IMG/VR virus record: IMGVR_UViG_3300025459_000003
Coordinates: 32,001-96,000 of that record
Direction: 5' to 3' (one strand)
Length of the DNA stretch: 64,000 nucleotides
Source: a virus
Shown here: positions 1-64,000 of the stretch, one piece after another
How positions within the stretch are numbered: the first letter of the stretch is position 1
How the letters are laid out: each line of letters opens with the position of its first letter
Made by a program: the position numbers and the translations under genes
The notes under the pieces: model-generated
What the model was told of the DNA's origin: nothing
The model's database searches: none
Seen by the model: only the letters and a program-made list of their open reading frames with translations

Positions 1-113
1 TGTCGTACAGGAACTGCACGATCTTGTTCGCCTTGAACCGGACCGTACCCTTCGGCATGGTGACCAGCGGCTGTACTGGATGCTTGGGTTCCTTCTTCTT
101 GTTTTTCTTCATC

Positions 114-509
114 TTATGGCTCCTTCTTGCGCTCGGGGATGGGGAAGCGCTCGTTGACTTCCTTCTCCACGTAGTCCCGCATGCGGTTCTTCGCGAACTC
201 CCTGGGGCCGTACTTCTGGCAGGCCCATTCCATGGCCTGCCGGATCGCCTCCCGCTTGGCCAGGTGGAAGGGCCCCTCCTGGAGGTAGCGGTGGACGGGG
301 AACGCCTTGCGCCCGTAGTCCAGGAAGTGGGCCTTGGGGTCGGTCACGACCTCCCTGCCGTCCTTGATGCGCGCCACCAGCACGCAGGCGGAGGTGCCGC
401 CCCTGCCGTAGTCGCCCGCCTTGTAGAGGATGGCTATCCGGTCGCCCCCGGCCGCCTTGCATTGGTCGAAGGTGTTTATGAGCCTCGGTTTGGTCCGTTC
501 CTCGTCCAT
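114..509 (-). CDS. hypothetical phage protein
   Basis: 131-aa ORF with normal composition in a run of adjacent minus-strand genes. Confidence 0.6.
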   Translation of the reverse strand: MDEERTKPRLINTFDQCKAAGGDRIAILYKAGDYGRGGTSACVLVARIKDGREVVTDPKAHFLDYGRKAFPVHRYLQEGPFHLAKREAIRQAMEWACQKYGPREFAKNRMRDYVEKEVNERFPIPERKKEP

Positions 510-541
510 TCGTCCATCCTATCGAAATCCCGCGGCGGGGC

Positions 542-817
542 CTATTCTTCCCCCTCGACGAACCGTCGAAGGGCGTTCATGAGCCATCTGGCCTGTCCCA
601 CGTCGAGGTGGGCCCCGGCCAGAATTTCCTGGTTCGGCTTGAGGGGGACCGGCTGGTCGTTTTCCATGAGGCAGCCGTCGACGTACACCCTCATGGCCCT
701 CGGCCCCATGGCGCTGGATCGCACCACCTTCAGCGGCCTCCCGTCCAAATCGTTGATCCTGCCGTAGATGGCGAATCCGCGGGCGGTCCTTTTCAGCCTT
801 TTCTTCTTTTCCGCCAT
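542..817 (-). CDS. hypothetical protein
   Basis: 91-aa ORF; start overlaps the upstream stop (TGATG). Confidence 0.6.
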   Translation of the reverse strand: MAEKKKRLKRTARGFAIYGRINDLDGRPLKVVRSSAMGPRAMRVYVDGCLMENDQPVPLKPNQEILAGAHLDVGQARWLMNALRRFVEGEE

Positions 818-1242
818 CAGAGGGCCTCCGCATAAATCTGTTGAAGCCGTTTTAGCATAGCGGGGTCGGCAAATTCCTTGATCAGTGAGACGCCATTTTT
901 TACGGTGTCTCGATGCGTCTGTATGGCGGGAGCGTGTGCAAGGACTAGCTTCTCTCGTGGGATTTCGGCCACGAGTTCCGGATGTCCGAATATGTCAGTC
1001 CTAACAAAGGTGAGTATGTCCCATTCTGCCGAGGCTCCGGTATGCCTGTTCGGCGAGGATGTTCCGCCTTTGACCTCCCTCTTTCTTCCATCCTCCGTCA
1101 GAACATCATACTTGCTTCCGGGAGGCATGAGTTTTCCGTTGCCGTCTATGGCAACCAGGAATTCCGCTACCTTGCCCCTGGCTTGAGGAACGTCCTCACA
1201 GGCCGGGATGACTTTTTTGAGTCTTTCTCGATAGTCCCTCAC
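817..1242 (-). CDS. putative PD-(D/E)xK nuclease-like protein
   Basis: C-terminal part of the 817..2004 ORF; GTG start overlaps the stop of 1239..1622; motifs AE..V, KYD and EVK. Confidence 0.45.
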   Translation of the reverse strand: MRDYRERLKKVIPACEDVPQARGKVAEFLVAIDGNGKLMPPGSKYDVLTEDGRKREVKGGTSSPNRHTGASAEWDILTFVRTDIFGHPELVAEIPREKLVLAHAPAIQTHRDTVKNGVSLIKEFADPAMLKRLQQIYAEAL

Positions 1243-1622
1243 AATGCCTCCGCATCGACGAACGTGGGCTGCGACGGGGCGTCCGTGCCCCCGCTCCACC
1301 CCAGTTTCTGTGCCGCCGCCACGACTCTGGGCCACGACTTGGCGGACTTGGTGCGGGTGGCGGGGTCCCATCCGTGCATCTTCGCCAGGGGGAGTGCCCT
1401 GTGGTCGGTGAAGACCACATCGCCGTTCGTGGCGTCGTACCCGACCCATCCGGTCAGGAACCAGAAGCACTGGTGCTGGCAGAGCCCGCTTCCCCGGACG
1501 AACTCCCTGGCGCACCCGCATAGGGCGCAATGGGGACGCCCGATGGAGCGCCTCCCGACCTGCCCCACCGTGTACCTCTGGGACTGGCTCGTCACTGCTC
1601 CGGTGCTGAACGTGGTTTCCAT
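1239..1622 (-). CDS. hypothetical Cys-containing protein
   Basis: ORF just downstream of the promoter at 1642-1676; CxxC...CxxxC. Confidence 0.5.
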   Translation of the reverse strand: METTFSTGAVTSQSQRYTVGQVGRRSIGRPHCALCGCAREFVRGSGLCQHQCFWFLTGWVGYDATNGDVVFTDHRALPLAKMHGWDPATRTKSAKSWPRVVAAAQKLGWSGGTDAPSQPTFVDAEAL

Positions 1623-1641
1623 GAATTCCGTCCCCGTATGC

Positions 1642-1676
1642 ATTATACACGAGGATACACGAAATTTCTAGGGATT
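1642..1676 (-). promoter_or_regulatory. sigma70-type phage promoter (AATCCC-TAGAAA-N17-TATAAT)
   Basis: Exact TATAAT, 17-nt spacer, motif repeated elsewhere in the window. Confidence 0.7.
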
Positions 1677-2129
1677 CTTCGGGGCATCCCCGCTGGGGAC
1701 GCCGACGCGGATGAAATGCCTCAATCCCAGGTATCGCGGCTCCTCTGTTGCCTCCACCGTATAGCCAGCGGCGGCCAGGGCGGCCACGATTTCGGCGAAC
1801 CGCCTCTGCCATTCCGCATCGTGGTCGCTCCTGAACCAGTCGCCGAACACCCACTCGACGGAGATTCCCTTGACCGCCGAGGTGTCGTTGACCTGGGCGA
1901 GGTAGCCGGGCCTGCCGTAGCGGCGGTCGCTGCGCGACTGCCTCCATATGTTTCTCTTCCCGTATTCCACGACGATCTTGAAGCCCTCGTGGCTGTGGCC
2001 CCACCCGCGGACCCGCCCGGAGGCGTAGTACTTGGTCTGCGGCAGCCCGGCCTTCACCAGGACATTCCTTACCGACAGCGGATGGAGCTTAGGCCCCGGC
2101 CTTCTTGGACTTGTATTCCCTGGAAGCAT
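1668..2129 (-). CDS. hypothetical protein
   Basis: 153-aa ORF with plausible composition. Confidence 0.5.
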   Translation of the reverse strand: MLPGNTSPRRPGPKLHPLSVRNVLVKAGLPQTKYYASGRVRGWGHSHEGFKIVVEYGKRNIWRQSRSDRRYGRPGYLAQVNDTSAVKGISVEWVFGDWFRSDHDAEWQRRFAEIVAALAAAGYTVEATEEPRYLGLRHFIRVGVPSGDAPKNP

Positions 2130-2652
2130 GTTCCCTCTTTTCGTACAGGTTGCTTGCGTTGACTTCGTGTTTTTCTCCGGGCTTGTAGGCAGCCCGGTCG
2201 CCCACAGGCTCCACCACCACCACGGTCACGTATTCGTCCGACTTGCTCTCCGCGTCCACCCACGCCCCCTCCGTTTCGCCGAGGGTGCTCAGGAAGTAGC
2301 GTCCCCCCACCTTGACCTTGTCGAGCGGCCCGCGGAACAGTTCGTCCAGGGCCTTCCGGCGCTTGACTTGTTTCTTCACGTCCGCCAGGGTCAGGCGGTT
2401 GACGTACTGGAACTGCCATGCGTCGCCGAGCGGCATGTGGATGAAGGCCAGGGGCTTGGTCGTGAACACCATGTAGGACGCCGCCCCGTCCGCCACGGGG
2501 AACGACACGACCTCGCCCCTGAGGTCTCCCGTGCCGTTGGCAAGGCAGTAGTCCCTCAGCTTCTGGATGAACTCTTTGTCGGCCTTCTGCCAGTTCTCGG
2601 GGTCGAAGTCCGGGACCCTGATTTCCTTGGGTGGTGCGTATACCTTTGCCAT
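2089..2652 (-). CDS. hypothetical protein
   Basis: MAKVYAPP start with GGAGG RBS, downstream of a promoter. Confidence 0.65.
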   Translation of the reverse strand: MAKVYAPPKEIRVPDFDPENWQKADKEFIQKLRDYCLANGTGDLRGEVVSFPVADGAASYMVFTTKPLAFIHMPLGDAWQFQYVNRLTLADVKKQVKRRKALDELFRGPLDKVKVGGRYFLSTLGETEGAWVDAESKSDEYVTVVVVEPVGDRAAYKPGEKHEVNASNLYEKREHASREYKSKKAGA

Positions 2653-2673
2653 TTTGCGTTTCCTCCCGCCTAT

Positions 2674-2708
2674 AGTATACACCGGGCTACACGAAATTTC
2701 CGGGGATT
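2674..2708 (-). promoter_or_regulatory. sigma70-type phage promoter (AATCCC-CGGAAA-N17-TATACT)
   Basis: Near-copy of the promoter at 1642-1676. Confidence 0.7.
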
Positions 2709-2710
2709 CT

Positions 2711-2974
2711 TCAGGGTTCCTTGGGGACGGCATCGCCGTGGGAGCTCAGCGAGATGCCGCAGCTCGGACACACGCTCCCTATGGAATGGCATCCCACGTC
2801 CCCCGTCGTCCCGAGGATGGGGTGCATCAGCCCCGGCACGGAGCAGGAGGGGCCATCGGCCTTGAGCGCCCTCAGGCGCTCCTTCCTGGCCTTGGCCTTC
2901 TCCGCAATCTCCTCCATGATCCCGTCTGCGACCTTCTTCACCAAGTTCTCCACGTTGTCCTCCTGCTTAGGCAT
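2711..2974 (-). CDS. small hypothetical protein with C-terminal CxxC
   Basis: 87-aa ORF. Confidence 0.45.
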   Translation of the reverse strand: MPKQEDNVENLVKKVADGIMEEIAEKAKARKERLRALKADGPSCSVPGLMHPILGTTGDVGCHSIGSVCPSCGISLSSHGDAVPKEP

Positions 2975-3050
2975 TCATCGCCGAATGATTAGGATATGAT
3001 CTAAAAAAGCCTCGTGCTTTTGCAACTTGCTGAAAACAGGCCCTAGAACT

Positions 3051-3067
3051 TTGGCACTTGGATTGCA
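3051..3067 (+). promoter_or_regulatory. sigma54 (-24/-12) promoter
   Basis: TTGGCAC-TTGGA-TTGCA; GG-N10-GC spacing is exact. Confidence 0.6.
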
Positions 3068-3087
3068 TGCATGTCTTCGGAGGCCCC

Positions 3088-3177
3088 ATGACAGCCATCC
3101 TCGTCGTCCTCACGTTCGCCGCCTTCCTGCTCGTGGACTACGCCAGGACCCGCCGTGCCAACCCGGGCGGTCGCTAG
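3088..3177 (+). CDS. 29-aa single-pass membrane peptide MTAILVVLTFAAFLLVDYARTRRANPGGR
   Basis: GGAGG RBS, hydrophobic helix plus basic tail; not listed in the ORF track. Confidence 0.55.
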   Translation: MTAILVVLTFAAFLLVDYARTRRANPGGR

Positions 3178-3779
3178 CCCGACCGCCCGTCCCTGGCGTC
3201 CTTCGGGTCCTCGACCGGCCGGAGTTCCCTTGGCTTCCAGTCGGCGATGCGCCGTTGCTGCCAGACGATGTAGCGCTCCAGCTCCCTCATCGCGGGCCTG
3301 AGATTGTTTTCGACGTAGTCGGCGTTCATCCTCGTGGCGACCTCCAGCAGGTCCCTCTCGGTGCCGTAGTACGGCAGCCGCTCTTCCTTGCCATCGTGCC
3401 CGACGTACTTCAGGAACGTCGCGTCGCCGTGGGGCAGGCGGACGACCTCCTGCAGGAGCCTTACCCTGCGCCAGGAATACCCTCCCCGGACGCGCGTCTG
3501 CCGGGGTATGTACTCGTGGTACCAGCCCACGGGCTCCGTGGCCGGGCGGAGCAGGGCGTCGATGTCCGCCTCTATGCCCGCCTTGCCCTTCCGGGCGGAC
3601 TCCACGAATCCCTTGATGAGGTCGCAGGACTGCTCGTATGGGAGGGTCGCGGCCCCGACGCAGACGCCCTGGAAGAAGCCCCACTCCACGCTGTACCCGT
3701 GCTTGGAGAGGAGGCCCCCCGGCAGCTTCTGCACCCTGCCGCAGCACTGGCACGACCCGACATGCGTCGCCCTTTCCAT
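3174..3779 (-). CDS. hypothetical protein with N-terminal Zn-binding motif (CQCC..H..C)
   Basis: 201-aa ORF. Confidence 0.6.
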   Translation of the reverse strand: MERATHVGSCQCCGRVQKLPGGLLSKHGYSVEWGFFQGVCVGAATLPYEQSCDLIKGFVESARKGKAGIEADIDALLRPATEPVGWYHEYIPRQTRVRGGYSWRRVRLLQEVVRLPHGDATFLKYVGHDGKEERLPYYGTERDLLEVATRMNADYVENNLRPAMRELERYIVWQQRRIADWKPRELRPVEDPKDARDGRSG

Positions 3780-4082
3780 CTACCACCACCTACTTCGGTG
3801 TAACTGCCTTCCGCGGATGCCGTCGATGTTCCCGACCAGCTTCTTGCGGTTCGGGACCCCGTATTTCGACTTGATCCGGTAGACGTTCCCGTCCGTCTGG
3901 TCCACCACGAAGGCCCCCGAGTCCCCGTCGTCGAGGCAGACGTACCTCGCCTTCCTGACGAACCGCTTCCGGTAGGAAGGGGAGTCGTAGTCCAGGCCGG
4001 GATAGGATGCCTCGAACTGCCCCCGTCCCTCCTCGTGCCACTGGCCAATGAGCTCTTGCAGCTTTTCGTCGCTGATCTCCAT
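3780..4082 (-). CDS. hypothetical protein
   Basis: GGAGG RBS; promoter at 4099-4133. Confidence 0.6.
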   Translation of the reverse strand: MEISDEKLQELIGQWHEEGRGQFEASYPGLDYDSPSYRKRFVRKARYVCLDDGDSGAFVVDQTDGNVYRIKSKYGVPNRKKLVGNIDGIRGRQLHRSRWW

Positions 4083-4098
4083 GCGCCCTCCTGCCTGC

Positions 4099-4133
4099 AT
4101 TATACCTCCGATGGCCCCGTTTTTCCAGGGATT
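4099..4133 (-). promoter_or_regulatory. sigma70-type phage promoter (AATCCC-TGGAAA-N17-TATAAT)
   Basis: Same motif family; divergent from the terminase gene. Confidence 0.65.
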
Positions 4134-4162
4134 CCGCTATCCCTTTCATTATCAGGAGAACC

Positions 4163-6178
4163 ATGCCAAGGGGAGAGCGATTCAGCAAGCGGGAGTCGGT
4201 GTTCGGGAAGGCGGTCGAGGGCATCATCGAGAGCGCCCCCAAGATCCTCAACGCCATAGACTTCATCGAGTCCCGGCAGGGGCTCAACGTCAAGCTCTTC
4301 CCCGTGCAGCGCCTCCTGACCAAGTGCGTCTTCGGCATCCCCATGGACTACAAGATGGGGATGGTGCCGTTCTACGACGTGTTCCGCGAGAAGCTCATCA
4401 GGACGGTCACGGAGGTCGAGGCCCTCCACATATTCTTCGAGGAGGGCCGCTGCAGCGTGGGCGACTGGAGGGACATCCCCGAGCGGGGGTACAACGAGGC
4501 GTGCATCATCGCCGGCCGGCGGGGAGGAAAATCTCAGTGGGTGTCGGCGACCGCGTCCTACAAGCTCTACTGCCTGCTCAACCACAAGAGCCCCCAGGAC
4601 TACTTCGGGCTGGTCCCCGGCTCCCCCATCGACTTCACCTTCCTGGCCCAGGACGACACGGGGGCGACAAGGCTGTACGACAAGCTGCGCGAGGACGTGA
4701 ACCGCACGCCGTTCTTCAGCCCCTACCTGAAGGCCAGCAGCGGGACCTGGCTGGGCTTCGTCACGGAGTCCGACAGGGGCAAGAGGGACGTGACCCCCAC
4801 GATCAACTGCGAGTCCCTGCCCTGCACCACCAACAGCGTCCGCAGCCCGTCGTCCGTCTTCCTGGCGCTCGACGAGTTCGCCCACTTCCGGTCGGAGAAG
4901 GGCTCGTCCTCGGACGAGGTGTACGCCGCCGCCACGCCCAGCACCCTGAACTTCCACCACGCCGAGCTGCCCAACGGCGAGTGGATAAGCGGCGACCAGA
5001 TGAGGGCGCTGCAGCCGGAGGAATACAGGGAATACCAGGACTCCATGGTCGTCTCCATCTCGACGCCCTGGACGAAGGTCGGCAAGATGTACGACCTCCA
5101 CAAGCTGGCCATGACCAAGGGGAACGCCAGCGGCATCTTCACCCTCAGGGTCAGCACGGCGGAGATGAACCCCTTCGTCCTCCCCAAGGTCCTGCACGGG
5201 GAGTACGAGAAGAACCCCATGACGTTCAAGGCGGAGTACGGGGGGCAGTTCCTCGACTCCTCCGAGAGCTACGTCACGGAGGCGCAGATACGGGCGTGCA
5301 CGGACGTGCAGTACACCGAGGGGGAGATGCCGGTGCCGAGGCCCGAGACCGCCAGGCTCAACCTGACGAGGTTCGTCCCGTCGTGCGTCGGGCGCAACTA
5401 CTTCTGGGGGGTCGACCTCGGCATGATGAAGAACGCCACGGGCGTCGCCATCGGGCACCTGGAGCACCGGGGCGGCAAGAACCCGATAGAGCTGGTCTAC
5501 GACTACATCGACCGCATGATGGTGGGGGAGAGGTTCGACGGGCCGGGCGTCGAGGAGATTCCGGGGGTCGTGAAGTACGTGGGGTACCGGGCGCTCCCCC
5601 TGGAGGACGTCGTGATGTGGCTGCGGGCGCTCAACAGGGTGATGCCGTGCTTCCGCGGGGCGACCGACCAGCACGGCGGCCAGGCGCTCGTCCAGCTCCT
5701 GGAGATCAACCAGATATACAACATCGAGCTGCTCAACCTCACCACCGTCATCAATTCCCAGATGGCGTTCGCCCTCAAGGGCTACATGGACAACCGGAGG
5801 TGCAGGTTCCCGTACGTCCCCAAGTTCATGGACGAGATCCGCCTTGTGGAGGCGGAGTTCGTCGGGAAGTACCAGATCAGGGTGCAGGCCCCGGCCGAGA
5901 AGGGGGCCACGGACGACATGACGGACGCCGTGCAGGAGGTGGCGTACGTCGCCCAGAAGTGGCTCGTGGAGGAGGGGGGGCTCGCCCAGGACCCCGCCGG
6001 GGCCAGCCTCGCCCTCCAGGAGCAGATGTCCAAGCCCGCCGCCCCCCTCCTCTCGCTCGACAGCCTCGCCATGACGGAGATCAAGACGCTGGAGAGGCTG
6101 CACAGGCTGCAGCGGGGGCTGATGATGACCCCCGGCACGGTGGTGGTGAGGGACCCGTTCCGCCGCCGCAGGCGGTGA
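4163..6178 (+). CDS. terL: terminase large subunit
   Basis: Walker A GRRGGKS, Walker B LALDEFAH, motif III ISTP, RNase H-like GVDLG and DDMTDA. Confidence 0.88.
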   Translation: MPRGERFSKRESVFGKAVEGIIESAPKILNAIDFIESRQGLNVKLFPVQRLLTKCVFGIPMDYKMGMVPFYDVFREKLIRTVTEVEALHIFFEEGRCSVGDWRDIPERGYNEACIIAGRRGGKSQWVSATASYKLYCLLNHKSPQDYFGLVPGSPIDFTFLAQDDTGATRLYDKLREDVNRTPFFSPYLKASSGTWLGFVTESDRGKRDVTPTINCESLPCTTNSVRSPSSVFLALDEFAHFRSEKGSSSDEVYAAATPSTLNFHHAELPNGEWISGDQMRALQPEEYREYQDSMVVSISTPWTKVGKMYDLHKLAMTKGNASGIFTLRVSTAEMNPFVLPKVLHGEYEKNPMTFKAEYGGQFLDSSESYVTEAQIRACTDVQYTEGEMPVPRPETARLNLTRFVPSCVGRNYFWGVDLGMMKNATGVAIGHLEHRGGKNPIELVYDYIDRMMVGERFDGPGVEEIPGVVKYVGYRALPLEDVVMWLRALNRVMPCFRGATDQHGGQALVQLLEINQIYNIELLNLTTVINSQMAFALKGYMDNRRCRFPYVPKFMDEIRLVEAEFVGKYQIRVQAPAEKGATDDMTDAVQEVAYVAQKWLVEEGGLAQDPAGASLALQEQMSKPAAPLLSLDSLAMTEIKTLERLHRLQRGLMMTPGTVVVRDPFRRRRR

Positions 6179-6211
6179 GGGGCAATTTCAGGCTATGAGT
6201 TCCATATATGA

Positions 6212-6727
6212 GTGCAACTTTCCTTGGAAGGATTGAACATGATGCTGCCCCTTGCGTTCGCGGACATGCCGGGACCCTTCGAGTTCCTGCTAAAGTGGCT
6301 TCCTACCATAGGATGGCCAGCAGTCATCATAGTTGTCTGGTACCTCAGGGGATTCATCTCCAAGGCCGAGAAGCGGGCGACGGACGCCGAGGCCGCCGTC
6401 ATCCAGGCGGGCAAGGACTACGTTGCCATGGCACGGGCCATCCAGGATTTGTCGAAGAGTGCCAAGGAAGCTGCGGAGAAGGTGGAGTTGCTCAAGCAAA
6501 GCATCGAAAGGCACATCCAGGTGGGGCTCGACATTGCGGCGAATCAAGCGAAGATAGCGAGCCTCCTCAATCGTCTGGAAGAGGTGAGCACCACGCAGTT
6601 CAACATCCTGAAGGACATCGCCGAGAAGAGCGCCGTCGTCGCCACGCAGCAGAACCTCATCACGAACGGGTTTCAGCGAATGGTGGAGCGCCTGATAGAC
6701 ACCATAAAGGACGACGGGAAAGGGTAG
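6212..6727 (+). CDS. membrane-anchored coiled-coil protein (possibly holin/lysis-related)
   Basis: N-terminal TM segment followed by a heptad-rich region. Confidence 0.5.
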   Translation: MQLSLEGLNMMLPLAFADMPGPFEFLLKWLPTIGWPAVIIVVWYLRGFISKAEKRATDAEAAVIQAGKDYVAMARAIQDLSKSAKEAAEKVELLKQSIERHIQVGLDIAANQAKIASLLNRLEEVSTTQFNILKDIAEKSAVVATQQNLITNGFQRMVERLIDTIKDDGKG

Positions 6728-6988
6728 GGCGAGACGTGAAGGAAACGAGTTCGATGGTAGAAAATGATCCCGATGTAAAGGCATCGGCAAGCACAGACAA
6801 TGGGGCATGCATCGACAAGGCTTGTGACGAGGCCCTGGTGGTCCTGGAGGACTTGTGCTCCAAGGTTCCCCCCAAGCTGCTCAAGAGCAAGGTGAAGAGG
6901 GGGATAGCAAAGGGCCTGACGAGCATGGTCGAATACCGGAAGGAACAGGGGATTCCATTGCTTTCCCCTCCATAGGATAGAGGGCAAC

Positions 6989-7432
6989 ATGCAGACTTCA
7001 AACAACGTGATCTTCGACTCGAAGGCGGAATTCTCCGGGAAGTGGCGGGACATCAACAATTTCGCGGCATTGTCCGTCCACATCGTCGGGCTGGAGGCCG
7101 CCTCCGACACCTGGATCGAGGTCTCGAACAACCCCAACGTCCTGCTCAACCAGCCCAGCGACTACGTGTCGGGATACAGCACCCCCATCCTGGTCCCCAA
7201 CGCACCCTCGGGCATCTCGGGGGTGCCGATCACGGGAAACCTGGCCGTCCATGCAAGCTACTCCCCGCCGGTGTCGGGAGACGTCGAGGAAGAGGCGGAC
7301 GTGGCGTTCAGCGCCGATGGGACGCAGGCCGTGTGGAGCCCTTCCTGCCTCGTCTGGAACTACATACGGGTGGTCAAGACGGGAGGGGGGAGCACCGAGA
7401 CCGTTGCCTATTTGTTCGGACAGATTACTTAG
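6989..7432 (+). CDS. putative virion structural protein
   Basis: 147 aa, beta-rich, RBS, in the late-gene context. Confidence 0.5.
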   Translation: MQTSNNVIFDSKAEFSGKWRDINNFAALSVHIVGLEAASDTWIEVSNNPNVLLNQPSDYVSGYSTPILVPNAPSGISGVPITGNLAVHASYSPPVSGDVEEEADVAFSADGTQAVWSPSCLVWNYIRVVKTGGGSTETVAYLFGQIT

Positions 7433-7479
7433 GCGGCGCAACGACCCGGTCAATCCCAAGTCGAAAGGCAAAAGAACCC

Positions 7480-7995
7480 ATGACCAACGGAAACAACGGA
7501 AGGACGCACGAGCCCGGCCTGCGGGAGGTCACGTCCCAGCTCGACGACCTCCAGGAGCTGATGATGGCGAAGATCGAGGCCGTCGAGAAGGAAATCACGG
7601 GCAACGACAGGCGCTACGAGGAAAGGTTCGAGGCGATGGACGCCAAGACGGGGCTCGCCCTGGCCTCGTCGAAGGATGCCGTCGTCAAGGCGGAGGTCGC
7701 CACGGAGAAGCGCTTCGACTCGGTGAACGAATTCAGGGAAACCCTCCGGGACCAAGCGACGACCCTCCTTCCCCGCGAGGAGGCCGCCGCCCGGTTCAAG
7801 TCGATGGAGGAGAAGGTGGACCAGATCAAGAAGGACGTCGAGGGCTTGCGGGAGTCCCGTTCCGCCGCCAGCGCCTCCGACCTCACCAAGGAGAAGGGGT
7901 CATCGACGAACCTGACGGTGCTGATGATGGTGATCGTAGGCCTTTTCGGCGTCGCCTCGCTGGTGGTAAGCATCATCGCGTTGTTCAGGCGTTGA
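7480..7995 (+). CDS. coiled-coil protein with C-terminal TM helix
   Basis: MTNGNNG start; hydrophobic C-terminus. Confidence 0.6.
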   Translation: MTNGNNGRTHEPGLREVTSQLDDLQELMMAKIEAVEKEITGNDRRYEERFEAMDAKTGLALASSKDAVVKAEVATEKRFDSVNEFRETLRDQATTLLPREEAAARFKSMEEKVDQIKKDVEGLRESRSAASASDLTKEKGSSTNLTVLMMVIVGLFGVASLVVSIIALFRR

Positions 7996-8067
7996 GGGTA
8001 AGCGTCAAGGCGCATTTGTCTGGGTAAGTTGCCCGGAAAGACAACCCTCCCCGCAGCAAGGGGTAGA

Positions 8068-10041
8068 ATGGGAACCATCCGCATAATCGACCCCTCGTCC
8101 GGCTCCATCGTCACGCTCGACGGCATCGTCGTCACGTGGGTGAAGACGTACAATCCCACCGTCGCCTACAGCCTCGGCCATGCGGTGAGCTACGCCAACG
8201 GCTCCTGGATTTCCCTGAAAAATGGTAACGTGGGGAATGTTCCCGCGTCCGGCTCGTCCTGGTGGGGACTAATCGCCGAGGGAGCCCAGGGCCCGACCGG
8301 GCCGACTGGCTACACAGGACCTACGGGTTACACCGGCTATACCGGCCCGACCGGTCCAACAGGATATACCGGCCCTACCGGCTATACCGGCCCCATCGGT
8401 CCCACGGGGCCGACGGGTTACACGGGATATACCGGCTATACTGGTCCTGATGGACTCCCAGGCTCCGCCGGACCCACCGGGCCCACAGGCTTCACTGGGC
8501 CAACGGGCTTCGTCGGGTCGCAGGGCGACAAGGGCGGGCTTCGCTACTACTTCGACGCAGGCACCGGCCCTGCGGGCCTGAACAATGCAGGGGAATTGCG
8601 CCTGAACAACTCCTCCCCGGCCTTCGCGACGCACCTCTACATGTACCAGTGGGACGTCGTCCCGAACGACCAGATTTTCTACCTGTTGCAGTGGAACAAC
8701 GGGTATGTGGAGATCGAAGAAAATTCGAACCTGGTCCCCGGCTTCCTGAACTTCCTGGCCACGGGCGTAGTCTACCTCGGGGCTGGCGTCATCGACATAT
8801 CCGTGTCCTACCTGTCGGGCACCCTGCCGTCCCAAAACGACCAGCTTGTCGTGAACTTCAGCCCCCTCGGGCCCGTCGGCCCCACCGGGCCGGGAAACTT
8901 TACTGGCCCTACCGGATACACGGGCCCTTCCGACGGTCCCATAGGCCCCACGGGCTTCACCGGCCCGACGGGGCCGGGGGGCGGGGGATCCAGCAACTTC
9001 ATCGCCGTCTCCCAGCCCACCCACGGGTTCGCCACCGGGCAGGCCGTCTATTTCGACGGCGTCATCTGGCGGCTCGCCAAGGCCAACGATGCCGACACCT
9101 TGGCAATCGCCGTCGTCAGCTACGTCAGTGCGGACGCCTTCGACGCCTACCTGGAGGGGGAGATCGACGGCCTGTCCGACCTCGTGCCGGGGGAATACTA
9201 TTTCGTCAGCGACTCCTCGGCGGGGGCATTGACGATCACCGCCCCGACCGACCCGGCGAGCTTTGTCAACCCCATCCTGTTCGCCCTCTCGGCGACCACG
9301 GGGATAGTCCTTCCCTACCGCCCGACCGACAACGCCGTGGCACCGGCAGGGCCGACCGGCCCCACCGGCTATACCGGCCCGACCGGGCCGACAGGCGACA
9401 CGGGCCCGACAGGCTACACGGGCTACACGGGCCTCGGCGACACCGGCCCGACCGGGCCGGGCAGCTTCACCGGCCCGACTGGCTATACGGGCCCTTCCGA
9501 CGGTCCCATCGGGCCGACCGGCCCCACGGGGCCGGGGGGCGGGGGAGGAAGCCCCCTGACGTTCTTCGGGGACTACTCCCATACCTTCGGCTCCAACTCC
9601 TTCGGCGTGCAGCAGGACGTCATCAAGGTCAGCTACCCCATGTCCCTGCCCGCCCTGTCGGTCTCCAGGCTGGAGATCAACATAATCTCGGCGGACAGCA
9701 ACGCCTCCCACTACTACGACTTCGGCATCTACGACCTGGCCGGGAACCTGGTAGCGGACACGGGGCCCATCAACGTCCCGTCCACGGGGGCGATGGACAT
9801 CCCCCTCGTCCAGGGGACGGTGGCAATCGCTGCGGGACCGTACCTGTTCGCCATAACGGGCAATGCGGGGACGGTCTTCCTGGCGAGGACCAACATGAGC
9901 GGGGCGTATTCCCTGCTGTATTGGCAGACCGCGACGGCGTCCTCCGGGGGGCAGTTGCCCGCCACGATTTCCCTCTCGGCGTCGGCGTCGACCCTGGATG
10001 CATACGGGGACAGCTATTCGCCCATCTTCCTGCTCCATTAG
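8068..10041 (+). CDS. collagen-like tail/capsid fibre protein with N-terminal CBM5/12-like module
   Basis: Several GPT/GYT/GFT triplet runs separated by globular domains; [16 protein letters not shown] motif. Confidence 0.8.
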
Positions 10042-10050
10042 TGAGGCAAC

Positions 10051-10857
10051 ATGGCGCTTTCTGCGGCAAGCAAAATCCAGGGCCCCCTCGGCCCGACCGG
10101 CCCGACCGGCTATACCGGCTATACTGGCTATACGGGCCCCTCAGATGGCCCCATAGGCCCGACCGGCCCCACGGGGCCGGGGGGCGGGGGCTCGTCCTGG
10201 CCCTACGTCAACCTCGTCCCAGTCCCCCCCGACCTGGCCGGATGGGGGTGGGTAAACCTGCCCGGCGCGTCGGAAAACCTGACCAACGGCGTCCTGACGC
10301 TCTCCACGACCTCCACGGGGGGCTACCAGATGCACTGGTTCGGGCAAGCGCTTCCGGCCCCGCCCTGGACGGTGATCTGCGCCTACGCCCCTCCGGGCCC
10401 GTTCTATTCCATGTCCACGGACGTCTACTCCGCCCAGAGCGGGAACTGGTACGACGGGCTGTGCCTGTGGAACAGCGACACGTCGTTCCTCTACCTGAGC
10501 CACTGGCTCGGCGGCCAGATGGGGATGACCATCGAGTCGTACAACGAAACCCCGGGCCTGTCCCCCCCGTACAGCGACCCCGGCTTCGTGGTCGGCGGGC
10601 ATGACGTGACGAGCGGCTTCCCGCCGTTGATCTGGTACAAGGCCCACTTCGACGACGTCACCTACGACATCTACACGTCCCTTGAGCCCGCGAGCACGGG
10701 ATGGCTGAGGATTTGGTCGGCGACGCACCACACCTTCCTCGGGGACGGCACCCCCAAGTACAACCATGCGGGATGGGCCATCAACACGGGCAACATGGAG
10801 GCGGGCCACGACTTCACGGGCGGGGCGGTCCTGTCGTGGAGCGTCACGGATTCCTAG
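10051..10857 (+). CDS. short collagen-like fibre protein with C-terminal beta-sandwich/lectin-like domain
   Basis: GPTGYTG repeats followed by an aromatic-rich domain. Confidence 0.7.
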   Translation: MALSAASKIQGPLGPTGPTGYTGYTGYTGPSDGPIGPTGPTGPGGGGSSWPYVNLVPVPPDLAGWGWVNLPGASENLTNGVLTLSTTSTGGYQMHWFGQALPAPPWTVICAYAPPGPFYSMSTDVYSAQSGNWYDGLCLWNSDTSFLYLSHWLGGQMGMTIESYNETPGLSPPYSDPGFVVGGHDVTSGFPPLIWYKAHFDDVTYDIYTSLEPASTGWLRIWSATHHTFLGDGTPKYNHAGWAINTGNMEAGHDFTGGAVLSWSVTDS

Positions 10858-10923
10858 CAGGCTTCGGCAGCTTCCCGGACTACCAATACCTTGGACAGAA
10901 GAAGGTCCCGGCCGACTTGACAC

Positions 10924-10946
10924 AAGGAAGCTCTTGCTTCCTTTTT
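10924..10946 (+). terminator. intrinsic terminator
   Basis: AAGGAAGC-TCTT-GCTTCCTT stem-loop plus T tract. Confidence 0.55.
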
Positions 10947-11050
10947 AGCCGCGGGACCAGGGGAGACCCGCGATAGGGTTCCCCGCACGCGGCAACAATG
11001 CGGCGGCGGCCAGGCCGGGACTTGGTCGCCGCCGACCTTCCTTGCCTTCC

Positions 11051-11761
11051 TTAGACGTCTCTCTTTGCTTGCCGATAAAGCACGCCGCCGAGCCCGAGCA
11101 GGCCCGACCCAAGGAGCAGCAGGCTGCCCGGTTCAGGCGTGGCTCCCTGATTGCCGAGGACCACGAATGCATCGGAACAGGTGCCGCCACCGGGGAAGAA
11201 GGATGGGCAGACATCGGGCGTGACGTAGCCGATCGCGCTCGACCACGCCGCCGAGGGGCCGTTGTTCATGTCCCAGAGCGCGGGGTCGCCGGGAACGCTA
11301 GTGGTTGCGTCGTAGAGCGTCAGCCAGTATGTTCCGGCATCCAGGTCGACCGGGCCCGTGCTGAAATCGTTGACATAGATGTCGAAACCGATATAGTTGG
11401 TGAACTCAAAGTAGTCGGTCGTGGCGGAAAAACCGCTGGCTTTGTTGGCGTTGCCGGGGCTGGTGCCGATGCCCCACCCAATCGAGGTCATGGAGTCGCC
11501 GAGGTACGCCCAAGAAGCAATCTCGATATCCAGCACGGTTCCCGGGAAGGCCAAGGAAAACGAGTTCGAAACCGCATAGTCACGGTTGATGACCCCAACG
11601 TTGTGGGTGCCGTAGTAAAAAGAGTTGCCGCAGTACAGGCACACCTCGGGAGGCGAGGCGTGACCGGGCAGCGGTTTCGCACCAATCGAAGAGGCACTGA
11701 CTACGCTCGCCAAGGCCAAACACAGCACGATGAGCAGCGCGAAAATCCTTGCATTTCTTAT
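11051..11761 (-). CDS. PEP-CTERM sorting-domain surface protein
   Basis: Signal peptide; C-terminal TPEPGSLLLLGSGLLGLGGVLYRQAKR; RBS GAGGAG precedes an in-frame ATA at 11761. Confidence 0.8.
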   Translation of the reverse strand: MRNARIFALLIVLCLALASVVSASSIGAKPLPGHASPPEVCLYCGNSFYYGTHNVGVINRDYAVSNSFSLAFPGTVLDIEIASWAYLGDSMTSIGWGIGTSPGNANKASGFSATTDYFEFTNYIGFDIYVNDFSTGPVDLDAGTYWLTLYDATTSVPGDPALWDMNNGPSAAWSSAIGYVTPDVCPSFFPGGGTCSDAFVVLGNQGATPEPGSLLLLGSGLLGLGGVLYRQAKRDV

Positions 11762-11821
11762 GAGCAGTCTCCTCGCTTAAATTAGACGTAGCTTCCCGAC
11801 AGCCCTATAATACACCATTTC

Positions 11822-12469
11822 CTACTTTCCTTGCATGTTTCTTTTTGTCAGCCCATAGAGCACTGCTCCTATGCCGAACAGGCCCGACCCCAGGAGCATC
11901 AAGGTAGAAGGCTCGGGCACCGGGGCAGGGGGATCGGCAAGGAACTCCTGGCTGGAGCCCAGGTCGACGGGCGTCAGGACGACGAAACCGGGAAACTCGC
12001 CTGACCAATATGGCATTTGCGGCTCTTTCGCCGCTATCAGCCACGCCGCTGCATTAGCATCCAATCCTCCCTGCAATTTGGGGTCGGTATCGGCCCAGAT
12101 CGCATAGGTTATGTCGTTGGACTGGGACGGATTTAGGTTGAGCTGTTCGACCAGCCATGCCAGCTCGCTGTAGAGGTCGAACGTCGCATGGGGGGAGCCC
12201 CACTGAAATTCCGCGTCAACGAGGCCGTCCACGGTGATTGGCGAGACGTAGGCGTCCCATCCAGGGGAAACCTCGTCCAGGAAGTCGTCGCAATAGATGT
12301 CGATCTGCGGGCCTCCGTTGATGGTGCCGTAGTAGGGATCGGTGTAGTACCCTCCCTGGTTGGCCCCGTTTGGGCCGATGAAGCCCACCCGGACCGTGTC
12401 TGCGGCGGCGGACAGGGAGAATAGGATCGTCACGACGAACAGCAGTAGGGCATAGGAATGTCTTTTCAT
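11822..12469 (-). CDS. PEP-CTERM sorting-domain surface protein
   Basis: MKRHSYALL signal peptide; C-terminal VPEPSTLMLLGSGLFGIGAVLYGLTKR. Confidence 0.85.
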   Translation of the reverse strand: MKRHSYALLLFVVTILFSLSAAADTVRVGFIGPNGANQGGYYTDPYYGTINGGPQIDIYCDDFLDEVSPGWDAYVSPITVDGLVDAEFQWGSPHATFDLYSELAWLVEQLNLNPSQSNDITYAIWADTDPKLQGGLDANAAAWLIAAKEPQMPYWSGEFPGFVVLTPVDLGSSQEFLADPPAPVPEPSTLMLLGSGLFGIGAVLYGLTKRNMQGK

Positions 12470-12573
12470 GTCACTCTCCTTTGGGATTTCGGCGACAACA
12501 GTCCCATAATACACGTTTTTTGGATTTTTTGATGGAAAAAGGGATTTTCCCGGAGGGGAGTCGCCCCCGAGCG

Positions 12574-14343
12574 TCAGCGCACGAGGAAAAGTACCTTGGT
12601 GCCCTCGGGCGTCTCCACCTTCTCCTCCACGTAGTCCGGCATTATCCTGCGCAGCTCCATGTGGTAGGACGACCCCATCGGGCATATCGCCGCCACCCTG
12701 AACCCCCTGGCCACGGCATGGTTGACCTTGGCCCCGAGCAAATTCTTCCGCCAGTTGGGATCGGGCCTTCCCTGCGGCCAGGGCGGCCCCGCGATCGGAC
12801 GGGGCAGGGTGGGCACGGGGGGGCGTCCCGGGGCGGTCCTGGGGCCGCCCTGGAGCCACGGCGCGCCAATCCTGACGCCCGTCCCGGGAACGGGGAGATA
12901 CTTCCGCTTGAACTGCTCGTAGAGGCAGTCCTTCGGGTAGGAGGCGTCCCTGTCCAGGTTGCGCCCCCCCGCCCACTTCCCGCACCAGTTGTTCCTCACG
13001 AGGTGGACGGCCCTGCTGCCCGTCGGGACCTGGACGGGCGGGCCCACGAACGCGTAGGCGGGGGGGTTGAACGAGAAGTACGAGGGCAGCGACGGGAGGG
13101 CGAAGTGCCGCACCGCCTCCGTCAGGAGGTTCGGGCCGATGTCGGACCATTCGATCCTCTTCCAGTCCTTCTCCCGGCACTTCTCGATGAGCCATGCCAT
13201 GACGCGGGAGCCGGCCGGGGCCCTCATGCAGTCCCCGTTTATCTGGTCCTTGTGCCCGCTGTCCGGGTACTGGTTCACGAAGACATGCTCGTCCTTGGCG
13301 TCGAACGGCCTCACGCACACCGTGTCGGTGTCGACCCACCAGCCCCCCTTCTGGAGGAGCAGGTGGTAGCGGAACCAATCCGAGAAGTTCGTCAGGTTCT
13401 GGAACTTCTCGATGTCGGCCTCCGGCACCACCTCGTTCGCGTCCATGACCGCCGTGCCCTCGGGCACGTCCCTGCACGGCCCGTACGTGTAGAGGTGGAA
13501 CTCGTCCCCGTGGTGGAGGTAGGAGGCTATCGACAGCCTCTCCATCGTGGTGAGGCGGGCCCCGACCCACAGCGACTGCATGACGTTGCGCCCCTCCCTG
13601 TCGAGGTAGCGCTGCCTGAGCTGCTCGTAGGGGCTCCCCGGGGGGAAGACGCCGTCCTTGTCCATCCCCGTCCTCCCCCACATCTCGTTCCAGAGGTGGA
13701 CGGCGTAGGACTCGTCGGTGAGGTCGAACGTCGCCCCCGCCATGACCAGCTTCCTCACCTCCCATGCCATGACGGGGCAGAACGCCTGCGGCGGCAGGAC
13801 GTGCTGCCGGAGGCCGAGGGCGTCCACGGCGCTCTCGACGAGGGCGGGGCCGCTGGCGGCCCAGGGGATCTTCGCCACGTCCATCTCCCGGCACTTCTTC
13901 CAGCAATAGCCCATCGCCGAGCTTCCCGCTGGGACCTTGATGATCCCGTTGTTGACCTGCGTCCCCACGAACTTCATCGTCCCCTTGACGCTCGTGGCCT
14001 TGACCTCGCTGGAGAACACGTAGTCCTGCGCCATGTCGAACGGGCGGAGGCAGACGGTGTCGGTGTCGACCCACCACCCGCCCCTGTCCAGGAGCAGCTT
14101 GTAGCGGAAGAAGTCCGAGAATATGGCGGGCTTGGAGAAGTCCTTGTGGTGGAGGGAGGAGAGGGGGAGGACCTCCGCGGCGTCCTTCATGACGACCCCG
14201 GGCGGCACCCCCTCCACCCTGTCGTAGGCGTAGAGGTGGAACTCGTGCCCGTGGCGGAGGAAGGAGTTCAGGGCCGTCCGCTCCATCGTGGAGAGCCTGG
14301 GCCCGAGCCAGAAGCCCTGGATTACGCGGTTGTCCTCTCTCAT
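12574..14343 (-). CDS. tandem-domain glycosyltransferase (GT32/DXD-like)
   Basis: Two copies of FSD(F/W)FRY.LL...GGWWVDTDTVC. Confidence 0.85.
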   Translation of the reverse strand: MREDNRVIQGFWLGPRLSTMERTALNSFLRHGHEFHLYAYDRVEGVPPGVVMKDAAEVLPLSSLHHKDFSKPAIFSDFFRYKLLLDRGGWWVDTDTVCLRPFDMAQDYVFSSEVKATSVKGTMKFVGTQVNNGIIKVPAGSSAMGYCWKKCREMDVAKIPWAASGPALVESAVDALGLRQHVLPPQAFCPVMAWEVRKLVMAGATFDLTDESYAVHLWNEMWGRTGMDKDGVFPPGSPYEQLRQRYLDREGRNVMQSLWVGARLTTMERLSIASYLHHGDEFHLYTYGPCRDVPEGTAVMDANEVVPEADIEKFQNLTNFSDWFRYHLLLQKGGWWVDTDTVCVRPFDAKDEHVFVNQYPDSGHKDQINGDCMRAPAGSRVMAWLIEKCREKDWKRIEWSDIGPNLLTEAVRHFALPSLPSYFSFNPPAYAFVGPPVQVPTGSRAVHLVRNNWCGKWAGGRNLDRDASYPKDCLYEQFKRKYLPVPGTGVRIGAPWLQGGPRTAPGRPPVPTLPRPIAGPPWPQGRPDPNWRKNLLGAKVNHAVARGFRVAAICPMGSSYHMELRRIMPDYVEEKVETPEGTKVLFLVR

Positions 14344-14906
14344 TTTCGATCCCTGTAAATCCTCACTATGTCGTCCTTCGCCTCGAATTCCCAGCCGGGG
14401 GCCATGCCCAGGACGTAGCTCCTCAGGTCCGGCAACGAGGGGTACGGGGTGGGCGCACCCTTGAACTCCCTGGCATCGTCGATCAGGATGGCGCAGTCCG
14501 GGCAAAAGGAGAATATGGTCCTCAGTTCCTCCAGTATGGGGGTGTCGACCTTTCCCCGAGCGGTTATGCCCATGGACCAGTGGGCATCCAACCAGAACAG
14601 GAGCCTTTTGCCCAGGGAAGGAAGCACCTCGCCCAGGACCTCCCCGCTATCCCCCCAAAAAAGGTGAACCTTCGGGTTTCCCTTGAAAGTCTCCTGCGCC
14701 TTCCGGTAGAGGTCGGCCCCCAGCTCCACCGAGTAGATGTCGGAAAAGTGCGGCAGCATGGCGGAGACGGTGATTCCCAGGTACGTCCCGGTCTCGAAAA
14801 GGGCGTCGAGCCCGAACCTTCTGGCATGCTCCACGATGGCGGCGTGCTTTACGGGGTAGCCCCAGTCTGCGGGGGTGTCCCGGAACCCGATCATGGCCTC
14901 GTCCAT
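14340..14906 (-). CDS. class I SAM-dependent methyltransferase-like protein
   Basis: FETGTYLG, GDSG, WLDAH, IDD motifs. Confidence 0.7.
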   Translation of the reverse strand: MDEAMIGFRDTPADWGYPVKHAAIVEHARRFGLDALFETGTYLGITVSAMLPHFSDIYSVELGADLYRKAQETFKGNPKVHLFWGDSGEVLGEVLPSLGKRLLFWLDAHWSMGITARGKVDTPILEELRTIFSFCPDCAILIDDAREFKGAPTPYPSLPDLRSYVLGMAPGWEFEAKDDIVRIYRDRK

Positions 14907-15622
14907 CTGTCCTCCAGCCCATAGTCCACCCTCAGGATGGTCTCGGGCGCGTCCGACCCGAAGGTCAGGAAGTTGTTCAGGGTGTAGACCATCCCCAGCC
15001 TGTGCGCTATTACCGACGCCGCGGACAAGTCGTGCCTGTGCCCCAGCACTCGCGGGTCGGAGGATGCTGCCCCGCCTGCATTGTCCCACGGGCCGTAGAA
15101 GGAGCCGTTGTTGGCCGCCTCCATCCACTGCGACAAAAAGCTGCGGGCGACCTCCTTCTCAAGGTCCAGGCCCAGGGAGTGGGTGGCCAGTTTCGGTATC
15201 CCGAACGATTCCTCGCGGGTTACGTTGAGCAGGGGGAGGGCGGCATCGCTAATCCATTCCCCGGCGACCCACAGAGGCCTGCCGTTGAGCCACGGGGCGC
15301 TGGCGAGCCAGTATCCGGTCCCCTCCATCAGCTCCCATATCGGCAGGAGCGGACGGACCGCCACGACCGACGCGTCCGCCCAGAGGACTGACGTGAAGCC
15401 CGCGTCCGCCGCCGCTTGCATGGCATAGACCTTTGATGCATAGGGGGCGTCTTCCGGTGTCGGGCAGCCCATGGGGACGCCCCCCTTGTAGACCAGCAGC
15501 GCCACGTCGCCCCCGTTCCTGAGGAAGCCGGACGTCCACCGTCTTAGCCTGTCCGAGAGATGCCCGGGACGATGCCTGTCGGCCACCGGGGCGGTCGTCA
15601 CGATTGCCCTTCTTACCTCCAT
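14891..15622 (-). CDS. GT-A fold glycosyltransferase-like protein
   Basis: VLWADAS (DxD-like) and HRHD.S motifs. Confidence 0.6.
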   Translation of the reverse strand: MEVRRAIVTTAPVADRHRPGHLSDRLRRWTSGFLRNGGDVALLVYKGGVPMGCPTPEDAPYASKVYAMQAAADAGFTSVLWADASVVAVRPLLPIWELMEGTGYWLASAPWLNGRPLWVAGEWISDAALPLLNVTREESFGIPKLATHSLGLDLEKEVARSFLSQWMEAANNGSFYGPWDNAGGAASSDPRVLGHRHDLSAASVIAHRLGMVYTLNNFLTFGSDAPETILRVDYGLEDRWTRP

Positions 15623-15655
15623 TGTTCCATTCTCCCCGAACGTTTCGGCGTATCC

Positions 15656-16867
15656 CTAAAGGCCCACGTTTTCGTCGTTCAATGCGGACTCCCTCCGATG
15701 GATGCCCTGAAGCTTCTCCACCAGGCCCCAATGGTCGTCCAGGCTGGCAAGCAGGCGTATCATGGCCTCCTTGAGGGCCCCCTCCGTCCTTTTCAGGTCC
15801 GGCGAGAAGTCGTGCTTGGGCATGATGTCCAGCATGGCATTGAAGGCCCTATGGCTATTCAGGATGTGGGGCGAACCCCAAAGCTCTGCGGTGGGTTCGT
15901 AGATGGGGTTGCCCGCCCTGTCCGTGTCCAGCACCCTTGGATGGGAGGCGCTGTTTATCCCCTCCATGTAGCCGGGGTGCCGGGAGGACGACGTTTCCTC
16001 CACCCCTACAAAGAACCGGACGTTGCCGGCCAGGGGCTGCAACGCTCCCGACTCGGGGTACCTTGCCACGATGCGTATCGGGGCATCGGGGTGCCTGGTT
16101 TTTTCTGCCAGGTATGCCAGGCTTCTCCCGAACCCGCCGAGGTCGGCCATCACCGGGCGGTCCCCCATGATGGCTTCCGTGTAGGCTATGTGGCCGGGGG
16201 AGGCCCTCTGCCTGGCTATCCGGCTGGTAAGGTAGTAATGCACCCGGTAACCTCCCCCCGCCAGCCTTCCGAACCTTTCCATGAGGCTGCTCCACAGGCA
16301 GCAGTCCCGGCTGGACATCAAAAGGTCCGTGGCATTCCCGGCATCCCTGTGCAGGAGCACGCTCGCCGCGAACAGGAACGGGAAGTTGAGCTGGGACTGG
16401 AGCAGCTCGTGCCCGCGGTATTCGGGGCTGTACATGGTCAGCCTGCCCTCCCGGCAGCACCTCGCCAGCCCTTCGAGACCCACATGCTCCCCCAGCCATG
16501 CCTCCATCGGGGTCATCCCGGCCTGGGTGGCCCTGATCGCTCTTATTCCCGCCCCTTCCGCCGACTGTACGTCGGACAGGAGGTTGTCCCCCGTGTGCTG
16601 CCTTACCGGAGGCAGCGTCTTCCATATGGAGCCGTCCCGCTTCCCCCCCTCCGTCACGAAGAGGCGGTTGGGAAGCCCCGCCACCTCCCTGAGCAGCCTT
16701 TCCGCCTTTGCCGGGTCGTAGTAGTCGCTGACCACGATGTCTTCGGGGCGCACCATCGCTATGTTCTCGGCAATGGGAAAGTGCCCTTCCTGGTTCCCGG
16801 CGGCCACTTTGGGGTTCCTGCCCGCCACGAGCGTGTCGAACAAGTCCCAGGACGAGACGTTGCACAT
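15656..16867 (-). CDS. HAD-family hydrolase-like protein of glycan clusters
   Basis: SWDLFDTLV and HTGDN..SDV..A...GI motifs. Confidence 0.7.
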   Translation of the reverse strand: MCNVSSWDLFDTLVAGRNPKVAAGNQEGHFPIAENIAMVRPEDIVVSDYYDPAKAERLLREVAGLPNRLFVTEGGKRDGSIWKTLPPVRQHTGDNLLSDVQSAEGAGIRAIRATQAGMTPMEAWLGEHVGLEGLARCCREGRLTMYSPEYRGHELLQSQLNFPFLFAASVLLHRDAGNATDLLMSSRDCCLWSSLMERFGRLAGGGYRVHYYLTSRIARQRASPGHIAYTEAIMGDRPVMADLGGFGRSLAYLAEKTRHPDAPIRIVARYPESGALQPLAGNVRFFVGVEETSSSRHPGYMEGINSASHPRVLDTDRAGNPIYEPTAELWGSPHILNSHRAFNAMLDIMPKHDFSPDLKRTEGALKEAMIRLLASLDDHWGLVEKLQGIHRRESALNDENVGL

Positions 16868-16877
16868 GATCCATTCC

Positions 16878-17474
16878 TTAAAGGCTTCTCTTTATGACCC
16901 CCAGGCCGAACTTCCCCGGAAGTATCTCCGCCTGCCAGCCCGTCCTGGCCACAAACTCGTCGTATGCCCTTCTGGGGTCCCCCCATTCCCACCCGTAGCC
17001 CCTGGTCGTTTCGGGGGATACCTCGGGGGCAACGTCATGCATGAGGACAAGGCCCCCCGGCCTGACCCGATCCGAATAGCACAGGTCGCTGCTCACGAAG
17101 GGGTAGCTATGGTTGCCGTCTATGAACAGGATATCCAGCAGGGGCGGGAGCTTCGCCGATACCGCCTCCCTCTCCCTGCTGTCGGAGAGTATGAAGGTCC
17201 AGTCGGGATGCCCTTCGAACATCGACAATGCCCCGCATTTCGGGTTTATGTCCACGCTGTACAGATGGCCGCCGTTCCGCTCTACCCCGAGGAGGAAGGC
17301 GGATGTGGAAACCCCATTCTGGACGCCTATCTCCAATATGTCGCCACGGGCATGTTCGAGGAGCCAAGGAGAGTAGTCCCACATGTCCGTCCAGTGATTA
17401 AGATTGGCGTCATACCTTTCTTTTGGTGTCATTACAGCAGTGTCCCTCCCGTAATCCTCTCTATCTCCTCCCAC
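16878..17474 (-). CDS. class I SAM methyltransferase (Methyltransf_24-like)
   Basis: LEIGV..G.S, IDGNHSY, GG..MHD. Confidence 0.8.
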   Translation of the reverse strand: MGGDREDYGRDTAVMTPKERYDANLNHWTDMWDYSPWLLEHARGDILEIGVQNGVSTSAFLLGVERNGGHLYSVDINPKCGALSMFEGHPDWTFILSDSREREAVSAKLPPLLDILFIDGNHSYPFVSSDLCYSDRVRPGGLVLMHDVAPEVSPETTRGYGWEWGDPRRAYDEFVARTGWQAEILPGKFGLGVIKRSL

Positions 17475-18015
17475 GGAGCCCTTCCTCCTGAATCACCAGA
17501 AGGCAACTGTCGTCGTTCCCGGCAGGGTGCCTGGACAGGGGAAACTTGACCAGGAAGGACTCATAAGGAATGGCTGCCTTTAGCCTTTCCATGTTTTTGG
17601 GGCGGACGTCTTCCACCACATACAGCCCGTTGGGGGAAAGGAACGGGATGAGGGCGAGGGCGACGAGGGTCTGGTGCTCCAGCTCGTGCTCACCATCATC
17701 AATGATTACGTCTAGGTTTGTACCCATTGCTCTGGCCGCTGCCTCCAAGCTCTTACAATCCAACTGGTCGCCCCGAAAGCACCTTATCCTCCCTTCATCA
17801 AAGAGGCAGGACGGTTCTATGTCCACGCCGAATACCTCGGCATCGGGAAGGTACTCCGCCCACATCCTTAGGCTGGCTCCCTTGTACACGCCTATCTCCA
17901 GAAGCCGCCCGACGTGCCTTGGGGAGAGCAGCGCGGCGTAAAAGGGGGTATAGTTGTGCCCATCCGGCCCTTTGTCGGTGCCGTACTTCCCAGCAAGCTC
18001 ACATAGCTTTGTCAT
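17461..18015 (-). CDS. sugar O-methyltransferase-like (MycE-like) protein
   Basis: GTDK..HNY, LEIGV..GAS, IIDDGEH, YVVED. Confidence 0.75.
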   Translation of the reverse strand: MTKLCELAGKYGTDKGPDGHNYTPFYAALLSPRHVGRLLEIGVYKGASLRMWAEYLPDAEVFGVDIEPSCLFDEGRIRCFRGDQLDCKSLEAAARAMGTNLDVIIDDGEHELEHQTLVALALIPFLSPNGLYVVEDVRPKNMERLKAAIPYESFLVKFPLSRHPAGNDDSCLLVIQEEGLRGRR

Positions 18016-18955
18016 GGTCTTTTTCCTTTGCCCTGGGGTGCGCCAGCGCGTCCCTCAGTGCCTGTTCGAGGCTTTCCCTCGGCTGCCATCCATAGCGGTG
18101 CCGCATTCTGGAGTTGTCCGCCGCAAGCATGGGACGGTCTACCGCCCTTTGGTGCTGGGGGGAGGATACGCACTCGATGCTTTCCCCGAGGATGGCGGAA
18201 AGCACCTTGACCACCTCGACGGGGCTCCACGCCCTCCCCGTCCCCAGGTTGCAGGTATCGACGGAGTCGCCTATTCCCGAGACCATCCGGACGATTCCCC
18301 TCGCCACGTCCCCGGCGTGTACGTAGTCCCTCTTCGACTCCAGGTTCCCGACCTCGATCCGCCTTGAGACCTTCAGCCTTTCCAGGATTTCGGGGATGAG
18401 GTGCGGGTTCGTCTCGTATGCCCCCACCACGTTGAAGATGCGCCCGACCGCAAACCTGCATCCGCTCCGGGAGGCCGCCTCCTGCACCTGCTGCTCGTTC
18501 CTTATCTTGCAGAGGCCGTAGGTGTCCATCGCCCCCAGGCTGTCGGTCTCTACATGCGGCGTCAGGGAGCTTTTGTATACCGCCGCCGTGGAGGCAAGGA
18601 AGAACCGCTCCGCCCCATTGGCTACGGCGGCATCGAGGACGGCCTGGGTCCCGTCCACGTTGGTCCTCCACGCCTCCTCGGGGTGCTCGTTGCAATAGGG
18701 GATGTAGTGGAGCGCCGCAAGGTGTACCACGATGGACGGCTTGACCGTCCCCATGACCCTCTCGAACTCCGGCGAGAGGATGTCCAGTTTCAGGAACTCG
18801 ACCCCCTCCGGGGGCTTCCCCGCCCGCCATCGGCATAGCTTGTCCGCTACCACGATCCTCGAAAACCCCCCTTTGACCAGCTCCAGCAGGAGGTTCGTCC
18901 CGATGAACCCGCATCCCCCGGTAATCAGGAACCCGCTGTCCGTCGGTATCATCAT
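17999..18955 (-). CDS. NAD-dependent epimerase/dehydratase
   Basis: TGGCGFIG and YGLCK (YxxxK). Confidence 0.88.
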   Translation of the reverse strand: MMIPTDSGFLITGGCGFIGTNLLLELVKGGFSRIVVADKLCRWRAGKPPEGVEFLKLDILSPEFERVMGTVKPSIVVHLAALHYIPYCNEHPEEAWRTNVDGTQAVLDAAVANGAERFFLASTAAVYKSSLTPHVETDSLGAMDTYGLCKIRNEQQVQEAASRSGCRFAVGRIFNVVGAYETNPHLIPEILERLKVSRRIEVGNLESKRDYVHAGDVARGIVRMVSGIGDSVDTCNLGTGRAWSPVEVVKVLSAILGESIECVSSPQHQRAVDRPMLAADNSRMRHRYGWQPRESLEQALRDALAHPRAKEKDHDKAM

Positions 18956-19659
18956 ATCCCCCTGTACACCCAGCTCGGGTCGAAAAGCTCCTGCCAGTTG
19001 CTTACGTCGATGCCCAGCTTGTCGCCAAGCTCCCGCAGTACGAATATGGCGTTCCCGCCCCCTCCCCAGCACGGGGCCACCTCCGGCGGCCTTGGGCTTG
19101 CGGTGTGCAGGGCCAGCTCGTAGCCCTTGCGTTTTGCCAGCTCCACCATGGACGAGATGGAGGCCCCCCTGCGGTCGTCGCCCTTCTCGCCCGTTGGACC
19201 TTTCTCCGGGATCATCCGTTCTCCGGGGGGGACGGCCGAAAAGACCTCTATCACCATGACCCGGGGACGGTAGGATTCCAGGGACTCCCAGAGGAAGAAG
19301 TCGTCTCCGTCCACGTCGAGGGACAGCAGGTCGAAGTCTTTCGGCAGTCCGGTCGACCTTAGGATTTCCTCGAAGTTGCCGGGCGTCACGAGGGCGTTGA
19401 TTAGGGTCGCCTTGAATGCCGACATGTTCTTCTCAAGCTGGTCGAATTCCCGCTTCTGGCATTCGATGAGGACTCCGGACCACCCGCGCTGGGCTACCAG
19501 GGCATGGGTATTGGACCATGTCACCCCATCCAGCGCCCCGAGTTCGCAGCACCATTTGTTGGAGACGCCGACCCTTTCGAAAATGGCCTCCAGGACGCCG
19601 TCTTCCCCGCTTTGGCTGGTGACGTTCCTCCTTAGCGAATTCAGCCAGATGCTTGACAT
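18952..19659 (-). CDS. FkbM-like methyltransferase
   Basis: SQSGEDG, ELGA.DG..SNT, LSLDVDGDD. Confidence 0.75.
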   Translation of the reverse strand: MSSIWLNSLRRNVTSQSGEDGVLEAIFERVGVSNKWCCELGALDGVTWSNTHALVAQRGWSGVLIECQKREFDQLEKNMSAFKATLINALVTPGNFEEILRSTGLPKDFDLLSLDVDGDDFFLWESLESYRPRVMVIEVFSAVPPGERMIPEKGPTGEKGDDRRGASISSMVELAKRKGYELALHTASPRPPEVAPCWGGGGNAIFVLRELGDKLGIDVSNWQELFDPSWVYRGI

Positions 19660-20243
19660 GGGGGTCCGCCTCCTATGGTCTCTCCCCTTATCACTATCAG
19701 CTGGTCGCTGATGTATTTTTCCAGGTTGAAGCTCACCAGCTCGTGCCTGTAGGGAAGGTTGGGAACCACCTTGTCCGGTGCCCATACGTCTTCGATGATG
19801 TAGAGCCCGTCGGGCTTGAGCAGCAGGGGGATGAGGACGACGGCCGACAGCACCTGGTGCTCGGGGAGGTGGGAGCCGTCGTCTATCACGATGTCGAACC
19901 CCCCGCCCAGCTTGGCCGCCGCCGACCGCAGGGATTCCTCGCTTCCCTGATCGCACTGGAACGACCTGATCCTCCCCTCGTTGATGAGGATGTCCTCGCG
20001 GATGTCCAGGGCGTATATCTCCGCCTCGGGGAAGTACTCCTGCCACATGAACAGGCTCGCCCCGGACCTGTAGTTCTCCCCCACCGTGTAGCACATGGTT
20101 TCGGGGTACCCGATGCCTATTTCCAGCAGCTTCTTGACGTTCCTCCCCTTGAACATCTCGTAGTAGTAGGGCGTGTAGCCGTGGCAAATCGAGGGAACCT
20201 TGTCGGTCCCCCACTTGGCGGCAATCTCGCAAAGCGGCGTCAT
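19641..20243 (-). CDS. sugar O-methyltransferase-like protein, paralog of 17461..18015
   Basis: GTDK..HGY, LEIGIG, IDDGSH, YIIED. Confidence 0.75.
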   Translation of the reverse strand: MTPLCEIAAKWGTDKVPSICHGYTPYYYEMFKGRNVKKLLEIGIGYPETMCYTVGENYRSGASLFMWQEYFPEAEIYALDIREDILINEGRIRSFQCDQGSEESLRSAAAKLGGGFDIVIDDGSHLPEHQVLSAVVLIPLLLKPDGLYIIEDVWAPDKVVPNLPYRHELVSFNLEKYISDQLIVIRGETIGGGPPCQASG

Positions 20244-20431
20244 GCCCTCGTCCACCTTTCCGGTATCCTGTCCGGGGATTCCGGGGAGCCATCGGCCAGC
20301 CATCGCTTGGGGGCGACCCTCGTCCGGTTGCCGATGTTCGCCCTTATGTCGAACACGAGGTCATCGCGGCCCATGAACTGCGAATAGAAGCCCGCCATGG
20401 TTTCCATCTTTCCTACCCTATCTTCATCCAT
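20240..20431 (-). pseudogene. chimeric remnant: FkbM N-terminus joined to GT11 C-terminus
   Basis: FYSQF...DLVFDIRANIGNRT followed directly by APKRWL...IPERW. Confidence 0.55.
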
Positions 20432-21240
20432 CTTTCCGGAGCAATGTCCTTGGTATCAAGGAACGCCGCGGCCGGGCCTAACCATCGCCTGGGGGCGATG
20501 CACGTCCTTCCGGGCCTCGTGTCCCCCAACCACGCGCCCCACCACGAGAAGGAACTGTTGGCGATCACGCCATGGCTGCAGAGGCCCATCAGCCATATGT
20601 CCTCGTGCTCCTTGCCGGGCACGTCCGACCCGAACAGCCTTCCTCCCGGCTTGTTGTGGTCGACTACCCGGAGGCCGGGAAACGCCTCCTTGCACCATGC
20701 GGGGTCGTCCGAAAACACGAAGAACTCGGCGTTTCCCACCCTCTCCTTTATTATCGACATGGCGGCCGAGTAGTAGTCCATGCCCAGGTTGGTGTGGTAT
20801 TCTTCCTGGCCCACGTAGTCGGTCCTGCGGACGTGCAGGAAGGCGCTCCTTTCCTCGCAGCCGAGGATTTCCCTTGCCACGGCCTGGGATGCCCCGCTCA
20901 GTTGGTTTTCCGGGCTGCGGAGCGAGAATGCATCCCTCACCAGCGGCACGTCGAAGTACTTCTCGGTCTGCCACTGCCCGTCGAAGGATGCCCATTGCTT
21001 GTCGTAGACTCCCGGATCGAAGGCATATGTATGATTCCATTCGTAAAAAATGGGAGCGGGCATCTCGGAAACGAAGGTTATCGGGACGTCGAACACCCCG
21101 AGCGCATAGCATCTTTTCAGGTCGGAATCCGGGATGTCCCGGGTAAAGGAAAGCGCCTCGCCCCTGGCCTTGGACACCGATATTCCGAAAGCGTACTGGA
21201 ACATCTGGTTGCCCAGGCCGCCCTTGAGCAGGACTACCAT
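20413..21240 (-). CDS. alpha-1,2-fucosyltransferase-like (GT11)
   Basis: GGLGNQMFQYA, HVRRTDY, FSDD, ANSSFSWWGAWL. Confidence 0.9.
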   Translation of the reverse strand: MVVLLKGGLGNQMFQYAFGISVSKARGEALSFTRDIPDSDLKRCYALGVFDVPITFVSEMPAPIFYEWNHTYAFDPGVYDKQWASFDGQWQTEKYFDVPLVRDAFSLRSPENQLSGASQAVAREILGCEERSAFLHVRRTDYVGQEEYHTNLGMDYYSAAMSIIKERVGNAEFFVFSDDPAWCKEAFPGLRVVDHNKPGGRLFGSDVPGKEHEDIWLMGLCSHGVIANSSFSWWGAWLGDTRPGRTCIAPRRWLGPAAAFLDTKDIAPERWMKIG

Positions 21241-21884
21241 AGGGATTTTGCCTCCTTGTAGGCATCGAACATCTGTTCCGGAAGGTACGCCCTTTTCCAT
21301 CCACCCACCGATGAAAGATGGCAGGAGATGGTGTCCTTGGCGGGCACGGAGCCCGGGTAGAACTGGTACCTTGCGTCGTCGTGCGGGGATATCCCGTGCT
21401 TCGCCAGCGTGTCCGCCACGAAAACGTCCTCCGGCCCCCCTCCCGGCCACGGCTCGGCGGCCGCGACCAGCTCCATCGCCCTCCTGCTCAGGCAGTATCC
21501 CGATCCCCCGCTGGCGAAGATCACGGGGGGGCATTCCCGGTTCACGCCCCCGACGTAGTCGTGCTGCTCGAACCCGCTGCTGGCGAGGTTGGACGGGACG
21601 ACCAGGGTGTCGATGTCCGCCTTGTACACGTGGTCGAATCCCTGGCCCAGCGCCCACCCCACGATGCCCCTCGTCTTCAGGAGCAGGCCCATATAGTCGT
21701 CCGGGACGTCGAGGAAGACCTCGTCCACGCAGATGCGGTCCGGCGGGGGGTTCCCGAGGAAGAACCGGCAGTCCCATTCCGAGGAGGGGGGCACGTCTCG
21801 TATCCAGGTCTGCCTCTGGGCGTCCTGCCATCGCCTGTGCCTGTGGCAGCTCAGGATTGCTATGAGGGTGCGTCCCGGGCCCAT
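21234..21884 (-). CDS. GT31-like (galactosyl/fringe-like) glycosyltransferase
   Basis: RQTW, KADIDT, SGGSGY.LS, EDVFV. Confidence 0.75.
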   Translation of the reverse strand: MGPGRTLIAILSCHRHRRWQDAQRQTWIRDVPPSSEWDCRFFLGNPPPDRICVDEVFLDVPDDYMGLLLKTRGIVGWALGQGFDHVYKADIDTLVVPSNLASSGFEQHDYVGGVNRECPPVIFASGGSGYCLSRRAMELVAAAEPWPGGGPEDVFVADTLAKHGISPHDDARYQFYPGSVPAKDTISCHLSSVGGWKRAYLPEQMFDAYKEAKSLW

Positions 21885-21886
21885 GC

Positions 21887-22870
21887 CTATCCTTTCGCCC
21901 TGGCCATCGCCGTCACCCATGCGTAGGTCTTCCCGAGGCCGTCGATCAGGGGGGCCGAGGGGGCCCACCCCAGCTTCTGGTGGATCAGGCGGTTGTCGGA
22001 GTTGCGTCCCCTGACCCCGAGCGGGCCGGGGACGTGGCGGATGCCCAGGTCCTTGCCAGCGACCTTCATGACCATGCGGGCGAGCTCGTCTATCGTGACC
22101 ATCTCGTCCGAGCCGATGTTCAGGGGCCCCGGAAGGCCCGACCGCACCAGCCGCCTGATGCCCTCCACGCACTCGTCGATGTAGAGGAAGGACCGGGTCT
22201 GCCTCCCGTCGCCGAAGATTTCTATCTCGCCCCCCTCGGGGGCCTGCGCCACCTTGCGGCACAGGGCGGCCGGCGCTTTCTCCCTTCCCCCCTCCCACGT
22301 GCCCTCCGGGCCGAAGATGTTGTGGAACCTGGCCACGTGGATGGGGACGTAGTAGTTCCTGTGGTAGGCCGCATAGAGCCTCTCGCTGAACAGCTTCTCC
22401 CACCCGTACTCGCTGTCCGGCGCTGCCGGGTAGGCGGAGTCCTCGGCGCAGTTGGGGTTGTCCGGGTCGACCTGGTTGTGGGCCGGGTAGATGCAGGCCG
22501 AGCTGGAGTAGAAGTACCTCCCGACGCAGTGCTTCTGGCCGACCTCCAGCATGTTCAGGTTGATGGTCGCGGAGTTGTGCATGATGGCGGCGTCGTTGTC
22601 CCCGCTGAACACGTACTGCGCCCCTCCCATGTCGGCGGCAAGCTGGTAAACCTCGTCGAACCCGCCGTTGAGCGCCGCCCAGCAGGACGACGTGTCCCTG
22701 AGGTCCCGCAGCAGGAACTCGTCCGCCGCCGACGGGCAAAACTCGTGCTCCTTGATGTCCACCCCGCGGACCCAGTACCCCTCCAGCTTGAGCCTCTTCA
22801 CCAGGTGGCCCCCGATGAAGCCCCCTGCCCCGCATACCAGCGCTTTCTTCATGTCGTCCCTCCATGCCAA
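21887..22870 (-). CDS. GDP-mannose 3,5-epimerase-like SDR
   Basis: GAGGFIG, LAADMGG, SSACIYP, YGWEK, REKAPAALCRK, GVRGRNSDN. Confidence 0.88.
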   Translation of the reverse strand: MAWRDDMKKALVCGAGGFIGGHLVKRLKLEGYWVRGVDIKEHEFCPSAADEFLLRDLRDTSSCWAALNGGFDEVYQLAADMGGAQYVFSGDNDAAIMHNSATINLNMLEVGQKHCVGRYFYSSSACIYPAHNQVDPDNPNCAEDSAYPAAPDSEYGWEKLFSERLYAAYHRNYYVPIHVARFHNIFGPEGTWEGGREKAPAALCRKVAQAPEGGEIEIFGDGRQTRSFLYIDECVEGIRRLVRSGLPGPLNIGSDEMVTIDELARMVMKVAGKDLGIRHVPGPLGVRGRNSDNRLIHQKLGWAPSAPLIDGLGKTYAWVTAMARAKG

Positions 22871-22871
22871 A

Positions 22872-23522
22872 TCATAGCGTCCCCTTCGTGATCCCCTCTA
22901 TCGTCTCCCACGGCACCTCGGCGAACGATGCGTTGGGCACCCTCTTCGGGGCGGCGTTCCCGGGATGGATGGCCGAGACGAGCAGCCCGAGGTCGTGCAT
23001 GTCCAGGCACCGGTGCTCCGGCACCTTGGATAGGAATACCGCATCGGCCCCCTGCCGCATCTCCTCGAACTTGTTGGCCTCCCATAGGGAGCGCCGGAAG
23101 GCGGGGGCCGCCACCCACCTCCTCGGGGTCAGGTTCCTGTAGAGGAACGCCCTCCGCGTCCCGTGGAGGTAGTAGTACAGGCTCCCCGTGCCCGCCAGGT
23201 CCAGGGCTGGATTCTCAAGGACGGAGGCCTGCTTCCCCACCCTGTCGGGGGCGTACCAGTCGTCGTCGTCCCATACTATGGCCGCGTCCCCCGCGGCGTG
23301 CCCCATGGCCAGGTTCATCAGCCTTCCGTGGAGCAGCCGGGGGCCCGGCACCCTCACGTACTTTATCCTCGGGTCCTCGGGGAGCATGTCCTTTATGGGG
23401 TCGGCCCCGTTGTCCACCACTATCCATTCCATGCGGGGCCAGCCCTGGGACTGGAAGCACCGGATGCACCGGGGCCAGAACTCCCTCCGGTCGGCGGTCG
23501 GCGTCAGGCAGGAGACAAGCAT
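22872..23522 (-). CDS. GT2 glycosyltransferase
   Basis: VSCLTPT..R, VVDNG, WDDDD. Confidence 0.85.
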   Translation of the reverse strand: MLVSCLTPTADRREFWPRCIRCFQSQGWPRMEWIVVDNGADPIKDMLPEDPRIKYVRVPGPRLLHGRLMNLAMGHAAGDAAIVWDDDDWYAPDRVGKQASVLENPALDLAGTGSLYYYLHGTRRAFLYRNLTPRRWVAAPAFRRSLWEANKFEEMRQGADAVFLSKVPEHRCLDMHDLGLLVSAIHPGNAAPKRVPNASFAEVPWETIEGITKGTL

Positions 23523-24277
23523 GCAAGACCTCCTTCTTTTTGTCGTCGCTCGCGACGTTCTATCTCAAAGTTCCTTAGATAGTTGATGGCCTGAAGTATG
23601 AGCACCTGGTTGTCCCGGAAGTTTATGAGCCCCCATTTGCACTTTGGACAAAGCAAGCCCCTAATTCCCCTCGTCACCCGATCACGGTCAATATGACGAC
23701 CTTGGTCACTCTCGGATGAGAGGGTATCGCGACAGATGGCACAGCAACCTCCTTGCTTTTGCTCAAGGGCCAGGAGTCCCGCATCGTCGATTCCCCTTTG
23801 GTACCGACGCATGTACCGACGCATATGTGGGGCGTTTTGCTCTTTTAGACACTTATGGCATCTGCCTCTTTTGCCGCTTAGGGTGTACTTGCATTTTCCA
23901 AAATCATCAAGGGGAAGCCACTTTTCGCATGCCGGGCAATATTTTTGACCGTCTTTAATGAGCTGTCGCCCTGTCCCGTTCATTCCGCTTGCATTTATAT
24001 ATTCAAACCCGCCCTTTCCACCTTCGTGGATGTTGTAGCAATGTGGGTCCTGACGTGCTTCTTTGAGGAGGTCTATCTCCTTTGCGTAGGCATCTGTCGA
24101 GGCTGAAAACTGAAAGAGGACCCTCTTAACAAACGCTGCCTTTCCGTACTTTTTGATGGCAGCGTTTATAATCTTTCCGGAGCCTAGATAGCTGTCTTCG
24201 GGGTCGCTTGTTTTATGTACCCCTATGTAATAATGGGAGTTGACGAGGTTGGTCGTTCTGTAGACCGTGAAGGTCAT
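23504..24277 (-). CDS. GIY-YIG homing endonuclease fused to a degenerate endonuclease VII domain
   Basis: TVY..TN..N..YYIG.H, YLGSG; C-terminal CAIC...IDRDR..RGLLC..CK; locally lower GC. Confidence 0.75.
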   Translation of the reverse strand: MTFTVYRTTNLVNSHYYIGVHKTSDPEDSYLGSGKIINAAIKKYGKAAFVKRVLFQFSASTDAYAKEIDLLKEARQDPHCYNIHEGGKGGFEYINASGMNGTGRQLIKDGQKYCPACEKWLPLDDFGKCKYTLSGKRGRCHKCLKEQNAPHMRRYMRRYQRGIDDAGLLALEQKQGGCCAICRDTLSSESDQGRHIDRDRVTRGIRGLLCPKCKWGLINFRDNQVLILQAINYLRNFEIERRERRQKEGGLACLSPA

Positions 24278-24387
24278 GATGGGTTTCCAAAAACTGCTGC
24301 CTATACTAAAGAAGCAAAAGACAGGATTTCTTGACTTCCTAGTCCTTATTACAGAGACCGCCCAACAGGGGTACAGGAGAGGACGAC

Positions 24388-25155
24388 ATGGCACTATCGA
24401 TCAGGCAAAAAGCCAAGAACTACACGATCTACCCGGAAATCCCGCTGAACGTGATCCTGCCGAACGCGGTGGCGGCGAACAGCTTTCTCGCCGTCCTGGT
24501 GTTCGCCCACAGGACCCCGGATTCGTTCAACGTGCTCTACCTCGACGCAGAAACCATAGCCCCGAACGTTTTCGACGACAAGACCGATACGTTCACCCTC
24601 CAGGACAAGGTCGTCAACCTTTCCCAGGAATCGGGCACCTTCAGTCCCCCACTTAGCCCGCCTATCGTCTCTCCTGACGTCTCGGGATACTTTCCCAGCG
24701 TCTACGTCTTCACCGCCCCCGCCACCGTGGGAGCGCAGAAGGTCACCATCGTGGACCCCGGAAACAGCAACGCCGGGTCCCCGCCCTTCGCGCCCCCGAT
24801 AGAGTACGGGAGGCCGGTGTTCGATGGCGGAATCGAGGCGGTGGTGTACGAGATCGCCAAGCCGACCTCGATATCCGTGGACAAGCATGCCCATGGCACC
24901 TCCAACGAGACCCCCCTGGTGGCGGCCCTCACCCCGACCGGGATCAACGAGTTCCTGCTGGAGGCGGCGATCCTAATGGACAGCACGGCCCTGGTCCCGG
25001 CCTCCACGGCGACCCTGCTCGACTCCGGGTCCTTCCCCGCCGGAAGCTCGTCCTGGGTCGTGCAGGGGACCGTACAGACCGCCGCCGTGGCGGCCTCGGG
25101 ATTCGGGAACCCCGTCAAGTACGTCGGGGGCATCGTGGCGGTGGCTTTGGCGTAG
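24388..25155 (+). CDS. putative virion structural protein
   Basis: 255 aa, Ala/Val/Thr/Pro-rich, strong RBS. Confidence 0.55.
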   Translation: MALSIRQKAKNYTIYPEIPLNVILPNAVAANSFLAVLVFAHRTPDSFNVLYLDAETIAPNVFDDKTDTFTLQDKVVNLSQESGTFSPPLSPPIVSPDVSGYFPSVYVFTAPATVGAQKVTIVDPGNSNAGSPPFAPPIEYGRPVFDGGIEAVVYEIAKPTSISVDKHAHGTSNETPLVAALTPTGINEFLLEAAILMDSTALVPASTATLLDSGSFPAGSSSWVVQGTVQTAAVAASGFGNPVKYVGGIVAVALA

Positions 25156-25179
25156 GGCCAAGCATTGCGCGAACGTGGG

Positions 25180-25212
25180 AGGGCGGGGCACATGCCCCGC
25201 CCTTTCGTTTTT
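25180..25212 (+). terminator. intrinsic terminator
   Basis: AGGGCGGGGCA/TGCCCCGCCCT stem followed by a T-rich tail. Confidence 0.65.
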
Positions 25213-25423
25213 CCGTGGCCGCAGTATTGGACACCATGAGATTTTTGGACACACTCCCCCTTAATACCTCAATACCAAGGCATCGAAATTTCTCGATAAA
25301 CATGGAAAATTCCCTCTTGAATCCTTAGGTTCCGGCACTGCGGCAGGCATTATGGCCAGGATTTTTATGGCCAGAGATTCATAAATTGGGCGACCAGATA
25401 GGTCGTCAAGTCGGGTAATTTCC

Positions 25424-26176
25424 TTGGGATTGGGGGTAAATGCTTTGGAATCAACACCTTATATGGATTCGGTCACCTCGGCCAGAGCCATGCTCCTCAA
25501 CGAGGAGGACGCCCTGGAGGGGGCCACGACCATCAGCCTGGAGACGCAGCAGGACCTCCAGGAGGACGACGTATTCACCTACATCCAGGAGAACTTCCCC
25601 AGCTTCCTGAGGATGCTCCGCTACCTGAGCCGGGAGGACGGGGACATGCTCCTGAGCTACTACATCCTGGGGAAGACCCAGACCACGCTCGCCAGCATAT
25701 TCAAGTCCACGCAGACGGTGTGCAGCTTCCGCATACGCATGGCCGTCAGGGTCATCGGGGCCTTCCTGATCTTCGGGGAGCCCACGGAGGCGGCGCTCGC
25801 CGAGGTCCTGGCGAAGGCGAGCCTGGAGGGCTCGCTCAAGGGGGGGCTGTCGAGGGCGGTCGCCGAGTACGCCAGGTGCCGGTCGTTCCAGCAGGTCTCG
25901 GAGACGCTGGGCCTCCACAGGCCGGACGTGCGCCGGGCGATGAGCCGGGCGGCCCGGACGCTCATGGAGTCGAGGGAGAACAAGAAGGCGGCGATAGGGG
26001 CGTGGGTCCATTCGCTGATCGACAAGAGCAATCCCGTGGGGTCCGGGTACAGCAAGCGCAAGCTGATGAAGGAAGGCCACATATTCAGGCAGGATTCCGA
26101 CATCCTGGGGCAGTTCGTCGTCCCGATAGAGAACCCGGACTTCGACCAGGTGTTCGTGAGCAGGGCCAACAGATGA
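25424..26176 (+). CDS. HTH / sigma region-4-like DNA-binding protein
   Basis: LS.ED..ML..YY..GKTQ..LA..F..TQ..CS.RI plus a second HTH-like segment. Confidence 0.5.
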   Translation: MGLGVNALESTPYMDSVTSARAMLLNEEDALEGATTISLETQQDLQEDDVFTYIQENFPSFLRMLRYLSREDGDMLLSYYILGKTQTTLASIFKSTQTVCSFRIRMAVRVIGAFLIFGEPTEAALAEVLAKASLEGSLKGGLSRAVAEYARCRSFQQVSETLGLHRPDVRRAMSRAARTLMESRENKKAAIGAWVHSLIDKSNPVGSGYSKRKLMKEGHIFRQDSDILGQFVVPIENPDFDQVFVSRANR

Positions 26177-26634
26177 CGACTCGAAGGCTCGACTTCCTAT
26201 GGAGGGCCGTCAGGGACGGCATCGGCGGGCCCTTCCGGGCGCTGTGGCTGGCGTGCATCGCCGTCGTGGCGGCCGACTTCCTGGACCTGGCGTCGTCCTA
26301 TGCCGCCAGCGCCCTGGTCCCCGTCTGGCGGGAGGGCAACCCGCTCGCGAGCCTCCCCCTGACCCACAAGTTCGTCCTGGGGGCGGGGGTGGCCATGAAG
26401 CTGGAGGGGTACCTGTTCTACGCCCCGTTCATCTGGCTCCTGTACGAGGCGCTGAGGGCCCGGGCGGACCGGCCCCTCGCCGCCCTGCTCGCCTCCCTGC
26501 CACTGTGGTTCGACGCCTGGCGAATCCTCGCCGCCGCCCTGGAGAACGCGGCCTTCATCGTATGGTGGTACGGGTGGCTCAGGCATCGCACCCTCGACCT
26601 GATCATGGAGCTCATGCACCAGCAAGGGTATTAG
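26173..26634 (+). CDS. membrane protein (D..S...EGNP motif, DUF5658-like)
   Basis: Several TM segments; ATGA coupling. Confidence 0.55.
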   Translation: MTTRRLDFLWRAVRDGIGGPFRALWLACIAVVAADFLDLASSYAASALVPVWREGNPLASLPLTHKFVLGAGVAMKLEGYLFYAPFIWLLYEALRARADRPLAALLASLPLWFDAWRILAAALENAAFIVWWYGWLRHRTLDLIMELMHQQGY

Positions 26635-26639
26635 CCATT

Positions 26640-26942
26640 ATGGTCGCGAAGGCGAAAAGCCGCAAGTGGTGGGACGCCGTACCCGGAACCGGACGGTGGA
26701 GGAGGCTGTCCCCCGGAAGGCGGGCGCGAATCCTCCGCTGCGAAAAGGCCATGAAAAGGCGCTGGGCGAAGGAGGGCCTGCCCCTCCTGAGGAAGCTCGT
26801 CCTCGGATGCCTGGGCTCCTGGCCGATGGACGGCCCCGATGCCGACGAGGCCAGGCGGGAGTACTGGGCCAAGGCGGAGCAGATTTGCCGGGAGGAGACG
26901 TACAGGGAGTTCCCGGAGGCGAGGGCCGCCGACCGGGCGTAG
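26640..26942 (+). CDS. hypothetical protein
   Basis: ORF within the operon. Confidence 0.45.
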   Translation: MVAKAKSRKWWDAVPGTGRWRRLSPGRRARILRCEKAMKRRWAKEGLPLLRKLVLGCLGSWPMDGPDADEARREYWAKAEQICREETYREFPEARAADRA

Positions 26943-26981
26943 CAGCACGCAGACCACCGGGAGAGTCCGGATGAACGGAGG

Positions 26982-27254
26982 ATGAAAATGAGCGGAAGCC
27001 TGTTCGACTACCTGCAAGAGCACGGGAACGACCTCAGCGACCACGACCTCGCCGTCCTGGCCGACTGGGCCAACGAGAAGAAGAACGGCGTGGACAACCA
27101 CGACTGGAAGAAGCCGTACGCGCTGATCCGGGAGGGGGCGGACCTCCTGCTCCGGCGCAGGGCGAGGAGCGAGGTCAGGCCAATAACGGCCCGGCTTGGT
27201 TTCCAGACAAAGCGACCGGCCCCCGAGGAAAAACGGTCGGCAAGTAAGTATTGA
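26982..27254 (+). CDS. hypothetical protein
   Basis: 90 aa with GGAGG RBS. Confidence 0.55.
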   Translation: MKMSGSLFDYLQEHGNDLSDHDLAVLADWANEKKNGVDNHDWKKPYALIREGADLLLRRRARSEVRPITARLGFQTKRPAPEEKRSASKY

Positions 27255-27263
27255 AGGACTGGC

Positions 27264-27421
27264 GGGCGTGCGGCGCGATGCGGCGAGCACGAAGAACGCG
27301 ATGGCCGTCGAGACAGAAAACGGGGCACCGTGCCTGTCCTAGCGGCTTCCGGGCGACGAGCGGGGCATGCCAGCAACCGCGTAGAGAGCGAAGCCACGCC
27401 ACCGGGATTCCGGCCACGCCC
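27264..27421 (+). ncRNA. candidate tRNA-like structured RNA with a long insert
   Basis: GGGCGTG/CACGCCC closing stem; D-arm-like and T-arm-like (CCGG-GATT-CCGG) segments. Confidence 0.3.
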
Positions 27422-27431
27422 GTCCTTTCAC

Positions 27432-29078
27432 ATGCCGAAGTTCGAGATCGTCACCGCCGACATCATCGACTGGGCCGCCTTGTACGACGGCCCGAAGTTC
27501 CACGCCGTGCTCTCGGACCCGCCCTACGGCATTGAATTCATGAACAAAAAATGGGATTCCCCCCAGGAGCTCCTGAAGGATGCCCCCCAGGGCAGGCCAG
27601 CGGCCTGGCCCCCGCCCGGCAACCTCGGGGGGTTCGCGGACGGCAACAAGCCCAGCTTCGCCCGCCAGGGCAAGGTCCAGAGGAAGTACCAGGAATGGTG
27701 CGAGCAGTGGGCGGCGGTCCTCCTGCCCGAGCTCCATCCCGGGGCGGTGTCGCTGTTCTTCGGCGGTACCCGCATGTGGCACCGTCTGGCGGGCGGCATC
27801 GAGGACGCCGGGTTCGAGATGTGGGACACCATCATGTGGCTCTATGGCCAGGGGATGCCCAAGGCGCTGGACGTCTCCAAGCTCATCGACAAGAGGAACA
27901 AGGACGAGCGCGGGGTCGTCGGGTACGACGCGTCCCGGGCACGCCCCAATAGGGTCGACAACACCGGGTACGACGACGCGGGCAAGGTGCCCAGCGACCG
28001 GTCCGACAACGGGGCCACCATCACCGCCCCGGCCTCCGCCGAGTCCGCCCCGTGGTCCGGGCACAAGACGTGCAGCCTCAAGCCCGCATGGGAGCCCGTC
28101 CTGTGCTTCAAGGCCCCGATGGGCGGCAGGACCTACGCCGAGCTGGCGACCGGGTTCGGCAGCGGGGCGCTGAACGTGGACGGGGCGAGGGTCGCCGCGG
28201 ACGACGGAGCGCAGGAGGGAGGCGGCAGGGAGGGCGAGGCGTCGGCGGACAGGCGCTATGCGGAGGAGGGCTCGACGGACTTCGCCGTCAGGCCGGGTCC
28301 CAGGGGCGGCGACGCCAGGGGGAGGTACCCCGCCAACCTCGTCCTGGGATGCACGTGCAAGCACACGGAAATCGTGGACATGCCAGCGACGGGGCACTTC
28401 CCCTCCTCGCGGTTCAAGGAGACCCCGATCTTCGGCGGCGGAAAGGGCATGCCCATCGAAACGGGCCAGGAGGAGCGGTACGTCGGGGGCAAGGCTGCGA
28501 TCCATACGGATCCCTCGTGCCCGTGCTATTTGCTCGACGAACAGGCCGGGGAGCGGGGCGCTTCCGCGCCGGTCCAAGGCAACGAGCCGAGCACCCGGAT
28601 GGGCGAGCATGGCATATACTCGACGGCAAACAAGCGGCTGCCGGGCTCGTTCTTCGGCGATGCGGGAGGCCCCTCCCGCTTCTTCTACCAAGCCAAGGCG
28701 TCCCGCGGCGAGAGGGAGACGGGGCTCCTGGGCTTCGTCCCCTGCCACAAGTGCGGGGATCTCGGCAGCCAGAAGCACGTCGACCCCAAGACCGGGAAGG
28801 ATGCGAAGTGCGTCAGGAACAACCATCCCACCGTCAAGCCCATAGCCCTGGCCAAATACCTGGCCACGCTCCTCCTGCCTCCGCCGAGCGCCAGCCCCAG
28901 GAGAATCCTGGTGCCCTTCTCCGGCAGCGGGAGCGAGGTCATAGGCTGCCTCCTGGCCGGGTGGGACGAGGTGGTGGGGGTGGATGTCGATCCCCACTAT
29001 TCGGAGATCGCCAGGCGGCGGTGCGAGGCGGCGCTCAGGGGCGAGTACGACAAGACCGTCGAGGAGGACGAAGGATGA
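27432..29078 (+). CDS. DNA amino-methyltransferase (N6A/N4C, beta class)
   Basis: DPPY, LKPAWEP, GRYPAN, HPTVKP, PFSGSGS. Confidence 0.9.
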   Translation: MPKFEIVTADIIDWAALYDGPKFHAVLSDPPYGIEFMNKKWDSPQELLKDAPQGRPAAWPPPGNLGGFADGNKPSFARQGKVQRKYQEWCEQWAAVLLPELHPGAVSLFFGGTRMWHRLAGGIEDAGFEMWDTIMWLYGQGMPKALDVSKLIDKRNKDERGVVGYDASRARPNRVDNTGYDDAGKVPSDRSDNGATITAPASAESAPWSGHKTCSLKPAWEPVLCFKAPMGGRTYAELATGFGSGALNVDGARVAADDGAQEGGGREGEASADRRYAEEGSTDFAVRPGPRGGDARGRYPANLVLGCTCKHTEIVDMPATGHFPSSRFKETPIFGGGKGMPIETGQEERYVGGKAAIHTDPSCPCYLLDEQAGERGASAPVQGNEPSTRMGEHGIYSTANKRLPGSFFGDAGGPSRFFYQAKASRGERETGLLGFVPCHKCGDLGSQKHVDPKTGKDAKCVRNNHPTVKPIALAKYLATLLLPPPSASPRRILVPFSGSGSEVIGCLLAGWDEVVGVDVDPHYSEIARRRCEAALRGEYDKTVEEDEG

Positions 29079-37953: not shown

Positions 37954-40506
37954 TCAGGCGCTTGTGGCGGCGGCCAGATTCTTAGCTGCATTCTCCGTCT
38001 TCTTGAAGCGTGCGTGACAGTTGGGGCATTCGAGCCTGTTGTTCTTCGTGACGCCGAATGCGCCGAAGTAGCCGCAGGAGTTGCACGTCTGTACGACTTC
38101 GAGCGACGCCGCTTTCGTGACTGCGACCTCCACCCCGTGATTCCGTCCGATGTTTCTGAGGATGGCGGTGAAGTCCCCCAGGGCCAGCCGCTGCCTGTAT
38201 TCGTGGAACATTTCCGTCTTCTTGGACTTTTCCCGGCTTTCCCCGATCCCCTTGACGTCCATGTTCTTGATTACGACCTTCCCGTAACCATTGTCCGCCA
38301 GCGTCTGCATGATCAGCGTGCAGACCTTCTCGTACTCCTTCTCGCGGCGACCGGTAATGCGCCCGCTGATGAAGTTGAACAGCTCTCCGGCCTTGGCGTC
38401 CTCGGTCGCCCATTTCACGATTGCCGCCCTGGCCTCGGGATGCGCCGCCATGAGGATGTCGTCCTTGAGCAGGCTTTTGATGCCCGAGGAACGGCTTCTT
38501 TTGAGCCAGGGAGGAACATCGTCGCCCAGCTCCTCCATGAGGTGTTCTTTGAGGCGATCCTCGCAGAGGTCCCGCTCGGCCTGCATCTCCTTCTTGTACT
38601 CGAACGTGTCGGTTTCCTTCTTGCCATGCTCCCGGTTCCGCCTGCCCCACCGAGTTTCGCCCAGTTCGGCCACGAAGGGCTCGGGGTCGAAGGAGAAGAG
38701 CCTGACGCCTGTTTCCTTCTCGGTCACGATGCGCATGTTTAGCATCTTCGAGGAGGCCGCGTCCAGGACGTCCATCTTGCTTTCGAAGTCAGAGGCGCTC
38801 TCGGTCCCCCCTTCCGGCAGGCCGCTGGAAGCAAGCCACTTGCCCGTCATGCCGCTCCATTCGGCAGCCGATAGGAAACTATGTCGCAGCTCGGGGCGCT
38901 CGCCGAGGACGCCCGCGACGGCGTATGCCAGCATCGGGGGCCTCGGGTTCATGTTTGCGAAGATCGCCATCGTCCTGCCTTCGGCGGGAAGGCTCAGGGT
39001 GCCGATCTGTGCCAGGTTCTCCCTGGTGCTCCATCGCAGGTCGAGGCCTGCGGTGCTCCCCTTCACGGGCGCAGGGGCGGGCAGCTCCAGCGATAGGGAG
39101 AGCGAAATCCTCCCCGTCCTTTCCTTGAAGGAAAGCCACCATTTCTTGATGTAATGGCTTCCGGCCTTCTCCCCGAGGTTCGACGTTATTAGGACCCCCA
39201 CGGTAAAGGGCTTCAGGCCCTTTCCGCCGGAGAATGTCAGGGGACGTAGCTGCCGGTTTCTCCAGCGCTTTCCCCGGCCCTTGCCCGCCTCCTCGTGCCC
39301 GCTGTCCTGGGGGTCTACGGGAGGGCCCAGCGTCAGGCCTAGTACTTCCTGGCCCGCAAGGAAGCTTCGTATGGTGGTGGCCTCCGAGTTCCCTTGCTTG
39401 TTGCGGTTGGCAAGGGTGATGTTTCCGCTTTTCTCGTCCTCCTCGTAGCGCAGCTTCGGGAGCCCCTTCCATGGCTTCTCGTCGTTGGTTATGCGCTGCT
39501 TCAAGGTGCATTTGATGTTCTCGAACACGACGTCCCGCTCCGGCAGGGAGGAGAACATCTGCCGGACCCCGTCCAGGCTGGGGGCCTTGTTCGGCCGCTG
39601 CTTCCATCCTTCCTTGTCGTCGAACACCATCTCCCTGAGCGGATATTTCCCTGCGCGCACGTCCGGGTCGTTGCGCCAGCATTCGTCCCAGTGGTTGATC
39701 ATGCGGAAGAGCGGGGTGAAGTCGGTGGGATATTGGGCGAGGAACTTGTCAATCTCCTCCAAGAGGCCTTCGGGCACGGGATGCTCGTGCTTCTTGTCGT
39801 GCCGCAGGTTGCTGGCAACCATCCGCAAGGAGACAGCGGACAAATCCGTCTTCGCCTTTTCGCTGAGCTCGTTCTTGTAGGAGAACTTCCGGCCCTTGCC
39901 TTGACGCATGTTGAACTGGTCGAGGACCTCGACCACGTGAGTGGCGAATGTCCCGAGTTCCACGGCCGGGATGCTCTGCGTGCATGCCCGAAGGGCTTCC
40001 TTGAACATGTACGCCATGTGCTGCCTTGCCTTTCTGACCCTCGTCTTGACGCCTTCTAGCCACGCTGGAATCTCACTGGTGGCTATGCCCACATGGTGTA
40101 GGTAGATGGGCATCAGCCAACCCTTCGATATGGAGGTCGAATCTCTTTTTATCCCTGTGTTTCCGGAGATCACGAAGACGGTTTCGGGATGCTTCTTGGT
40201 CGCCACTCGCTGCTTGAAGGTCGCCAGGCGTTGGCACGCCTTTCCGTTGACCATGTAGGGCGTCTCGGAGGCATAGAGGACGATCTCGATCTGTTGCCCG
40301 GCTTCAACCATCCCGTCCATCGCCACGGGGGAGTCGAGCACGGCCCTGTTCCTCCCGCTACCGATGGACAATTTATGTGTTTTCGGGAAAAACGCAATGG
40401 TTCCCGATGAAAATTGTCTGGACTTCGACCTATCTATTCGGTCGGCATGCAGTCGGAGTTCCGTCCCGTCCCATGTCACCTTCGTCCATTCCGCCTTTTT
40501 GAGCAT
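37954..40506 (-). CDS. TnpB/Cas12-like type V effector, predicted nuclease-dead (~850 aa)
   Basis: RuvC-I AGLDLRW, RuvC-II VVIKNM (E->K), CNSC/CPNC zinc finger, RuvC-III KKTENAAKNL (D->T); GGGAGG RBS before ATG 40506; linked to the array. Confidence 0.8.
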   Translation of the reverse strand: MLKKAEWTKVTWDGTELRLHADRIDRSKSRQFSSGTIAFFPKTHKLSIGSGRNRAVLDSPVAMDGMVEAGQQIEIVLYASETPYMVNGKACQRLATFKQRVATKKHPETVFVISGNTGIKRDSTSISKGWLMPIYLHHVGIATSEIPAWLEGVKTRVRKARQHMAYMFKEALRACTQSIPAVELGTFATHVVEVLDQFNMRQGKGRKFSYKNELSEKAKTDLSAVSLRMVASNLRHDKKHEHPVPEGLLEEIDKFLAQYPTDFTPLFRMINHWDECWRNDPDVRAGKYPLREMVFDDKEGWKQRPNKAPSLDGVRQMFSSLPERDVVFENIKCTLKQRITNDEKPWKGLPKLRYEEDEKSGNITLANRNKQGNSEATTIRSFLAGQEVLGLTLGPPVDPQDSGHEEAGKGRGKRWRNRQLRPLTFSGGKGLKPFTVGVLITSNLGEKAGSHYIKKWWLSFKERTGRISLSLSLELPAPAPVKGSTAGLDLRWSTRENLAQIGTLSLPAEGRTMAIFANMNPRPPMLAYAVAGVLGERPELRHSFLSAAEWSGMTGKWLASSGLPEGGTESASDFESKMDVLDAASSKMLNMRIVTEKETGVRLFSFDPEPFVAELGETRWGRRNREHGKKETDTFEYKKEMQAERDLCEDRLKEHLMEELGDDVPPWLKRSRSSGIKSLLKDDILMAAHPEARAAIVKWATEDAKAGELFNFISGRITGRREKEYEKVCTLIMQTLADNGYGKVVIKNMDVKGIGESREKSKKTEMFHEYRQRLALGDFTAILRNIGRNHGVEVAVTKAASLEVVQTCNSCGYFGAFGVTKNNRLECPNCHARFKKTENAAKNLAAATSA

Positions 40507-40524
40507 ATGTATCCTCCCGTCCTT

Positions 40525-40558
40525 ACTATACACCGTTGGACGAGCAATTTTCGGGAAT
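40525..40558 (-). promoter_or_regulatory. promoter of the cas operon (CGAAAA-N17-TATAGT with extended TG)
   Basis: Same family as the other phage promoters; back-to-back with a + strand GGTATACT. Confidence 0.6.
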
Positions 40559-40603
40559 TTTTCAAGTTTTTCGGTATACTATCATCTGGGGTAGGGAGGC
40601 GGC

Positions 40604-40954
40604 ATGCCAATCAAGCCGAGGACTTGCAGGAAATGCACGAAGAACTTCGTACTGATGCCCGGGAAGCCCGGCAACGCCAACGACTGCCCATCGTGCTCCG
40701 GGGAGGACGTCCCCCTGGTGATGGCGAAGGTGAGCTGGGAGGGCAAGCACTGCATGATCCTGGAGATCACCGCCGACAGGGCGGAGGCGGAGCGGTTCAA
40801 CCGTGCCCAGGCCAGGGGCGGCATGGGCCCGCTGTCGGCGATGTGCGGGAGCGGCGAGGACAAGGACGGCCAGGAGGCGTCGAAGCAGAGGACGGGGGCG
40901 GGGGTCGGGGACCTCTACCGGTCGAGGCTCAACGAAAAAAGAAGGGTCAAATAG
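40604..40954 (+). CDS. Zn-ribbon hypothetical protein
   Basis: CRKC...CPSC; RBS and TATACT upstream. Confidence 0.6.
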   Translation: MPIKPRTCRKCTKNFVLMPGKPGNANDCPSCSGEDVPLVMAKVSWEGKHCMILEITADRAEAERFNRAQARGGMGPLSAMCGSGEDKDGQEASKQRTGAGVGDLYRSRLNEKRRVK

Positions 40955-40987
40955 GCGAGGGTCGACTTCCGGAACAGTTTCAGAAGT

Positions 40988-41284
40988 TCAAATCAAGGAA
41001 CGGATGCTGACCGCCCCGTAGGACGCCGACGTGGGGATGGCGGTCGCCGCCCGTGCGGCGGCATGGCGGACGAGGACGGGCCTATGGGCGTCCGGGGAGG
41101 GCTCCCAGGCCGCCTCCTCGTCGTCCTCGGGCGCGTCCCGGAGCCAGTCGAGTAGGTCACCCTCCTCCTCCCGGTCCACGAGCGTGCGCTCGTCGAGGCC
41201 GTAGTCGTCCGCCAGCCCCGCCATGAACTCCTTCCACGGGAGGAAGGACACCGCCTGCCCCGCCCTTTTAAGCTGTGGTCGCAT
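40988..41284 (-). CDS. hypothetical protein
   Basis: 98-aa acidic ORF. Confidence 0.4.
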   Translation of the reverse strand: MRPQLKRAGQAVSFLPWKEFMAGLADDYGLDERTLVDREEEGDLLDWLRDAPEDDEEAAWEPSPDAHRPVLVRHAAARAATAIPTSASYGAVSIRSLI

Positions 41285-41873
41285 TGAAAACCCTCACTGC
41301 TTTGTGCTCTCTCATGGTTCGGATGCACTTTCCGATTTCGACCCATTCGTCGTAAGAAAACAGGTTGGACTTTCCTCGATTACAGCGAGTACAACAGACA
41401 ACCACATTGTCCTTGGTATAGCCTTTCAGGTTGTCTTTGCGATCAAGGTAGTAGGCTTGTCGATGTCCTGGGGATCTCAAATGGATGTTGTGCTTAGTCC
41501 ATATGATGGGCACATCGCAATAATGACACTTGTTTATCCTTGTGAACTCCAGAAAATCTTCGTAGGTTATGTCAGTTCCCTTTCCCGGAACCTTGCAGAC
41601 ATAGAGAAAGCTGCTGTAAAGGGACTCATATGGGCGTTTTCGTGTCAGTTTCGACACATTCTCCCTTCTATAGCATCCGCAACTGATGGTATTTCTCCTG
41701 TGGTTTCCGTGAAGATTGCCAATGGGTACGGTCACTACATTCCCGCAATCGCATAGGCATTCCCAAGTTACGGGCTTGTAGGAAACCACCTTTACGGGCC
41801 GCAACCTCCCGATCCTTTCCTTTGATAGATCAAGGATGGTTTTACGACCCTTCAAGTCCTTTAGTTTCTCCAT
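41268..41873 (-). CDS. HNH homing endonuclease
   Basis: W.C.CDCG, SCGC, CHYC, LDRKDN.KGY.KDNVV.CC..CN..K; low GC. Confidence 0.85.
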   Translation of the reverse strand: MEKLKDLKGRKTILDLSKERIGRLRPVKVVSYKPVTWECLCDCGNVVTVPIGNLHGNHRRNTISCGCYRRENVSKLTRKRPYESLYSSFLYVCKVPGKGTDITYEDFLEFTRINKCHYCDVPIIWTKHNIHLRSPGHRQAYYLDRKDNLKGYTKDNVVVCCTRCNRGKSNLFSYDEWVEIGKCIRTMREHKAVRVFNATTA

Positions 41874-41874
41874 T

Positions 41875-43398
41875 TTATTTAATGTCAGAATCCCTGACTC
41901 CAGTAATGAAACGATACTTCAGGAGTAGAGATTCACTGTCCAAGCTCTCGGCCCTAACAAATACCTCATACACAAATCCTCCATTTAGGGTGCTATTCCA
42001 GACAGCACTTTGCGCCCACGAATCGTTGATGCAACTTTGAATTTCGCTGTCGTTCAGCTTGTCCACCAGGTGCTTTACCCGGCTGCCCATCCCCTCCTGG
42101 CCCATGAGCAGGCCCGACATGCCGGAGAAGTCCCGCTGCTCCACCTGGTCGAGCTGGAGGGAGCCGGTCCCCGGCACCTTGTCCAGCGGCGGCCGGCTGG
42201 TCACCTTCCATGCGCTGATGAACGTGGCCGCCACCTCCGCCATGACCTTCTTGAGGAACGCCCCGAACTGCTCCTTCTCGCCCCCGAACGCCGCCGCCTG
42301 CTTGGCGACCACGTTCATCGCCCCGCCCTCAGGGCCCATGTCGAAGTTCTGGTAGAATTCCTCCTGGAACATCGGGCCCCTGATCTCGTCCTCAGTCCGG
42401 AACGGCTTGCCTTCGAGCACCTGCGGCTTGAAGTCCCTGCCGAGGCCGACCGCCCCCGGGGAGGTGCTGACGTAGCCCAGCTTCTTCATCCCGTCAAAGG
42501 ACGCCTCGATGGCGATGTCGAGCTCGGGGTCCTCGTGCGGGTCCCCGACGATCCCCCCTATCGTGGACTCGTTCGTCCCCTTGGCGACGTCCACCCCGGA
42601 ATCTACCATGGGGGCGTTCGTGGCGTTGGGGGAGTCCACCAGCTCGTGCTGGAGGTCCGGATAGAATTCCCTGAGCGCCTGGCCGGGAAAAAAGAAGTTG
42701 AAGCCCGCCTCCTTCCCCGCCTTCCCGTCCTTGCGGACGTCCTTTTTCGACGCGACGACCCCGCCCTCCGTTGGCCCCATTTCCCTTTCCTTCGTCCCCC
42801 CGGAGTCGAACTGCACGGTCCCGCCCCTGGCCAGCGTCTCCACCGGGTCCTCGACCTGGTAGTTCTGGTGCCAGTAGACGTTCCCGTCCGGGTCGCTGAT
42901 GATGGGGGCGTCGGTCAGCGCCCCGAGGTCCTCGGGGGCCTCCCATCTCCAGCCATTTTCCGTGGCCTCCGCCAGCAGGTGGTGCAGGGCGTCGACGGTC
43001 GCCTCGTTCGCGAGGGATGCCGCCAGCCTCTGACCCTCGTCCGTGGCGGACACCTGGAGGCGTCCGTAGCCGTCCGTGGACAGGGTCACCAGCCGCCCCG
43101 TGAACCCCATATCCTCGGGCAGGTGCTCTTTGACGTCGTCGAGCGCCCCGCCCTCGCCTTCGGGCCTCATGGCCCATTCCTCCAGCTTGTCCGTGTCCGC
43201 CGTCTTGAGCCCCTCGGGCTTCTCCCCGTCGATGTAGCTCTTGTCGGAGGTGACGGCGACGGAGCCCGGGGCGGAGAAGTCCGGCCCCCACTTCTCGGCC
43301 GCGGCCTTGATGAAAGCCTCCGCCGTCTCGGGGGACGAGAAGCTCGCCTCCCGCTTCTTGCCCTTGAGCACGAACTCGACCTTGTTGTCCTTTGCCAT
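41875..43398 (-). CDS. acidic putative head/internal virion protein
   Basis: MAKDNK start with its own RBS; KxA motifs; in frame with the upstream NTase ORF. Confidence 0.55.
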   Translation of the reverse strand: MAKDNKVEFVLKGKKREASFSSPETAEAFIKAAAEKWGPDFSAPGSVAVTSDKSYIDGEKPEGLKTADTDKLEEWAMRPEGEGGALDDVKEHLPEDMGFTGRLVTLSTDGYGRLQVSATDEGQRLAASLANEATVDALHHLLAEATENGWRWEAPEDLGALTDAPIISDPDGNVYWHQNYQVEDPVETLARGGTVQFDSGGTKEREMGPTEGGVVASKKDVRKDGKAGKEAGFNFFFPGQALREFYPDLQHELVDSPNATNAPMVDSGVDVAKGTNESTIGGIVGDPHEDPELDIAIEASFDGMKKLGYVSTSPGAVGLGRDFKPQVLEGKPFRTEDEIRGPMFQEEFYQNFDMGPEGGAMNVVAKQAAAFGGEKEQFGAFLKKVMAEVAATFISAWKVTSRPPLDKVPGTGSLQLDQVEQRDFSGMSGLLMGQEGMGSRVKHLVDKLNDSEIQSCINDSWAQSAVWNSTLNGGFVYEVFVRAESLDSESLLLKYRFITGVRDSDIK

Positions 43399-44244
43399 TT
43401 TCTTCTCCCTATTAGACTGATGGAAAGCGAAAAGCTCGTCTTCCTCCGCCCCGGCAAGAAGTTCCAATGCCCTCTGACGGGATACCTTTTGCGGGGGCTC
43501 GTGCAGGCCGTCCCATATTTTTTCGTATTCCGTTTGATGCACTTTGCCTTTCATGAAATTACGAGGCAGGTTGTTGTTTATGACCAATGTTTTTACATCC
43601 ACGATATCCTGGCCTCGTACCTGCAATTTGATTTCGGCACCCTTGTAGCTGCCCATAAAGCTCCCTATCTTCAAATCCAACAAGGTGGGCAAATCGCAAA
43701 CTTTCGGTTCCGTGTTGATTTCCTGCGGTATGGGGTTGGGAACGTCAGTCCCTTTTATCTTCCATCCGCCTTGGATTATGTCTATCTTCACGTTGTTTTC
43801 GGGGTCCGAAACTGCTATCGGATTGAGAATCTTATACCCATTCTGGATCAGGATGTACCTCGCTTGCCTGGCATTCGACACGGACAAGTCGATGTCCTCG
43901 GTGTTGCGGGCATATCCGTGCTCTTGCACGGCAATTGCCCCCACGACCAGGGTGCCCACGCCGTTGGTTCCGAGGATTTTGACGACCTTGTTCAAGGCAT
44001 CTTCCTTGTTACCACTGAATTTCCGTATATGCACGGCCTCTTTGTGGTTGAATCCCGGCTGCGACACATTATCGGCCATGGAAGCCACTTGTTCCTTTTC
44101 GTCGTCCGCCAGCCGCATCCACGGACGGTCGAAGAAATCCACTGGGAACCTGTGGCTTTGCGTCCTCAGCCATCCGATACGAAGGTGGCCTAGCTTCAGG
44201 CCGTCCCATCGCCTTCCGACCTCCGTGTTGTCGATGGCATCCAT
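43399..44244 (-). CDS. nucleotidyltransferase-like domain (no stop before the next gene)
   Basis: VVGAIAV..HGY.R.TEDID, KIDI, L..LK, D..D motifs; lower GC. Confidence 0.65.
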
Positions 44245-44372
44245 CCGTTTCCTCAGGGCTCCGCCCCCTCGAAGTCCCTCAGCCTCGGGAACTCCTTCTG
44301 GAGGTCCTTCCATGCCAGCTCCGCCGCCTCGTCGTCGCTCTTCCCCTCGTCCACGTAGAACAAGGCGAAGTC

Positions 44373-45254
44373 CTATGCGTGCTCCTCCTCGGGGGTCAGC
44401 TTGACCAGCCTGCCGCCGGGGGCGCTTCCCGCCGCCCCGCCTTCGTCGGGCCCGATGGTCCCGAGGATCTTGACCTCCCCGGGGGCTCCCTTCCTCTTCG
44501 TGTCGGCGCATTCCTGGCAGAGCCTGGACTCGATGCCGAGCGCCTCCACCAGCACGGCGGCGGGATGCGGGCATTCCCCCGCGGCATGCCGCAGGACGCA
44601 CGCGCCCTCCTCGCAGCCGCATTTTTCCGGCCCGCCGGAAGCGGGTCGCGGGCCTCCGAAGTCGGCAAGGACCGACAAATAGGTCAGCCCGGTGCTGGCC
44701 TTGATGCCCATCTCCTTCATGAACCGCTTGTCGAAGCTGTTTTCCACCGGCATCCCCTCCCCCCTGGGCGCTTCCCTTTTTTCTTCCCTCACTGCCCTGT
44801 CCTGGGTTTCAGTCTCGTCCAACCAGTTCTCGGCTATCTCGGCCCAGTTCGGTTCCGTCCAGGGCTCCAGCCATCCCGACTGCCCGCCCATGTCGCTGCG
44901 GATGAGGTCCATCGCCTCGGCGAGGACGTCCCCCGCCCGGCTTCCCGTGCTCGGGGGCTTCTTTCCCTCGATCTGCCTGGCCTCGAACTCCCCGGACTCC
45001 GTCCGGGCCTCCAGGGCGTTCTCCTCGTATTCCCGCTTGGCCTGGTCCCTGATGCCCCTGAAGCGCTCGGCGAATTTCCTGGCGCAAAGGTTGACGATGC
45101 CCTGTTTCGGAAGGCCCCTCGACGCCCCCGACGCCATGGCGTGCCGGACGCCCAGCATGGCCGCGTCGTGGGTCGAGCGGCTGTTCCCGATCAGCAGGTT
45201 GACGTACCAGGTCTGCCAGTCCGTCCAGCCTTCAAAGTCGGCCTTCTTGAGCAT
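44373..45254 (-). CDS. putative head-associated modular protein (probable readthrough/extension to 44253)
   Basis: 293-aa ORF; coherent in-frame sequence continues past the TAG. Confidence 0.55.
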   Translation of the reverse strand: MLKKADFEGWTDWQTWYVNLLIGNSRSTHDAAMLGVRHAMASGASRGLPKQGIVNLCARKFAERFRGIRDQAKREYEENALEARTESGEFEARQIEGKKPPSTGSRAGDVLAEAMDLIRSDMGGQSGWLEPWTEPNWAEIAENWLDETETQDRAVREEKREAPRGEGMPVENSFDKRFMKEMGIKASTGLTYLSVLADFGGPRPASGGPEKCGCEEGACVLRHAAGECPHPAAVLVEALGIESRLCQECADTKRKGAPGEVKILGTIGPDEGGAAGSAPGGRLVKLTPEEEHA

Positions 45255-45255
45255 C

Positions 45256-48200
45256 CTATCTCCAGCCCGCCTGGGTCGGCAAGTGCTCCTGGATGTCGTC
45301 GAGCGCCCCGCCCTCGCCCTCGGGCCTCATCGCATAATACTCCAGCACCTCGTCGTCGTCGAGGTCCGCCGCCACGGCCTCCAGGAACCACTTCATGTGC
45401 TTCACGTTGCCGACTATCTGGCCGACGTTGGCCGCCACGTCGTAGATGCGCTCGTCGTCGTTGTCGATGAGCTCCTGGGCGAGCCTGAGCCTCATTTCGC
45501 CCTCGGGCGTTAGCCCTCCCTCGCTTGCCCTCTTTCCCGGGGGGGCCACTATCCCCTTCTCGATCAGCTTCTGCTCGTCCTCCATGCTCATGTTGCTTTC
45601 TTCCGGAATCACGTTCCTCGCCTCGGACTCCAGGCCCGGGCCGCCCACGACGTTCAGGCCGTCGTCCTTCATCCCTTCGATGATGGCGTCGGCATACCCG
45701 TGCTCGATTGCCGCCCCGCCCTCGTACCACTGCCAGTCTTCGAGCTGGAGGTTCTCGTCGATCCATTCCCTGGCGGCGTCGCTTTTCGGCCTCAGCAGGA
45801 CGATTGAGCCCAGGTCCTCGACCTCGACGTCGGCCTCCCCCTCGGGGGCGGGCGCTCCTTGCCCGGCCTTCTTCTTGGCGGGGGGCTCGTTGTTCAGCCC
45901 GCCCTCACCGGCCTGCGGGGCCTTGGCGGGCTCCTCCCCCGTCACTTCCGGAAGGTTGGCCGCGAGGTCCGCCAGGTCGCCCAGCATCGCCCCCATCCCC
46001 ATCTCCTCGTCCAGGTCGTCGCCCGTGGCGGCGCATCCCACCTTCGCCGCGTCGATGGGGTCGACGGTGCCGGAGGCGTTCGGGTTGTCCACCGGTCCCG
46101 CCTCGGGCCCGGCATGCCCGACGTCGGACGACGTGCCCAGATCGGCCTGCTTGGCGGCAAGCCTGGCGGGGCCGCCCGGCCCAGCGGCGGGACCCAGTAT
46201 GTTGGCATAGTCGAACTTGCCATCGGGGGCATCGGAGTGGAGCTCCGGAATCCTCGCCCTCCCGCTCCAGAATTGCACCCTGTCGCCTTCCTTGAGGGGA
46301 AAGTCCGCCGCATCCCATAGCGTGAAATACCTCGTGCCGTCGATGGTCACCCACGAGTATTCCGAGCCGTCCTCACTGCGTCCGGCTTCGATTTTCTCGA
46401 CGGTCCCCTCCCGTTCCGGGGGCTCCTGGTCGCTCTCGCGCACCGACTGGCGCAGTTCGCCCGGCACGTCCGAGCCGGCCGGGAAGCCGTCCTCGTCCGT
46501 AGCTGCCAGCTTCGCCGGGTCGACCGTCTGGGTCGCGGCGGGGTTGTCGGCGAGGGACGACTTCGCCCCCTTGTCGGTCTCCGACCTGGCCTTCGCAACG
46601 TCCGGGGCCACCCCGTCCGCCGCCTTGGCGAACTTCCCCGGGTCCTCCGTCCTCGTGGCGTCCGGGTTGTCGGCGATGGAGTCCTTCGCCCCGTGGTCGA
46701 GCCTGGACTTGGCCTCGGCGATGTCGGGCGACACGGACTGGTCGGCCTTCTTGGCGGCCAGCTTTTCCGCATCAACGGTCTGCGTGGAGACGGGGGTGTT
46801 CGCCAGCTCGGCCTTGGTCTTGCCCTCCAGCCCGGACTTCGCCTTAGCGACGTCCGGGGCGACGTCCTGGTCGGCCTTTTTGACCTTCGCCTTGCCGTCC
46901 CCCACCGAGATGGCGATGGCGACCTCCGGGTCGTCCTTGGCCTTCTCCGAGGCTCTGATCCCGGCGTGCTCCAACGCGTCGTCCCATATGCTCCCGAAGG
47001 ACTGCACCTGGATGGAGCGCTTCTTGTTCAGGGCCTTCTCCCTCCTGGCGGAGGCGGCCCTGGAGCGCTCGGAAACGGCGGCCTCGTCCCCGTCCAGCGG
47101 GCGGGCGATCTCCTCAGCCACCGCGTCGGCGGTGCCCTCCTCGCCCTTCCTGGCCTCCGCCCTCTGCTGCACCAGCTTGGAGTGCCCCGTCTCGGCCCTG
47201 CGGACCTCGGCATGCGACGCGGCCTTCGCCGTCTTGGGTTTCTCCTTGTCGGTCTTGGGGTCCATCGCCCCCTCGCCGCCCTTCTCGTTGGCGATGTTGT
47301 CCACAGTGTCGGCGGTCTTGCGGCCCTCCCCGACGACCCCGTAGTCCTTCGGGTCCACGGAGCCCGTCACCAGGGGATTGTCCTGCCATGCCGCCTCGGC
47401 GCTCTCGTATCCGAGCCGCCTGGCAAGGCCCCACGTGTCCGAGTATGCCTTGAACTCCTCGAACCCGCCATCGTAGACGTTCTGGAGGCGATCCTCCCAC
47501 GTCGCCCGATGGCTGCTCGCCTCCTTCTTGTCATCCTTCTTCTCGTCATCCTTCGTGCCGGGCAGCTTCCCTTTGTTCTTGCAGAAGCCGCACTCGCAGC
47601 CCTTGGCATGGGCGGCCGCCTTTTTGAGCGATCCGCTGTGGGCGTGCATGTCCTGGAGGTGTGACTTGGCCGCCTCCTCGCTCTTGTGGCTGGAGAGTAT
47701 CTTACCCGTCTCGTGGGACTTCACGCACCATTCCGCCAGCTCGCCCTTTGAGTTCTTGTGGCCCTTGCAGTGCTCGACGTAGGAGACCTTGACGAACGCC
47801 GCCCTCTTCCTGGGGGGGAGGCCGATTGCCTTTCCGGCAAGCTCCCGCCAGGTCGGGGCGTAGAACTCGTCGTAGCTCAGGCTGGTCCTTCCCGGCGCGC
47901 CGTCGTTCGCCCACGGTCCCGCCGTCTTGGCGTCGCTGGCCTTCTTCGAGTCCCGGGCCGCCAGCGAGTTCGTGTAGCATGCCCGGCAGAGGCCCCACTT
48001 TTTCCCCTTGGAGTCCGTGTACTGCTCGGTCGCGTCGTTCGGGCAGGGCCTGCTGCCGTTCGGGTTCTGGCACTTTGCCGCCCCCGTCTTGGGGTTCGGG
48101 TCGGGGGCCTTCTCGGGCTCCGTCCCGCGGGTGTTGGCCTTCTCGGCGTCGGTCTTGGGATGGATGATGTTGGCTTCCCCGCCCGCCTCGTTCGCCGGGT

Positions 48201-49782
48201 TGTCCGCCGTGTCGGCGGTCTTGGACGTCCCTTCGTACTTCCGGGAGTCGATCCCGTAGCGCCTCAGGGTCTCCCTTGCCTCCTCCTTGGTCGGCGGCCC
48301 CATCACCCCCGCGATGGTGTCGGGCATGCGCAGGGTCTTTATGGCTATCCGAAGGCGGTGCCATTCGGGGGAGCCCTTCTCGGGAAGGCGGCCCCCGAAC
48401 TTCTCGATGTCGAACCCGCCCCTGCTGAGGCCGATCCCGCTGGCCTGCTTGTCCAGGATCCACCCGATGCAGTCCTCCATCGAGGCGGGGCCCGCGGCCA
48501 CCTTCCCGTCCTGCCTCACCACGTAGCTGCCCGAGGCCTCCTTCTCGTCGTGGCTGAAGTCCATGCCGCAGTTGCGGCAACGGAAGTGCTGCCGGGTGCC
48601 CAGGGCCCCCAGGTAGGTGCCTTCCCCGCCGCATGCCGGGCAGCTCCCGTGCGGGGCTGTCTCGTCGAGGTACTGGTCCTCCAGCGGCTCCTCGTCGTCG
48701 CTGGTGTCCGTTACCCATCCCTGGGAGCCCGGGTCCCACGCCTTGCCGCTGTTCGGGCATCCCGTCTCGTGGCAGTTCAGGCCGTTGATGTTCATCATCT
48801 CGCACTGGTTGCAGTGCAGGACGTTGGGGTCCTCCTCGTAGTCGGCGGCCTTGGCGACCGGGGAAGCCGACGCCTCCTTCGGCCCGGTGCCATCGTCGGC
48901 CCGGGGCACCTCGGCGTTGGCGTCCGGCTTCTTGTACTTGCTGTCCGCCGCCTCCTCGGGACTCTTCGTCTCGGGCCTCAGGGTGCCCTTGAGGGCGTCC
49001 CCGAGGGCGTCGAACACGTCCATCTCGGCCGGCTCCAGGACTTCCTTGGTTATGGCGTCCGCCGTCTTGGCGTCCAGAAACACCTTCTTCTTCGCCAGGC
49101 CCACCTTGCTCAGCTCCGGGTACGCCCTGAGGGGGTTCTCCGTGAGGGCCGGGTAGGTCAGCTTGGGCGTCACGTCGGTCACGTCGAGCTTCGTGGTGTC
49201 GACGTTGGTCATCAGGGCGTCGAAGCCGCTGGAGACCGCGGGGTTGAAGTAGCACCCGAACACCAGGTGGCGCAGGAGATCCGCCAGCTTCGCCTCGTCG
49301 TCCGTGAACTTGAAGCACACGTACTCCCGTATCCCGCTCCAGGAGGGGGCGAATAGGACCAGCGAGACGTTCTTTCCGTCGACGGTGAAGCACCTTTCCT
49401 TGAGGGCCTTGAGGTGCGCCTTGGCGTCCTCCGGCTCGTCGAACTCGCTCCCCGACTTGAGGGAGACGAGGTCGGCCATCTCCTCGCCCAGCCCGAGCTC
49501 CCTGAGCACCGTGCCGTAGAGCAGGGCGACCGGGAAGTCGTCCGGCTTGTCGCAGACGGACGCGGGGACGACGAAGATGCGCCCTATGCAGACGTTCTGC
49601 CTGAAGCCGTGGTAGAAGACCTCGAAGCTCTTCACGTCGCCGGAGGAGCGGGCATCCTTCTCGCCCTTCTTGACCGCTTCCACGATCTTCTGGAGCAACC
49701 CCTCGTTGACCACGAAGGCCTGGTAGCCCTTTCCCGAAATGCTGTTTCCGCTTACGGCCATGTCACTTACCCCCTGCCGCAC
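45256..49782 (-). CDS. 1508-aa modular putative head polyprotein with internal repeats
   Basis: Many KTA/KKA/KEA/KQA motifs, Zn-ribbon modules, 3x ADQ.V.PD.A.A.S repeat. Confidence 0.65.
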   Translation of the reverse strand: MRQGVSDMAVSGNSISGKGYQAFVVNEGLLQKIVEAVKKGEKDARSSGDVKSFEVFYHGFRQNVCIGRIFVVPASVCDKPDDFPVALLYGTVLRELGLGEEMADLVSLKSGSEFDEPEDAKAHLKALKERCFTVDGKNVSLVLFAPSWSGIREYVCFKFTDDEAKLADLLRHLVFGCYFNPAVSSGFDALMTNVDTTKLDVTDVTPKLTYPALTENPLRAYPELSKVGLAKKKVFLDAKTADAITKEVLEPAEMDVFDALGDALKGTLRPETKSPEEAADSKYKKPDANAEVPRADDGTGPKEASASPVAKAADYEEDPNVLHCNQCEMMNINGLNCHETGCPNSGKAWDPGSQGWVTDTSDDEEPLEDQYLDETAPHGSCPACGGEGTYLGALGTRQHFRCRNCGMDFSHDEKEASGSYVVRQDGKVAAGPASMEDCIGWILDKQASGIGLSRGGFDIEKFGGRLPEKGSPEWHRLRIAIKTLRMPDTIAGVMGPPTKEEARETLRRYGIDSRKYEGTSKTADTADNPANEAGGEANIIHPKTDAEKANTRGTEPEKAPDPNPKTGAAKCQNPNGSRPCPNDATEQYTDSKGKKWGLCRACYTNSLAARDSKKASDAKTAGPWANDGAPGRTSLSYDEFYAPTWRELAGKAIGLPPRKRAAFVKVSYVEHCKGHKNSKGELAEWCVKSHETGKILSSHKSEEAAKSHLQDMHAHSGSLKKAAAHAKGCECGFCKNKGKLPGTKDDEKKDDKKEASSHRATWEDRLQNVYDGGFEEFKAYSDTWGLARRLGYESAEAAWQDNPLVTGSVDPKDYGVVGEGRKTADTVDNIANEKGGEGAMDPKTDKEKPKTAKAASHAEVRRAETGHSKLVQQRAEARKGEEGTADAVAEEIARPLDGDEAAVSERSRAASARREKALNKKRSIQVQSFGSIWDDALEHAGIRASEKAKDDPEVAIAISVGDGKAKVKKADQDVAPDVAKAKSGLEGKTKAELANTPVSTQTVDAEKLAAKKADQSVSPDIAEAKSRLDHGAKDSIADNPDATRTEDPGKFAKAADGVAPDVAKARSETDKGAKSSLADNPAATQTVDPAKLAATDEDGFPAGSDVPGELRQSVRESDQEPPEREGTVEKIEAGRSEDGSEYSWVTIDGTRYFTLWDAADFPLKEGDRVQFWSGRARIPELHSDAPDGKFDYANILGPAAGPGGPARLAAKQADLGTSSDVGHAGPEAGPVDNPNASGTVDPIDAAKVGCAATGDDLDEEMGMGAMLGDLADLAANLPEVTGEEPAKAPQAGEGGLNNEPPAKKKAGQGAPAPEGEADVEVEDLGSIVLLRPKSDAAREWIDENLQLEDWQWYEGGAAIEHGYADAIIEGMKDDGLNVVGGPGLESEARNVIPEESNMSMEDEQKLIEKGIVAPPGKRASEGGLTPEGEMRLRLAQELIDNDDERIYDVAANVGQIVGNVKHMKWFLEAVAADLDDDEVLEYYAMRPEGEGGALDDIQEHLPTQAGWR

Positions 49783-49839
49783 CCGGCCTCTTTGGTCCGA
49801 CCGGATGCTTGTAGATTTCGACGATGCGTCTTCCGAGCC

Positions 49840-50403
49840 TCACAGCTTTCCCTTGCCGCCTATCTTGTCGGTTTCACGGCGAATCTGGGGCTCGGCAAGG
49901 GTCATCAAGTCCCTATAGTGCTTCATGATGCTCGTGCGCTGGTCCTCCAGGACCCCGGCCTCCCTCAGCGCCTTGTCGAACAGGGCAACGATCTGGCCGA
50001 GGGCGAACTTGAACTTCTCCCCGTCGAACCTCAGGATGTCCTTCTTGTTCAGGACCTCCGTGTCCATGAGCTGCTTGCCCATCTCGCGGAGCGCCTTGAT
50101 GAGGTCGGAATACGCTTTTTGCTGGTACGCCTTCAGGTAGTCCCGCCGCTGCTCCGCCATCTCCTTCGTGATGCAGGCGAGCTCCGCCGATATCAGGCGA
50201 CTTATCTCGGTGGGGTCGGCCTCGGTGTCCTGGATCAGCGTGTAGATGGCGTCCAGCCGCGTCGTGTCCGGGCGCACGAGCGGTGTCGTGGTGGTCTCCC
50301 CGTCCGGGCCTATCTGCGCGAACACGGGGCCGGAACGGGACACGTTCCCGTCCTCCCCTATCCTGATCTCCTGCTCCATCGCCACGCCCGTCGCCTTGCT
50401 CAT
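49840..50403 (-). CDS. helical hypothetical protein
   Basis: MSKATG start coupled to the upstream stop. Confidence 0.6.
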   Translation of the reverse strand: MSKATGVAMEQEIRIGEDGNVSRSGPVFAQIGPDGETTTTPLVRPDTTRLDAIYTLIQDTEADPTEISRLISAELACITKEMAEQRRDYLKAYQQKAYSDLIKALREMGKQLMDTEVLNKKDILRFDGEKFKFALGQIVALFDKALREAGVLEDQRTSIMKHYRDLMTLAEPQIRRETDKIGGKGKL

Positions 50404-52196
50404 AGGTCCCCTGCGCTGGGCTTGCTGCCCATCTCTATCCCTTCCCTGTCCTCGTTGAGGTCGATGTCGGCCTGTTCGGGCTTGTCGACCAGGTCGTATT
50501 CCCTGAGCGTCGTCGCGGCGTCCTCCGGGGGGGCCGACGCCGTCTTCCTGCCCGTCTTCTCCATCCCCGGGAATGCCAGGAGCGTGCCTCCCGTGAGCCC
50601 GCAGTGCATGTCGGAGCGGTAGGTGCAGTCGGCGCACTTCGTTGCCCCCATGATGGCGTTCCGTATGCCCAGCTTTCCCTTGAGGAACTTGCAGTCTATC
50701 TGGGACAGGGCGACCTTGGTGCCTTTCTCCTTAAGGGAGGCGACGAACGCCTTGACCGCCCGGCCCGCCTGCACGGACCCAACCTTGAGGCTTCCCTTCC
50801 TGTAGATTTCGTCCAGGGAAGCGCCGTCCTTGTGCATCGCCTCCACCGCCTCGGGATCGAACTCCGCCGAGGCCTCCTGGCGGAGCTCCCGGACGTTCTC
50901 GATGGTCCTTTGCGACGTCTTGGCGAAGGGGCGCGGGGCTGGCGTTGCCGCCACCGCCCGCTGCGGCTCGCGGTTGGCGATCTGGATCAATGCCGCCCGC
51001 TTGGACTTTGCCGGGACGCCGGCCGTCATCCTGTTGACGATGGGGGCCAGCTCGGCGGCATTGGAGACCACCGGCAGGTGGTAGAGGTTGCACGTCTTGT
51101 CCCTGAAGAAGGCGCAGCCCTCGCAGGCGGCGACCTTCTTGACGCTCTGGGCGCGGGGGACGATGCCCGCCGCCTTCCAGGCATTGTGCTGGCGCACGCA
51201 GTCGGCGCTGGTGGCTACTGAACCAGTCTTCGGCTTGACGGTCAGGATTTTCTTGCACTCGGGGCAGTAGTGGTTCCCCTCCCGCTTCTCCGGCGTCACG
51301 TCCTTGTTGCAGTGCGGGCAGGGGTCCTTCTTGGACTCGGCGGTCTTGGAGGCCGTGCGGAACTTCGCGGCGCACTCGTTGCAGTAGTAGGCCTTGAACG
51401 GCTCGCCTTCCAGGTCGGCGAAGTCCCCGATGGCATTCCTTTGCTCTCCGGAAACACCTTCGATGCCTTCTCCAAACAGCTTAGTTTCGCCACATCCCAT
51501 GCACTCGGCGTAGAACGGCGGCCCGGTGACGGGCTGGATGTTCATCGCCCGCTTCCCGATGCCACCCACTTTCTCCCGCTCGTAGGTCGGGCTTTGGTAG
51601 GGCATGTAGGCGTTGGGCTCCAGGTAGGCCAAACCCAGCAGCCCGGCGTTCTGGTTGAGGTAGCTCATGCCCATGTTGTCCTTCTTGTTGAGCAGCTCTA
51701 TCTCCCCTATCTTCTTGAGCCGTTCCGCCACCTTGGCCGGGGGCGCGCCCTGGTTGAGCAGGTCGCGGACGTACCTCTTGACCTCCTCGTCCGTCACGTT
51801 CCTCTTCTCGACTGACGCCTCGCTCTCCGCCTTGCCGAGGGACATCGTCACTTCCTCGAACAGGGACTCGTCGCTCCCTCGCTCGTTCTCGTAGTCCTCG
51901 GGCCTTGCGGCCAGGCGGGTCCGCGCCCTCTGGCCAGCCCCCAGGCGGGGGGCGGCAGCGTCCTTCTCCGACAGCCGGTTCAGGAGCACAGCGCTCTTGC
52001 TGTTGCTGGGGAGCTGGGTATGGCGGCTGGACCCTTCCGCGATCTCGTCGAGGAAGCCCTCGTCGACGTACTGGTGCGTACGGTCTAGCTGCTCCTTCCC
52101 GGACTTCTCCGCATCGGCGAGCCCCGCGTCTTCCCACGAAGGATCCCTCTCGTCCAAGATGGCGTCGATGATCGAACTGTATTCTTTGTCAGCCAT
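50400..52196 (-). CDS. Cys-rich putative head-associated protein
   Basis: 598 aa; multiple CxxC clusters; KTA motifs. Confidence 0.6.
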   Translation of the reverse strand: MADKEYSSIIDAILDERDPSWEDAGLADAEKSGKEQLDRTHQYVDEGFLDEIAEGSSRHTQLPSNSKSAVLLNRLSEKDAAAPRLGAGQRARTRLAARPEDYENERGSDESLFEEVTMSLGKAESEASVEKRNVTDEEVKRYVRDLLNQGAPPAKVAERLKKIGEIELLNKKDNMGMSYLNQNAGLLGLAYLEPNAYMPYQSPTYEREKVGGIGKRAMNIQPVTGPPFYAECMGCGETKLFGEGIEGVSGEQRNAIGDFADLEGEPFKAYYCNECAAKFRTASKTAESKKDPCPHCNKDVTPEKREGNHYCPECKKILTVKPKTGSVATSADCVRQHNAWKAAGIVPRAQSVKKVAACEGCAFFRDKTCNLYHLPVVSNAAELAPIVNRMTAGVPAKSKRAALIQIANREPQRAVAATPAPRPFAKTSQRTIENVRELRQEASAEFDPEAVEAMHKDGASLDEIYRKGSLKVGSVQAGRAVKAFVASLKEKGTKVALSQIDCKFLKGKLGIRNAIMGATKCADCTYRSDMHCGLTGGTLLAFPGMEKTGRKTASAPPEDAATTLREYDLVDKPEQADIDLNEDREGIEMGSKPSAGDL

Positions 52197-52214
52197 TTTA
52201 AGCCCCTTTTTCCC

Positions 52215-52523
52215 TCAGAACGTCAAGTCCCCCAGCAGCCCGTCCAGGAACTCGCCCGGATCGTCCTCCGGGGCGGCGGCCAGGCTGTCGCCGTTGTCCA
52301 CCTCGTCCCCGACGAGCCTGACTATCCTGTTCCCCCGTATCTTCCAGAAGTCCTTCTTGGACTCGCATATGAAGGCGTTCCCCGCGACCCTCCAGAGCCC
52401 CATGGAGGCGGCCTTCCTCATGGCCTCCCCACCCAGCGGCTCGCCTGGCGCATGGGCGAAGGGCCACTGGGCCCCCATACCGAACGGCTCCTGCATCCTC
52501 AGCCTGCCCATGCCCATCCTCAC
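52215..52523 (-). CDS. hypothetical protein
   Basis: 102 aa; first gene of the minus-strand structural block. Confidence 0.5.
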   Translation of the reverse strand: MRMGMGRLRMQEPFGMGAQWPFAHAPGEPLGGEAMRKAASMGLWRVAGNAFICESKKDFWKIRGNRIVRLVGDEVDNGDSLAAAPEDDPGEFLDGLLGDLTF

Positions 52524-52617
52524 ATATACGATTGGCTAGTCGAATTTTTCGTTTCCAAACCCTATTTTCTGTGACGGGCGAAAGAAAAGCGCAACCATTC
52601 TCCGCATTCGCGGTATT

Positions 52618-53241
52618 ATGACAATGCAGAAAATCGCCACAGCATGGAGAAACCCGATGTTCGACCCGAAGATGCACGAGAAGTGCGACGCGTACGGCAA
52701 GGACCTGCTTGAGGAGTTCCTGCTGCAGCGGGGCGTGGAGATCGGATTCCGGGATCAGGAGGACTTCTACGAGCACGGCGACATGCTGGTCTACTTCGGG
52801 GAAAGGGGGCGCAAGCTCGGCCTCCTCTCCGCCGTCGCCACGATAGAGGCGGAGGTGAGGGGGGCGGAGGGCCCGTCCCCGTGGGTCGAGGACTCCGTTC
52901 CCGGGCACCCCTACAGGTTCTCGTTCCCCACCGTTTCGGTTGAGGAGCGCAAGGCCAGGGCCCCCCATGCGATACTCCAGGTCAGCTTCGACTTCCAGAC
53001 CCCGAACGCGACCGTGGAGCTGATGAAGGACGCCAGCAACGAGGCATGGTGGGAGTACGTCGACACGGAGAAGAGGGGGCGGGAGAGGATGGCCCGCATC
53101 CCCCGGTACCGCTGCCTCCTCATCCATAAAACGAACGGTATTTGGCAGGTGTGCCCCCGATGCAACGCGGAGGGGGAAGGAAGGAGCGAGAGCCAGGAAA
53201 TCCTGCTCCAGCTCCTGTGGCCGGAGGGCGTCGGCTGGTGA
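52618..53241 (+). CDS. hypothetical protein (possible PD-(D/E)xK-like)
   Basis: GD..., EAEV motifs. Confidence 0.5.
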   Translation: MTMQKIATAWRNPMFDPKMHEKCDAYGKDLLEEFLLQRGVEIGFRDQEDFYEHGDMLVYFGERGRKLGLLSAVATIEAEVRGAEGPSPWVEDSVPGHPYRFSFPTVSVEERKARAPHAILQVSFDFQTPNATVELMKDASNEAWWEYVDTEKRGRERMARIPRYRCLLIHKTNGIWQVCPRCNAEGEGRSESQEILLQLLWPEGVGW

Positions 53242-54458
53242 TAGAACCCATAGTCCCGGACTTCGGATCAAGGCCCTACCAAATCTACGAGGGGGATGCC
53301 ATGGAGACCCTGCGGCGGCTCGCGGCGGGCGGCGTCCTCTTCGACTGCGTGGTGACGAGCCCCCCGTACTACCAGCAGAGAAGGTATGGGAAGGACCCGA
53401 GGGAGTCTGGCCAGGAGCCGGACGTTTCCTCCTTCGTGGCCTCCCTGGTCGGCCTTTTCGGCGAGGTGCCCCTGCGCCCGTGGGCGAACGTATGGGTGAA
53501 CATCGGCGACAAGAGGAAGGACGGTGCCCTGCTCGCCGTTCCCGACCGGTTCTTCGTCGCCATGCGGGATGCGGGGTTCTTCCTCCTGGACGAGGTCGTA
53601 TGGGCCAAGGAAGTGGTCCTGGCGGACGGGACGAGCGTCGGGAGGTGCATGACGGACCCTGCGGGCGGGAGGCTGAACGGCAACGGATGGGAGCCCCTGT
53701 TCCGCTTCGCCAGGCATCCCGGGAAGGCATGGTCGGACGTGAGCGCCGTGCGCATCCCGAGGGACGCCAAGAGGTTCTTCCACAAGGGCACCGAGGGCAT
53801 GGTGGGCAAGGACCCGAAAGGGGGCGGGGGGACGGGCCTTCCCGTCGAGCAGCACCGGTACAGCGCCAGCATGAGGTGCGTCACCTCCCTGGAGGGCAGG
53901 GTGCCCTCGTCCGTGTGGCAGATAGGCACCTCCAGGAGCGGGAGGGGGCATTTTTCCTCATTCCCCAGGGAGCTCGTGGAGCGCCCCGTCGCCATGACGT
54001 GCCCGGAGTATCTTGTTGACGACGGGGGGGAGATCAGGCCCAGGGAACGAATCGTCGAGCAGACCGAGTACTACGAGGGGCCGGGCAAGGGAAAGAGGAT
54101 ATTCGGTCAGTACTCGCTCCTGAACGAGCACAGCGGGAGCCCTGCCCCAGCGGGCGAGGGGGCGGAGGAGAGGGACGCCGCCACGAGGGAGAAGGCCGGG
54201 AGGGCGGACTATGCCCGGCAGTACATACCGAGGTATCCCAAGACCCTGGGCTGGACGCACGCTGACAAGCCCCTGGCGGGTCCCGGCATCGTGCTCGACC
54301 CGTTCGTGGGCACCGGAACGACGGGCGAGGTCGCCATCCTGCTGGGCCGCAGGTTCGTGGGCATCGACCTGTACCCGGAGTCCGTCAGCCAGGCGACCGG
54401 AAGGTGCGAGAAGGCATTCGAGGAGTTCAGGTCGTGCATGGACGGCGGCAGGATGTGA
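53238..54458 (+). CDS. DNA methyltransferase (N4C/N6A, beta class)
   Basis: TSPPY, NIGD, H.S.FP.EL, VLDPFVGTGTT. Confidence 0.88.
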   Translation: MIEPIVPDFGSRPYQIYEGDAMETLRRLAAGGVLFDCVVTSPPYYQQRRYGKDPRESGQEPDVSSFVASLVGLFGEVPLRPWANVWVNIGDKRKDGALLAVPDRFFVAMRDAGFFLLDEVVWAKEVVLADGTSVGRCMTDPAGGRLNGNGWEPLFRFARHPGKAWSDVSAVRIPRDAKRFFHKGTEGMVGKDPKGGGGTGLPVEQHRYSASMRCVTSLEGRVPSSVWQIGTSRSGRGHFSSFPRELVERPVAMTCPEYLVDDGGEIRPRERIVEQTEYYEGPGKGKRIFGQYSLLNEHSGSPAPAGEGAEERDAATREKAGRADYARQYIPRYPKTLGWTHADKPLAGPGIVLDPFVGTGTTGEVAILLGRRFVGIDLYPESVSQATGRCEKAFEEFRSCMDGGRM

Positions 54459-54513
54459 TTGCTTGCTGCGGAAAACAATGGATTCACATCCCTAGTTCTT
54501 TCAAGGGTTTGAG

Positions 54514-54924
54514 ATGAAAAATACGAAGCGGATCATCCAAACGACAGCAGCGGTTTTAACCCTGCTCTGGATACTGTTACCATATAGCTATTGTACAAAA
54601 CTACCGTGGCTTGTGTGGCTTCTTTTGATACCCAACGGCTATTGCCTAGCGATGTGGTCGCCCTGGCGGACCGGCTGGCGTCTTACGATGCTCGGGGTAA
54701 CCCTGAACATGGCTGTCTGCGCCCGCAATCATTGGCTGATGCCAGCCCTATCCAGCGTGCCGTTGGCCGATGGCCTGCACGTTCAGTTGAGCAGCAAGGC
54801 CCATCTGGTGTTCCTGGCGGACATCATCGGGAAGCCCAACGCATGCCTGAGCATCGGCGACGTGTTCATAGTGGTCGGATTATCCACAGTCGGAGGACTG
54901 TGGCTCCGTAGCAAGATGAAATGA
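54514..54924 (+). CDS. DUF5317-like membrane protein
   Basis: G..LN..V..N..MP, L.FLADII, SIGD. Confidence 0.6.
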   Translation: MKNTKRIIQTTAAVLTLLWILLPYSYCTKLPWLVWLLLIPNGYCLAMWSPWRTGWRLTMLGVTLNMAVCARNHWLMPALSSVPLADGLHVQLSSKAHLVFLADIIGKPNACLSIGDVFIVVGLSTVGGLWLRSKMK

Positions 54925-55032
54925 CCACTGGGGGCTTTCTAAAATGGCGATTTTTCTGGTTTTGTGGTATTGTCCGTAGCCGGGAACGGCAGGTTTCCCG
55001 GCACCTTTCATCAACCCACTGGAGGTCACACA

Positions 55033-55647
55033 ATGGACGACGTCCGTAGCAATGTCCCAGCATCCCTTCCGTCAATCCCCTCGAAGAAGGAGCCTGAAAA
55101 GGCCGAAGAAGCTCCAAACAAACCCAATCGTTTCTTGCAGATAGCTCCCGACAAGATGGAGCTGCTGGAAGACATCGTGAACGAGCTCAATGACCGCAGG
55201 GAGGCCCAGGAAAGGAGGATGGCCAGGAAGATAGCGGAGGCCCTCCTCGACATCCTGGCCGAGCAGCCCGAAAAGCTGAAGGCCATACTGCTTTCCCTTG
55301 GGATCATTGGCGACAAGGAGGCCAAGCCCACGAGCTCGCCTCGCCCAATCCCCGAGTCGGTCCCCGAGCTGGTCCCCGAGCCGGTGGCGGAGAACCCCAG
55401 CCACGAGATCGCCCCGCCCGAGGACAAGCCCGCTCCGTCCGCCGCTCCCGAGAAGGAGGAAAGGCCTCCCCAGGCTAAGAGGGGCTCCCCGGAGTACAAG
55501 GCCAGAAAGAAGTTCGACCAGAAGAACTACGAGCGCAGGAAGAAGGGGCTTCCCCCCCTTCCCAGGCCCGCCTCCTGGACCATCCCGGGGACGGCGTCCC
55601 CGGAAAACGAGGAAGGCTCGGCCCAGGATGTTCCGGAGGATGGCTAA
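55033..55647 (+). CDS. Pro/Glu-rich hypothetical protein
   Basis: GGAGG RBS. Confidence 0.5.
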   Translation: MDDVRSNVPASLPSIPSKKEPEKAEEAPNKPNRFLQIAPDKMELLEDIVNELNDRREAQERRMARKIAEALLDILAEQPEKLKAILLSLGIIGDKEAKPTSSPRPIPESVPELVPEPVAENPSHEIAPPEDKPAPSAAPEKEERPPQAKRGSPEYKARKKFDQKNYERRKKGLPPLPRPASWTIPGTASPENEEGSAQDVPEDG

Positions 55648-55754
55648 CTACTTTATTTATAAGCATTTAAGGTAAATCTTCATTTTGCGGGAAAACTCGG
55701 GGCGGACCGCTGAAAATAGCGTTCGCCCCCGTCCGTCCCCCTCCCAAGGGGGCC

Positions 55755-56558
55755 GTGGCGGCGGCCAAGGAAGGATACTCGGGGGATGCGTTCTACGTGT
55801 CCGGGGATGGGCACTTCGTCGGGGACGACGGGTTTACGGTGCCGTGCGACTTCGGGGAGTTCTACGAGCGCTTCCCCAACTACGTCCGCAACTGGGTGAA
55901 AAAAAGGCTGTATTCCCATGCCTCGGACGAGGACATCGAGGACTGGGCCCAGGACCTCCTCATCCACCTCCAGTTCCTTCCCTCGGAGTCCAAGCACCGC
56001 GAGGCCGGGAAGAAGGACGTGATCCAGACCTTCGACCCGTTCAAGCAGTACGGGGCCTCCGAAAGGAGGTTCAGGAACTACATCAACTTTTGCCTCGGTA
56101 ACAAGTTCCGCACGGTCGGGAGCAAGTTCTCCAGGAACCCGCTGAGCCATAGGGACAACATGTCCTTTACATGCGAGGACGAGGGGGAGAACGACATGCA
56201 GGGCCCGAACGCCTCCAGCGAGTACGTCTACAAGCATTCGGCGTGGCTCTCGAAGGGCAGTCAGAGGCTGTTCAAGAAGCAGGAGGATCGCATCCTGGCC
56301 TCGGAGTTCATCGACTTCGTGGCCGGAAGGGAGCCCTCGGTCGCCCCCTTCCTGCACGCCGTGGAGGAGGCCGGGGGGAGCTTCGCCGACGCCCGGCGTT
56401 TCTGGTGCATGACCTGCCAGGGCCTCGCCAACACCGTGGCGATCAGGTCCGGGCTGCACGAGGGGCACGCCATCGGGATCGACCAGAAGCTGTTCAACCG
56501 GTTCAGGAACAAAGTCAGGGAACTGGCTGCGAGGTTTGCGGAAAGGAAGGGAAGCTGA
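55755..56558 (+). CDS. putative sigma-factor-like protein
   Basis: F.EFY.R...V...DIED.AQD..I.L...FDP...F.NY pattern resembling sigma region 2. Confidence 0.4.
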   Translation: MAAAKEGYSGDAFYVSGDGHFVGDDGFTVPCDFGEFYERFPNYVRNWVKKRLYSHASDEDIEDWAQDLLIHLQFLPSESKHREAGKKDVIQTFDPFKQYGASERRFRNYINFCLGNKFRTVGSKFSRNPLSHRDNMSFTCEDEGENDMQGPNASSEYVYKHSAWLSKGSQRLFKKQEDRILASEFIDFVAGREPSVAPFLHAVEEAGGSFADARRFWCMTCQGLANTVAIRSGLHEGHAIGIDQKLFNRFRNKVRELAARFAERKGS

Positions 56559-56560
56559 GC

Positions 56561-56887
56561 ATGCCGGACAGGCCGAAGTGCGGGCATTGCGGGGAGCCGC
56601 TGGGCGGGAGGTACGGAGGCAGAGGGGAATACGCCTACATAAGGTGCGGATGCGAGGGGCAGGTGATCGAGTTGGCGAAGGACATCTGCCAGACCGACTA
56701 CGGGAGGCGGACCCTCTGGTCCGCCTTTGCGGGCGACCAGAGTGAGTATACGCCGGTGTACCCCTGCATCGTGGGCGGCAGGAGGGTCCGGGACGTGTTC
56801 CGCTACTTGGTCGGAACGTTGGACGACGACATCAACTGGAAGAGGGTGTTCGAGGCCGTATTCGGGAAGCACGAGGGGAGGCTGTGA
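56561..56887 (+). CDS. Zn-ribbon hypothetical protein
   Basis: CGHC...CGC. Confidence 0.5.
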   Translation: MPDRPKCGHCGEPLGGRYGGRGEYAYIRCGCEGQVIELAKDICQTDYGRRTLWSAFAGDQSEYTPVYPCIVGGRRVRDVFRYLVGTLDDDINWKRVFEAVFGKHEGRL

Positions 56888-56966
56888 CGGTATGAAATGC
56901 TATGTGACCTCAAAAAACCCCCGAAAACCGACCTCCTTCGCGGTATAGTATAAGCGGAGGACGAAC

Positions 56967-57428
56967 GTGGACCACATGATAACGCTTGTCTACCTGAAAA
57001 TCCAGCCTGCCAGCAAGCCGCTGACTCTGGTCTATTCCGGGATTCTTGTCTACGATGGGCACTTCAAGAAAAAGAGTGCCGCATGCCACCTCTCCGTATA
57101 CGATGGCTCCGACCTGCGCGTGCTGGTCGCCACGGAAATTCCCGAGAACGAGGGGCTCAGCATCACCAACGGTATAGAGTACGTCGCCGTGGCGGCGGAG
57201 GAACTGCTCAAGCTTTCCCACGTCTTCGGCAAGCGCGGGGCCGACAAGCCGTCCGTCCTGATCGAGCACTACACACCCGAAAGCTACGAGGGAAGGGGCC
57301 GCGGGGAGGACTTCTCCGTGATCGGGTTCGGGGCGGAGAAATGCCGCATGCGGTACTACGGGGAACCGGAATGGACGCCCATCGGCAGGGCGGAGGTCGA
57401 ACGCCTGATCGGGAGGGGCCTTGCCTAA
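56967..57428 (+). CDS. hypothetical protein
   Basis: Promoter (TATAGT) and RBS upstream; N.G.SITN motif. Confidence 0.6.
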   Translation: MDHMITLVYLKIQPASKPLTLVYSGILVYDGHFKKKSAACHLSVYDGSDLRVLVATEIPENEGLSITNGIEYVAVAAEELLKLSHVFGKRGADKPSVLIEHYTPESYEGRGRGEDFSVIGFGAEKCRMRYYGEPEWTPIGRAEVERLIGRGLA

Positions 57429-57999
57429 GGAACCCAAGGAAACGTTCTCCGTCCCCGGCCCGTCCTTCGGGCCGCTGTCCATCGTCCTGTGGGACGACCC
57501 CATCCTGTCCACGCCCTGCCCTCCGGTCTACCCGGAGGAGTTCGGGGAGGGCCTGAAAGACCTCGGAGAGAGGATGCTAAAAAGTTTGGGGTCAAACGGG
57601 ATAGGGCTATCTGGTCCGCAGGTCGGCATATCCAAGAAAATATTCGTGATGGACCTTAAAAAGATTGAAAGCAAAGGCAAGGGAGTTATCATAGCGGTCA
57701 ATCCAATGGTGGCTCCTTTTGGGAAGTACGAGATGCAAAACGAACAATGCCTTTCCCTACCGGGAATCAACGTGCCAGTGAATAGGCAAAACCAATGTAC
57801 ACTGACGTACCACGACCCATTAACAGGTGAAATGAAAATCCTGGAGCTATCCGGATTGGTCGCACGATGCGCGCAACATGAAAACGATCATCTTTTGGGC
57901 AAGCTGATTATTGACAGAACCACCCGCCAATGCAAGCGAGCGGCGCTTAGGCGACTAAAGAGTCAGAATGCTCGGCGACTGCCTTGCAAAGCCCAATGA
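57421..57999 (+). CDS. def: peptide deformylase
   Basis: GIGLSGPQVG, EQCLS, QHENDHL. Confidence 0.92.
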   Translation: MPKEPKETFSVPGPSFGPLSIVLWDDPILSTPCPPVYPEEFGEGLKDLGERMLKSLGSNGIGLSGPQVGISKKIFVMDLKKIESKGKGVIIAVNPMVAPFGKYEMQNEQCLSLPGINVPVNRQNQCTLTYHDPLTGEMKILELSGLVARCAQHENDHLLGKLIIDRTTRQCKRAALRRLKSQNARRLPCKAQ

Positions 58000-58045
58000 A
58001 AGCGGTTCACGGTGGTATGCGAGAAGGGTCCGAAAAAGGAGAAAA

Positions 58046-58333
58046 ATGAAGCCCCAAAAAGCGAAGGCGAAGCCCAAGCCTAAGCTGTACCTCCTGGTCT
58101 ACATCGGGCCGCTGGGCCTGAGCTGGACCGAGATAAGGGTACTGGCCAAGCCGCCGGAGAGCCTCTATTCCATCGGTCGCGGCGAGGGGCAGGCGCTCCT
58201 GTTCAAGCTGGACAAGTTCGACTGCTCCACCGAGTTCTTCGAGGCGCTCATGAATGGCCAAGTGGCTGCGGACCTTGCCAATTTCCACTTCAGGGTTAAC
58301 GTCGAGAATGCGATAAAGGCATCAAAAGACTAG
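58046..58333 (+). CDS. hypothetical protein
   Basis: AAGGAG RBS. Confidence 0.5.
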   Translation: MKPQKAKAKPKPKLYLLVYIGPLGLSWTEIRVLAKPPESLYSIGRGEGQALLFKLDKFDCSTEFFEALMNGQVAADLANFHFRVNVENAIKASKD

Positions 58334-58519
58334 CTGGGGGAAAACATGACCACGATCACGAAGTAAATCGGCACCAACAAGGTGGAGGCCAACAGGCGCA
58401 CCGTTGACGAATCCGTATACGTCCGCATTACCTCCAAGGACAACGACAACGTTTACCTGGAATTGGACGAGCTCAGGCAGGTCGTCGCCCTGGCAAAGGC
58501 TGTGGAGAAGGCGTAGAAA

Positions 58520-59602
58520 ATGAGCAAGGAATCGTTCTCGCATCAGTTCGTCGACTACGCGGCGGGGAGGAAGAACCCCCCGCAGCTCACCGTGATGGTG
58601 GGGCCCGCCGGGTCGGGAAAGTCCACTGTGGCGAAGGCATGGGTCAACTGGGGGCAGGGCAAGGTCATACGGTTCAACCGGGACTCCCTCCGCTCCATGC
58701 TGTTCGGCGACTCCCCGTGGAACCACAGGAACGAGGACTTCGTTCGCAAGTACGAGGAGAATGGCGTGCGGCTGGCCCTGAGCAGGGGGCTCAGCGCCAT
58801 CGTGGACGACACCAACTGCACCGCCCGCCGCCGCCTCAGATGGGAGCGGATGGCCAGGGCGTCCAGGGCGGCGTTCGACCTCGTCCTGATGAACGCATCC
58901 GAGAAGGAATGCATCGAGAGGAACAAGGGGAGGACGGGAAAGGAGTGCGTCCCCGAGGAGGCCATAAGGCGGCAGTTCCAGAGGCTGCGGGAAGCGCCCG
59001 TGGTGCCCGCCGGATACGAGATCGTGGAGTTCAACCGGGCCGTGTGCGACTGGCAGGCCCTCCTGGCGACCGGGACCGGAGACGGGCTCGTCCTGCGGCT
59101 CCCCGAGGCCCAGGTCGTGTTCTGCGACGTGGACGGGACGCTTGCCGACCACGAGGGCGTGAGGGACCAGTACGACGAGAGCAAGGTCCTGCTGGACAGG
59201 TGCCGGGAGCCCGTGGCGGCATGGCTCAGGGCGCTCTACCCGACCCACAACATCATCATCGTAAGCGGGCGGCACGACACCTGCTGCGCCGACACCTGCG
59301 ATTGGCTGGAGGCCAGCCGGGCCCCCTTCGACTTCATCTTCATGCGGCCTGCGGGATCGGACGTCTCGGACCACATCGTCAAGCAGAACATCCTGGATGC
59401 CGTCCTGGCCTGGATTCCGAAGGATCGCATAGCCTTCGCCATCGACGACCGCCCCAAGGTCGTCGAGCAGGTATGGAGGGCGAACGGCATCAAGGCCTAC
59501 CCCGTGGGCGGGACCATCGAGCATTCCGCGACGTGCCCGTTCGAGGCGGACGGCAAGGGCTGGCGTCGCTGCCCCGGATGCGGGGCGCTGGAGGATTTTT
59601 AG
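58520..59602 (+). CDS. pseT: polynucleotide 5'-kinase/3'-phosphatase (T4 PseT-like)
   Basis: GPAGSGKST, NRD, DDTN; HAD DVDGT, SGR, IDDR. Confidence 0.9.
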   Translation: MSKESFSHQFVDYAAGRKNPPQLTVMVGPAGSGKSTVAKAWVNWGQGKVIRFNRDSLRSMLFGDSPWNHRNEDFVRKYEENGVRLALSRGLSAIVDDTNCTARRRLRWERMARASRAAFDLVLMNASEKECIERNKGRTGKECVPEEAIRRQFQRLREAPVVPAGYEIVEFNRAVCDWQALLATGTGDGLVLRLPEAQVVFCDVDGTLADHEGVRDQYDESKVLLDRCREPVAAWLRALYPTHNIIIVSGRHDTCCADTCDWLEASRAPFDFIFMRPAGSDVSDHIVKQNILDAVLAWIPKDRIAFAIDDRPKVVEQVWRANGIKAYPVGGTIEHSATCPFEADGKGWRRCPGCGALEDF

Positions 59603-59907
59603 GAATTTTCGAGGAACTCTCGATGATTATCAATGGCAAGTCGTACCCGATGAACACTTGGCTGTACATACGCAGCCGGTTCCTATTTCAGTACCTCTGG
59701 ATGAAGCACAACTTTCCGACACTCGCCAGATACTACTGGGAGGCTTGATGGCAGGAAACGAATTGCACATCTCGGAAAGCGAGCCACCATCTTCTTCCCC
59801 CGAGACCGTCCTCGTCAGGGCGGTCAACGGGGCCACGGGAAGGGTGGTGTACTTGCGGCTGTCAAGGAAGTGGTACGAGGAAATCCTATTCTTTTCGGGA
59901 GGATACA

Positions 59908-60198
59908 ATGAAGAACCAGAAGCATGACAGGATCGCCGCCGAGGCGTTGGTCGAGGTCGTAAAGCTCACCGAAGCGGTGGAGTGTGCGGCATGCCACAAC
60001 AAGGGCGGCCTGTTCCTGCGCCTCTCCCAGGAGGTGCCGAACTGCGCCGGGACGAAGCCGATACCGGTCGTGGCCTATGTCCACCTCGACTGCATCATCG
60101 CGGAGGTCAACATGGGCAGCGGCCGGGTCGTCCGGGCGTCGCGGGCGGGGGACCGGATAGTGTGCCTCCTGGGCGAGCCGCCGGACTACGATTCCTGA
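59908..60198 (+). CDS. hypothetical protein
   Basis: RBS; 96 aa. Confidence 0.45.
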   Translation: MKNQKHDRIAAEALVEVVKLTEAVECAACHNKGGLFLRLSQEVPNCAGTKPIPVVAYVHLDCIIAEVNMGSGRVVRASRAGDRIVCLLGEPPDYDS

Positions 60199-60411
60199 AA
60201 GGTGGCCTCCGATGAAAAGCCACACGCTTAGCACCCTGAGGCGGGCCCTGGCCAGGGGCAACAAGGTGGCCGTGGGATGGTTCCTCGCTCCGGATGGCGG
60301 GACGATAAGCGAGGGGAAGACATTCTCCGATTATCCGTCATTAAAAGCCTATGTTAAAGTCAACGGCTTCCATGGCGACTGCTTTGTAATTAGAAACGAG
60401 AAGAAGGGGCA

Positions 60412-61191
60412 ATGACCAATCTCCAGGACAAGGAATACGAGGACGATCATGGAAAGCCCGTACCGGCAGAGAAGGTAACCTGCCTCGGCTCCTATACCCA
60501 TCACTGCGACGGGTTCTTTCAATGGACCTGCGGAAAATGCGGGGTGCAGCACAACAACCGCTGGTGTCATATAAGCGGCATCGTGTGGTACTGCGGAACG
60601 CCCCGGACAATCTACCTTGTCGGCACCAACGCAGATGGGCTCGCAAACACCAAGATCGTCTATGACGATGGCTGCGGGGCGCTCAACCTGCTGGTCCGCA
60701 CCAACTGCAAGGAAATCACCGAGTCCTTGGTCAAGAAATGGGAGGAGACGGAGCGCTGGAAGGAGAACGAGAAGCTCAGAGGTATCGTCCATTTCAACGA
60801 GGAAAAGCTCAACGAAATCAGGAGGGAAGTCGTCAATGCCGTATCCCAGGCCCTGAACTCTGCTATCTATCTGACGGAGAAAAAAATGAAAGACAACAGG
60901 GAAACCCCGAAGGAGTTCGCCCAGTGGGTGCGAAACTGGCAGGCGGGCCTGACGCAGGCATTCCACGGGAACTTGAGGATGGCGCTGGATGCCCAGAACT
61001 GCCTCGAACACCTGACGGGAGACAAGAAATCCATATTGGACAGGATGAATGCCCTGTTCGACAAGGAGACCGTCAAGGTAGCGTACAAGCTGTACTATGG
61101 GAAAGTTCCCGAGGCGTATGCCGACCTGTGGGCGACCGTGAGGCCGCACGGCAAGGACGAGAGGTTCTACGAGGACGGAAAGGGGGAGTGA
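60412..61191 (+). CDS. hypothetical protein (Cys-rich N-terminus, coiled-coil C-terminus)
   Basis: 259 aa; coupled start. Confidence 0.55.
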   Translation: MTNLQDKEYEDDHGKPVPAEKVTCLGSYTHHCDGFFQWTCGKCGVQHNNRWCHISGIVWYCGTPRTIYLVGTNADGLANTKIVYDDGCGALNLLVRTNCKEITESLVKKWEETERWKENEKLRGIVHFNEEKLNEIRREVVNAVSQALNSAIYLTEKKMKDNRETPKEFAQWVRNWQAGLTQAFHGNLRMALDAQNCLEHLTGDKKSILDRMNALFDKETVKVAYKLYYGKVPEAYADLWATVRPHGKDERFYEDGKGE

Positions 61192-61562
61192 TGGACAGCG
61201 ACGGCGAATTCAGGATGTGCTTCCCGTCCTTCGAGGAACTGGGGATGTCCGGCGACGCGTCCCTGTTCAGGATCGTCCGCATGGGGCAGCGCCAGGGATG
61301 GGACGAGTGCGCCAAGCGGATGGAGGACAGGCTCAGGGAGGCCGAGACGGAGCGGGACCTCGCCCTCCGGGCTGGCAACGAGGTATTGTTCCAGATGCGC
61401 AGCATCCTCGCGTCGCTCGGGGCTGACGGACGGGGCTTCGAGCGGAAATACGTGCTGAAGTGCGAGGCCATCGCCGAGAAGGCGGCGAAGGACGTCCTGC
61501 TCACGACAAGGAAGCCCAAAGGGGGCTGCCATGCGCCGATCCTGGTCATGGGGGAGGGATAG
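61191..61562 (+). CDS. hypothetical protein
   Basis: TGATG coupling. Confidence 0.5.
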   Translation: MDSDGEFRMCFPSFEELGMSGDASLFRIVRMGQRQGWDECAKRMEDRLREAETERDLALRAGNEVLFQMRSILASLGADGRGFERKYVLKCEAIAEKAAKDVLLTTRKPKGGCHAPILVMGEG

Positions 61563-61565
61563 AAA

Positions 61566-62447
61566 ATGCTGGGCTCGCTCTTGAAGGCTGGAGACTCCGT
61601 AACGATCACCATCGAGAAGGAAAGCCGGGAATGGGGATACAACCCCTGTCCGGACGGGACCACCGCCACCGTCGTCGGATTCGAAGAAACCTACCATGGC
61701 CGCCTCCTTGGGCGGGCACCAGGAGTGTACGTCAACGAATTCTGGGTCAGGCTCCGCTTCGCTGACGGGAAGGAGCACACCGAGTTCGCCGGGCGCATCG
61801 AGCTGGCCGACAAGGAGGAGTCCGAAAGGCGGATTGCCGCCTACCGGGAGGCGCTGCGGCTCGACCCCGACTATTGGAAAGGCACCCAGCAGCGTCTACG
61901 GGACCTTCCGGAGACGCCGTTCTGGGAGATGGACTGGGTCAGGGCAGCCAGGACGTCGGGGGTGGTGAGCATCTACGAGCACATGCCCCCCAGTTGCAGG
62001 CCCGAAATACTCCAGGTCGTGGGCATCGACTACCACCACCTTGCCACGAAATGCCTGGACGGCTCCAAGTTCCCAGCCTACCGGATTTCGAGCAAGGTCG
62101 GGGCGGGATGGGACACCTCGGCCAAGGATGACGACCTCGTCCTGGAGGAAAGGGGGCCGGTCTGGAAGTACTACCACAAGGAGCCCCTCAGCTTTTCCTC
62201 CCTCAAGGAGGAGGGCAACTTCTTCGACTGGGTCGGAGAGGCCGAGGAGGTCCGGAACCCGACCACCGGCCAGTACGCATGGACGAAGGAAGAGGCGCTG
62301 GAGGCCATACGAAAGGGCGTCGCCCACGGGTTTTCCGCCTCGAACGGCCTTTTTGGGGACGGTCCCTACATCAGCGTCAAGCGGTTCAAGGACCCCGGGC
62401 TGGGCGCGAGGATCGCAATCGCCACGCTGGAGGGCTTCAGGGAATAA
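61566..62447 (+). CDS. hypothetical protein
   Basis: 293 aa; RBS; good composition. Confidence 0.65.
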   Translation: MLGSLLKAGDSVTITIEKESREWGYNPCPDGTTATVVGFEETYHGRLLGRAPGVYVNEFWVRLRFADGKEHTEFAGRIELADKEESERRIAAYREALRLDPDYWKGTQQRLRDLPETPFWEMDWVRAARTSGVVSIYEHMPPSCRPEILQVVGIDYHHLATKCLDGSKFPAYRISSKVGAGWDTSAKDDDLVLEERGPVWKYYHKEPLSFSSLKEEGNFFDWVGEAEEVRNPTTGQYAWTKEEALEAIRKGVAHGFSASNGLFGDGPYISVKRFKDPGLGARIAIATLEGFRE

Positions 62448-63026
62448 AGAATCGGGAGCATACACCAAAATGACAATTGGAATGAACAATGCCAAGAGTT
62501 CCGCTCCGGCGAACCTAGTGCTTCCAAAAGCAACCAAGGCCCCCAAAGCCATTGGTAAATCTGTGTCCGTAACCTTAAATGTTGAACTGCGGATACTTAT
62601 TTTGACTACGGGTTCATGCCCAACGGGCTTTCAGAAGTCCAGATAAGGTAGGGATAAGCCATGTGCCAGCTTTGACCGCAGGCGGCAGCGGCGGTCGCCG
62701 CAGGGACGGGGATGGCGATGGTCTGGTGGAAGCACTGGGCATACAAGGCGCTGGGCCTCCTGAGGCTGGCCAGGTCGTGGGCGAGGGGACTGCATGGGAC
62801 AAAGCAAAGTTAGCTTGCGGAAGCTGACCATAGTCGAACGGCTATGGATATGGGTCTTTTTGTGCAGGAGCCATGCTTGGGGGAAACCGAAAACCCTCGG
62901 ATGTGTGCCCTACCCGGCCCCGTTCGATTCCCAACAGTCATGCGAAAAGTGCGCATCTATGCGCCTTTACGATTTCAAGTCCATGCGACCCGGACCGTGT
63001 TTTGACCTTTCCTACAACGCAGAGGG

Positions 63027-63638
63027 ATGGGATGGACTATGGCTCAAATAAAGGACTCTAGCACAAACCGCAGCCGGTTCGTTATGCATTACCTGCTCAA
63101 CGACTTCCAGGATTCGTCAGCGGAGTTCACGGTGAAGCTCGCCGGAATCCTGAAGGAGCACTTTCCCAGGGACCTGTTCTTCCAAGGGGGGATTCCCTAC
63201 CCTGCGGGCTTCGTTCCGGGAAAATGGCCCTTCCCGCCCGCCTCGATAGCCATGCCCCCGGGCGTCGCCCCCCATTCTTTGCTGATCGGGATCGGGACCG
63301 GCGGGAACGTGGCATGCGAGATGCAGGACGATTCGAGGTTCTCGGGTGTCTCCGTGTTCGCCGTTTCCATGCCTTCCGGGATCGACACCCATCCAGGAAA
63401 GGGTTCCCGCGTCGACCTGAAGGGCTCCCGCGACGGGACGTACGGCCCTTCCGTGCTGCTGCGGCACCACAGAACCCCCAACCCCAATTCCATCCAGATA
63501 TACCTCCTGCCGTGCCTGGCCCACGGGCCCGGGCTTGCTGCATACGCCATAGCCTACCTGATCGGGGAGTACCTGATGCGGGAGGACATATGCGACTCCG
63601 TCATGGCGATAAGCGGCGTCTCCCCTTCCTCTCCATAA
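63027..63638 (+). CDS. hypothetical protein (weak alpha/beta-hydrolase-like GIGTGG)
   Basis: 203-aa ORF. Confidence 0.4.
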   Translation: MGWTMAQIKDSSTNRSRFVMHYLLNDFQDSSAEFTVKLAGILKEHFPRDLFFQGGIPYPAGFVPGKWPFPPASIAMPPGVAPHSLLIGIGTGGNVACEMQDDSRFSGVSVFAVSMPSGIDTHPGKGSRVDLKGSRDGTYGPSVLLRHHRTPNPNSIQIYLLPCLAHGPGLAAYAIAYLIGEYLMREDICDSVMAISGVSPSSP

Positions 63639-63642
63639 TCCC

Positions 63643-63671
63643 TTGCCAAAGGCATCCGAGAAAGGTATAAT
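63643..63671 (+). promoter_or_regulatory. sigma70 promoter TTGCCA-N17-TATAAT preceded by AATCCC
   Basis: Near-consensus; precedes an ORF starting at 63678 that runs off the window. Confidence 0.75.
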
Positions 63672-64000
63672 ATGGGCATGGAAACCCATCCAAGACTGGC
63701 CACCCTGACCTACAAAGGCCGGTGCTACGACGCCGGGGAGGGGGGAGGGGTTTGGTGCGGGCTCTGCGGCAGGCCTTCCGGTAGGCTCGTCTTCATACTC
63801 AAGGGTCCCTTCGGGAATGCGCCCATAGGGAAGTGCTGCTTCGAAATCTTCAAGGCCGCCAATCCGGGAATCCATTCCGCCCTCAAGGCGAGCCAAGCCT
63901 TCCTGGAAGGGGTGGCATGGGCCTCCCACAGGGACGCCAGAAGGCAGGAAGCCATCGCCAGGACATGGGGCAAGGAGGCGGCGTGGAAGGCGCTTAAAAA

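Follow-up and report, generated by a model that had tools for sequence, protein, structure and literature searches.

What does a phage do with a Cas12-like protein that has lost two of its three RuvC catalytic residues, and is it by chance that its gene is followed by a helicase gene and a CRISPR array? The locus that raises this question lies in the window analysed here, a stretch of 64,000 nt covering positions 32,001 to 96,000 of the IMG/VR virus record IMGVR_UViG_3300025459_000003, and it is read as a putative operon in the order cas12m-like gene, helicase-methyltransferase gene, gene of a 102-aa protein, terminator and 25-repeat array:

37954..40506, minus strand: cas12m-like effector gene, 850 aa from the ATG at 40506, recognised by its frame, its family and its matches to Cas12m in profile and fold
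34790..37906, minus strand: SNF2-like SF2 helicase fused to a class I SAM methyltransferase, 1038 aa, recognised by its motifs and by homologues beside related cas12 genes
34485..34793, minus strand: 102-aa protein, sharing 52% identity with the C-terminal domain of P0058, the helicase-methyltransferase of locus L011
34343..34376, minus strand: strong terminator-like hairpin of 15 pairs with a T run, separating the protein genes from the array
32721..34279, minus strand: CRISPR array with 24 spacers, mostly of 30 nt, set between 25 repeats of 36 nt, the crRNA sense being on the minus strand

The effector frame, 37954-40533 on the minus strand, would encode 859 aa if begun at the GTG at 40533; the ATG at 40506, six bases past a GGGAGGA ribosome-binding site, is the likely start, and the 850 aa that it gives agree with the database gene call P0004 and with the first-pass annotation, whose gene of about 850 aa at 37954-40506 therefore stands. 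Free of stops over these 850 aa, the frame has a GC content of 0.80 at third positions against 0.43 at second positions, which fits a coding frame.

As to what kind of protein it encodes, the lone 850-aa sequence gave weak TnpB matches at its C-terminus and no significant match to Cas12m, and the kinship with Cas12m is argued from the family profile and the predicted fold. The relatives that make up the profile came from a full HMMER search, a word-indexed search having returned the query alone, as it likewise did with the helicase. Against the PDB the family profile placed Cas12m first (23vw, E 9e-39; 23vu, 1e-28; 8hio, 3e-19), the top Foldseek match of the effector model was Cas12m2 (8hhl, E 1.7e-16), and superposition on solved structures was again best for Cas12m (VIA-align Z 18.8, rmsd 6.7, 467 residues aligned, model residues 123-850 falling onto chain residues 1-592), with Cas12k chains ranking well below (Z 12.1). 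The Cas12/TnpB-like identity first read from the letters is thus confirmed, and, judged by sequence and model, the effector is a Cas12/TnpB-type protein whose closest known kind is Cas12m. CasPhi, CasLambda, Cas12o, Cas12p and Cas12k were rejected as nearer kin, all of them being far below Cas12m in the profile and fold searches. TnpB proteins are about 400 aa long and reside in insertion sequences with an omega RNA and without a CRISPR array; a TnpB identity (IS200/IS605, IS607) was rejected for a protein of 850 aa with a 25-repeat array present, the NCBIfam TnpB models scored 22.9 bits on the effector against a cut-off of 350, and no transposase occurred among the neighbouring genes scanned. 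Type V-K (Cas12k CAST), in which a dead Cas12 lies beside Tn7-like tnsB, tnsC and tniQ, was rejected because none of these families was found among the neighbouring genes scanned.

A tree without outgroup, and so unrooted, separates 21 long from 12 canonical Cas12m-like proteins by a single branch (SH-aLRT 100). The long family, of 700-850 aa, is carried by phages and other mobile elements, with a link to an SNF2-like helicase, and the 850-aa protein is the longest terminal branch of its clade (1.54). Among GenBank phages, tblastn found no match to the Cas12-like protein or the helicase, and IMG/VR, scanned with P0004, with P0005 and with the helicase alignment, returned no match.

The effector and type V-M Cas12m (MmCas12m2, 8hhl/8hio; GoCas12m, 8pm4; 23vw and 23vu) are alike over the WED, REC, RuvC with its large helical insertion and TNB zinc finger, and also in their apparent single crRNA guide, adjacent array and absence of a detectable anti-repeat. 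However, Cas12m is about 600 aa long, counted from its first WED strand, and has neither the 122-aa N-terminal domain nor the roughly 90-aa insert after RuvC-I that are present here. The parts of the effector gene are as follows:

40141..40506, minus strand: beta-rich N-terminal domain, residues 1-122, from two models and structure alignments, present across the long family
39472..40086, minus strand: helical REC-like region, residues about 141-345, from the secondary structure of the model, aligned to the REC of Cas12m
39040..39042, minus strand: codon of the RuvC-I Asp489 (AGLDLRW), kept, by family alignment and codon check
38677..38949, minus strand: insert after RuvC-I, residues about 520-610, roughly 90 aa, by alignment, of low pLDDT
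38266..38268, minus strand: codon of Lys747 in place of the RuvC-II Glu (VVIKNM, where the family has IExxF), by family alignment and codon check
38017..38085, minus strand: TNB zinc finger CxxC...CxxC, Cys808/811/827/830, by Pfam, alignment and codon check
37996..37998, minus strand: codon of Thr837 in place of the RuvC-III Asp (KKTENAA, where the family has DQDxNAA), by family alignment and codon check

That an extra beta-rich segment precedes the Cas12m-like start had been noticed by eye, and the structures bear this out: Cas12m aligns from residue 123, all solved Cas12/TnpB chains align from model residue 120-133 on without any of them covering the N-terminal domain, and the native start of 23vw falls at family profile position about 120. 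A fold search with the domain alone gave no convincing match (Foldseek against the PDB, best E 0.33; VIA-align wide, best Z 3.9; ESM Atlas, TM <=0.39), and such an absence is not proof of a new fold. The relative P0008 carries both this domain and an array, yet there is no helicase in its flanks of -1.1 kb and +8 kb, so the domain is not specific to the helicase-linked members; to judge from the alignment, it is a trait of the whole long family. The insert after RuvC-I was found within the alignment solely in the 850-aa protein. That either the extension or this insert might dock the helicase, as suggested in the first-pass annotation, is a conjecture.

In its triad, Asp/Lys/Thr, the effector differs from most of the relatives compared, which keep Asp/Glu/Asp (alignment of 53 relatives; about 30 distant relatives). 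Family alignment and codons alike agree with the earlier view that the RuvC-I Asp is kept, that the RuvC-II and RuvC-III residues are replaced and that the four cysteines of the finger are all in place; the Pfam match to TNB has an E of 4.6e-4 for the 850-aa protein and of down to 1.6e-17 among relatives, and family-wide conserved positions are likewise retained. RuvC residues have been lost several times independently in the long family, and degenerate triads are already described within Cas12m (PMC10442227, PMC10691335), although Asp/Lys/Thr lies outside those listed for its clades (HEK/HQK, HDD, DED/NED, DND). Every Cas12m assayed bound DNA and did not cut it, and processed pre-crRNA independently of RuvC (PMC11013384, PMC10442227).

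Could the effector nevertheless be a nuclease, either by means of an active site rebuilt from Asp489 and Asp750 or Glu838, or by recruiting one in trans? Asp489 is kept, acidic residues (Asp750, Glu838) adjoin both lost positions, and catalytic-site rearrangements have been described for TnpB and Cas12 (PMC10691335). However, relatives whose triad is intact likewise have a Glu where Glu838 stands and acidic residues past RuvC-II, and hence Asp750 and Glu838 are not compensating substitutions. Considering also that DNA is left uncut even by Cas12m whose Asp/Glu/Asp triad is intact (PMC11013384), and that the neighbouring genes showed no nuclease domain, we regard a cutting effector as very improbable.

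The repeat of the array ends in a conserved 3' hairpin handle, AGTTCATCGGGTAGATGAAAC, and six repeats from five loci have the same 3' hairpin, of 6-7 pairs beside the spacer, with different stem letters. For Cas12m a repeat-derived scaffold of a stem and a pseudoknot adjoining the spacer is typical. Neither a tracrRNA nor an anti-repeat was found, as complements to the repeat in the 158-kb phage record do not exceed 14 nt, and the Cas1 and Cas2 profiles found nothing in this record, which is estimated to be 49% complete. For protospacers, there was no full match in the phage's own 158-kb record and none in IMG/VR or metagenomes with exact patterns from three spacers in public collections. One spacer of the array is tRNA-like, and its exact pattern found no protospacer in prokaryote genomes; accordingly no PAM, on which the dsDNA binding of type V-M effectors depends, came out of these searches.

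Near the gene-proximal end of the array five consecutive repeats are identical, and the older half is decayed, with shortened spacers. The decay of this older half, together with the longest branch of the clade, a lineage-specific insert of low confidence and the counterpart of the effector in locus L011, which is split in two frames with heavily degenerate RuvC motifs, could be taken to mean that the locus is a decaying remnant, in which the Cas12-like gene lost its catalytic site for want of selection and has no present function. Against this stand the 850-aa frame of strong coding composition, the retained zinc finger and family-wide positions, and the identical repeats of an array whose hairpin half is kept even in the decayed units; moreover, loss of RuvC residues is recurrent and is tolerated in functional Cas12m (PMC10442227, PMC11013384). 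We therefore consider decay to be quite unlikely.

The second gene has the helicase motifs GIGKSRT, DELQ, MTAT, TTGIDG and QFARRIVR; its language-model neighbours are phage SNF2/ResIII/Helicase_C clusters, and no Cas3 or HD match was found in Pfam or NCBIfam. Its methyltransferase domain, at about residues 890-1030, looks like those acting on small molecules or RNA and not like known DNA methyltransferases. The 102-aa protein gave a weak lead to a beta-tent-like fold. All three protein genes follow one another on one strand, no more than 26 nt apart, and the hairpin that follows them is the sole strong terminator-like one in the gene block.

On three further phage contigs a homologue of the helicase accompanies a relative of this Cas12, in three different arrangements: the order is cas12, helicase, array in L001-L003; cas12, mini-array, five genes, helicase in L009; and helicase-methyltransferase-small-domain fusion, cas12-like gene, array in L011, in which the helicase has the counterpart of the 102-aa protein as its C-terminal domain. 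All four loci with the link are on large phage contigs, L001 and L009 being in synteny with each other, and common descent thus accounts for some of the co-occurrence; the comparison leaves out P0006, P0009, P0010, P0013, P0021, P0025 and P0027, for which the context was too short or there was no DNA. In the literature we found no paper describing this link.

It can be argued, then, that the dead Cas12m-like protein alone acts as a crRNA-guided roadblock and that the helicase-methyltransferase is an unrelated phage gene serving, for example, replication, recombination or anti-restriction. Phages commonly encode SNF2-like helicases, fusions of a helicase with a methyltransferase are found among their polyvalent and anti-restriction proteins, and large proteins resembling these are encoded directly upstream; the helicase of L009 lies 5.4 kb off, behind five unrelated genes, and P0008, with its array and no helicase in the visible flanks, shows that the helicase is not universal in the family. 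Canonical Cas12m, moreover, silences purely by binding (PMC11013384, PMC10442227). On the other hand, the helicase lies between cas12 and array in two loci whose proteins are just 23-28% identical, the trio is still together in L011 even though its order is rearranged, and the tight tandem of genes ahead of a single terminator also speaks for a common role, which makes a lone roadblock unlikely.

The interpretation that we favor, at a probability of roughly 60%, is that the effector is a phage-borne, crRNA-guided DNA binder, an enlarged relative of Cas12m that does not cut and that probably works with the helicase module. It would bind the crRNAs of the adjacent array via the conserved 3' hairpin of the repeat, find complementary double-stranded DNA and stay bound there; binding without cutting is proposed on the ground that the RuvC site has only one of its three metal-binding residues left (Asp/Lys/Thr for Asp/Glu/Asp). 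The presumably co-transcribed SNF2-like helicase-methyltransferase and the 102-aa protein, its probable partners, would be brought to the crRNA-marked site and may translocate along the target and remodel or modify it, a role that can be likened to that of the helicase that acts after Cascade in systems of type I and type IV-A. The targets are likely to be competing phages or other foreign DNA. A further step, which we put forward only tentatively and hold to be doubtful at present, is that this may be a distinct helicase-assisted type V system, in which a dead, N-extended Cas12m-like protein and its crRNA bring an SNF2 translocase-methyltransferase and a small accessory domain to chosen DNA, that is, a natural programmable machine for remodelling or methylation, directed without cutting against competing phages or host defence genes.

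Each of the known systems that come close to this arrangement differs from it in some respect. In type IV-A with CasDinG and type I Cascade with Cas3 the logic is alike, a nuclease-less crRNA-guided binder with a separate helicase, but these are class 1 multi-subunit effectors with helicases of unrelated families and no homology to the proteins here, and the comparison is one of mechanism only. Cas12m-Cas3 hybrid loci (Altae-Tran et al. 2023, PMC10910872) also have a non-cutting Cas12m-type effector beside a helicase that possibly adds interference; their partner is a type I-C-like Cas3 helicase-nuclease, whereas the SNF2-like partner here shows no Cas3 or HD match, bears a methyltransferase domain and comes with the 102-aa protein. 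A phage type II-C Cas9 with a dead RuvC, found beside an SNF2 helicase (PMC10910872), is likewise a class 2 effector on a phage with its RuvC domain inactivated, but it has an active HNH and no array and was proposed to be an anti-CRISPR mimic, while the Cas12m-like protein here has a 25-repeat array. MvCas12m of myxophage MV-1 (bioRxiv 10.64898/2026.09.14.751636) is similarly phage-borne, with an adjacent array and without adaptation genes or tracrRNA; it has 610 aa and an intact Asp/Glu/Asp triad, and neither a helicase partner nor an N-terminal extension is reported for it.

The long family, with its 700-850 aa and new N-terminal domain, broadens the known structural range of Cas12m-like proteins, and its repeated RuvC losses make it a good test case for the role of RuvC in non-cutting binders. 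Class 2 CRISPR effectors are regarded as self-sufficient, and helicase partners such as Cas3 and CasDinG as a hallmark of class 1. If true, the repeated pairing of a Cas12m-type binder with an SNF2-like helicase-methyltransferase in phages would be a new functional layout for type V, and an example of how phages turn CRISPR without a nuclease on their rivals or hosts. A natural scaffold joining RNA-guided DNA binding, an ATP-driven motor and a methyltransferase could be drawn from such a system. A large phage with an array and an oversized Cas12m relative inherited with a helicase-methyltransferase thus suggests a form of CRISPR in which DNA is acted upon but left uncut.

The cas12m-like gene lies in a minus-strand open frame (37954-40533) and likely starts at the ATG at 40506, with GGGAGGA six bases before it; translation from there gives an 850-aa product that agrees exactly with gene call P0004 of the database, and the GC content of the frame (0.80 at the third position vs 0.43 at the second) is typical for real genes in the window. 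The parent record is an IMG/VR virus of 157,656 bp with a CheckV completeness of 49%, and since genes for the large subunit of terminase, for collagen-like fibres and for DNA methyltransferases also lie in the window, the host element is a large phage. Directly upstream on the same strand (41875-52196) lie very large proteins of 915, 293, 1508 and 598 aa, with faint matches only (LPD7, a Lar-like zinc ribbon, DUF7249), which recall phage polyvalent proteins.

Searched as a single sequence, the protein gave only weak TnpB/Cas12 matches, all within the C-terminal 150 residues (Pfam TNB, E 4.6e-4; NCBIfam IS607 TnpB, E 3.6e-5; Fanzor2 9b0l, E 0.0017). When 1.8 billion representatives were searched in full with HMMER, 53 relatives emerged (29 with E <1e-10) at 26-32% identity, many of them 700-850 aa long, and a family profile built from 22 full-length relatives placed Cas12m at the top of the PDB (23vw 9e-39, 23vu 1e-28, 8hio 3e-19, 8pm4 2e-17), with TnpB and Cas12f ranking after it. 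The AlphaFold2 model made from the relatives' alignment (mean pLDDT 71.8) was best matched by Cas12m2 8hhl (Foldseek E 1.7e-16, TM 0.52 normalised by target; VIA-align Z 18.8, 467 residues aligned) and GoCas12m 8pm4 (VIA-align Z 18.6). Shorter proteins that the HMMER search returned represent canonical Cas12m, e.g. P0049, with a full-length match to 23vw (1.6e-42), and a maximum-likelihood tree split 21 long from 12 canonical proteins by one branch (SH-aLRT 100%), the window protein having the longest terminal branch in the long clade; as this tree is unrooted, it fits a long family that is sister to Cas12m as well as one nested inside it. Profile and superposed model bear out both the Cas12/TnpB-like identity given in the first-pass annotation and the resemblance to the start of Cas12m-type WED/REC regions that it had seen by eye.

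The extra beta-rich N-terminal domain of ~130 aa described there was recovered as well. All solved Cas12/TnpB chains align to the model from residue 120-133 onward only, and the native N-terminus of Cas12m 23vw falls at family profile position ~120, so that residues 1-122 constitute an added domain. This segment is beta-rich and reaches a pLDDT of 78 when modelled alone; no convincing structural relative of it was found, the best scores being E 0.33 in Foldseek, Z 3.9 in VIA-align and TM <=0.39 in ESM Atlas. It occurs in nearly all long-family members, and its presence in a member that has no helicase nearby argues against a helicase-specific role. A second addition, residues ~520-610 after RuvC-I, is restricted to the window protein and has low model confidence. 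The first-pass annotation had suggested that one of these two additions could dock the helicase.

In the family alignment, most relatives carry the motifs AGxDIGWR, IExxF and DQDxNAA, in place of which the window protein has AGLDLRW, VVIKNM and KKTENAA (codons verified). Asp489 of RuvC-I is thus kept, Lys747 stands in place of Glu and Thr837 in place of Asp, and 4/4 zinc-finger cysteines are present, exactly the combination of replaced RuvC-II and RuvC-III residues with an intact CxxC..CxxC finger that had been noticed by eye. Residues were lost independently elsewhere in the family: the triad is His/Gln/Asp in P0027 and P0034 and His/Gln/Glu in P0053, the RuvC-I residue is Asn in P0025 and Glu in P0008 and P0009, and the Cas12-like protein of contig L011 has a more degenerate RuvC than any of these relatives. 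Such losses mirror the published Cas12m pattern, in which clades are defined by the triads HEK/HQK, HDD, DED/NED and DND (PMC10442227) and the catalytic site has undergone 'gradual inactivation' (PMC10691335). Because DED, HDD and NDD variants of Cas12m are all PAM-dependent DNA binders without cutting, and process pre-crRNA independently of RuvC (PMC11013384), the loss of Glu and Asp in the window protein fits a binder. By the same analogy, that loss would not necessarily block crRNA maturation. It is conceivable that the active site was instead rearranged, given that Asp489 is kept and the acidic Glu838 and Asp750 adjoin the lost catalytic positions; however, equivalent acidic residues are present in intact-triad relatives too, and therefore these two do not look like compensating changes. 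The best-supported reading, by analogy with Cas12m, is that the window protein would be a crRNA-guided DNA binder unable to cut.

The locus has the following order:

37954-40506, minus strand, cas12m-like gene
34790-37906, minus strand, 1038-aa protein
34485-34793, minus strand, 102-aa protein
34376-34343, minus strand, strong terminator-like hairpin
34279-32721, minus strand, CRISPR array (25 repeats, each 36 nt; 24 spacers)

Even in old units with a decayed 5' half, the repeat keeps its 3' part, AGTTCATCGGGTAGATGAAAC (minus strand). The repeats of five family loci all form a 3'-end hairpin of 6-7 pairs that has 5-7 nt in the loop and a tail of 2 nt, the stems varying by locus (TTCATC/GATGAA, TTTCCC/GGGAAA, TGCATC/GATGCA, TTCACTC/GAGTGAA, TTTCTC/GAGAAA), which matches the usual type V layout of a repeat-derived handle 5' of the spacer. 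Among the older units (32721-33520), where the 5' repeat half is decaying and the 3' hairpin half is kept, several spacers are just 14-24 nt; the repeat at the presumed leader (34244-34279) departs at 3 positions from the run of five identical repeats that follows it and agrees with the older variant. Spacers 10 and 18 are 28/30 identical (33155-33190/33125-33154 and 33651-33686/33621-33650) within blocks of 90% identity (33089-33194 vs 33585-33690), pointing to segmental duplication of part of the array or to capture of two variants of one target. Spacer 9 (CATAGCTCGGTTGGTTAGAACAGCGGACTC; 33687-33716) resembles the 5' half of a tRNA gene and has no exact match in 185,579 prokaryote genomes. 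Exact searches of public collections with three spacers gave no match, and no spacer fully matches the phage's own record, spacer 5 agreeing with the phage's collagen-like repeats at 22/23 positions. Neither Cas1 nor Cas2 was found in the record (49% complete), nor was a repeat complement >14 nt in its 157,656 bp.

The 1038-aa protein carries SF2 motifs (GIGKSRT, DELQ, MTAT, TTGIDG, QFARRIVR), a PHROG DNA-helicase match (4.5e-12) and, as language-model neighbours, phage SNF2/ResIII/Helicase_C clusters (score 0.93). Its C-terminus is a class I SAM methyltransferase domain (Methyltransf_11, 1e-6) whose nearest solved structures are generic SAM methyltransferases; a 582-aa DNA methyltransferase at 27330-29078 on the plus strand (phrog_67, E 1e-28) is distinct from it. 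The last 96 residues of P0058, the helicase-methyltransferase of contig L011, are 52% identical to the 102-aa protein (E 2e-30), a fusion that links the small protein with the helicase module. In ESM Atlas, the model of this small protein is similar to cereblon/Yippee-Mis18, GFA and DUF427 clusters (TM 0.5-0.61), which belong to the beta-tent fold; this is a weak lead.

In three further contigs, homologues of the window helicase accompany relatives of the Cas12-like gene:

L001-L003, 61-kb phage-like contig: cas12 (P0005, intact Asp/Glu/Asp), 844-aa helicase without methyltransferase, 10-repeat array
L009, 130-kb contig: cas12 (P0014), degenerate mini-array of hairpin handles only, five unrelated genes, helicase
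L011, 141-kb contig: helicase-methyltransferase P0058, Cas12-like gene in two frames with degenerate RuvC, array

The L009 helicase is 51% identical to that of L001, P0058 is 33% identical to its window counterpart, and the trio of cas12, helicase and array is kept in three gene orders, with protein identities of 23-34%. Two of the four loci have the methyltransferase fusion, and these are the same two with a dead RuvC site, a co-occurrence that is suggestive and no more. Counterpoints to strict linkage are the L009 helicase, which is not adjacent to cas12, and P0008, where an array is present but flanks of -1.1 kb and +8 kb contain no helicase. The L009 array (10330-10800, downstream of the P0014 gene) consists of irregularly spaced ~22-nt hairpin handles (GTTTCTCGRANAGAGAAAAC), among them two 38-nt units placed back to back. 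In L011 (13455-16104), the Cas12-like gene is called as two overlapping frames of 409 and 492 aa with heavily degenerate RuvC motifs, and this split may reflect a sequencing error, a frameshift or pseudogene formation. The intact-triad long-family gene P0007 comes from a contig of 211 kb that bears plasmid-type genes (PRTRC, ParB-like, DnaB), with a 796-aa SNF2/ResIII-like gene 5 kb upstream and a 1.1-kb gap without a called gene after it.

We found no publication in which an SNF2-like helicase or a helicase-methyltransferase accompanies a Cas12m-like effector. The nearest published cases are a hybrid of Cas12m with Cas3 and a RuvC-dead Cas9 of a phage that adjoins an SNF2 helicase (PMC10910872); the class 2 accessory proteins listed in the 2025 classification include none of the present type (PMC12669027), and a 2026 preprint presented an Asp/Glu/Asp protein of 610 aa as the first Cas12m from a phage (bioRxiv 10.64898/2026.09.14.751636). 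Homology and published Cas12m biochemistry argue for the binding step, by which the window protein would block or silence target DNA in the manner of Cas12m. Judging from the gene neighbourhood, the effector probably has the SNF2-like translocase-methyltransferase and the small protein as partners, and these would then act on the DNA so marked.
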